From NCBI GenBank assembly GCA_013239625.1, contig MU053588.1, positions 1,079,988-1,143,987 on the forward strand: a stretch of DNA of 64,000 bases, given 5' to 3'. The stretch comes from Lama guanicoe. Taxonomy: Eukaryota. Shown piece by piece: positions 1-64,000 of the stretch; within the stretch, counting starts at the first letter, position 1, and every line of letters begins with the position of its first letter. The notes beneath the pieces are model-generated. The model was not told the DNA's origin. It searched no databases and saw only the letters and a program-made list of their open reading frames with translations. Both the position numbers and the translations under genes were made by a program.

Positions 1-131
1 AGGGAGCCCCCAGACCATTTAGAGATTTCCAGAACCATTAAAAGTCTCCTCCACTCAGCTCCACAGATCTCAGAGGACCTTGACCCAGCAGAACACTGGG
101 ATTCCCTGCTTGGGCTGCCAACACTAACTAA

Positions 132-1995
<1,864 letters not shown>

Positions 1996-2374
1996 GTTAG
2001 TATCTTCATTATTTTGACCAAAAGCTGGCATATGCTGAGAGTTATGAGGGCCTCTACCAGGTGTAGGGTGTGTCCTACTCCAGAGTCACATATACCCAAA
2101 CTTGGGAGAAAGGACACTTACTTGTGCTGGGTGCTCATGTTTGACTATGTGGTCTGGGCCATGTAGGTGGGACACAGGATGTGGATCTGGGGGGATCTTA
2201 AGGAGGATGGATGGCAGGGCAGGGGGATGCTGCTCTTGTTTGTGGGAGGAATCATCCAGCCAGTGTAGGAATGAATCTGGCCTGTGCTGGAGAAGTAGGT
2301 CTGGGGAGTGAGGCTGGGACTTGATTATGGAAGCCTTGCAGGCCACAGTGAAAGACCCAGGCTTTGTCCTGCAG

Positions 2375-2647
2375 GTGATGGGCATCTTTGGCGATGAGGA
2401 TGTGAAACAGATTTTGAAGATGATTGAGCCTGAAGTATTCACTGAGAAAGAAGAGGAAGAGGAGGAGGAGGAGGAAGAAGAGGAGGAAGAGGAGGATGAG
2501 GAGGAGAAGGAGGAGGATGAGGAGGAAGAGGCACAGGAGAAGGAAGATGAGGAAAAAGAGGAAGAGGAGACAGCAGAAGGGGAAAAAGAAGAATACTTGG
2601 AGGAGGGGCTGCTCCAGATGAAGTTGCCAGAGTCTGTGAAGTTACAG
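2375..2647 (+). CDS. RYR1: RYR1 exon 35 (Glu-rich divergent region)
   Basis: ctgcag|...|gtgagc, 273 nt; [12 protein letters not shown]...poly-E...LPESVKLQ. Confidence 0.96.
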
Positions 2648-2985
2648 GTGAGCTGGTTCCTCCTGTTTTCCAGCTTCCATTGCTTTGTGCTGGTAGATAC
2701 AGGGTCTGGTGGGGCTTGAGTCTGGACTTTGTCCCAAGGCAGCGGGGGAGCTGTGGAATGGCATAAAGCAGTGGAGTGCTACTGGCTTTGAATGATTCTT
2801 TCCACGTGGGAGGTGAATTGGAGGGATGAGACCATGGAGGTGGCTGGCTTAAGGATCTAGGCAAGAGGCAATGGTAGCTGGACCAGGGCAGGGCCATGGG
2901 GTGGGGAAAGAAAGCAAGAAAAGTTTCAAGGAAATCCTGATGGTCTCACCGCCATCCCTCCTATTGCACTGCTGTCATCCCACAG

Positions 2986-3186
2986 ATGTGTCACCTGCTG
3001 GAGTATTTCTGTGACCAAGAGCTGCAGCACCGTGTGGAGTCCCTGGCAGCCTTTGCAGAGCGCTATGTGGACAAACTCCAAGCCAACCAGCGGGACCGCT
3101 ATGGCATCCTCATGAAATCCTTCACCATGTCTGCAGCTGAGACTGCCCGACGTACCCGCGAGTTCCGCTCCCCACCCCAGGAGCAG
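2986..3186 (+). CDS. RYR1: RYR1 exon 36
   Basis: cacag|...|gtcctc, 201 nt; [11 protein letters not shown]...RSPPQEQ. Confidence 0.96.
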
Positions 3187-3324
3187 GTCCTCTGACCCCT
3201 GACCCCAGCTGGCCTTACTGTCTAAACCCCAACCTCAACCTCTCCCCCTACTCTGATCACTGATGGCACTCAACCTCCAAACCTGTGCTTGACCTCCGAC
3301 CCTATTGATATACTAATCTCTCTT

Positions 3325-3432
3325 TTTAAAAAATAAATTATTTATTTATTTTTAAGGAGGTACTGGGGATTGAACCCAGGACCTCATGCATGTTAAGCAT
3401 GTGCTCTACCACTAAGCTATATACCCCAGCCC
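3325..3432 (-). mobile_element. tRNA-derived SINE, Vic-1-like (camelid)
   Basis: Reverse complement reads tatagcttagtggtagagcacatgcttaacatgcatgaggtcctgggttcaatccccagtacctcc plus A-rich tail; imperfect TSD ttgatat(a)ctaatct. Confidence 0.8.
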
Positions 3433-3649
3433 CTTGATATCTAATCTTTTACCCTCTTACTTCTTTCTGAGCCAGACTTCTGAGTCATCCCAGGCTGACC
3501 CTGACTCCTTTCAAACCTTTAGTCTCCCAGATATTCTTCACTAACTCATGATCTTAGACAAGGACGCGCAATTGGATCTTTGATCCTTGACCTCATAGTT
3601 TCTGCTCTAAGGTCTCTAACCCTCATTCTAACCTTTGACTTTCCCCTAG

Positions 3650-3761
3650 ATCAACATGCTATTGCAGTTCAAAGATAGTGAGGATGAGGAAGATTGTCCT
3701 CTCCCTGAAGAGATCCGACAGGATTTACTTGAGTTTCATCAAGACCTGATGACACACTGTG
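3650..3761 (+). CDS. RYR1: RYR1 exon 37
   Basis: cctag|...|gtaaga, 112 nt; INMLLQFKD...DLMTHC. Confidence 0.95.
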
Positions 3762-3879
3762 GTAAGAGAGGAGATCAGAGAATCCTCTTTCCAAACTTTC
3801 TCTTGAGACCTCTCTTGAAGTTTCCCTAAGACTTATTGATCTTAAATATCTATAGTATTTGTGCAGCAACTGTTGGTAG

Positions 3880-4100
3880 AATGAATGAATGAATAGACAT
3901 GTTAGTGAACAGATAAATATGAGTGGAAGGATATGTTTATATGGGTATTTGGGTGGATGTATATATGGATGGATGGCTATAGGTGGGATGAGTGTCTGAA
4001 TTGATGGATAGAAGGATGAATGAATAAAGAAATGGGTAAAGAGATGTTGGCTGGCTATAGATGGATGAAAAGAAGGATGGCTGGAGACATGGATGGATGA
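3880..4100. repeat. Degenerate (GGAT/GAAT)n simple repeat
   Basis: tggatggatgg and gaatgaatgaat runs. Confidence 0.75.
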
Positions 4101-4104
4101 CCTC

Positions 4105-4712
4105 TACTGTTTCTTATAAGAAGTCAGCTGATAATCTTACTGAAATTTTCTTATATGTGATGAGTCATTTTTCTCTGGCTGGCTTTCAAAATTCCCCTTT
4201 GCCTTTATATGGTTTAAGTATGATGTATCTAGGTGGGGTGCTCTTTGTATCCTGCTTGAGTTTGTTGAGTTTCTTTGGTGTATAGATTAATATTTTCATC
4301 AAATTTGGGATTTGGGGCCATTATTTTTCTGCCCCTTTCTCATTTTGCCTTCTAGGACTCCCATTATGCATATGTTGATATGCTGGATGGTGTCCCACGG
4401 GTCTTTGAGGTTCTGTTAGCTTTTTTTCATTCTTTTATTTTTCTCTTCTTCAGACTGGATAATCTCTATTGTCCTACCTTCAAATTCATTGATTCTTTCT
4501 CCTTCCAGCTCAGATATGTTGTTGTGCCCCTCTAGTGGTTTTCAAAAAAAATTCACTTATTGTACTTTTCAACTCCAGTTTCTATATGGTTATTTTTTTT
4601 AATATCATCTACCTCTTTATTAATATTCTCTAGTTGATGAGCCATTGTCATCATCCTTTAATACTTTAGACACAGTTTTCTATAGTTCTTTGAAGATACT
4701 TGCAATAGTTGA
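4105..4712 (-). mobile_element. Old L1 fragment (antisense)
   Basis: T-rich sequence with typical antisense L1 phrases (ttcatcaaatttggga, tcagactggataatctctattg); boundaries approximate. Confidence 0.6.
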
Positions 4713-4912
4713 TTTAAAAGACAAATGATTCAAGGAATGAATAAATGAACAAACATATGGAACATATGAAGAAAGAAATGAAAAACCCCATGAATGCACA
4801 TATGAGTGAGAAATGAATGAATGAACCCATGAGTGAATAAAGAAGTAAATTACTGAGCAGATTAATAAGCAAACAGATGAATGACATGCCCTCCCTTCTG
4901 GACCACCTCCAG

Positions 4913-5059
4913 GAATTCAGCTGGAGGGGGAGGAGGAAGAACCAGAGGAAGAAGCCACCCTGGGTGCCCGCCTGATGAGCCTGTTGGAGAAAGTGCGGCT
5001 GGTGAAGAAGAAGGAGGAGAAATCCGAGGAGGAAACACCTGCCGAAGAGCACAAACCCC
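4913..5059 (+). CDS. RYR1: RYR1 exon 38
   Basis: tccag|...|gtgagg, 147 nt; [14 protein letters not shown]...EEHKP. Confidence 0.95.
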
Positions 5060-6452
5060 GTGAGGACTGAGGCCACCAGGGAGGGGGCAGGGGTGGGGCT
5101 GGAAGCACTGTGCTTGGGGAGCCTCTGGGTCCAAGACAGGCCACAAGAAGTAGCACAAAGGAGGGGTAGATGAGTACCAATGAGAGAAGAGAGGTGGAGA
5201 GTGGGGCGAGAGAGGAGACATGCCGGAGGTGTGGTCCAGATATAGGGGCTTCACCATATGTGTGTTGGAATAATGTGGCACATGGAGCAGAGACATACAC
5301 CAACGTTGGGATAGTGGCAACTCCTGCACCACTGTGGCTTCTGTGTCTTTGTGGATTTTCTTTGTTTTTCTTTTATTTCTTGGTGGAATGATTACTATGC
5401 TGAGGGATTAGAGAAGCAGTCATGATAAAAGTAGTTTGGCCAATGGGTCATTATGCAAACTATATATTAGCCTCATGTAACAAGGACAGAGTCCCTGACA
5501 TTAGTACAGGGTTTATCCTATAACATTCAAGAATCTTTTATTGGGCCAACTCTGGGCCAGGCACTGTTGGTAGGGCTGGGGAATATAGTAGGGAGAAGAA
5601 TAAAAGTCTTTGCCCTCAAGGAGTTTAGAATATTACAAAATGTCTGAATATACATATAACATGATGTCAGGTGGCCGTGGGTCATCTAAGAAGAAAGTAA
5701 AACTTAGTGAGAGAAGAGAGAGGGACAAAGATGGAGGGGTTAGAGTTGGGGAATGAGGCATACAAAGATCTGGGGAAAGATGATTGTTACAGAGGGAACA
5801 GCCAGTGCAAAGGCCCGGAGGCAGGAACATGTGAGATGCATTTAGAAGCCAGTGTAGCTGGAGCAGAATGAGCAGGAGGAGAGAGGCAAAATACGAAGTC
5901 CAAAGTGATAAATCCAGATTGTGGAGAGTGGATGTAAGGAAGGTAGGTCATGAATTGACAGCGTCATTCAATGCCAGTGCATAAATGTTTCTTCTAACCC
6001 TGAGACACAGGAGACATCTATCTTCTCTCCCAGAAATCCTGGGAAGAAAAAAGATTGGGACAGAGAGACAGAGAGAGAAATGGATGCTGAATGCAAGAGA
6101 GGATTCACAAGGAGATTACTAGGGAAAATAAAACAGAGTTCATTTTGACATCATTTTCAAATGATACCAAAGTCTTCACAATTTTTCTTTAGGTCTGTTG
6201 TCTCCCTTGTTGAAAAATTGGCAGTATTTTTACAGAACAAATGGGACCGTGACTTGAGCTCATAATAGTGCCCTGGTACTTTGCAGTGATACAAGTTCCT
6301 TTTCCTCTTGAAGCTTTTAGGAGGCCCTTATGGCCTGGAAATAGGGTGAAGTGGACAGGGAGACTCTTAGGGCAATAGAACAAAATCTGCCAGAATCTGC
6401 CTGCTCCTGGCAGGTGGGGTGGGGGCCGTTAGCAACTGAGAAGCCAGCTTGA

Positions 6453-6806
<354 letters not shown>

Positions 6807-7494
6807 TGAGTCCCCGCCCCTCCCCCAACTTTAGGGGAAAGGAGGGGAGCCTTCCGGGCTCCAGCTTGTCCTCCCACCCCCATGTTATCTGGATGCAATA
6901 ATGTCTCCTCCCCCTACTTCTGCCCCAGCCTTGGGGTGGCATCCTCCTCCCAGCAGCTAGCCCATCTCCCTGGGTAATGTCCCCTCCCCTTACCTCTCCA
7001 CCCACCCCGGGGTTAACAGCTTCTACTCACCTATGACTCTTGGCACAAGATTGACTCTCTCTGACCTTCAGTTTCTTCATCTCTAAACTGAGGATGAGCC
7101 TTGCCTACCTCACAGAGTCGGGGTACAGCTTCAGGGACCTCACCACGCATGTAGTGGTAATAATAATAATAATAGTAATAATAATAATAGTCGAGCAGTC
7201 ACTCAGTGTCACATGTGCCTCATTCATTCCTCAGCAAACATCTATTGGGCACCACTGTGTGCCAGGCCTTTTCTAGGCACCTGGGGATCCAACATGCAAG
7301 ATGATAAACATCTCCACCATGCAAGATGATAAACATCTCCACCCTAGGGGAGCCCACCTTGGCTCCCTGACTGGTTTCCTTGTCTGTGGAATGGGAATAA
7401 TTACAGTTCCCGCCTCCCCAGTTGGATGAAAGGATTGAATGAGTCCAGATCTGTACAGGGGACAGTGGCGGGCACAAGAGTGAGAGCTCAGTAA

Positions 7495-7773
<279 letters not shown>

Positions 7774-7783
7774 TGACCACTGA

Positions 7784-7945
<162 letters not shown>

Positions 7946-8288
7946 TGAACCCACTCCTGATAGTCTGTCCAGGATGGCCCCACCCTCTGCTGGCTCATTC
8001 ACTTAGTCATTCAACAAACACTCACTCTCAACCCACCCTGGATCTGGCCCTGGAGTGAGCAGTGCTGGGGATACCCAGACAGCCCTGGGTCTGGTCCTCA
8101 TGGGGTGCACAGTGGAGTAGGGAGGACAAAGCCATCCCACACACTGATGGCCTGGAGTGGTCAGGCCTGGGATGGGAAAGCACAGGCCAGAGGAGACACC
8201 TGACCCAGGCTGGGAAATGGGTGGTCAAAGAGGGCTTCCTGGAGGAGGCAAGGTAGCCAAAGTGAGGTAGTCAGCTCTGCACCTCTGA

Positions 8289-8525
<237 letters not shown>

Positions 8526-8884
8526 TAATTTGCAGGGAAGGAACAGGACCCAGTCACTCATTCCTGGGGCTGAGTGCAAGTCCAGGCCCCACCCTCCCCG
8601 GCCATGTGGCCTAGGCCCTCTGTGCCCCCTGCGGTGAAGGGCATGGGCCCTGGAGTTCAGCAACTAGGGTTCAACTCCCCGTCCCTGCCTTCCCCGCAGC
8701 TCTGCTCCCTTGCTGTGTGGCCTTAGGCAAGGGACTTTAATTCTCCAGGCCTCTATCTCCTCCTCTGTAGAATGAAAATAATAATAGAAACAAATTCATA
8801 TAGTTGTTCTGAGGATTAAATGAGTCAACCCATGGAAGCAATTACAAAGCAGTAAGCACTCTCTAACAGTTACAAGCTAGTACA

Positions 8885-9625
8885 GTATTGTTTATTTAAC
8901 ACATATTTGCTGAGCACCTACCATGTGTCATACCCCTGTCCAAGGCAGCAGGGGTGTGACAATGATTGAGAGTCAAAAATCCTTGTCCTACTGAAGCTGA
9001 CATTCTACTTGGGGGGATAGATAATACAAGAGGAATAATGACAAGATGATAATAATGAGATGAATAAATCAAATATATGGTATATTAGTGATGAATGTTA
9101 AGGAGGCAAAAGCGTGAGTAAGAAAGAGAAATATCGAGAGTCAGTAGGGTGTCTGAGTTTAGACAAGAGGGGTCAGAGAAAGTCTCACTGAGAAAGTGAC
9201 ATTCAGGCAAAGCTCTGAAGGAGGTGGAGGCCATGTGGACATGAGGGGGAAGAACATTCCAGGCAGGGAAAAGGCCAGTGCAGAGGCCCTGAGGCTCGAG
9301 TGAACCTCAAGAGTTTGAGGAACAGTGAAGAGACAAGCGTGGTTGGAGCAGAGGGAGACAGGGGTGAGTGCTAAGAGGTGAGGGTAGGGAGGTGACACGG
9401 GCAGATTGTGTGGAGGATCTTGTGAGTCACAGCGATGGCTCTGGCTTTAACCCCAAGTGAGATGACACCAAGGTGTTTGCAGAGTCCCTCTCGCTGTGTG
9501 TGTGGGATAGACAGGAGGTTGAGGGGAGCAGTGAGCCCAGGGAGGAGGTGGCTGCAATGGTCCAGGTGGGAGATGAGGGTTGTTTGCGGAGGGATCCAGA
9601 AACAATCAGACTGGATCTCCAGGGA
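8885..9625 (-). mobile_element. L2 LINE fragment
   Basis: tgagcacctaccatgtg, gaacattccaggcagggaaaaggccagtgcagaggccctgagg; similar L2 pieces at about 5530-5930, 17450-17870 and 54350-55400. Confidence 0.65.
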
Positions 9626-9640
9626 TGGGCAGGGACTTGA

Positions 9641-11169
<1,529 letters not shown>

Positions 11170-12255
11170 TAGAAAACAGAAGCCACAAAAAACTGAGTTC
11201 TGGGAAAGGGCGGGTGGAAATCTCCAGTACCTCAGGTTAAGAAAAAGAATTCTCAGTGATGGCTTAGCACTATGGAGACACAAAGACCCATGCACAACAA
11301 TGACAATAATAATAACAGAAGGTGACGAGGCCAAGTAAGATGAGGACTGAGAACTCACCATGGGTTTGGTCAAATGGAGGAAGCAGTTTCAGTAAGGTGT
11401 TGGGGCAAAAGCCTCACTGGAGAGGGTTTAAGAGAGCCTGGGAGGTGAGGTATTGGAGACAGTGAGTGTTGACAGTCAATACAAGTTGGTGACAGAGGAG
11501 GCGGAGGAATGGTGATGTACTGGAGGGGTGAACTTGGTCAAGAAAAGTCTCTTCTTAAAATGAGAGAAATGACTATTGGCCATTAACTGGGAAAGAGAAC
11601 CCTGGGTCTTGAATCTATAATCACCAGTTTATCAGAAATACAAGGGGCAGAGGAACAAGTTAGCTGACACCACTGGGAGGCGGCCAGCCGAAGCTAAGAT
11701 GTAGGAAATTCTACTGGATTAATGACTTAGTTTCTTCAGCAAATAAATAGCCTTAAAAGGTGGAGGAAAGGGAGCAGTTACAGGTGTCAGCCAATACAGT
11801 ATGTGGACCTTCCTGGGGCCTGATCCAAACAATCCCAGCTAAATGCAAAACCATTTTTGAGACAATTAGAGAAAGCTGACCATGAATAAGAGATTCCATG
11901 AGGTGTTATAATGGCAACATGGAATGTTAAATGGAAGTAGTGGTCTGAATGGAGATACATGTTTAAGTATCTTTGGATAAAATAGTATTTGGCTGGAGGT
12001 TACATGAATTATTACAGGGAAAAAAGGCGAGGTTAGAGGGGAAATAAGCATGCCGAAGGTGGATATCTGCAGAACAGGCTAATCTGGGTAATTAATTGGC
12101 TCCTGGACTTTTGTGTGTATTTGAAATTTTGCATAGTCCAAAGTAACCAAGGGTAGTAGAGACTGGGAGGAGCAGGTTTGGGGGGAAGATCAGAAGCCAG
12201 GGTCATTTGCCCAGAGTTGTCCTGGGCAGGTGCCTGGAGCTCGCAGAGGGCCTGA

Positions 12256-12775
<520 letters not shown>

Positions 12776-13462
12776 TAATCTGTAGATGTGCGGGCAGTGG
12801 ACCCCATAGAAACCTCTTTAGCATTCTCATTTGCATACTAGGATTCCTAGGACATTCACTTTGCGTCATTGGTGCCTCTAACACTCCCTAATTGCGTTTA
12901 ATTCGCCTAACAGTGAGCTGGCCCCCACCTTAATTAGCACATATTTGCGTGGAGCACACCACTTTTTCTAATTAACATGCTTATTCACTTGCTTGGACCA
13001 CCAGCCTTTCACTATTCAAACGAATGCGTTTATTTGAATAAACAGTACCACAGCTAGCCTGAATATTTGCACACTCTCTCCTATTATTGTTTCATTTGCA
13101 TGCTGGCTTGCATAAGGAGATACCCCTAACCCAGATAGTGTAACTATTTTGCATAATACATCTAAATCAGCCCCTATTTCAAATTTGCATATTGGATGGT
13201 GGAGCCCTCTTTCCAATTACCATATGTTTGCATGGGGTGCTGCCTATGTTTGTATCTGCCTTGTTAATTCACATACACACAGCTCAGTCCATCCATATGC
13301 CAGTTTGCACATGACCCTACCCATGGATTAATATCTAGCATGCTTATTTATGTAAAGCAGCACCAGACAAATCCAGCTCTGATTTAATGCCCATCATGGC
13401 TCTAAATTAGAGTGCCAAATTTACATAAACTGTCCAGGACCACTTCACAATATGCATACTAG

Positions 13463-13957
<495 letters not shown>

Positions 13958-14068
13958 TAGGGTGGTTTGAGAGTCCAGGAGGGTCTAAGGCTTGGATTTC
14001 AGGGAAAGACCATACTTCATGTTTGAGGGATCAGGGAAGAGGGCTGATGATTGGAGCATTGAGTTTGA

Positions 14069-14305
<237 letters not shown>

Positions 14306-14411
14306 TGAGACCTGGAGGCAGGAGTGGGGGTTGGGCCTGGAGGCTGGGAGAAAGTTTCAGAGGTGGCAGGAGGGATTAGCCCCAACATCTGCTGACCCCA
14401 TCTCCCAATAG

Positions 14412-14490
14412 TGTGATCATCCCAGAGAAGCTGGACTCTTTCATTAACAAGTTTGCGGAGTACACACATGAGAAGTGGGCCTTTGACAAG
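14412..14490 (+). CDS. RYR1: RYR1 exon 52
   Basis: aatag|...|gtaagc, 79 nt; [26 protein letters not shown]. Confidence 0.96.
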
Positions 14491-14713
14491 GTAAGCATCA
14501 GGTTCCTCCACTCCCCAGAAATCCCCACCTCTGCCAGCCTTCCTCAAGACTATCTTTCCCCAAGACACAGGTCCTCCCAGATTTCCCTGGGGCCTCTAAC
14601 TCTTCCTGGGACCCATAGCCTCCTCTGGAACCCTCAGCCCCTCCAGGGTTCCTCCTCTGTGTCCCCCAGGCTGCTGTCCACCCCTCATTCTGCTTCTGAT
14701 CCCAGCTCCATAG

Positions 14714-14863
<150 letters not shown>

Positions 14864-15102
14864 TAGGGGTCCAAAATTTGGGGGTTTAGGGAGGAGTGAG
14901 GCCAATTCATGGCCTTGGATCTAGCTGGATCTATGGATTAGGGCTCCCCATTCATGTACTTTGCTTTCCCTCAAACTTGGCTGCCTCCCCTAGACCTCGA
15001 AGTCCTAGTGTCCCTTGTCTTAGAAAGAGTCAGAGACTGGGTTTAATTCCTTGACTATACAGTTTAACTCCTCTGAATCTCAGGTGTAAAATGGGATAAT
15101 GA

Positions 15103-15489
<387 letters not shown>

Positions 15490-15832
15490 TAGAATAAGGG
15501 GCGGGGCCAGGAAAAGGTGGAGCCAGGCAGGAGGCGGGCCTAGAGGGGGAAAAGGGCCAAGGGAAAGAGGTGGGGTCAGGGGAATTGGAGAGGCCAGGAG
15601 CAGGGTGCAGGAGAAGGCTGCGAGGTCTGAGATAGGAGAGGGCCTGGGTCTGAAGAACTGCAAAGGTCTGAAGAACTGCAAAGGGCTGAAGAGAGGAGGG
15701 TGGGTTAGAGACAGGGCCTTAAGGAGAGGGTGCAGAGGAGCAGTGTAGGGCCAGGTAGTGGGGATACATCAAGCTGAGGCCTGGGCTTCCTGCTAGCCCA
15801 TCAAGCCCCCCATCTCTCCCTTGTCCCCCCAG

Positions 15833-15907
15833 ACCTATGATCCGCGAGAAGGCTACAACCCCCAGCCCCCGGATCTCAGCGGAGTTACCCTTTCCAGGGA
15901 GCTGCAG
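15833..15907 (+). CDS. RYR1: RYR1 exon 55
   Basis: cccag|...|gtgaaa, 75 nt; [25 protein letters not shown]. Confidence 0.96.
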
Positions 15908-16006
15908 GTGAAACTTCTGATCTTTTATTTGGGGACATGGTGGTGTCTGTTGAGGGAGGAGGACATCCACTAAATCTGGGCCTTGACCTTTTGCATCCAC
16001 TCCCAG

Positions 16007-16082
16007 GCCATGGCAGAACAACTGGCAGAAAATTACCACAACACATGGGGGCGGAAGAAGAAGCAGGAGCTGGAAGCCAAGG
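16007..16082 (+). CDS. RYR1: RYR1 exon 56
   Basis: cccag|...|gtaagg, 76 nt; [25 protein letters not shown]. Confidence 0.96.
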
Positions 16083-16400
16083 GTAAGGTCCTCCATCCCA
16101 GCCCCGCACAGGTCCCCCTTCTCCGCAGCCCTCTAGCCACTGGCAACGGTCACAAGGGCATGGGTTAGAGTTGTGCAACTTTGAACAATTGCTTTCACCC
16201 CACTGAACTTTGTTTCTGGGTCTGTACGATGGAGATAATCACAGCATTATCACTACTGTAGGGTTTTGGTGAGGATGTGACTAACATCTGAAAGCAATGT
16301 TTTGGTTATTCCTACCTTAGTCTTTATTACTATAATTATACACACCTTCAACTGCAGGAACCACTTCAGTGAGCGGCCTGGGACCCTCCCAGCCCCCTGA

Positions 16401-16625
<225 letters not shown>

Positions 16626-16790
16626 TAGGTAGCAGAGGAGGAGCCAGAGAGGGGAAGATACAAGGGGGCGGGGCCTGGGGAGCGGGGCGGGGCCAGAGAG
16701 AGGAGTTTAAAGCAGACGGGGCCTGGGCCTAGGGAGTCCAGGTAGAACTCCAGAGGGGCCAGAAACCTGGCAGGCCTGCGTCTGGGCTGA

Positions 16791-17015
<225 letters not shown>

Positions 17016-17204
17016 TGATCATTGTGCCAGACGCTGTTCTGGGGTTGAGAACACGATAAAGATAGATAAAGATCCCTCTCCTCCTGCAGCTTACATTCCC
17101 TTGGTGATAATTAACGTCAGAAATAATTAGATCACGTAGTGATCACGGGAAGAAGACATTAGAGCCAGCAAAGGAAGATTGGGAGTGTGGGCCAGTGAAA
17201 TTGT

Positions 17205-17430
17205 TTAAAATTTTTTTGTTGTTATTTGAGCCTGTCCAATGATCCACTTATTTTTATACATATATATTCTTTGTTATTATAGCTTATTACAAGACATTGA
17301 GTGTAGTTCCCTGTGCTATACGTTAGAACCTTGTCGTTTATCTATTTTATACATAGTAGTTTGTATCTGCTAATCCCAAACTCCTAGTTTATCCCTCCAA
17401 AGGGGAAAGGGGAAGAGATAAATTAGGTTA
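17205..17430 (-). mobile_element. Short L1 3' end with an inverted 5' piece
   Basis: ttattacaagacattgagtgtagttccctgtgctata...ctgctaatcccaaactcctag matches the other young L1 3' ends in the window (32880-33950, 53240-53510). Confidence 0.7.
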
Positions 17431-18674
17431 TAATTGTAAATAGAATATTCCAGGTAGACCTTGAGGGAGCTGGGGAGTGAGCTATGTGGTCATCTGGGGA
17501 GAGTATTCCAGGTGGAGGAACAGCCAGTGCAAAGGCTCTGAGCAGTCCCTGGTGTGAGTATTAGGAGGCCTGTGTGGCTGAAGCAGAGTGAGTCAGGGGG
17601 AGAGTGAGAGGAAATGTGGTCAGAAGGGTGAGAGGCAGATCATGGGGGGCTTTGCAGGCCATAGTGAGGACTGTGGCTTTTTACTCTGAGTGTCATGGTG
17701 CCACGGAAAGTTCTAAGCAAGAGAGGGCCCTGATCTGCCTTGTGTTCACACAAGTTGTTCGCAGTCTCCCTCTGGCTTCCTGGGAGAACAGGCTCGGGAG
17801 GGGGACAGGAGAAGAAGAGAGTGAGAACTGGGCAGATTCTGAATCTATTTTGAAGGCTGAGGCTGCTGGGATGCCCCACAGATGCCTCTTATATCTCACT
17901 GAGAATCACAGCTGGGGCTCCTGTAATCCCTTCTAGCTTCCACCAGAGAGTCCCAGCATTCCCCTTGAGGGCCGCCCAGGAACGCCCAAATTCCCTTCCA
18001 GCAAGTGGCACAGCAAGATTCACTCATACATCATACCCCGAATTCCACGCAAGCTGAACCTCCGTGCTGCACATCCTCCTAGCAATTCCCTCTCCTCTCT
18101 GAACCTCAGTTTCCTTATCTGTGAAATGGGGGTTCTATTCACCATAACCAGCCATGGTTCTGTCACTTATCTGCTGGGTGACCTGGAGCGAGCTGTTTCA
18201 CCTTAATTTCCTCATCTGTAAAATGGGAAGGAGGGACCAGCTATATAGGCCTCCAAGTTGGGAGGAGATTGTGCAAGAACATTTCTCACAGTGCCAGGGA
18301 CATAGCAAGTGTTTAGTCAGTGATGCCAGCATTATTATTTTAATAGTATGAATTATTACTATTACTATGTAGATGATGATGTTTGAAACTAATTTCCACT
18401 ACAAAGTTAAATCTAACCTGTCTATATCAACTTCTTGTTTCATTCATTCATTCCATATTTACTTGGTGCCATGTTTAAGTTTAGGAAGAAAAGGACTTGT
18501 GATAGCTGAGGATAAGGATGTTCCATGGCCTTACCCTCTCCAGCCCCCCCCCCCAGTTGCTCTTTCTCCCCATTTGCAGCCTCAGAAAGGGTTTGATCAG
18601 GGATTTGGGGGGGATCAGATGAAAAGCAGGGAGAGATGTTCATCTCAAGGCCAACAGGGGTGACTTCACAATGA

Positions 18675-18878
<204 letters not shown>

Positions 18879-18881
18879 TGA

Positions 18882-19103
<222 letters not shown>

Positions 19104-19198
19104 TAATCCTGGATCCTTTCCTCCCAACCTTGGACCTTAGGGAATCTGTCCTGGGTGCTGGGCACTGACAGTCTACCTGCAGAGGCATTTGAAGGGCC

Positions 19199-19270
19199 AG
19201 GGTGACCAACCATCCTGGTGTGCCCCAGAACACAGGACTTTCAGGCAAACTGGGATGAATTGGTCACGCT
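19199..19270. mobile_element. MER81-like hAT MITE
   Basis: Terminal inverted repeats agggtgaccaa ... ttggtcacgct. Confidence 0.6.
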
Positions 19271-19473
19271 GTCAGAAAGGCAGACCAGCCTCTCCGTCCC
19301 CTAGCATCCCAGTTACTGCCTGTGACCCATAAGCTTGTTCATCTCCCTGCCCCTCCCCACCCCTCTGTCTCCTTCATTTTCTTCCCCATCATCCTACCTC
19401 CTCCTACTCTAATTGTGTCCTCTTGCTGTCCTCGCTCCCTGTTTCCCCTGTCCTTCTGTTCCTCTCTCTCCAG

Positions 19474-19523
19474 CCTCTTCTGCAAGCTTGCTGCTCTTGT
19501 CCGTCACCGAGTCTCTCTCTTTG
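19474..19523 (+). CDS. RYR1: RYR1 exon 61
   Basis: tccag|...|gtaagt, 50 nt; LFCKLAALVRHRVSLF. Confidence 0.95.
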
Positions 19524-19916
19524 GTAAGTAGCTGTGCTCCCCGAGCCCTTCTCCCTAATCTTCCCTCCCTTCACCTCATCATCAACCTCACCCTGAAGAA
19601 GTCTGGCCCAGGTTCATGTCTTCATTTGGACAGCCATCACTGTGTTCTTCCTCTGGACTTGGACATGGAGTGGGTAGTCCTGGGGGCAGGGCAGTGACTG
19701 GGATGGTCCTGGGCTCTGCCCTCATGGAGCTCCCCGATGCATCACTAGACAGTGACGGCCCAGAGGTCAGGGCTGGGATGGGGGAGGGACAGGCGGAGGG
19801 GTCACAGCCAGGATGAGGAAGGACAAGGTCCCAGGGGAGTCCAGCTGGGGCAGAGGTGAGGTTGGACAGAGAGAGAGCAGTTGAGGTGGATGTGTATGGA
19901 GGTATTGTCCTCCTAA

Positions 19917-20057
<141 letters not shown>

Positions 20058-20060
20058 TAG

Positions 20061-20369
<309 letters not shown>

Positions 20370-20529
20370 TGATCCCAAGGGCAGGGGGTCAGGGGATCAG
20401 TTCAGCCAACACCGCCCATCCCTGTGTGCCTGAGAGAATCCCCAGGTGTTGGAGTGTGTATTTATTGAGAGGATTTATTGCTATGAGCAAAGTGTGCATT
20501 CAACTCAGTAAATTGGTAGGAAACAGAAT

Positions 20530-21010
20530 GAGTTAGTTAGGATATTAGGTCCATGGCTCTAACAAAAGACACTAAATTGCTGTAGCTTAAACCGGATAGA
20601 AGAGTATTTCTTTTTTGTGTAACAGTCTACTTGTAAGTGGATCATAATGTCAGAATCCCAGATTCCTTCCATCTTGTTGCTCTGCCATCCTTGAAATACT
20701 CCCTTTATCCGTATGGTCCAAGATGGCGCACCATCACCTCCTCATTCTAGTGGATAGGAGAGGAAAAAAAGTAGACGACAGCACCTCAGTTCTTTTAAAG
20801 GAACAACCTAGAAGTGGCCAACATCACTGTCACTCACACTAATCCTATTGGCCAGAACTTATGATATGGCCACATGTCACTGCAAGGAAGACTAGTAAAG
20901 TAGCCTTTATTCTGAGAGATCATGTGTTGAGCTAGGTATTGAAGGTCTATTACTAGGAAGAAGAAAAGAGCAGAAAGAAGGTAAGAACAGATATTGGGAA
21001 TCAGTTAGCA
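20530..21010. mobile_element. MLT1-like (MaLR) LTR relic
   Basis: ttccatcttgttgctctgccatc, ctattggccagaact...atggccaca...ctgcaaggaagact; similar relics at about 32210-32540, 34140-34460 and 44200-44660. Confidence 0.55.
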
Positions 21011-21980
21011 GTGTCTAATGTATTTGTCTTACCAAATGGCACCTATGGTGTGTGACTTAGCCTGGGATCTTGTGGCATGGTGCATTCTCTGTGTAACATG
21101 CTGTTGTCAGTGAGAACTAGGCAAGATGAAACACCTGGTAGGGAGTCATGACATACGTGTTCAAATACTCAAAACACCTTACAGGATGTGGCCTGGGCCA
21201 TGGTGGAGGCAGGGAAGGACAGGAGGGGCTGGTGGAAGAGATGTTTAGGAGGCTGAGGAGATAGCCATGGAGGGGAGGTATCCAGAGTGAGGCCCTGGCC
21301 TGGGCACCTGGGGACAGTGGGGGTCTCCATGACACAGACTTGAGGAAGTAGCTGGTTTGGAGGAGATGCCGAGGTCAGTTTGGGATTCGGTGGCTGTGAG
21401 GGACCTGGGGGATGGATACCTGGGGGAGGCATCCAGGACGGGCTGTGGGGACTGAGGGACAGTCTCAGCTCACTGCTTATTTGAAATGGATAAAAGTAAG
21501 AAAAGTAGCACGTGGATGGGGTTCTTCCTCCGCTCCAACATTTTATTTTGAAATTTTAAAAACATACAGAAAAGTAGAAGAGAATTATTAATCATTCGCC
21601 CCACTTGTTTTACCTTTCACTTTATGGGTGAAAGTGTCTACAAACTTTTTGTTGAACTTTTGAATGTGAGTCACACACACAGCAACACCTAATCCCTAAA
21701 TATTCAGCCTGCAACGCCTGGAATATGAACCTTCTCTCATGTTACCACAACATCAGTATCACACTTAACTTGACAGTAGCTCAATATCCCTTTTACCTCA
21801 AAATATCTTTGATTTTTTTAAAATTCAGAATTCAGTGAAATTAGATTTTTTAAAAATTCAGAATTCAGTGACATTTCTCTTGCTGCATTTGGTTGTTTCA
21901 TCTCTGTCATCTCTTTTCAATCTACAACAGTCCCCCTACCCTCTTTTTGTGTCATGACATTTATGAAGTTGATGCGTTGT

Positions 21981-22070
21981 TTTTTTTTTTTTAAATGGAG
22001 GGACGGGGGATTGAACCCTTGGACCTCCTGCATGCTAGGCACGTGCTCTACCACTGAGCTACATCCTCCC
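21981..22070 (-). mobile_element. Vic-1-like SINE
   Basis: poly-T followed by aatggagggacgggggattgaacccttggacctcctgcatgctaggcacgtgctctaccactgagcta. Confidence 0.8.
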
Positions 22071-22483
22071 GTGTGAAATTGACAAGGTTCTTAACCTAGC
22101 CCTCTTGGGGTATAACCAAGATTGAAGTCAGGGTTGGATGTTTGCATTTTTCTGGAGAGAGTGTCCATTGCTATCATCAAAGAGATCCATGACTTCTCTC
22201 CAAGGAAAGAGTAACCACTAGCCTTCATTGAGTGCCGGCTGTGTGCCCTGTTCCAACTGCTTTCGGCGGATTAATTTATTTAATCCTCAGGACAACCCCT
22301 TGGGGAAGATGCTATCATTATCCACATTTTACAGATCGGGAAACTGAGGTCAATAGAGAGTTGGTACTTGGTTAAGTCACAAAACTAGTTAATGTCAGGC
22401 CCCGCTCTTACCCATTATTTGGAGACAAGGGAAGGGTTTGGGGGAGGACTGGTATGGACCCCCGCCCTCCCTCTTTCCCTCAG

Positions 22484-22565
22484 TGGATGACGTCCAGGTC
22501 TCTTGCTACCGCACGCTGTGCAGTATCTACTCTCTGGGGACCACCAGGAACCCTTACGTGGAAAA
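22484..22565 (+). CDS. RYR1: RYR1 exon 64
   Basis: ctcag|...|gtaagg, 82 nt; [26 protein letters not shown]. Confidence 0.96.
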
Positions 22566-22761
22566 GTAAGGAGAGACAGCCACAGTTTGGGGGTGGGGTG
22601 GATCCTGTGGGGGCTCAGGGAAGGGAGGGCACAGGAGAAGACGGGGGAGGGGGGGGTGAGGGAAAAGCCAGAAGATGGCCAGTCTTCAAAAGACATGCGC
22701 ACTGTGGCGACTGCAGTTCCTAAATACGGCCACGTGAGGGCGCTCGGAGGAAGGCCAGTGA

Positions 22762-23992
<1,231 letters not shown>

Positions 23993-24689
23993 TGAGGTGG
24001 GTGCATGGGTCCTAGGAGTCCTCCAGGCTGGGTTCTGAATTTCTGAAGCCTTGGAAAAGGTTAGGTCAGGGGTTAGGAGCTGGGTCGGTGGGCCGAGATC
24101 CTTACACAGAGGGTCAGAGGATCAGCTCACACATCAGGGTTCTGATATGGACAGTTAGGGGTCTAGGTCAGAGGTCAAGAAACGAGTCTTTAAAGCATTC
24201 AGAGTCCTGTTTCAGAAGCTCCACGTCAGGACTTGAGTTTTGGATTAGGACAAAGCTAGAGATCGAGGGGGGGTCATAGGCTAGGGTCAGAGGTCAAAGA
24301 CTGTAGTAAGAAGCCAGAGGTCATAGAAATCACATGGTGAGGAAAGTCTGGGTATAGGCCAGGTCAGAGGTTAAAGACTGGAGTAAGATGGAGTGGGCTA
24401 AGGTAAGATACGGGGTTAGGATTCAGTTGTTGCGGTCAGAGGTCAAGAGGTTGTGTCAGCCTGGGGTCATGGTTTCAGGTCAAGGGTTATGGTTGGGATC
24501 AAAGTTCAGGAGCTATGTCAGAGGTCACAGCCAGAGGTCGGGAAGTCAGAGGTAGATGCTGGGGTCAGAAACCAGTGTCAGGCTGAGGTTGATGATAGCT
24601 GCTGGGTCCAAGGTACAGGTCGGGAGTCATGGGATGGGAACAGAGGTCAGGGGTGGGCTCAGAGGTCATAGGTCAGGTGCTGGTGTTAG

Positions 24690-25025
<336 letters not shown>

Positions 25026-26188
25026 TGAGTCCCATCTGACATCTCTCTTCTGACTCACTGTAAACTTCCTGCAATTCCCACTTGATCTCACCCAACCTTC
25101 TGGCCCCCTGTGGCTTCTACTCCAGTAAAAGCCAGCCTGCCTGTTTGCTCCCCTCCTGCTCCTTTAAATCGCCAGAATCTGAGGTCCTGGGAGGGTGGCC
25201 ATGTCAGCCACTAGGAGTCCCAATTTTCCCCTCCAGTACTGTGTCTCCAGGCTTGGGTAGAGGAGGGTCTGATTTGTGCAGTGCAGTCCAATGGTCAGGC
25301 CTTCCTCCCTCACTGAGAGAAGAAAGGAAGATAGCCCAGATCTGGCCAGCCCAACTTACCCCAGAAACATAGGTCTTTATAAAAGGGCAAGAGCAAGTAG
25401 CGACCAAGTGCTAACATCCTCCTAAAATCCGAAGCACTGTTTAAAGAATTATTGACTCCTAGGTGCAGCCAAATCCAGGGATAGTGAATAGGTTTCAACT
25501 CCAAGTTCCATCCTGGTTGAAAAAGATTTTAAGGCTATACTGGGGCTTTGTAGAGGAAGGGTGCTCTCTGATTGATTAGCTATGTCTGTCATGGGAGTGG
25601 AAGTGGGAAGTGGTGGTATGCACGCTGTATACATCCTTGCACATCCATCTGTGTGTTCATGAGTGGGTTATTGCTATAGGGTAAATTCCTAGGGGTAGGC
25701 ATGCTGGGTTGAAGAGTTTGGACAAGTAAAGTGTGGTATATTCACCCGGTGGACTACTACACGGCAAGAAAAGTGAGCAGACTATTGCAACACCCAACAA
25801 CATGGGTGAATCTCACAAATATCAGGTTGGATGAAAGAAACCAGAAAATTTAACACAGAGTACATAGCGTATCATCTATTTACGTAACATTCCAAAACAG
25901 ACAAAAATTATTCATGGTCTAGAAGTCAGGATAAGGGTCATCTCTCAAGAGGAGGGAAGGGTCACAGAAGTACTTCTAGGGACTGGAAATGTTCTATTTC
26001 TTGACTTGGGTGATGATTACAAAGTGTGTTCACTTGGTGATAATTCATCAAGTTGACACTTTATATGTATATTATAAAAAGAAAGAAAGAAAAAATTTAT
26101 AGGAAAAAAATGGAAGGAATGGTCATTTATAATTTTTAAATCATCTGAATGGCCAGATTACACTAGGAAGTTCTAGCCCTCCCATTGA

Positions 26189-26422
<234 letters not shown>

Positions 26423-26465
26423 TGAGAAGCTTCTGCCCAAAGATGCTCTCCCTCACCCTGTCTGA

Positions 26466-26969
<504 letters not shown>

Positions 26970-27122
26970 TAAAGAACAAATCCATCACCCTGAGTGAGGT
27001 CTGGAAATGCCCAGCTAGGGGATGCAATATTGGGGTGGGGCTGAGGGACTTGGGGGGGAGCTGGGGTTCTCAGAGGGACTAGGGTAACACTTCTTGTCTC
27101 TGTCTGCAACCTGATGAAGCAG

Positions 27123-27137
27123 GCGGGAGATGTACAG
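27123..27137 (+). CDS. RYR1: RYR1 exon 70, alternatively spliced ASI microexon (AGDVQ)
   Basis: aagcag|GCGGGAGATGTACAG|gtcagc, 15 nt, phase 0; corresponds to the known ASI segment. Confidence 0.92.
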
Positions 27138-28141
27138 GTCAGCCCCATGTCTGGGACCTTCCGCATGGCTCTCAGCTAATACCCTCTTTCCTGTGAACCC
27201 CAGCTTCTGCTCCCCCTCCAGAAACCCCTGCCCTTGTTCCCTATCCCTCGTCCTTGGCTCCCTGCCCACATCCTCTTTCTCTTCCTCCACCCTGCCTCTT
27301 GCCATCCATTCCAGTCCCAACCCTCAACTTTTGGCAGTTTAATTTTTTTTTTAACTTTCGTTTTTAAAAAAAAAAAACACCTCTCAGCTTTCCCCAAAGC
27401 ATCAGAGCATTGTGGGCTGAGGTTCCAGGGAATGGGAACAGGGGTGGGAAAGGCACGTGCATGGTGGGGTTTAAAGCCTGGGCTTTGAAATCAGACAGAC
27501 TTGGGTTAGAATCCTGGCTCTTGGCAGTTAGCAGTGTGACCTTGGGCAAGTATATTGTCCTTTTGAGCCTTGGAAGGCATCTGGCCCATGATCCCTGGCC
27601 CCAGGGTTCTGGGAGGACCCAGTGAGATGCTGCATGTGCTGGCAAACGGGTCATGCTCATTGTCATGAGCCGGCGTGTATGTGACTCTGGCCTAAGCTTG
27701 TCACTGGGGCTTCTCGTTGGCATGACTGGGGTGGCCCTGGCCACGGGTCTGCACCCAAGGCTCCAGAACACGGCTGTGGGACTCTATGCCCGGTGTTTCT
27801 GCTTCCAGATCTTTCTGGACCTCTCTTGCATCTTGTATTCCTTGTCCGTCTCAGTCTCTCAGTGTCTCTCTCTCTCTCTTTTTCTTCCAACTTCTCTTGT
27901 CTCTTGGGACTCTTTCCATTTCTACATCTTCCTTTCATTCTTGGGAACTCTGTCTTGGGATGTGGAGTGCGGGGTTTTAGGTACTGGGTGTGGGCAGGAG
28001 GGGTGTCCTACTGAAAGTTCTTTGGGGATTCTGCGAGAAGACTCCCAGAGATTGAGAAAGCCTGAAGTTGGGGGAAATCTGGAAGGATTTGGGATAGAAG
28101 TTGGGAATTTGGGATTGAGGCTTCGGTTTGGGAGGGTGTAG

Positions 28142-28645
<504 letters not shown>

Positions 28646-29894
28646 TGAGCCTTCCCCCAGGATGCTGAGGACCCCCACTTGGGATACTGTCAGAACCCTG
28701 GGACCTAAGTACCCTAACTATGACCCCACTGAAACCCAGGAAGGCCTTCAGGAACCCTACTAAACACCCCCCCCAATCTTGCTAAACCTGCTGGGACCCT
28801 GAGGACCCCACCTGAGGCACCATGAGCCACCCCAAGACTCCTCCAGGCTCTTTACCATGACTTCCCTTAATCCCTTGGGACCCACTGATCCCCTCATGAT
28901 CCCACTGGCCCTCCCATGAACCTCTGGGTTCCCACTGAGCTCTCCGGCTCACCACCTCTTTCTCTCAGGATCCTGCTGACCCCTCCCCCCTGGACTCTGT
29001 TCACACCCAACTGAGCCCCCAAAGACTCTCAGGGCCCAATGAGCACCCTGTGACCCTAATCAACTCCAAGGATCCTAATGACTTCTTCCCCAGGGCCCCA
29101 CACAAACCTCTGAGGTCTCGAAGTTTTTGAGGATCAATTGACCTTGGCCCTGAACCTTCTTAAGCCCTCTGGGACCCCAAAGAGGCCTCCTGGGATCCCA
29201 TTTACTCATTGTATGGGATAACAATCTCCCTCCCTGATCCTTTTCAGCCTCAAGGGACCCAAGAACCCCTCCCAGAACCCTGCTAAACACCCTGAGAATC
29301 TTCTAACCCCTGGAGTCCCGGAGTCCACTGGCTCTCCCTTCCCCAGAACCCTAAAAGCTCCTTCCCTCAGGACCTCAAGCTCCTTCTAGGACCTGTTCAG
29401 TCCTGCTAAGACCCCAGAGAGCCCTCTTGGGCCCCCTGACCCCTCAACTTAGTCCTTTAGTTCAGCCCCCTCTCCTGAGACCCTAAGGAACTCCCACTCT
29501 ACTGACCCCTCCTTTGGCCTCCATGTAAACCCCACTAGTGACTTGGTTGATGGGCCTGATCTCCATGACCTCTGCTGACCTTGCTGTCTCCCTTCTAATC
29601 CCCCTCACCCACCTCTGATCTTCAAAAACTCCTGTCCATCTCCCTGTTACTCCCAACCCCACCCTGGCCCTCTTCTGACCTCCTTTTTTGACCTTTGGGG
29701 ATATCCTAGGGTCACCCCTACCTCCTCTCACACCCCTATGAGGCCCCTATAATCCTGTCTCTTTGAGGTGACGATGCCCTCTCGGAGTCCTCTGTAACCA
29801 CTCCTGAGCTTTAGATCAGTTTCTGTCAGGTCCTCCCCATACAAGCCTCTCACCAGCTGCTGGGATGATGAGGCTAGAAGGGAAAGAGTTGTAG

Positions 29895-30020
<126 letters not shown>

Positions 30021-30254
30021 TAATCAGCCACTGAAGGGGCATGTCAGGGTGACAGCAATAGTCACAGCCAACTTTTGAGCATTTACTATGTACCACGCAT
30101 GGAAAGAAGGACCTTGTATTCAGTCCCCCAGTGAATCATCACTGCATTGAAAGCGGGGCGGAGCGGCTGGAGGGGCCCTAGGAGAAGCCCGGCTGAGGGA
30201 GGACGGATTTTGCGGGGGAAGCGACCTCACGCCAGCGGTGCTTTCTCCTCTCAG

Positions 30255-30392
30255 GTCGAAGGCTCCCCTTCTCTGCGCTGGCAGATGGCCCTGTACCGGG
30301 GTCTTCCGGGCCGCGAGGAGGACGCTGACGACCCGGAAAAAATCGTGCGCAGAGTCCAGGAAGTGTCTGCCGTGCTCTATCATCTGGAGCAG
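30255..30392 (+). CDS. RYR1: RYR1 exon 73
   Basis: ctcag|...|gtgtct, 138 nt; [19 protein letters not shown]...VLYHLEQ. Confidence 0.96.
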
Positions 30393-30751
30393 GTGTCTTA
30401 CTGCTGAGGGGCCGAAGCTCGGGTCTGTGGGCGGGGCAAGGGGCGGGCCTTGAAGCTGTTGAGAGTAGTGAGCCTTGAGTTTAGTGAGGCTTCGAATGGA
30501 AACTCTTCTCTGGAGGCAAGACCTGGCGCTCAATCTTTGGCTTCGGGACGGCTCCAGGGGTAGAACTTTGGCTCTGCGAATCGCGCCTGGTTGGAGACGC
30601 CTGTGGGCAGGGCTTTGGGCGGGTCTTGAGATTGGGGCGGGGCCTGGGTGATGGCCCTGGGCCTGGGGGCGGGGCCTAGAAGGAAAATTTCAGTCTGGAA
30701 GCAGAGTACAGGCTCTATTGGTGGAGACAAAGTGTTCCTTCCGCCCTGTGA

Positions 30752-30976
<225 letters not shown>

Positions 30977-31155
30977 TAAGACCCCTAGGGAGGAGAGGAG
31001 CTTGAGGGGCTGGAGGGAAAGGGTGGCTGAAGAGGCGGGAGGATGGAGTGCCAACCAGATGGGGTCTTGGAGAATGGTTAGGGGAGGCAGATGTGTGGGA
31101 GGACAGAGGGTCGTGGACGGGGAGGTCTCCGTGTCGCCTCACATCTTTCCTTTGA

Positions 31156-31470
<315 letters not shown>

Positions 31471-31516
31471 TAGGGACTCTAGAAGCCCCTTCCCCAAGCC
31501 CCACTCCTCCCCCTAG

Positions 31517-31624
<108 letters not shown>

Positions 31625-31764
31625 TGAGGACCCTCCCTAGGTCCTGGGAAAGGAACATGCTACCTTGCCCCACCCCCCGGCAACCTCCCAGTTCCTCAAG
31701 GGAGACGCTCTGTGTCCTAGGGGAGCCCCACAGCTGACCTTTCCATGTCATTTCACTAGGACAG

Positions 31765-32010
31765 GCAGAGCCACCGTGTACCATAGTGCAGGCTGTGCAT
31801 TTCACAAGGGCGTCTCCTCTGAAGGGTTCACATCACAGGCAATATCAATTTAGGCTTTTCTAGAAGAAAATATCTTGCTCAAAGGAAATCAGTTTATTAC
31901 AGGAAGAGGGGGGAATTAGTATTTTATGATGAATTTCCAGCAGATGGCAATGAGGAAGGAAGACCTTTTTCTAATTCACACAAAGGCTTCCTACGGGCTC
32001 ATGGCATTCT
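31765..32010. mobile_element. MER91-like hAT relic
   Basis: catagtgcaggctgtgcatttcacaagggcg ... tttttctaattcacacaaaggc resemble recalled MER91 ends. Confidence 0.45.
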
Positions 32011-32661
32011 TGGGATTAAACAGCAGTAATAAGGGTGCTACTGCTGCTGCTGACAATGGGCAACGTTTATCAAATGCAAATGTCAGGCATCATGCCAAGC
32101 ACTTGACAGATAGATCCTCTCACTTCATCTTCTCACTATGAGATGGATACTGTTAGCAACTTTTTGAGTGTGGACAAGGAAATGGAGGCACAGGGATTTG
32201 TTTTTCTCACAAAACATGAAGTCAGGAGGGAGAGAGTCCAGGGCTGGGCAGTGGCACAGTGACGCTGACAGGGATCCAGGCTCGTTCAGGATTTCTGCCC
32301 TGCCATTCTGAGCTGTTCCCTGGTGGGTACAAGGTGGGTGCTGAGTCTCCAGATATCACGACCATATGTCAGGCGGGAAGAAGGGGAGAGGCTTTCCTCT
32401 CAGCAAGACCGAAATCTTTTCATCCAAGGAAAGCTCTCCCTGGTGGGCTTCTGCACATATCTCATTGGCCAGAATTCTGACAGCAGGTGCCCACCAGCTG
32501 CAAGGGAGACTGGGAAGCTGAATGTTCTGTTTCCTATCCGCTGGGAGAGCAAGGACTCGAGTTAGGCTATGCAGCTTTGAATCCCAGCAGAAGCTGTGTG
32601 ACCTTGGCCAAGAGGGATCTTTGTGCCTCGGTCTCCTGATCAGTAAAATGGAGCTAGTAAT

Positions 32662-32875
32662 ACAGATAAGCCTTGAATAATGCAGGTGGTAGGGGCACTG
32701 GCTCTCCTGGTTGTCAAAAATCCACATATAACTTTATAGTTGGCTCCCTGTATCCGTGATTCTGCATCCACGGATTCAGCCAACCATGGACTGTGTAGTA
32801 CTGTAGCAGTATTTACTGGAAAAACTCACATATAAGTGGACCAATGCCATTCAAACCTATATTGTTGAAGTCAAA
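32662..32875. mobile_element. Tigger2/MER8-like TcMar element, interrupted near its end by L1
   Basis: ccttgaataatgcagg...aaaatccacatataacttt...tataagtggacc...ttcaaacctatattgttgaag; the terminus resumes as ggatcaactg at about 33955. Confidence 0.55.
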
Positions 32876-33950
32876 TATATTTTTTAAAAATTTTACTGAA
32901 GTATAGTTGATTTACAATATTGTGTTAGTTTCTAGTGTACAGCAAAGTGATTCAGTTATATATACACTCTTTTTCATATTGTTTTCCATTATGGCTTATT
33001 ACAAGATATTTGATGTAGTTTCCTGTGCTATACAGTAGGACCTTGTTGTTTATCTATTTTATATATAGTAGTGTCTCCTAATCCCAAATTCCTAATTTAT
33101 CCCTCCTCTACCCCTTTCCCCTTTAGTAACCGTAAGTTTGTTTTCTATGTCTGTGAGTCTGTTTCTGTTTTGTAAATAAGTTCATTTGTATCATATTTTA
33201 GATTCCATATATAAATGATATCATATGATATTTGTCTTTCTCTTTCTGACTTACTTTGTTTTGTATGATAATCTCTAAGACCATCTACATTGCTGCAAAT
33301 AGCATTATTTCATTCTTTTTTTGTGGCTAAGTACCATTCCATTATGTATACATATGTGTGTGTATATATATGTGTGTGTGTGTGTATATATGTACATGTG
33401 TATATATATATATGTATATGTATATATGTATATGTCACATCTTCTTTATCCATTCATCTGTTGATGGACATTTAGGTTGCTTCCATGTCTTGGCTATTGT
33501 AAATAATGCTACTATGAACATTGGGGTGCATGTATCTTTTCAAATTAGAGTTTTCTCTGGGTATATGCCCAGGAGTGGAATTTCTGGATATATGGCAATT
33601 CTATTTTTAGTTTTTTAAGGAACCTCCATGCTGTTTTCCATAGTGGTTGCACCAATTTACATTCCCGCCAACAGAGTAGGAGGGTTCCTTTTCTCCACAC
33701 CCTCTCCAGCATTTGTTGTTTATAGACTTTTTAAAAATGGCCATTCTGACCAGTGTGAAGTGACACCTTATTGTAGTTTTAATTTACATTTCTCTAATAA
33801 TTGGTAATGTTGAGCATCTCTTCATGTGCCTATTGGCCATCTGTATGTCTTCTCTGGAGAAATGTCTATTTAGGTCTTCTGCCCATTTTTTGATTGGGTT
33901 GTTTGTGTTTTTGTTATTGAGTTGTGTGAGCTGTTTGTATTTTTTGGAAG
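32876..33950 (-). mobile_element. L1 3' fragment (ORF2 end plus 3' UTR), relatively young
   Basis: Antisense L1 phrases ttgatggacatttaggttgcttccatgtcttggctattgtaaataatgct and ctggagaaatgtctatttaggtcttctgcccattttt; internal (TA/TG)n microsatellite at about 33345-33435. Confidence 0.85.
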
Positions 33951-34498
33951 TTAAGGATCAACTGTGTATCTACCTAATTGGCATACTGTGAGCATCAGTT
34001 TGTTAATACATGCAAAGCACTTAGAACAGAGACTGACCTAGAGTAAACACTCAACAGGTGTTGGTCACTACTTCTACTCTTATTAGTATGATTGTTATAG
34101 AGGAGGTCCAAGGAGTAGTTGATTATAGTTGTCAGGTGAGCCAACAGGTAGCAAGATGGTTCCTGAAGCTCCAGGCTTCCATCACACCATCACAGCAACC
34201 AGGGTGGAAAGGGAGCATCTCTATCAATAGCTTCAGCAAAACTCCCAGAATGAATTCCATTGGACCAACGTGGATCACATGACAGTCTCTAACCTATTAT
34301 TATAGCCAATAGGATAGAAAGTGCTGATTGGCTCAGCCTTGATTACATACCCAGTCTGGCAGGGGAGAATCTACTCCATCTGAACCACACAGCCTGAGCG
34401 TGGGGATAGGGGTGCTCTCCAAAGGAAAAACTGGAAGTTGTTATAAGATGGGGTTCCTGTTGACTGGGTCCTGACCATCTCCCCACTTCCTTTCTCAG

Positions 34499-34550
34499 CA
34501 AACTGGATGAAGATTACTTGTATATGGCATATGCTGGTATCATGGCAAAG
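34499..34550 (+). CDS. RYR1: RYR1 exon 77
   Basis: ctcag|...|gtgagt, 52 nt; KLDEDYLYMAYAGIMAK. Confidence 0.95.
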
Positions 34551-34669
34551 GTGAGTTCAGGGCAGGTTCCCTTCCTCCTAGCTGCAATGCCTGTCCACTG
34601 AAAGGGCTGGGGGTGGACTGAGGTATCTCCTCTGTTCACAATCATACCTAATTAATTACCCATCCCCAG

Positions 34670-34735
34670 AGCTGCCACCTGGAGGAGGGAGGGGAGAACG
34701 GCGAAGCTGAAGACGAGGTTGAGGCATCCTTTGAG
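34670..34735 (+). CDS. RYR1: RYR1 exon 78
   Basis: cccag|...|gtaggt, 66 nt; SCHLEEGGENGEAEDEVEASFE. Confidence 0.95.
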
Positions 34736-35517
34736 GTAGGTGGGATCAAGTGGTCCCGGAGGAAAGGAATGGGGGACCCTGACTTCATCATCCCCCATTC
34801 ATTCAGTTTGTGTTTGGCCCTGTGCTGGGTGATATTGGGCACAGAGCAGTGGCCAAGTTAGTGCACTGGGGAGACAGCTACATCAAACAGACAGTAACAG
34901 TGCAGAGTATTCACAGTGGTGATGAGGGAAGCTCAGGCAAGATGGTCGGCACGGGGAGGAAGCACAGGCAGAGGGGTCAGGCTGGGGAAGCCAGGGAAGC
35001 TCAGGGGGTCATGGGGACCCAGGGGATCCAGCCTCAGGGGAAGGGTTTCATGGAGAGCTTCTTGGAAGGAGGGATATCTGAGCAGAAGGATAAAATGTGC
35101 CAGTTGAAAAAAAAAAAGAAAGGTGTTCCAGGTAGGGGCACAGCATATGCGAAGGCCAGGCAGTAAGAAAGAGCCAGTAAGTACAATTACCCCATCCTTT
35201 CACTCATTAAGGTGATCAGCAAGCATTTCCCGGAGTTCCTTAACCTTTTTTGTGTTACAGTCCCCTTTGGCATCCGGTGAAGTCTGTCTCAGAATCAGAT
35301 ATTTAAATGTATAAAATGAATCCATAGCAGAGGAAACAGGCATATTGAAATAGTTAGCAAAGTATTGTTTAAAAAATTTGTGACCTAGTAATATCTGTAC
35401 TTCTTTATTCACCTACCAAACAACAAGAACTAACAGGGGGTCCAGTAGCTACTGTAAATGATAAATAGTGTGCACATAAGTGATATTTTGAGACATCTGC
35501 AAAACTAATGTGATATA

Positions 35518-35690
35518 GGGGGGAGGGTACAGCTCAGTTTCAACAGCCTCACATCCCATTTAGAATCTCAGTTAATTAAGAGGGGAGGATAGAGCTCAGA
35601 GATAGGGTGCATGCCTAGCATGCATGAGGTCCTGAGTTCAATCCCCTGTACCACCGTTAAATACACCTAATTACCTCCCCTTCTTCTCCA
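35518..35690 (+). mobile_element. Composite Vic-1-like SINE (truncated head, spacer, full copy)
   Basis: Two ggggagg..tA.agctcag heads; the second continues to gaggtcctgagttcaatcccc and the acctaattacctcccc tail; flanked by aaaa(c)taatgtgat TSD. Confidence 0.75.
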
Positions 35691-36002
35691 AAATAATGTG
35701 ATGTGGGAACGTCTGTGGTTCTTATTGTTGACCCAACCACGAGTTCTGCTAACGTTGCTCTGACTTACGGCCTCATCCCTAATGGAAGGAAGTGCTCCCT
35801 TTTAGTTAGAGGAATGGGAAACATGAAAATATAACTTTTGTCCCCATCCGTGTTCACACACCCCTGGGATTTTAGCCACTGACCCCTGGAGGTGTGTGGG
35901 CCCAAGTTAAGTCTGCTCCAAGCCCAGCCCCATGCTGGGTGCAAGAGACAATTGCAGACATAAGTCCCAGGGGATGGAAGGAGCTCACAGCTGAAGGACT
36001 GA

Positions 36003-36649
<647 letters not shown>

Positions 36650-36676
36650 TAAGAGGGGTGGGAGGTTCCTGTGTGA

Positions 36677-36955
<279 letters not shown>

Positions 36956-37250
36956 TAAGGGATGCAGAATGCCACAGACTTTAAGAATGAGTTGTATTAA
37001 GGATCCAGACAGCTGGAACCAGGAGGCTGTTGAGACTTCAAGGGGCACTCAGGCAGCAGGGAATTGGCGCCCCTTTGATGACCCCTATTCCTCTGACTCC
37101 ACTATTGTCTGTCTTTGTTCTCCTCTTGTGGCTGACTGACTTTCTCTGCTTCTCTGAAGCTTTTGCTCACTTATGGTTTGTTTCCTCCTGATTTCAGCTT
37201 TTATATATTTCATCTTCGCCCCACCTTACCTCATAGCTGCTACTGCATAG

Positions 37251-37805
<555 letters not shown>

Positions 37806-38123
37806 TAATCGAGTCTCCTCTTTGCCGTGTTGTGACGTGTCTAACCTTTCTGCCCTGATCCTTGCCTCCTGCCTCTCCGCCTCTCCCTGTCCATCTCTCT
37901 GTCTTCCCTCTTCTTTCTTCCCCTCTGCGTTTATCCTCTTCCTGTTCTCTTCCCTGCTTCCTTGCTCCTTATTGCTCTTTCTCTCTGTGGGTTGTTTCTC
38001 TGTGTCTATCTTCATCCCTGACCATGTCACTCTATGTGTTTTTCTGTCTGTCTCTCTGTCCCTTTCTGTCTCTTTTTCTCTCTTTTTTTCTGCTTCCTCC
38101 TCCCATCCTGTTGGCTGCCCCAG

Positions 38124-38141
38124 TCATCAACCGCCAGAACG
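38124..38141 (+). CDS. RYR1: RYR1 exon 83, alternatively spliced ASII microexon (VINRQN)
   Basis: cccag|TCATCAACCGCCAGAACG|gtaatt, 18 nt, phase 1; corresponds to the known ASII segment. Confidence 0.93.
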
Positions 38142-39171
38142 GTAATTCCCCTAGCCCATTCCCCTTGCCTTGCTAGCACCGCCCCTTCCTTCTAACCCCC
38201 AACCGCCCGCTCCACCTGGGGGCTGAGGATCTGGGACATCCAGGGGAGGGAGGTTCCATGCCCACAGAAAGTCTTGAGACCAGAGACCAAGATTCGAGTC
38301 CCAGGTTAGCCACTAATACATGGGACAAGTCTCTTACCATCCGTAAGCCTCAGTTTCCCCATGTGTAAAATAGAAGCTAGAGAAGATAGCAAAGATCCCT
38401 TTCCAGCTGGATGTTCTTGGGCTTCTAGACCCAGATTCGCAGTCCTGGGGTGGGGTGAACCCCACTCCCACCTACCCTGCTCTCTGCACCCGCGACCCTA
38501 GGTTGATCGAGTCTGCGGTTCCCATCCACCAACCAGATTGGTTGCCCCCAGCATCCACTCTGATTGGTGTGCGTGCCTGCTCTGGTTGGCCCGAACATTC
38601 ACTATCTAGCCTCCCCTCTCTCTTCCCTCCCCTACAGCCCACTGTGATTGGCTTCTTTCAGATGCCGGTTCTGATTGGCCCATGTTTACATGCCTCCCCC
38701 TCTGCTTCTCCTGGATTGGCTGCTTTCAAGGCATCTGAGCCAATTGGCTGGCTTTGGATTCCATCCCCTGCCCAATTCCCTCCTCCTCAGAGCCTTTGCG
38801 TGAAAGTGACTCCAACCCCCTAATCCATTAACCGCCCCACTGCGGTCCTGGAGAGGGGCTGAGGGAGAGCAGCAGCCCGAACCTCTGCTAGATCGGCAGA
38901 CACTCCCAGATGTTGCACAAGTGGTGACATCAAAGGGACACTGATATTGTAGAAAGACACTTGAGGCCCCAGCTTCATGACTCAGGGCTCCTCAGTGTCC
39001 ATCTGCTGATGTCACGGGCTCCGAGGTCGGGCCCCTGGTGTCACGGATGCCCGTGGCCCTCATAATGTCTTTAAAGTGGTGGCTGCTCCTCCCTGCGCAC
39101 CCACGCTTTGTGCACATGTGGGCTGAGTGCATGGGCCGTGTGCATGCTGTGTTGTGTCCTGGTGCTTCTGA

Positions 39172-39309
<138 letters not shown>

Positions 39310-40659
39310 TGAAGAAGAGTCCAGGGTTTGCGGTTAGTCTGGAAGGGTTGCCTTGGTTAATCTCCAGTCCCCTACCTCCCCCACCCCCTTATCAGTGATG
39401 GCCTGGCCACCCCTCCAGGCTTTGTCCTCAACCCCATTATCCTTCATTCTTTACTTTCAGCCATCATCAAGCCCTGTCTGCCCACCTTCGTAAATCTCTC
39501 TTGTATTTCTGGAATCTGGCCACTTTGCTTCACTTTCTCCTCCTCTAGCCAGTCCATTTCCCGAAAAGTAATCTGCCAAAAACCAGTTTGGCCAAAAATC
39601 AATTCTCCCAAAAGAACAATTCGCCACTTCTCCACAGGCATTTTGCAGCAGGTGCCAAAGTTCAGTAAATGTGGTGGATTTCCAAACTTTGGGTCTGTAG
39701 AGGGGCAAATTGCCTGACATTTTTCAATGAATCTATTAGAACCACTTACTCATTTTGCTTCTAAAATACTTTGCCAGGAGAAAGGCTTAGAGACTCTTTC
39801 CTAACTTAAATAATTTTGAGTTTTCACAACATTGGTGCTGGTTCAGGCAATATAATCAGATCAAGGATGACACAGCAAGTTAAACACATTATTGGTGAGA
39901 AAATACAACGTGGTGTGGTACGCATAGCTGACAGCATTAAAGGAAGGGTTAAAATTCTGAACAACAAACGTTTCATCCGTCGCAGTTTCCTATGACAAAT
40001 GTATAGTCTCGAGGTTGTGGTTATAACACTTAGCAGGTGATGTGAAGCCAGACTGCCCAGAAATTAACCATGATAAGAATGAGAGTAATTGTAAATCTAA
40101 CTTCCATAGACCCTGCACCCCACTTGGCTAGTGTTCTTTAAGTTAACTGGTAAACATCTTGAATCATCACTCTTTTCTTTTCAACAAAGAATAAAGCACG
40201 ATCCATTGTTTTGCGTTCTCAAAAGCTCTTATGTCTACAGCTAGTGTTTCTTCAAGGTTTATTAAATACCTTTGTGCCTTGCCACTAGTGTTTTCTTTCC
40301 TTAATGAAGGTGAAATCAGGGGTTTAAGATGAATTTTATTCCTGGAGCCTGTGAGTTTTTGGAAATGAGAATGTTCTTATGGTGGAATGTCTCTCTCCCA
40401 CCAAACCGGTGATCCAGTCCTCTGCCCAAATGTGTGGATTCATTAACCAGCCCAATCAAATAAATATTTGAAAAATATCTTTCAAGTCTCAGAGGCCTTG
40501 CATGTCTTGAGTACCCAGTGCCATTCAGAGCAGACAAAAGCTTTGCTTCTTGTTTACTTGCACAACAGTGTCACACAAGTGACAGTGTTCTTAGTTGACA
40601 GAGTTCTTCACAGGAAGAGGAGCTGTATCTTTAACCATTTAGGCATATAGTCTGATTTA

Positions 40660-40770
40660 TATTCTTTTTAAAATAAATCTTATTTTATTTTTTAATGGAG
40701 GTACTGGGGATTGAACCCAGGGCATCATGCATGCTAAGCATGCACTCTACCACTGAGCTATTACACCCCC
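40660..40770 (-). mobile_element. Vic-1-like SINE
   Basis: aatggaggtactggggattgaacccagg...catgctaagcatgcactctaccactgagcta; TSD ata(t/c)agtctgattt at 40645 and 40771. Confidence 0.85.
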
Positions 40771-41089
40771 ATACAGTCTGATTTAAATGAACACACACAC
40801 ACACAAAGGAATTAGAAAACAGGGTTTGCTGTAAAGTCTTGACTATTTGAGTATATTCTTCTGTAGCATGAAACCAGGCAAAATGGATTGATATTCAGTC
40901 TGATATAGTGATTGTGACGTGGCTATTGGGAAATCAGATGGAAGTAAAACTTTGGGGAGAAAAAAGTCAGGGGTTGTTGAAGCCATCCTGGGCAGCGTGA
41001 CGTTGCTGTAACACCCAAAGGACTTAACTGAAGCTCATTTTCATTGCCTTGATAATTTGATAAATTGATCGTTTGGCAAATGGGTCTAC

Positions 41090-41255
41090 AGAGGTGGTTC
41101 TCAAACTCAAGCATGCGTAAGAATCACCTGGAGGCCTTCTTAAACTAAACTTCTGAGTCCCACCCCACATTTTCTGATTTAGCAATTCTGGAGTGGAGCC
41201 GAGGAATTTGCATTTCTAACAAGTTTCCAGGAAGTGATAATGCTGCTAGTCTGCT
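41090..41255. mobile_element. MER5A-like hAT element
   Basis: gtggttctcaaact...agaatcacctggagg...aatttgcatttctaacaagtttccagg. Confidence 0.7.
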
Positions 41256-42670
41256 CCAAAGAGCAGCCCTTAACCTCAGCACTCTAAGTCCCTTTAAGAA
41301 CAGCTATCATTTATTGAGCACTTATGTACCAGGTTCTGTTCTAAATTCATTATGTGTGCTAAAGCATTAAAACCTCACAACAGCTCCATAAAGTAGGATC
41401 TACTGTGACCACCATGTTACATGTGGGGGAACTGGGCACAGTCTGTCTCACACAGAGAGGTTTAATAACTTGCCTGAGGTCACACAGCTAGGAATTTGTG
41501 CAGCCAACTCCTCCTCATCTTTCAGGTCTCAGCTCAGAGGTCTCCTCCTCCAAGAAGCCCTCCCTGACCACTCAGTCTGTGTCAGGCATGTCCTTTGGGC
41601 TCCTCCAACCCCCTGAGCTTCCCCCATCACAATCATTCTGTCCAGTATTCCCCTGTCATCCATGAACAGTGATGATGATGATTTCAGAACTTCTCAACCA
41701 CACACTGAAGTAGAGAGAATGATCTAATAAGCCCCCAGTAGTCATCACTCAGCTTTGTTATCAGCTGACTGCCATAGAACAATGTTTTTCAAATAGTGGG
41801 AACCAACTCATCAGAGGGTTGTGAAAAAGTTTATCACAGACGTTCTCATTTCTAATTGCACACTGGTATGCATGGGGAGCTTTACAAGATATCATAGCCC
41901 AGTTTTCACCCCATATATTCTAATTTAATTGGCCCATGGTGGGGCCTGAGCGCTGGGATTTTTAAAAGTCTCCAGGTGGTCCCCAGACAAGGCTGAGAGG
42001 TTAAGAACTACACATTTAGTGGGCTGAGACTGCAGGTTGCAGTTAGAAAAGACTGAAAAATTACTACACAAGAATATAAACTTCACAAGGGCAAAGACTT
42101 TGTTTTCTTTTACTGCTGTATCCCCAGGGCCTAGAACAGTGCCTGGAAAATGCTCAATAAATTTGTAGCATCAAAGAATAAGTGACTGATCTTCATCTCC
42201 CATTAGTACATAGTATATGCTCAATAAGTATGTATTGAATAAATGAACAAATGACAGATGCTTATCTCCTCTGGTTTTTGGTAGGTGCTCAATAAATAAT
42301 TTTTTGATAAATGAATTAATAAATCACCTATCTCCCATTTTCCCCAGGCATTCAGCAAAAAAAAAAAAAAATTTGCATTCAGTAAAAAAATTTTGTAAAC
42401 AAATGAAAGACTGAATCTCCATTTTCCCCTTGCTACATTGTGTGTGCTCAGTAAAAATTTTGGGGAAAAAATGAATAAATGACTGACCCTCCACCACATG
42501 TGGCACATAGTGCACCCTCAGTAAATATTATTACACAAATGGATAAATGATCTTCCATCTTCCTCTAACATGTAGTAGGTACTGAAAAAGAGTTACTAAA
42601 TAAATTAATGATTATATGCCTTCTGGCATACAGTAGGCACTCAATAAACATTTATTGCATAAATGAATAA

Positions 42671-42838
<168 letters not shown>

Positions 42839-42923
42839 TGAGGCCGTCCAGCTGTGACCTGAGTAAGGGTCTGTTGGGCCATAGTTGGCCCCAGCACCCC
42901 CTCACACTCTGTGTCCCCCCTAG

Positions 42924-43052
42924 GAGTCCATCAGCGACTTCTACTGGTACTATTCCGGCAAGGATGTCATTGAAGAGCAGGGCAAGAGAAACTTTTCCAA
43001 GGCCATGTCGGTGGCTAAACAGGTGTTCAACAGCCTCACCGAGTACATCCAG
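42924..43052 (+). CDS. RYR1: RYR1 exon 86
   Basis: cctag|...|gtaggg, 129 nt; [14 protein letters not shown]...FNSLTEYIQ. Confidence 0.96.
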
Positions 43053-43142
43053 GTAGGGCCCACCCGCTGGGGTGGGGGGAAGTGGGGTAGTCCGGCATCC
43101 GGTGCCCTGCCTCGCGCTCACGCAAAACCTCTGCCCACCCAG

Positions 43143-43247
43143 GGCCCCTGCACTGGGAACCAGCAGAGTCTAGCGCACAGCCGCCTCTGGGACGCCGTGG
43201 TGGGATTCCTGCACGTGTTTGCCCACATGATGATGAAGCTCGCTCAG
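43143..43247 (+). CDS. RYR1: RYR1 exon 87
   Basis: cccag|...|gttcgg, 105 nt; [35 protein letters not shown]. Confidence 0.96.
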
Positions 43248-44836
43248 GTTCGGGCCCCTCGGTTCATCTAAGTGCTTCCCGGCACCCCTCAGCGGGCCCG
43301 TTTCCAAGTCTTGCCTCAACCGTCAGTTTCTCACCCCAGTATCGGGGCAAGTTCCAGACTGGTCTCTCCTCGTGGCCAAATCCATCTTCCTAGTTGATTG
43401 GTTCTCCACGTGACCCCGCCTCCTCCTCTGCCACCGCCAATCGGCTGGTTTCCCATGCACACTGCCATTGGTCTGGCGTTTAGGCCCCGCCTCCTCTGGT
43501 CCGCAGCTCCTCTATGATTGGTTGGTGTTCTTTCCTCTCTGATGAGGTCACTACGATTCGGACAGCTCTGGGGATAGGATGGGGTCAGGCTTCTAGATCA
43601 GAGCCCAGGGCTGAAGGAGTGTTTTGCTTCTTTATTCGGCCTGCGGCAGATGACGCCTATCTCGGGTACCCATGATGTAAGGTCCCTGTCGAGCCCCATC
43701 TCCCATCTCTAGCATCTTCTTGCTTCCCTTCGCCCCGTCCGCTTCCCCTCGCCCCTTTGCAGCCTTGTCAATGCCTCATGAACACCGTATCCATTTTGCT
43801 CTGCTTCTGTCTGGTAAACATATTCAAAGCTGCCGTATGCGCTGCAGCGCAGCTCAGCATCTGGAAGGGCACCATCCCCATCCTACACCTCATACATATA
43901 TCGGTGTATTTATTACAACAGTTTTCCAGCAGGTGGCAGTATTCTGTATATTATAATTTCCCAACAGGAACAGTCGAAAGGGAGCCTTTTTTTTTTTTTT
44001 TTTTGATTTATTCAAAGGCGCCACAGGGTCTGCTGGAAACCTTGTCTAGCGTCATCTGACTTTTTTTTTTTTAAACGGAGTTGTACTGAAGAATGCAATT
44101 CCTCAGTGTCAGTGAGTTGAAGTCGGGCTGTTGATGTAATCTTAAAATTCTAGAGATTGTTGGTATCTGAGCGTAGAGTTCCAAACCCTGCAGAGTTGAT
44201 TCATCTGCCATAGTCTAGGTTAAGTTGCAAAAGCTAGAAATTCAATGCAAAGCAGTGGCTTAAAATCGATTTATCAGTTCACATCACAGATCAGGTTCAG
44301 GGCCTAGTGTGATGTTAGTAGAAATGTCCCTGCCCTCTCTGGTTTCATTCTCAAGCAGGCTTTACCCATGGGCTGGAAAAATGGTGCCCGTGTTTCTATG
44401 CACCCAACTAACAGCTCCGGAGAGTAAAGAACTCTTCTTTAGTTCCAGGAAAGGATCTGTGATACTCTCTTATTGGACTACTGGGTCACATGCCCTTTCC
44501 TGAACCAATCACGCTGGCCAGAGGAAAGAAAGCTCTGATTGGCCAGACCTGGCCCTATACCCACCCCTAGAAGCAGGAAGGTGGGGTTAGTTCCATAAGC
44601 TCTGAGGGTGGGATTGTTGAGAGAAGCAAGGGCTGCTTCATGGGCAGGCACACACTACCAGCACTCACCCATTTTAGGATCTTGAGATCCTGGAATGTTG
44701 GAATCTTAGTCAGAATGCAGAGCTTTGGGATTGTAGAAATGTGTCAGGATTAGAATCAGCAACTCTAGAACTAGCATAAGGGTAGAATGAGCTTTATATT
44801 CCATTTATCTGGTACCCTTCTTCCTCCTCCACTTTA

Positions 44837-44918
44837 TTAGGTAGAACCATATGAAATTACCATTTTGTGGGTAAAAAAAAATGGCTGTATTTTGGCTATT
44901 TTCTATAGCTGAACCTAA
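44837..44918. mobile_element. MADE2-like mariner MITE
   Basis: About 80 bp, TIRs ttaggtagaaccatatgaaatt / ttttctatagctgaacctaa, flanked by TA. Confidence 0.7.
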
Positions 44919-45522
44919 TACAAATAGGGACCATGAGGCAGAACTTTGACATGTTGGAGACTTCTGTGGGCCCTACATGAGACACTGTGACAGGAGAGGC
45001 AGTATGTTCCCACATTTTCCCCAAATGACTTACCAGAAAGCACATAGCTGTGTCCTGCCACCTTCTTCCTAAACCCAGAGTCCCAGTTTTTCCATCATAT
45101 ATTCATTCAACAAACCTGTGTCAAGTACCCACCATAGGCCAGTGCTGAGCTCTCATCCTTCCCAGATCTGTGTTTCTGTCCCCAGTATTTGCCTCTGTCT
45201 GTCTTTGTGTCTCTTGATCCCAAGCATCTACTCTCTGAGCCACATACTCCTCCCAGGCCTCCTTGTCCGCCAGCCTTTGCCCCTACATGTCACCTGTTAA
45301 GGCCCTTTCCCCAGAAGGGCCAATCCCACCCCCACAGTCTTGTCTCTCTTCCTCTGCTTCCGAGGAACATGTCTGGACTCGGGTCCCCTCGGAGGTAAGA
45401 GGGGACAAGAACAGGGTCTTAGGCCCTGCTGGTTGGGTGAGGAGGGGTGGAGGCAGTTGGAGAAGGGGGGAGGTATTTCTGCTGAGACCAGCCCTCACAT
45501 AGCTGAGATGTGGGGTCTCTAG

Positions 45523-45705
<183 letters not shown>

Positions 45706-46246
45706 TGACATCATGTCAGGGTCAATGCATTGATGATGTTGCTGTTAACAAGCTCAGCAGATATTTATTGGGCAATTACTATGTGCCAGACCCTGACTGT
45801 AAATAATTTACTGACTCCCCAGAGAAATCTTAATAAGGTGCGTGGCCTGGACATTTTTTTAAATGTATGCACTGAATAGGTATTTAGTTGTTTCCTAAAT
45901 GTGTTAGTTAGCTCTTGCTGCCTAACAGATACCTCCAAAACTTAGTAACTTAAAATAACCATAATTTAATACCAATTAATAAAACAATTTAACTAGTAGA
46001 CAAAAACTTTTTTCTATAGAGATTCATAACAGCATCCTCATTCTTTTATGAGGCTGTGTAGTACCCATTGTGTGGTGATACAATGATTCATTTAACCACA
46101 CCCCTATCAATGGACATTCAAAGTATTTTTTAAAAATTTGCTATTGTAAAAAAAATTGCTATTGCAAACAATGTTGACATGAATAATCCTCCTACAGTGT
46201 TTCAATTTTTGGTAACTAGTCATTGACTTTTAAAAATCAGATTTAA

Positions 46247-46387
46247 GTGGGGAGGGTATAGCTCAGGGGTAGAGTGTATGCCTAGCATACATGGTTTCAA
46301 TCCCCAGTACCTCCATTAAAATAAATAAATTTTTTTTACAAACCTAATTACTTCTCCCCAAAATAAAAAAATAAATAAGAGTTTTTG
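46247..46387 (+). mobile_element. Vic-1-like SINE
   Basis: ggggagggtatagctcaggggtagagtg...ttcaatccccagtacctcc; perfect 15-bp TSD aaaaatcagatttaa at 46232 and 46388. Confidence 0.85.
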
Positions 46388-47332
46388 AAAAATCAGATTT
46401 AAAAATCAAAAGTCCCTTTAAGCATCAGATTTCCAGCTTTTCTTGAAAAATGGAAAGACTGTTCACATTCTCACATGGTAAAAATCAGCTGGATGGATTA
46501 AGTAACTGACTTATATAAACGTTAAATCTGATTTTGATGACTTCCTTATGATTGTATAAGAGAATGTCCTTGTCTTTTAGAACACATCAGTGGAAATGTT
46601 TAGGGGTAAAAAGGCCTCATGTCTGCAGCTTACACTTAAATGGTTCGGGGGTAAAAATAGGAAGAGGGGGAGGAATTATAAAGCAAGTATGGCAAAATGT
46701 AAACAATTGGTGAATCTGGAATACACAAAGTTTCCTTTGCACTATTCTTGTAACTTCCATGTAAACTTGAAATTGTATTAAAATTGAAATGTACGAAAAG
46801 AAGCTGGCGCCAGTTTGCTTTAGTGTGGGGCCCCAGCTTACCACAGTCTCCACCTCTCCCTGCTGTCTTACCTTTGATCTACCTCTCTCATCGATGGACC
46901 TGCCTGGCCTCTGTGGACGAGGGGAGGGCTTAGATGTGTGAGCCCTGAGGTCATGCAGTTCTGGCTCCCCCTACCCCCTTCCTGGCTGTGTAACCATGAG
47001 TGTGTAACTTTCTCTGAGTCTCAGTTTCCTCATCTATAAGAATGAATAGTAATACACCTCCCTTACAAGGATGAGATCATGCCAGTGCAGTGCTTGGCAT
47101 GGCATCTGGGACCTGCTGTCAGCTTATGCCATTGTTATCTTTATTGATGACACCCCCGGCTACCAGGGGAGGGAGGAAAAGACAAGACCAGCCAGGTTCA
47201 AACATGATGCTGAAGCAGCTCTGGGAGTGACCATTGCCCTTTGAGGGGAGGTATAGGAGCTGGCCGGGGAAGCTTCCACCAGCACAGTGGGTACCAGGGA
47301 TCCTGAGCTGGAGAGGGAGGCAAGCCCGATAG

Positions 47333-47695
<363 letters not shown>

Positions 47696-49964
47696 TAGTC
47701 CTTGGAGTTGTTTTGAAGATGAAATGGATTAACACAAATGAGAACCATTATTTCCATGATCATTATTAATGGTCATAATAATGTTATTATTATAAACAGA
47801 GATCAGTTATTTCATTAATAAGTATCTATTGGGTTTCTCCTCTGTGCTGGGTCCTGTGCTGGTACCATGGACACACCAATGACTGAGACAAACACAGCCC
47901 TGCCTTCATGGGGCTTATAGACTAATTAATGGGAGAATCAGTCACTAATGACCATTGCAGTTTTAGATATGAGGCTGTTAGAAGGGAGATGCAGGGACCA
48001 GCTCTATTCAGGAGCCCTCTCACCTAACTCTACTATTTCTTCCACCCAGGTAAGTTTGCTCTGAGCCTCAGGCTCCTCCTCTGTGAAATGGGGCTAGGAT
48101 TAATAACATTAACTACCTCACAGGACAGTGAGTGGACAGTGCCAAGAGCATGCAAGAGACATTACCTATTATTATTACTGCCAGATCTTTCTCATCACCA
48201 TGTTACTAACTTTTTCTTTTGAAATAACGTCAGGCTTATAGAGAAATTACAAGAAGAGTACATAAAATTTCTGAATAACCTTTTCACCCGGATTGCCCAA
48301 ATATTAACTTTTTATCACATTTGCTCTATCATGATTCCCTTTTACCTCTAAATACCTCAGTGTGCATCTCCTGAGAACAAATTCATTCCCTTACATAACC
48401 ACAGCACAATTATGCAAATCAGGAAATTAACATTGACACAGTGCTGCTATCTACAGATTTTATTCAACTCTCACTCTTGAAGAAATTTTTTCCCCTGTCG
48501 AGAATCCAGTCCAGGATCAGGGATTGAATTTAAGCATCCTGTCTATTTTGCCTCCCTCATTCCGGAACCCTTCCATGGTCTGTCTTTGTCTTTCATGTCC
48601 TTGACATTTTTGAAGAATAGAGGCCAGTTGTTTCACAGGATGGCCCTCCGTGTTGGTTTGTCTGAGTTTCCCTCCTGATCAGATTCAGGTTGTACACCTT
48701 TGGCAGGAATGTCAGAGAAGTGATGTGTCCTTCTCAGTGCGTTGTATCAGGAGACACGTGATGTGGGTTCTTCCCATTCGTGTTGGTGTTAGCTTGGCTC
48801 ACGGAGTGAAGGTGCTATTTACCAGGGTCTCCACTGTAATGACACTGTCATTCTCCCCTGTATCCTGTGAGGATGTACTTTGAGACCGTGTAAATATCCT
48901 GCTCAGCCTCTTGGGTGAGCATCCATTGATGGTTCTTGTCTGAAACGATTACTACTATGGCAGTTGGCAAATGATGGCTTTCTAATTTCCCTGTGCCCTT
49001 TACCTTTATTAGGTACCATTTTACTGTAAGGAAGAGTTGTTCCCTTCTCCACTTGTTTATTTGTTCGTTCGTTCATTCACTCATCTGTAGACTCATAGCT
49101 TCTTATTTTATTGTGAGGGTTGCAATTGCTGCTGTCTATCAGCATTTAAATAAGCCCAGGGTCTCCTGAGTTAAATATAAAGTGCCCTCATGCGTCCCAG
49201 CCGTCCTCCGAGAGACTCCCTGCCTCTCTCTTCCCTTCTCAGCCACGCCTCCCAAGAGCTGTCTACCCTCGCTCACTCCTTTCTCACCTCCCACTCCTTC
49301 CCTGATTCGTGGCTTGTTGGTTTCTCTCCCTGTTACTCTCCTGAAACTACCTCCACAAAGACCATCAGTGATCTCTTCACCCCAGAATCTCTCCTCTGAC
49401 TTGTCATCTTGGCAGCATTTGCCACAGTCAGCCATTTCCTCCCTCCAGCCATGCCTGCTTCCCTGGGAGTCTGGGCCACAAGCTGCTGGGACCCTCACCT
49501 TCCCTGCCAATCCCTCACAGCCTCCTATACATCACTATCCCTGAGCCTCCACCTTCAGGGAAAAGAGCTAATATGTATCATGTTCTCACTGTGTGCCCGC
49601 TCCAGAATTTAAATGAATGTTAATTTAATCTTTACAGCATCCCTTGTGTAGGAAGGACTGTTTTTTAATTCTCCCTTTACAGAAGTGGAAACTGAAGCAT
49701 AGGGAGGTAAAGTGATGTGCTGAAGGTCACACAGCTGATAATTGACAGAGCTGGGATTAGGCTCGGGCAGTCTGGCTCCAGAGTAGACTGCCTCCAGATT
49801 CAACCATTAATCTAGTCCAGTAAATACTCAACAAGCACCTCCTAGGTGCCAGGCCCTGTCTGGGGAGTTCCAATCCTACTTTCAAGACTGACAGGTTTAG
49901 GGTGAGAGTCTCAGTGGGGGCTGCAGGAGCTAAAGTTGCATCATCTATTGTTTTAAAATGATTC

Positions 49965-50955
49965 TACCCAGCAAAGGAAACCATCAGCAAAATAAAGAAG
50001 CAACTTATGGAATAGGAGAAAATATTTGCCAACCACATATTTGGTAAAGAGTTAATATCCAAAATGTACAAAGAATTCATACAGCTCAAAAGCAATAAGG
50101 CCAATAGCCCAATTTAAAAATGGGCAAAGGACTTGAATACACATTTTTCCAAAGACATACTAGTGGCCAGAAGGTACAAGAAAAGGTGCCCAACATCACT
50201 AATCATCAGGGAAATGCAAATCAAAACCACAGTGAGGCATTACCTCACACCTGCTAGGATAGCTATTATTAAAAAGGTAAGAGATAAGTGTGGTGTGAAT
50301 ATAGAGAAAAGGGAACCTTTGTGCATTGTTGGTGCGAATGTAAACTGGTGCCACCACGATGGAAAACAGTATGGGGGTTCCTCAAGAAATTAAAAATAGA
50401 CCTACCAAATGATCCAACAGTTCCACTCCTGGGTATGTATCCAAAGAAAATGGAACTATTCTCTCAAGGAGGTATCTTCACTCTCACACCCATTGCTGCA
50501 TTATTCACAATAGCCATGGTATGAAAAAAATCTAAGTGTCTGTCAATGGATGAATGGAAAATGAAGATGTGAAGTGTTTGTGTGTGTGTGTGTACAATGA
50601 AATATTATTCAGCCTTTTTTTTAAAAAAAAAAAAAAGGAAATCTTTTTATTTGAAAATGTGTGTGTGTACAATGAAATATTATTCAGCCTTTTTTTAAAA
50701 AAAAAAAAAAAGGAAATCCTGTCATTTGCAACAACGTGGATGAACCTGGAGGGCACTATGCTAAGTGAAATAAGCCAGCCAGAGAAAGATAAATACCTGA
50801 TGGTATCATTTATGTGGAATCTTAAAAAAAAAAAAAGTCAAACTCACAGAAACAGAAAGTAGAAAAAGTGAGTGAGCAGTTTCTATGAACTGGGAGGTGG
50901 GGGAAATAGGGAGAGGTTGATAAAGCGTACAAACTTTCAGTTATAAGATGAATCT
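49965..50955 (+). mobile_element. L1 ORF2 3' end and 3' UTR (sense), degenerate
   Basis: ORF pieces [43 protein letters not shown] and ILSFATTWMNLEGTMLSEISQ are characteristic of the L1 ORF2 C-terminus. Confidence 0.9.
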
Positions 50956-53209
50956 TGAAAAAATGGGCGAAGATCCCTCCTGATTATTCAGGACTTCACA
51001 AATCACAAGATCTGATGTCATGTACACAACATTCTATAGCTGAATATCTCTGTTTCACAAAGTTACAAACAAGCTGTAACTTTAAAGGTGCATCGGTTTT
51101 ATTTTCTGTATAAATAATACATTCCCGTTATTTAAAAAGTAACATATAACAAGGTATGAAGTGAGAAGTCTCACTCCCACCCCTTTCTCAGCCTACCCTC
51201 CTGCACTCCCACTGCTGTGAGTAAGCATTCTTCTGTATCCTTCTGTCATCTTCTCCACATACTGTTATTTTCCTCTTTTCTTACATAATACATATTGTAG
51301 TCTATACATTAGCCTGTATCACTTAACAGTGTATTCTGGAGATACAGGGAGTGTCCTGATTATTTTTTGACAGGTGTCCAGTATTCCACTTTGTGTATAT
51401 GTTACAGTTTGTTTGATTATTCCCCGCTGATGAACACTTGCTTTGTTCCCAGTCTTTTCCTATTGCAACGTATGCTGTAATGAGGGCTGCCATGGATAGT
51501 TGTACAAGCTGTGCACTGTACAAATATTGTCAATTTGTACTGCAGGTTTCCAGCAGATGGGAGTAAGTCTGCTGAGGAAGGCTCCATATAGGCCACTAAC
51601 AATGCTGCCTAGAACAATTGCCCTTGTATGTACATTTTGTACGTGCTGTTATATCTAAAGATAAACTTCCAACAGTGAGATTGTTGGGTGAAAAGGTAAA
51701 TGCATTTGTCGTTTGGACAGATTCTGCCTTCCATTTTTCCTTCCCATTAGCAACATGTGAGACTACCTATTTCCCCACAGCCTCACCACCAGACCGCATT
51801 GTTAAATATTTGGATTTTTGCCAATCTGATAGGTGAAAAAGGGTATTGCAGTGCAGTTTTAATTCACATTTCTCCTGTTAGGCATCTTCTCATGTTATTT
51901 CTTTTGTATTACTTGTTCAGTAAACTGACCATGTCCTTGGCTTACTTTCCTATTGGGATGTTGGTGCTTTTCTTCTTAATTTGTAGGAACTTTTTATATA
52001 TTTGGCCGATTATAACTTTGTTAGTGATATGAGTTGCATCTTTTGTTCCTAGTTCATCTGTATTTTGACTTTGTTGATGATGTTTTTTTTTTGAAGGGTG
52101 GCATGCACAAGGCTTGATTTTTACATAGAAAATCATCTCAAATATCTTATTTTTAACAAAATAGGTAATACAGGAGTACATTCCTCTTGTAAAGAAATTC
52201 AGAACCTACAGCTATAGTTGAGGTCACCTTTGACCCCCAACCCTCTTCTCATCCCACTTCTCCAAAGGCTGCCACAGTTATCTATTTGGTGTACATCTCT
52301 CTGGATGTTTATTTCTGTATTTTCATTCATATGTAAGTCTGCATTGAAAAATATATAGAATTGTTTTAGGGCTTCCCAAATTCTTTATGGGCAATAGAGT
52401 TCTTGACAGCTTGCGAAGCTCATCTCCAATGAGAAGTACTTTGCAGATTCCAAAACATCTCCAACAGTTTAGAAAACCCTTTCTGGTGGGTGAAAACACA
52501 TTTCAGGCTACTAATTTATTCTTGGTCAGTACTGTTTTGTGATTTTCTTTACCTTTTATTTTTATTGGCAAGTGTCTTTTATGTATCTCTAAATTAAAAG
52601 ACGTCCTTTGAAAAATCTTCATTGAGATGTAATTCACATACTATAAAATGCACCCATTTAAAAAGTACAATTCAATGGGAGTTTTTTTTGGTATATTCAC
52701 AGAATTGTGCAACCATCACTACAATCTAATTTTAGAACATTTTAATCACCCCAAAAAAGAAACTCCATACCCTTTAGCAGTCACTTCCCATTTCCCTCAC
52801 CCAGGCCCCTGGCAACTGCTAATCTACTTTCTGTCACTATAAATTTGCCTATTCTGGACTCTTCATATAAATGGAACTGTACAATATATTGTCTTAAAAG
52901 GCTTTCCTTTTATTCAACAAGCTACAATGTCATTGTCACTCCTAACTGAAAACAAAGCAATAAAGACAAAATGAAAAAGATCTACAATCCATTACATCAT
53001 CAAATATCTAGTCAGTGTTCACATTGCCAGATCTCATAAATATCACTTATCATTTTTTGCAATTTCTTTGAACCAGGGTCAAAACAAGACCGCCCAGTGC
53101 AATTGGTTGGTATTTCATTAAAGCTCCTTTTATCTACTGCTGCCTCTCCATCACTTTTCCTTTTCCTGGCAGTTTATCTGCTGGGGACCCAGGCTGTTGA
53201 TCCTGTAGA

Positions 53210-53922
53210 GCAGGACTGCCAGGTAGAAATACAATGTGATCTGGGGTGGATTACATGCTTGGGATTAGCAGATACACATTACCGTATATAAAATAGATAA
53301 ATAATAAGGACCTTCTGTTTATCACGGGGAGCCATATTCAATTTCTTGTAATGAGCTATAATGGAAAAGAATCTGAATATATATACATATATATTTATAC
53401 ACACACCACACACATATGTATGTGTATGTGTAACTGAATCACTTTGCTGTACACCTGAAACTAACACTGCAAATTGACTACATGTCAATAAAAACTAAAT
53501 AAGAATTTAAAAAGGGAGTTGAAGTATAGCTCGGTTGGTAGAGTGCATGCTGAGCATGCACTAGGTACTTGGTTCAATTCCCAGTACTTCCATTTGAAAA
53601 AGAAAAAAACGAAACCAAAATGAAGATTTTTTTTTAAATGCAATGTGAGCAACACATATGGTTAAAATTTTTAACCGCACTTTAAAAAGAGTAAAAAGAA
53701 ACATAGGAAATTATTTTTAACAATATGTTTTATTTTACCTCCACTACCAAAATATTATTTCAGCCTATAATCAATATAAAATTATTAGCTATTTAAAATT
53801 TTTAAAGTCTTTAAAATTTCATATGTATTTTGTACTTACAGTACATCTCACTCTGCACCAGCCACGACTCAAGTGCTCCATAGCCACATGTGGCTCTTGG
53901 CTATCCTTCAATAGTGCTGTCC
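53210..53922. mobile_element. MER33-like hAT element interrupted by an L1 3' end and a Vic-1-like SINE
   Basis: tagaaatacaatgtga|...|gcaacacatatg...gtaaaaagaaacat...ctcaagtgctccatagccacatgtggct. Confidence 0.65.
53514..53620 (+). mobile_element. Vic-1-like SINE
   Basis: gtatagctcggttggtagagtgcatgctgagcatgcactaggtacttggttcaattcccagtacttcc plus A tail. Confidence 0.8.
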
Positions 53923-56056
53923 TAGGTGTAGAGTTTCCCACACAATTTGGGTCTGGCTGATGCAACCTTGTGGTGTCATTTAATGTGTTCCTTTGACCCC
54001 TGCATTTCCTGTAAACTGGGACTTAGGTCAAGAAACTCAATCAAATTCAAGTTTGGACTTTTTGTTTTTATTTTTACTTTTTGCCAGCACCTTCCTTTGT
54101 GGTGCTTCATACATTCATCAAGAGATACATCCTGTCCCCTCGTCTCTCCATTTGTGGTGTCGGTAACCAGTGATGTTTGATGCCCAGATATACTAATTCA
54201 CTAGAGATTGCAAAATGGTGGTATTCTCATTTCTGCATGATTTTCGGGTTTTTATGATTTAAAAGACAAGTTCAGGATTCTTTTTAAAGGACTTCCTAAT
54301 TTTCAAAATTGTAACAGTCAAAAATTCTTCTTAGTTTTCAAGATGCTTAATTCATTTGACACATATACATTGCGCACCTGCCATGTGTAGCAGTGAACAG
54401 AACAGACACCTCACCCTCAGAGCTGATTGCCCAATGGGGAGAGGCAGATGGAAATAAGTAAATAAACGCAATAATTTCAGGTTATAATCTGTGGCCTGAA
54501 GGAAATGAGTGATGTGTGAGAGAGCATGCGTGGAGTAAGCCCTGTAAACTGGGTGGTCACAGGGAAGGTCTTTCTAGAAGACGACATTGAACCTAAGAGC
54601 TATAAAGTCCCCTGTGAAGGTGGGGGAGGTTGTGGCATTCCCGGCAGAGGGGACAGCAGGTGTAAAGGCTGAAAGATGGGAACAGGGGGGATGCAAAAGA
54701 GGCCAGTGTGGACGGAGAGGGCCTTTGAGGAGAGGGAAAAATAAAGCCTGAGAGGTGAAGCGGGCAGGTGTGCAGGACCTGGTTGGCTGCAGGGGGATAC
54801 TCTGACTTTTAACCTGAATAATATGGAGCTAAGTGAGGATTCTGAGTGGGGAGGGATGTGACCTGACTCAGATGTTTACAGGGTCCCCCCAGCTACGTGT
54901 GGGAAGAGTCTGTGGGGACAGAAGAGGAGCAGGGAGGAGGTTGTGTGATGGTCCCTTGGGGGACCAGAGTGGAGACCATGGAGGGGGCAGAAGTGTGTGT
55001 GTCCTAGATCTGTTGAAAGCAGAGCTGACAGATTTGCTGATGGATTAGGTGTGGGTAGTGAGATAAAAGAGAGAAATCAAGGATGACTCAAAGATTTTAA
55101 CTTAAGCACCTGGGTGGGTGGCGATGCTATTCCTGAGATGGGTAAGACTGTGGGAGGAGAGGTTTTGAAATCAAGAGTTCAGTTTTGGCCATTTTCGCAA
55201 AGAGATGTCAAGTGGGCTTCGGCTATAAGTGCATGGACTCTGGGGAGCAGCCAGGGCTGGGATGTAGACTTCATAGTCATTGGCATGGGATGGCAAGCAG
55301 AGCCTTGGACGTCAATGAGATCTCCAGGGAGAGTATGTATCTCAAGAAAAGCATGCAAATTCCAGGTCTGGAGGAGAAGGAGACTCCAGCAAAGAAAGCT
55401 GACAAAAGTCAGAGAAGAAGGTACTTCAAAAGGAGTTAGGCAAGTGGACAATGACAAAGGAAGAGCAGCAAATCACAAGGGCACAGTCCGGGACTAAATG
55501 GAGGAGATGGAGTCCGCAGCCCCGTGTGGAGCGGAGTTGGAGGGCATCAGATTTTAAGAGGGGCAGTGTCACACTGCATCATAAGGGAAGGAATCAGGTT
55601 GATGGAGTGGCAGTAGAAGGTGGAGAGTTCCTGTGTGATTATGTCTCTACACTCTGTGGTTTCTAGAGCCCTTCATGATTTGCAAAGCATGTTACTCATT
55701 TAGAAAGCATTTTGCAAAGTTCTTGGCTACAAAGCACTTTTTACAGACAGAAAATTTCGCTTCTGTTCATACCCTAGAGCAGCGTTTCTCAGATTGCACA
55801 CTGCAACCCATCTGTTGGTCATGAAATTAATTTAGATAAGTCATGACCAACATCTTTAAAAATAAAATAGAATAGAACATTGCAGAGTGTGTTGCATAGC
55901 GAAAGTCAGAATTGTGTCATGAAACCCTTTTTTTTTGGATCACATTGTAAAATCCATCCTTACTGTAGGTGCGGTCAAAACATTTGAAAGACCGCCCCAG
56001 AGAACCTCTTGCAAAAAGTTTATCGGAGATCAGCACGAGAATGTTCAATGAGGTCA

Positions 56057-56153
56057 GGGGGGAGGGTAATACCTCAGTGGTAGAGCACATGCTTGGCAAG
56101 TATGAGGTCCTAGGTTCAATCCCCAGTACCTCCATTTAAGAAAAAAAAATAAA
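56057..56153 (+). mobile_element. Vic-1-like SINE
   Basis: ggggggagggtaatacctcagtggtagagcacatgc...ggttcaatccccagtacctcc; TSD aatgttcaatga at 56040 and 56154. Confidence 0.85.
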
Positions 56154-56429
56154 AATGTTCAATGAAAGTGTTGTCTGTAAAGTAAAAAACTGGAAGCAAC
56201 CTAAATGTCCGTCATCAGGAGGGTTGTACTTATAAAACAGGAATACTACACAGCAGTGAAAATGCATCATTTGATCTATATATCAATGTGGATAGATCTT
56301 GAAAACATGAATGATAAGAGCAAGTTTCAAATTACATGGTTATAATAACAATTCTTTAAATCAAAATGCATAGGACATTATATATTTTTCTGGGAAAATG
56401 TCAGAATGTAGGTAGTAGAAATACTGACA

Positions 56430-56805
56430 TTTTTTATTGAAACATAGTGGATTTACAGTATTAGTTTCAGTTAGAGAAAATAGTGATTCACTATTTTTAT
56501 AGATCATATTCTGTTTAAAGTTATTATAAAATGTTGACTATATTCTCTGTGCTGTACAATATGTCCTTGTAGCTTATTTATTTTATATATATATATATAT
56601 TTATATATATACCTCTTAATCCCCATCCCTACCTTTCCCCTCCCCTCTTCCCTCTCCCTACAGGTAACCACTAGTTGGTTCTCTATATATCTGTGAGTCT
56701 GTCTCTGTTTTGTTATATTCATTCGTTTATTTTTTAAGATTCCACATATAAGTGATAATATACAGTATTTGTCTGTTGGACTTATTTCACTAAGCATAAT
56801 ATCAT
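56430..56805 (-). mobile_element. L1 3' end (antisense)
   Basis: ggtaaccactagtt...ctgtgagtctgt...agattccacatataagtgata...cttatttcactaagcataat. Confidence 0.75.
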
Positions 56806-57290
56806 CATGTGATACATACTTCTTTGGAAGGACACACCAACTCCATGTGGTTACCTTGGGGGAGGGTTGAGGGGATTGAGCAAGAGAAGGGAACACCGAG
56901 GGCTCTAATCATACCTGTCATGTTTTAGTTCTTAAATGTATCGTAGTTAAAAAATATGTCATCATGAGCATTTATTAATTCTGAGGTGATGGACATATGA
57001 CTCTTTATTCCCAGTTGAAATTCAGAGGCCTCCACTCTGTCAGGTGTCTATTTAGTTGCTGGAGTGGGAAACAAATGGCTTCGAGGAAGGGGCAGAGTTG
57101 GTGGCATTGATCATTCAGGGCCCAAGCCTTGAGGGGGCTGGCCTGGATGAAAGAGTAATTATCTAATTTGGAGACAGAAGGAGCTGTGTGGACAAGTTGG
57201 CTCAACTGACCTTTGAGTGAAGGACACAGCCAGCACGGGGAGGGAGCCAGGGAGAGAAATGCACAACTCCATTGTCCTCCTGCTCCCTGA

Positions 57291-58235
<945 letters not shown>

Positions 58236-60469
58236 TGAGCGCTGCTGTGTCCTTGCACATCCCCGGTTCTCCCACGTCCACCTCTTACAGACTCGGCGCA
58301 CACGTGGACATATACCCTTATACATGCAGCAGCATCCTTGTGCCCTCAGGGTGGCCGCCCCCACACCGTGCCTGCCACTTGCACACTCACACTGGGAGCT
58401 CTTATATTCCTGATGCAGCCACATCCACATGCTCAGGTACTTGAACCCACGTGGTTATGCACACCTGGCTCACCTTCCCAGTCCCTGGTGTGCCATCTCT
58501 TGGCGCTGGCCTGCCCACACCCACTCTTTTGTAATCTTACTTTGAGGTGCCCTGTATGCTGGCCCACCCCTTACCAATCACCACATGTGCCCCCAAATGC
58601 CCTCTGAGTTCCTAGCACACAGTGCCCATTCCACTGATTCTGGGTGCACACGTGGGTGCACATCTCCTGTACTCACTCTGAGGATGCCAGTGTGTCTTCC
58701 TGCAGCCCTGGCACAGCATATGGTTGTCCACCCCTCACTCATTCACCTGCATGTGCCTTCCTATAGCCCTGGCACCCTCATGCTCACCCCTGCACACTGG
58801 AACCACCCTCTCAAACTCACCTACAAGAGCCCCTGCATGTCCTTGGTGGCCAAATCTACTCCTTGTCCTGATATGCCCCTAATATGCCCAGTCCACAAGT
58901 GTTTGAATGCCCCTTATGTACTCACTTGCTCCCGGAGTACAGTCATGTGGCCCTGGCACACCCCAGCCCACCTCATACACTTAGCATGTATGTAGTTCCC
59001 ACATTCTCTTGCACTCCCATGAGCTCCACCTGCACACTCGGCCCCCAGCCCTGCCCCTGTGGTCCCAGTGGTCCTCCAGCTCACACTCACAATGCACTTC
59101 CCTACCCTGGGCACTCACAATTCCTCTTTGTTCCTCACATGCACCAAGCACCTGCCTGCTCCTCCCACCTGCTCTTGCACCCCCTTCCCCACTTACACTC
59201 GAAGTCCATGCGGCTTGCACCCCCATCATCTCCTCAACACCTGGGCCCCTCGCATTTCCTCAGTGCCACCTGGCTCATGCACACCTGGGCTTGTGCCCCA
59301 CCCTAAGCCCCACCCTCATGTTCCAAGCCCTCTTATGCTGACTCCCAAGTCCCCCTGCACGTTTATCCCGCTGCACATGCACTGACGTATGAATTAGAGA
59401 CCCTTCCCACACTCACACCCCTCCGCCCTCGGTTTTGCCCAGGCCCTTGCATGCCTGCCCTATGTGCCCATTGTCTGCCGTGCACACTGCACCCTGCATG
59501 GTTGCATTCTTCCCACATCCTCCCATGCCTCCACACAGTCCTTGACCACTATCCCTCCCTTAATCCCTGGTGCCCTCTCACAAGACTCTTGCACATCAGC
59601 TTTTTCACATATTCCACTGGAACCCCAAGGTTTTGCACACTCACCTGTGTCCCTTGGGGCACCACTGCATACTCACCCTCCTCTCCGATCTGGCTTACAA
59701 GTCATTGCACCATCCTTGCATCTGCTGGAAGCCCTGGTTCCCTACTGGCCGTGCACACCCTTGTACCTGTGATGCGGTGGGAGCTCTGTCCCCCCCAACC
59801 CCTTACGTGCACCCTATGTGTGCACTCTTTCTCATAGCATTCTTCCTCTCTAAACATTTCCTCCTGTTCATGACTCACATTCCCACTCTCTCCTGATGCT
59901 CCAGAGTCCACATCTGCCTGCATGGCCCCCAGCGCTCATGCAGCAATACAATAGCAAACACTATACAGCATCTGGTAGGGGCCAGGCACTGTGCATCTAT
60001 CAATTCACTTAATCCTCACACTAACCCTATTACCCATAGGCCCTACTATTATTCTCCGATTTACAGAAGGGGAAATAGGCCTAGAGAGTTATGTGTAACT
60101 CAGTGGTAGAATCAGGATGAGAACCCAGGCAGTCTGGTTGCAGAACAGTTGCCAAAAACCACTGTGCTCCGTCTTTCAAAGAAGCCAAAAGCATAGATTC
60201 TGGAACCACCTTGTTGGTAATTTGAATCGTACACCTACCACCTCTCAGGTGCGTCACCCTGGGCACATGGCTTTCTAGGCCTCCATTTACTCATCTGTAA
60301 AATGGGGATAATAGCCTCGACCTCTAGGATGGCTTGTGAGGATTAAATGAGATACCATATGGAAAATGCCTGATACAGGGCCCGGCCTCATCGAAGTTCT
60401 TACCAGTGCACCTACAGCGAGCGCTGTATAGGTTTGCTATTGATAATAAAAACAATGACAATGCTTAGA

Positions 60470-61320
60470 ACAGAGGCTGCAGCGGCGAACGCTTGCAGCT
60501 GCCAAGGCTGTTGTCCCAAGTCCCTGCGGATGACGCCCCCATCACGTCCCCTCTGTCCCGCGTTGCAGGTGAAGGAGTCGAAGCGTCAGTTCATCTTCGA
60601 CGTGGTGAACGAGGGCGGCGAATCGGAGAAGATGGAGCTCTTCGTGAGCTTCTGCGAGGACACCATCTTCGAGATGCAGATCGCCGCGCAGATCTCGGAG
60701 ACCGAGGGCGAGCCGGAGGAGAACGATGACGAGGGCGCGGTCGTCGGCGCGGCGGAGCTGGGCGCCGAGGGCGCGGAGGAGGGCGCGGCAAGGCCCGAGG
60801 GCGCGGCGGCCACGGCGGCGGCGGCCTTGACCGCGCAGCTGACGGCGGCGGCCGGCCGGGCCCTGCGCGGAGCGGTGCTGGCGCGCGCGGGGGCGGCGGG
60901 CGCGGGGGCGGCGACGGGCGCGCTGCGCCTGCTCTGGGGCTCGCTCTTCGGCGGCGGCCTGGTGGAGGGCGCCAAGAAGGTGACGGTGACGGAGCTGCTG
61001 GCGGGCATGCCCGACCCCACGGGAGACGAGGTGCACGGCGAGCAGCCGACCGGGCCCGGTGGCGACGCGGACGGCGAAGATGCGGCCGAGGGCGCGGGCG
61101 ATGCTGCGGAGGGCGTGGGCGACGAGGAGGCGGCGGCGGAGGAGGCCGGCCCTGGAGGCGCCGACCGGGCGGTGGCCGTGGCCGAGGGGGGCCCCTTCCG
61201 GCCCGAAGGGGCGGGCGGCCTCGGGGACATGGGTGATACGACGCCGGTGGAGCCGCCCACTCCCGAGGGCTCCCCCATCATCAAGAGGAAGCTGGGGGTG
61301 AGAGGGAAGGCGGGGGCTTC
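60470..61320. promoter_or_regulatory. Intragenic CpG island over exon 91
   Basis: Very high GC with dense CpG (ggcgcggcggcc, gcgcgcgcgg) over more than 800 bp, in contrast with CpG-depleted introns. Confidence 0.8.
60569..61297 (+). CDS. RYR1: RYR1 exon 91 (divergent region 1; shortened in frame)
   Basis: tgcag|...|gtgaga, 729 nt; [17 protein letters not shown]...SPIIKRKLG; recalled human exon is 813 nt. Confidence 0.95.
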
Positions 61321-61950
61321 AGGGTTTTGGAGAGATTGTGGGTTGGAGGGAGGAAGAGAGGGGGAAGAGAGACTCTAATAGACCGAGGTGGGGTAGAGGA
61401 GTCGGCGCACGAGAGCCTGAGAGACACGCAGAGATGGAGACCTGGAGGAAGGCTCGAGGTGAAAAGATAGTGTTTCTGGGAGAGGCAGAGAAAAAGATCA
61501 TCTGGCGCCAGATAGAGCAGGAGATCCAGAGACCAAATTAGAGGGAAAGCGGGACCAAGAACTAGGAAGACCCAAGAGAGGGTCGGGGACACTGGGGAAG
61601 ACCTTCAGAGATTGACCCTTGTGGTAAATTAATGAGCCCACGTTACAAAAGCCCCTAGCATCCTCAGGCCCTCAGTGCAATGAGTGCCAGGTGGGTGTGG
61701 TTGTCAAGGTAATGGGAAGCCCTGGGGGGAGAAGAGCTCCGCTTGGAGTCAGCCTGATTCTGCACTGTGCTTTGGCCGAGGCACTCCACCTCTCTGAGCC
61801 GCAGTTTCCCCTCTGTAAAATGAGAATCATAATGCCGCTTCTAGTGGGGGAGAAAGTAAAACTTAGAAAGGGACACAGAGATGAATAGGCAGGGCAGCAC
61901 TGAGAAGCACTTGGGGTATAACTCGGCCGTGATGCTTGCCCTGCCCCCAG

Positions 61951-61983
61951 GTGGATGGAGAGGAAGAGGAGCTGCCTCCCGAG

Positions 61984-62014
<31 letters not shown>

Positions 62015-62027
62015 CTGAGAAAGCTGA
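61951..62027 (+). CDS. RYR1: RYR1 exon 92
   Basis: cccag|...|gtgagt, 77 nt; VDGEEEELPPEPEPEPEPEPEPEKA. Confidence 0.95.
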
Positions 62028-62597
62028 GTGAGTGACTTTGGGGTCCAAGGGGCCCAGCCCCTATCACTGCCTCCCTCCTAGTCTGGGAGCCTCCTGAGGT
62101 CAGCTCCTGAGGCTGTCCTGGTCACTCTGTGACCTCAGCATCACCCAGCCCAGGCAAATGAATGCTCCTCTCTTACCCCCAGGCCTTTCTACCAGCCATT
62201 CCTTCCGCCCGCAACACCATCCCCCATGCTTCATCTCAGTCTCCCTCCTCCTCCCCATCTTGGCTCACATGTCTCCTTCTTCAGGAAGCCTACCTTACAC
62301 CCACCCCCTAAGTTGAAGAGGTGTCTCCTCTGGGCTCCCGTATGCCCCCAAGCTTGCCGCATCCCAGCCCCGACCACTCTGGGATGCTACTGCCTAGGGT
62401 ACTGTCTGTACCCTCACTGGATCAGAGCCCCATGAGGACAGGACTAGAAGTTGTCTCACTACTATGTCCCCAGCACCATCTAGGCCTGGACCAGGCATGG
62501 GGTGGGCACCAGTACATGGCCTTGAATGAATGAATGAATGCATGCATGCATGCATTTCCCAGGCACCTCCTCACTCTTTCTCTGTCCTGGCCTGCAG

Positions 62598-62748
62598 TGC
62601 TGAGAATGGGGAGAAGCAAGAAGTCCCCGAGCCCCCACCAGAGCCCCCCAAGAAGACAGCTCCTCCACCCCTTCCAAAGAAGGAGGAGGCTGGAGGTGGG
62701 GGCCTGGAGTTCTGGGGAGAACTGGAAGTACAGAGGGTGAAGTTCTTG
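62598..62748 (+). CDS. RYR1: RYR1 exon 93
   Basis: tgcag|...|gtgagg, 151 nt; [19 protein letters not shown]...EVQRVKFL. Confidence 0.95.
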
Positions 62749-63419
62749 GTGAGGACCCAGCAAGGGCACGCTGAAGCCTCCTCTCCCCGCATTCACAGCA
62801 CCTCTACTCGCACCCTGTTCTTGAGCCCATCTGTGCCAGACTCCTCTCTGAGGGGCAGCCACACTGGGCAGAGGGCAGAGATGTCCCCAGGCAGAGCAGG
62901 ACCTGGGCACAGAGCAGCATTTTCAGGTGGTCCCCACTTGGCTCCTTGGCCTCTCCCTGCTCACAATCCTTATTCCAACCTCTATGCCTTTACTCATCTG
63001 GAGTCACCAGCCTTGGCTTCCCACCCACATCCTCTATCCAGAGCTAAATCCAGGAGGTCATGGCTCTGTGTTCCGTGACCTAATTTGTGGCTCTCAGCCT
63101 TTGGGTAGGCGCTGCTACACCAGCCCCACCTCCTCCTGTGGGGGCAGAACTCATCTTCTCATCCAGGCCAGGAAGAAGGGAGGGAGGGCACTTGGGAGGG
63201 CAGGGTCCAGGGCTCCACCTGTCCTGTCTCCTCCTCACGCCAGCCTGACATGAGGGGCTGAGGGAAACATGTTGGACAGAGGCGGGTCAGTGAGGATTTG
63301 TGGGAAGAGTCAGGGATGGAGAGAACAGTGGAGAAAAAAAGGGGAAGGGAGAGGTGGACATAGGTGTCCTCTGCCTGGGGTAAAGCAGACCAGGTCACCT
63401 CACCCAGGAAGCAGCATGG

Positions 63420-63640
63420 CAGACTGGTTGGGAGTGTGGACTCTGGAGCTGGACTACCTGGCTGCCACTTCTTGGCTATGTGACCTTGAACAAGGTAGCT
63501 CACCTCCCTGAGCCTCTGTTTCCTCATCTGTAAAGCAGTCATATCAGCAGTCCCCACTTCATAGGATTGTGTGAGAGTTAAACAGGTTCGTTCATATAAA
63601 GCTCTTAGCCCGGGGCTTGGTATGCAGTAAGCACTCAATG
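63420..63640 (+). mobile_element. MIR SINE
   Basis: gtgaccttgaacaag..cacctccctgagcctctgtttcctcatctgtaaa core; other MIR cores at about 7050, 8720, 18100, 22300, 41400, 47650, 49650, 60000, 60270 and 61790. Confidence 0.75.
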
Positions 63641-63705
63641 AATGGGAGGGTGTGGGGCCAGATACTGAGGACCCCAGTGCTTGGGTTGGGTGAGTGATGG
63701 GATGA

Positions 63706-63999
<294 letters not shown>

Positions 64000-64000
64000 T

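Follow-up and report, generated by a model that had tools for sequence, protein, structure and literature searches.

Two elements described in RyR1 lie in the part of the protein considered here. The third calmodulin-binding domain, CaMBD3, has been placed at human residues 4295-4325, and the peptide used to study it, of 24 residues (4303-4326), binds S100A1 tightly and calmodulin as well (PMC6087734). In rabbit RyR1, residues 4318-4344 have been modelled, with 4323-4340 forming the transmembrane helix S0, earlier called TMx. This helix adjoins S1, and nearby R4321 contacts E4908 of the neighbouring S6; the authors of the cryo-EM work argue that S0 favours activation and propose that it is needed for it (PMC11850639). 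The human exon that encodes this region, exon 91, is also known to vary in length without loss of frame. In-frame duplications at residues 4279-4290 have been described, namely p.T4288_A4290dup and p.G4279_T4284insAAGLEG, one exon 91 duplication having an allele frequency of 0.022 in people of African ancestry, and nearby in-frame duplications have been linked to malignant hyperthermia or rhabdomyolysis (PMC12652105, PMC13711367). A RyR1 engineered to lack residues 4274-4535 is reported to be functional, its evoked Ca2+ transients being larger (Du et al. 2004, cited in PMC13711367). In camels, a 2026 population paper reports a sweep at RYR1 with three missense variants in other parts of this gene; in the part of that paper available to us, the exon treated below is not mentioned.

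The window, by which we mean the whole 64-kb stretch of DNA that was analysed, carries this exon on its plus strand. Reading and translating the sequence gives a stop-free exon of 243 codons (729 nt) with the following limits.

60569-61297, plus strand: RYR1 exon, equivalent to human exon 91, phase 0 at both ends, encoding part of divergent region 1
60567-60568, plus strand: splice acceptor AG, read directly
61298-61299, plus strand: splice donor GT, read directly

When the exon product was searched with phmmer against PDB chains, the best match was pig RyR1 (E = 4.8e-110), with rabbit RyR1 at about 1e-101. RyR1 chains fell between 1e-95 and 5e-110 versus about 1e-29 for RyR2 and RyR3, so the exon is closer to RyR1. 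The Pfam family RR_TM4-6 starts at exon residue 147. Along the plus strand of the window, 46 tblastn segments of the pig RyR1 model P0232 occur in order, most of them 90-100% identical, and those of lower identity are the segments that bridge short introns. A first interpretation of this DNA, made without database searches and referred to here as the sequence-only reading, had held that the rest of the gene is conserved, and these ordered segments bear it out. The neighbouring exons are present and conserved; the gene is intact and this is no pseudogene copy. In the whole assembly the exon occurs as a single full copy, and two paralogues match its first 132 nt only. These paralogous exons, from RYR2 or RYR3 of the same genome, lie at C9565:1524301-1524861 (minus strand) and C6187:687602-688405 (plus strand), with loci L002, L003, L005, L006 and L011; the one on C9565 keeps a counterpart, at 40% identity, of the 30-residue segment discussed below. 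The Thr in the motif SETEG is common to the exon and to cetacean sequences in the alignment. Three stop-free frames of 228-262 aa run antisense to the exon on the minus strand (60542-61374); they bear no sign of a gene and are a by-product expected at a GC content of 0.8-0.9.

On every full RyR1 chain in the PDB, the phmmer match of the exon splits into two stretches. In the case of the pig chain 9pwo_A, query residues 1-102 align with 4205-4304 and query residues 86-243 align with 4318-4475. Once the overlap is resolved, query residue 101 corresponds to pig 4303 and query residue 102 to pig 4334. On either side the two proteins stay collinear (query 1-101 against pig 4205-4303, query 102-243 against pig 4334-4475), and the 30 residues from pig 4304 to 4333 are without counterpart. 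By equivalent numbering the absent residues are 4304-4333 in pig, 4307-4336 in rabbit and 4308-4337 in human, and the human numbering agrees with that of the CaMBD3 peptide (PMC6087734). The equivalent pig exon encodes 271 residues in 813 nt, so that the window exon, with 30 residues fewer and two more, is 84 nt shorter. The sequence-only reading had called a loss of 30 codons, a junction at 60871/60872 and an exon difference of 84 nt made up by two extra codons; the codon reading places the junction exactly there, and the alignment to pig RyR1 reproduces the rest to the nucleotide. The features concerned are these.

60869-60874, plus strand: junction codons Gly101 GGA (60869-60871) and Ala102 GCG (60872-60874), between which orthologues have 30 codons
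60740-60745, plus strand: two extra codons relative to pig, Val58 and Val59, present in none of the compared sequences
60872-60973, plus strand: residues 102-135, the tail AVLA of helix S0 and an Ala/Gly-rich hydrophobic stretch running to LVEGA, from the alignment, with the limits of S0 as in PMC11850639

Val58 and Val59 constitute a private in-frame length change of their own, in the acidic, Ala-rich part of the same exon.

The absent residues coincide with both of the elements described above. By the limits given in PMC6087734, the window exon lacks 19 of the 24 CaMBD3 peptide residues and only RALRG is left. Likewise, 14 of the 18 residues of S0 (rabbit 4323-4340, following PMC11850639) have no counterpart, and R4321 is absent too. 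The overlap with a third calmodulin-binding site and with an auxiliary membrane helix, put forward in the sequence-only reading, thus agrees with the published limits of each. The hydropathy profile changes to match: the best 18-residue Kyte-Doolittle mean, 1.66 in the mammalian sequence P0124, is at most 1.19 near the window junction, and the strongly basic trough of P0124 (-1.63) is gone. Because of this fall from 1.66 to at most 1.19, the membrane helix would probably be lost from a protein translated as the exon reads.

Outside the window the segment is kept almost without exception. The mammalian alignment held 15 other sequences, from primate, rodent and cetacean sources and including ten contig-derived proteins; of these, 14 cover the site (P0132 does not), and all 14 have the 30 residues nearly unchanged. 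A smaller mammalian alignment shows the segment in each of its three intact sequences, all of which are also among the 14. The ten contig-derived proteins (P0122-P0131), which come from short-read contigs, have it intact, as do dolphin (P0136) and sperm whale (P0133), and it is present in the pig and rabbit PDB chains. The vertebrate alignment comprised 13 others (two mammals, three turtles, an alligator, a gecko, a frog, two catfishes, a sturgeon, an icefish and a char), and a homologous stretch, first basic and then hydrophobic, occurs in all 13, including the 11 non-mammals. The sequence-only reading had allowed that the segment might be commonly absent from orthologues; on the contrary, it is present in every intact orthologue examined. 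A search among proteins of near length found none more than 91% identical to the exon product. The other protein searches took proteins of fewer than 2000 and fewer than 5000 residues, a range outside which full-length mammalian RyR1 (about 5035 residues) falls. A scan of metagenomes returned two distant loci, at 40% and 60% identity, which were of no use for comparison.

The piece that is absent has the length of one period of a weak internal repeat. From one TAR motif to the next, intact mammalian sequences count exactly 30 residues, as exemplified by dolphin P0136, and the window retains the first copy of the repeat.

60824-60871, plus strand: retained first copy of the quasi-repeat, residues 86-101, which phmmer also aligns one period on, with pig 4318-4333 (7 of 16 identical)

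The loss in the window equals one 30-residue period of this quasi-repeat and therefore falls in frame without help from selection. The narwhal RefSeq model of RyR1, P0138 (4535 aa), also lacks residues in frame at this place, 31 of them, with AAAG joined to TAREAAT; this gap reflects either another, independent loss or another fault of assembly or annotation at the same spot. The sequence-only reading had taken the clean frame as support for a real deletion. The frame is indeed clean, but it is weaker evidence for selection than was assumed, because the loss is one quasi-repeat period and because the narwhal loss, in another register, is in frame as well. Other RyR1 models are damaged at the same site: gibbon P0139 has a large gap, the alternative pig model P0232 is garbled there, and the models of squirrel P0011 and pangolin P0075 are cut. 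These damaged models were drawn from the searches of proteins below 5000 residues, which enriches for broken models. In a sturgeon protein labelled UNVERIFIED_CONTAM (P0009), 61 residues of the hydrophobic hairpin region are duplicated in tandem, right after the position of the window junction, which is another length anomaly of the region in a draft-genome model. Within the window, there is a 32-nt direct repeat with 90-nt spacing and 78% identity; it is probably due to chance in G+C-only sequence and is not relied on.

In terms of the DNA, the GC content of the exon peaks at the junction, with 0.89 in the 100 nt of 60800-60899, and the junction lies inside a tandem tract delimited by TRF.

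60853-60922, no strand assigned: G+C-only, low-complexity tandem tract with periods of 6, 12, 15 and 18, containing the junction

On both sides, over about 500 nt at 0.72-0.89 GC, the frame is open and the encoded protein is conserved. No N occurs within the 64-kb window. The record is a 4.17-Mb scaffold in an assembly of 2.05 Gb and 55,231 records. The 199,987 bases of flanking sequence (up to 100 kb on either side) contain sized N gaps of 46, 266 and 33 nt (L018:111-156, L021:5868-6133 and L026:588-620), which mark the record as a scaffold built from shorter contigs; gaps and records in this pattern are those of short reads assembled with gap closure. A search of the whole assembly for another stretch encoding the missing 30 residues, able to detect the paralogue version at 40% identity, found none. 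With respect to reads, 14 DNA runs under five organism labels contain 0.83-0.93 of the sampled words of 60300-61500, these being shares of the whole stretch, which by themselves speak neither for nor against the junction as assembled. On the same whole-stretch measure another organism reaches 0.46-0.52, and RNA runs reach 0.08-0.39. Runs with the same organism label and study differ (0.93 versus 0.86, as whole-stretch shares). It is our guess that the 13-17% of words that are missing could be the GC-rich core. The RNA runs labelled 'reproductive system metagenome' contain 0.30-0.39 of the words, which suggests that those libraries hold RYR1 transcripts of the same or a very close species.

We lean, by a little, towards the view that the animal has the 30 codons and that the assembly lacks them. 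The exon would then be an ordinary RYR1 exon, encoding the CaMBD3 polybasic stretch and S0/TMx, and the 90-nt piece would have dropped out during closure of a short-read scaffold over the most GC-rich, low-complexity core; we infer that the losing step was assembly or gap closure, and with one quasi-repeat period gone the frame would stay open. Direct observation covers the absence, its location at the GC peak, the assembly type and the fact that other sequences conserve the segment. An assembly error is favoured somewhat because the segment is structured, functionally implicated and kept almost universally, which, taken together with its place at the weakest point of the assembly, outweighs the clean sequence. 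That the segment carries the modelled S0 helix and CaMBD3 counts for such an error, as do the placement of the junction at the GC maximum inside a G+C-only tandem tract and the damage that other RyR1 models (narwhal, gibbon, the pig alternative, squirrel and pangolin) show at the same exon. The flanks point the same way, being conserved without relaxation: residues 102-135 differ from P0124 at one of 34 positions (Thr115, Ala in P0124). Several observations count against an error, namely that the window has no N and its very GC-rich flanks are free of frame errors, and that the assembly holds no orphan copy of the missing piece. In graph-based assemblers, a join of this sort needs reads that span the junction or an exact repeat. 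Orthologous proteins show a weak repeat only, and the intact P0122-P0131 indicate that short reads can cross the segment; both count against an error as well.

A real deletion, fixed or private, is given rather less than an even chance overall. Its fixed form, in which this species, and with it perhaps related ones, would have a RyR1 without the greater part of CaMBD3 and without 14 of the 18 S0 residues, appears unlikely, though by no means negligible. It would explain a clean in-frame sequence with no N and with conserved flanks intact, as well as the failure to find the segment as an orphan copy elsewhere, and it has company in the second private in-frame change (the two added codons) in the same exon, in the human exon 91 duplications, including the one at 0.022 in people of African ancestry, and in the reported function of the 4274-4535 deletion (Du et al. 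2004, via PMC13711367); in people and in an engineered channel, then, the region tolerates in-frame change. The recovery of 0.83-0.93 of the words of the 1.2-kb stretch by 14 DNA runs would also be compatible with it, as far as shares of the whole stretch can be; nevertheless, no run exceeds 0.93 of the sampled words. A fixed deletion must further contend with the retention of the segment in every other intact vertebrate RyR1 examined, with a junction placed where assembly is hardest, with the tight conservation of the retained half of the hydrophobic region and with the drop in hydropathy that would probably cost the membrane helix. That the deletion is real but belongs to a private or polymorphic allele, possibly heterozygous, of which the shorter and less GC-rich form was sequenced preferentially, seems to us improbable. 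The tract is prone to slippage, human in-frame polymorphism occurs nearby, the flanks are not relaxed, as for a young event, and the runs of one label and study differ in the share of words of the whole stretch that they contain, all of which would suit such an allele; a dominant effect on an essential channel might nonetheless be harmful, the nearby human duplications having been linked to malignant hyperthermia or rhabdomyolysis. An error and a real deletion alike need a rare event, at a spot that is prone to both.

Should the deletion be real, S0 would be replaced by a far less hydrophobic stretch, of 14 residues plus AVLA, with two Arg and two Gly. From what has been published on the region, the channel would probably work, but its gating or regulation would be altered. 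Which way the change would go is uncertain because S0 has been proposed to favour activation (PMC11850639), whereas the 4274-4535 deletion gives larger Ca2+ transients (PMC13711367). The RyR1 of a large mammal would then naturally do without most of three elements retained in other RyR1 from fish to man: S0/TMx, the polybasic stretch beside it and CaMBD3, the site for calmodulin and S100A1. Such an animal would serve as a natural experiment in which these elements are either dispensable or re-tuned, with a possible tie to muscle Ca2+ handling or heat production in the lineage, and it would bear on the role of S0/TMx and of the third calmodulin/S100A1 site. A healthy species without the segment would also limit both the claim that S0 is needed for activation (PMC11850639) and the claims of a disease link made in PMC12652105 and PMC13711367. 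If, instead, the absence is an artefact of the assembly, draft genomes could not be relied on at this exon, and the in-frame disappearance of one quasi-repeat period could not be taken as evidence of selection.

Compared with the RyR1 of rabbit, pig and human, the window has the same gene, collinear flanks and ordinary splice sites in the region of exon 91; unlike them, it is without most of CaMBD3 and S0 and has two extra codons upstream. The human exon 91 duplications resemble it in being in-frame length changes of the same GC-rich exon, with slippage as the probable origin, but they add 3 and 6 residues, lie upstream of the polybasic stretch and entail no loss of CaMBD3 or S0. The sequence-only reading had pointed to small in-frame variants here in patients; such variants do occur in human exon 91, but those reported in the accessible parts of PMC12652105 and PMC13711367 are duplications at 4279-4290, just upstream, with none inside the absent piece. 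The engineered deletion of 4274-4535 (Du et al. 2004, via PMC13711367) takes away the same segment as the window, although it is a laboratory construct that removes 262 residues and the window exon is without only 30. The narwhal model P0138, like the window, has an in-frame loss at the same quasi-repeat in a draft assembly; its register is different, however, the polybasic stretch being lost there and the S0 residues kept.
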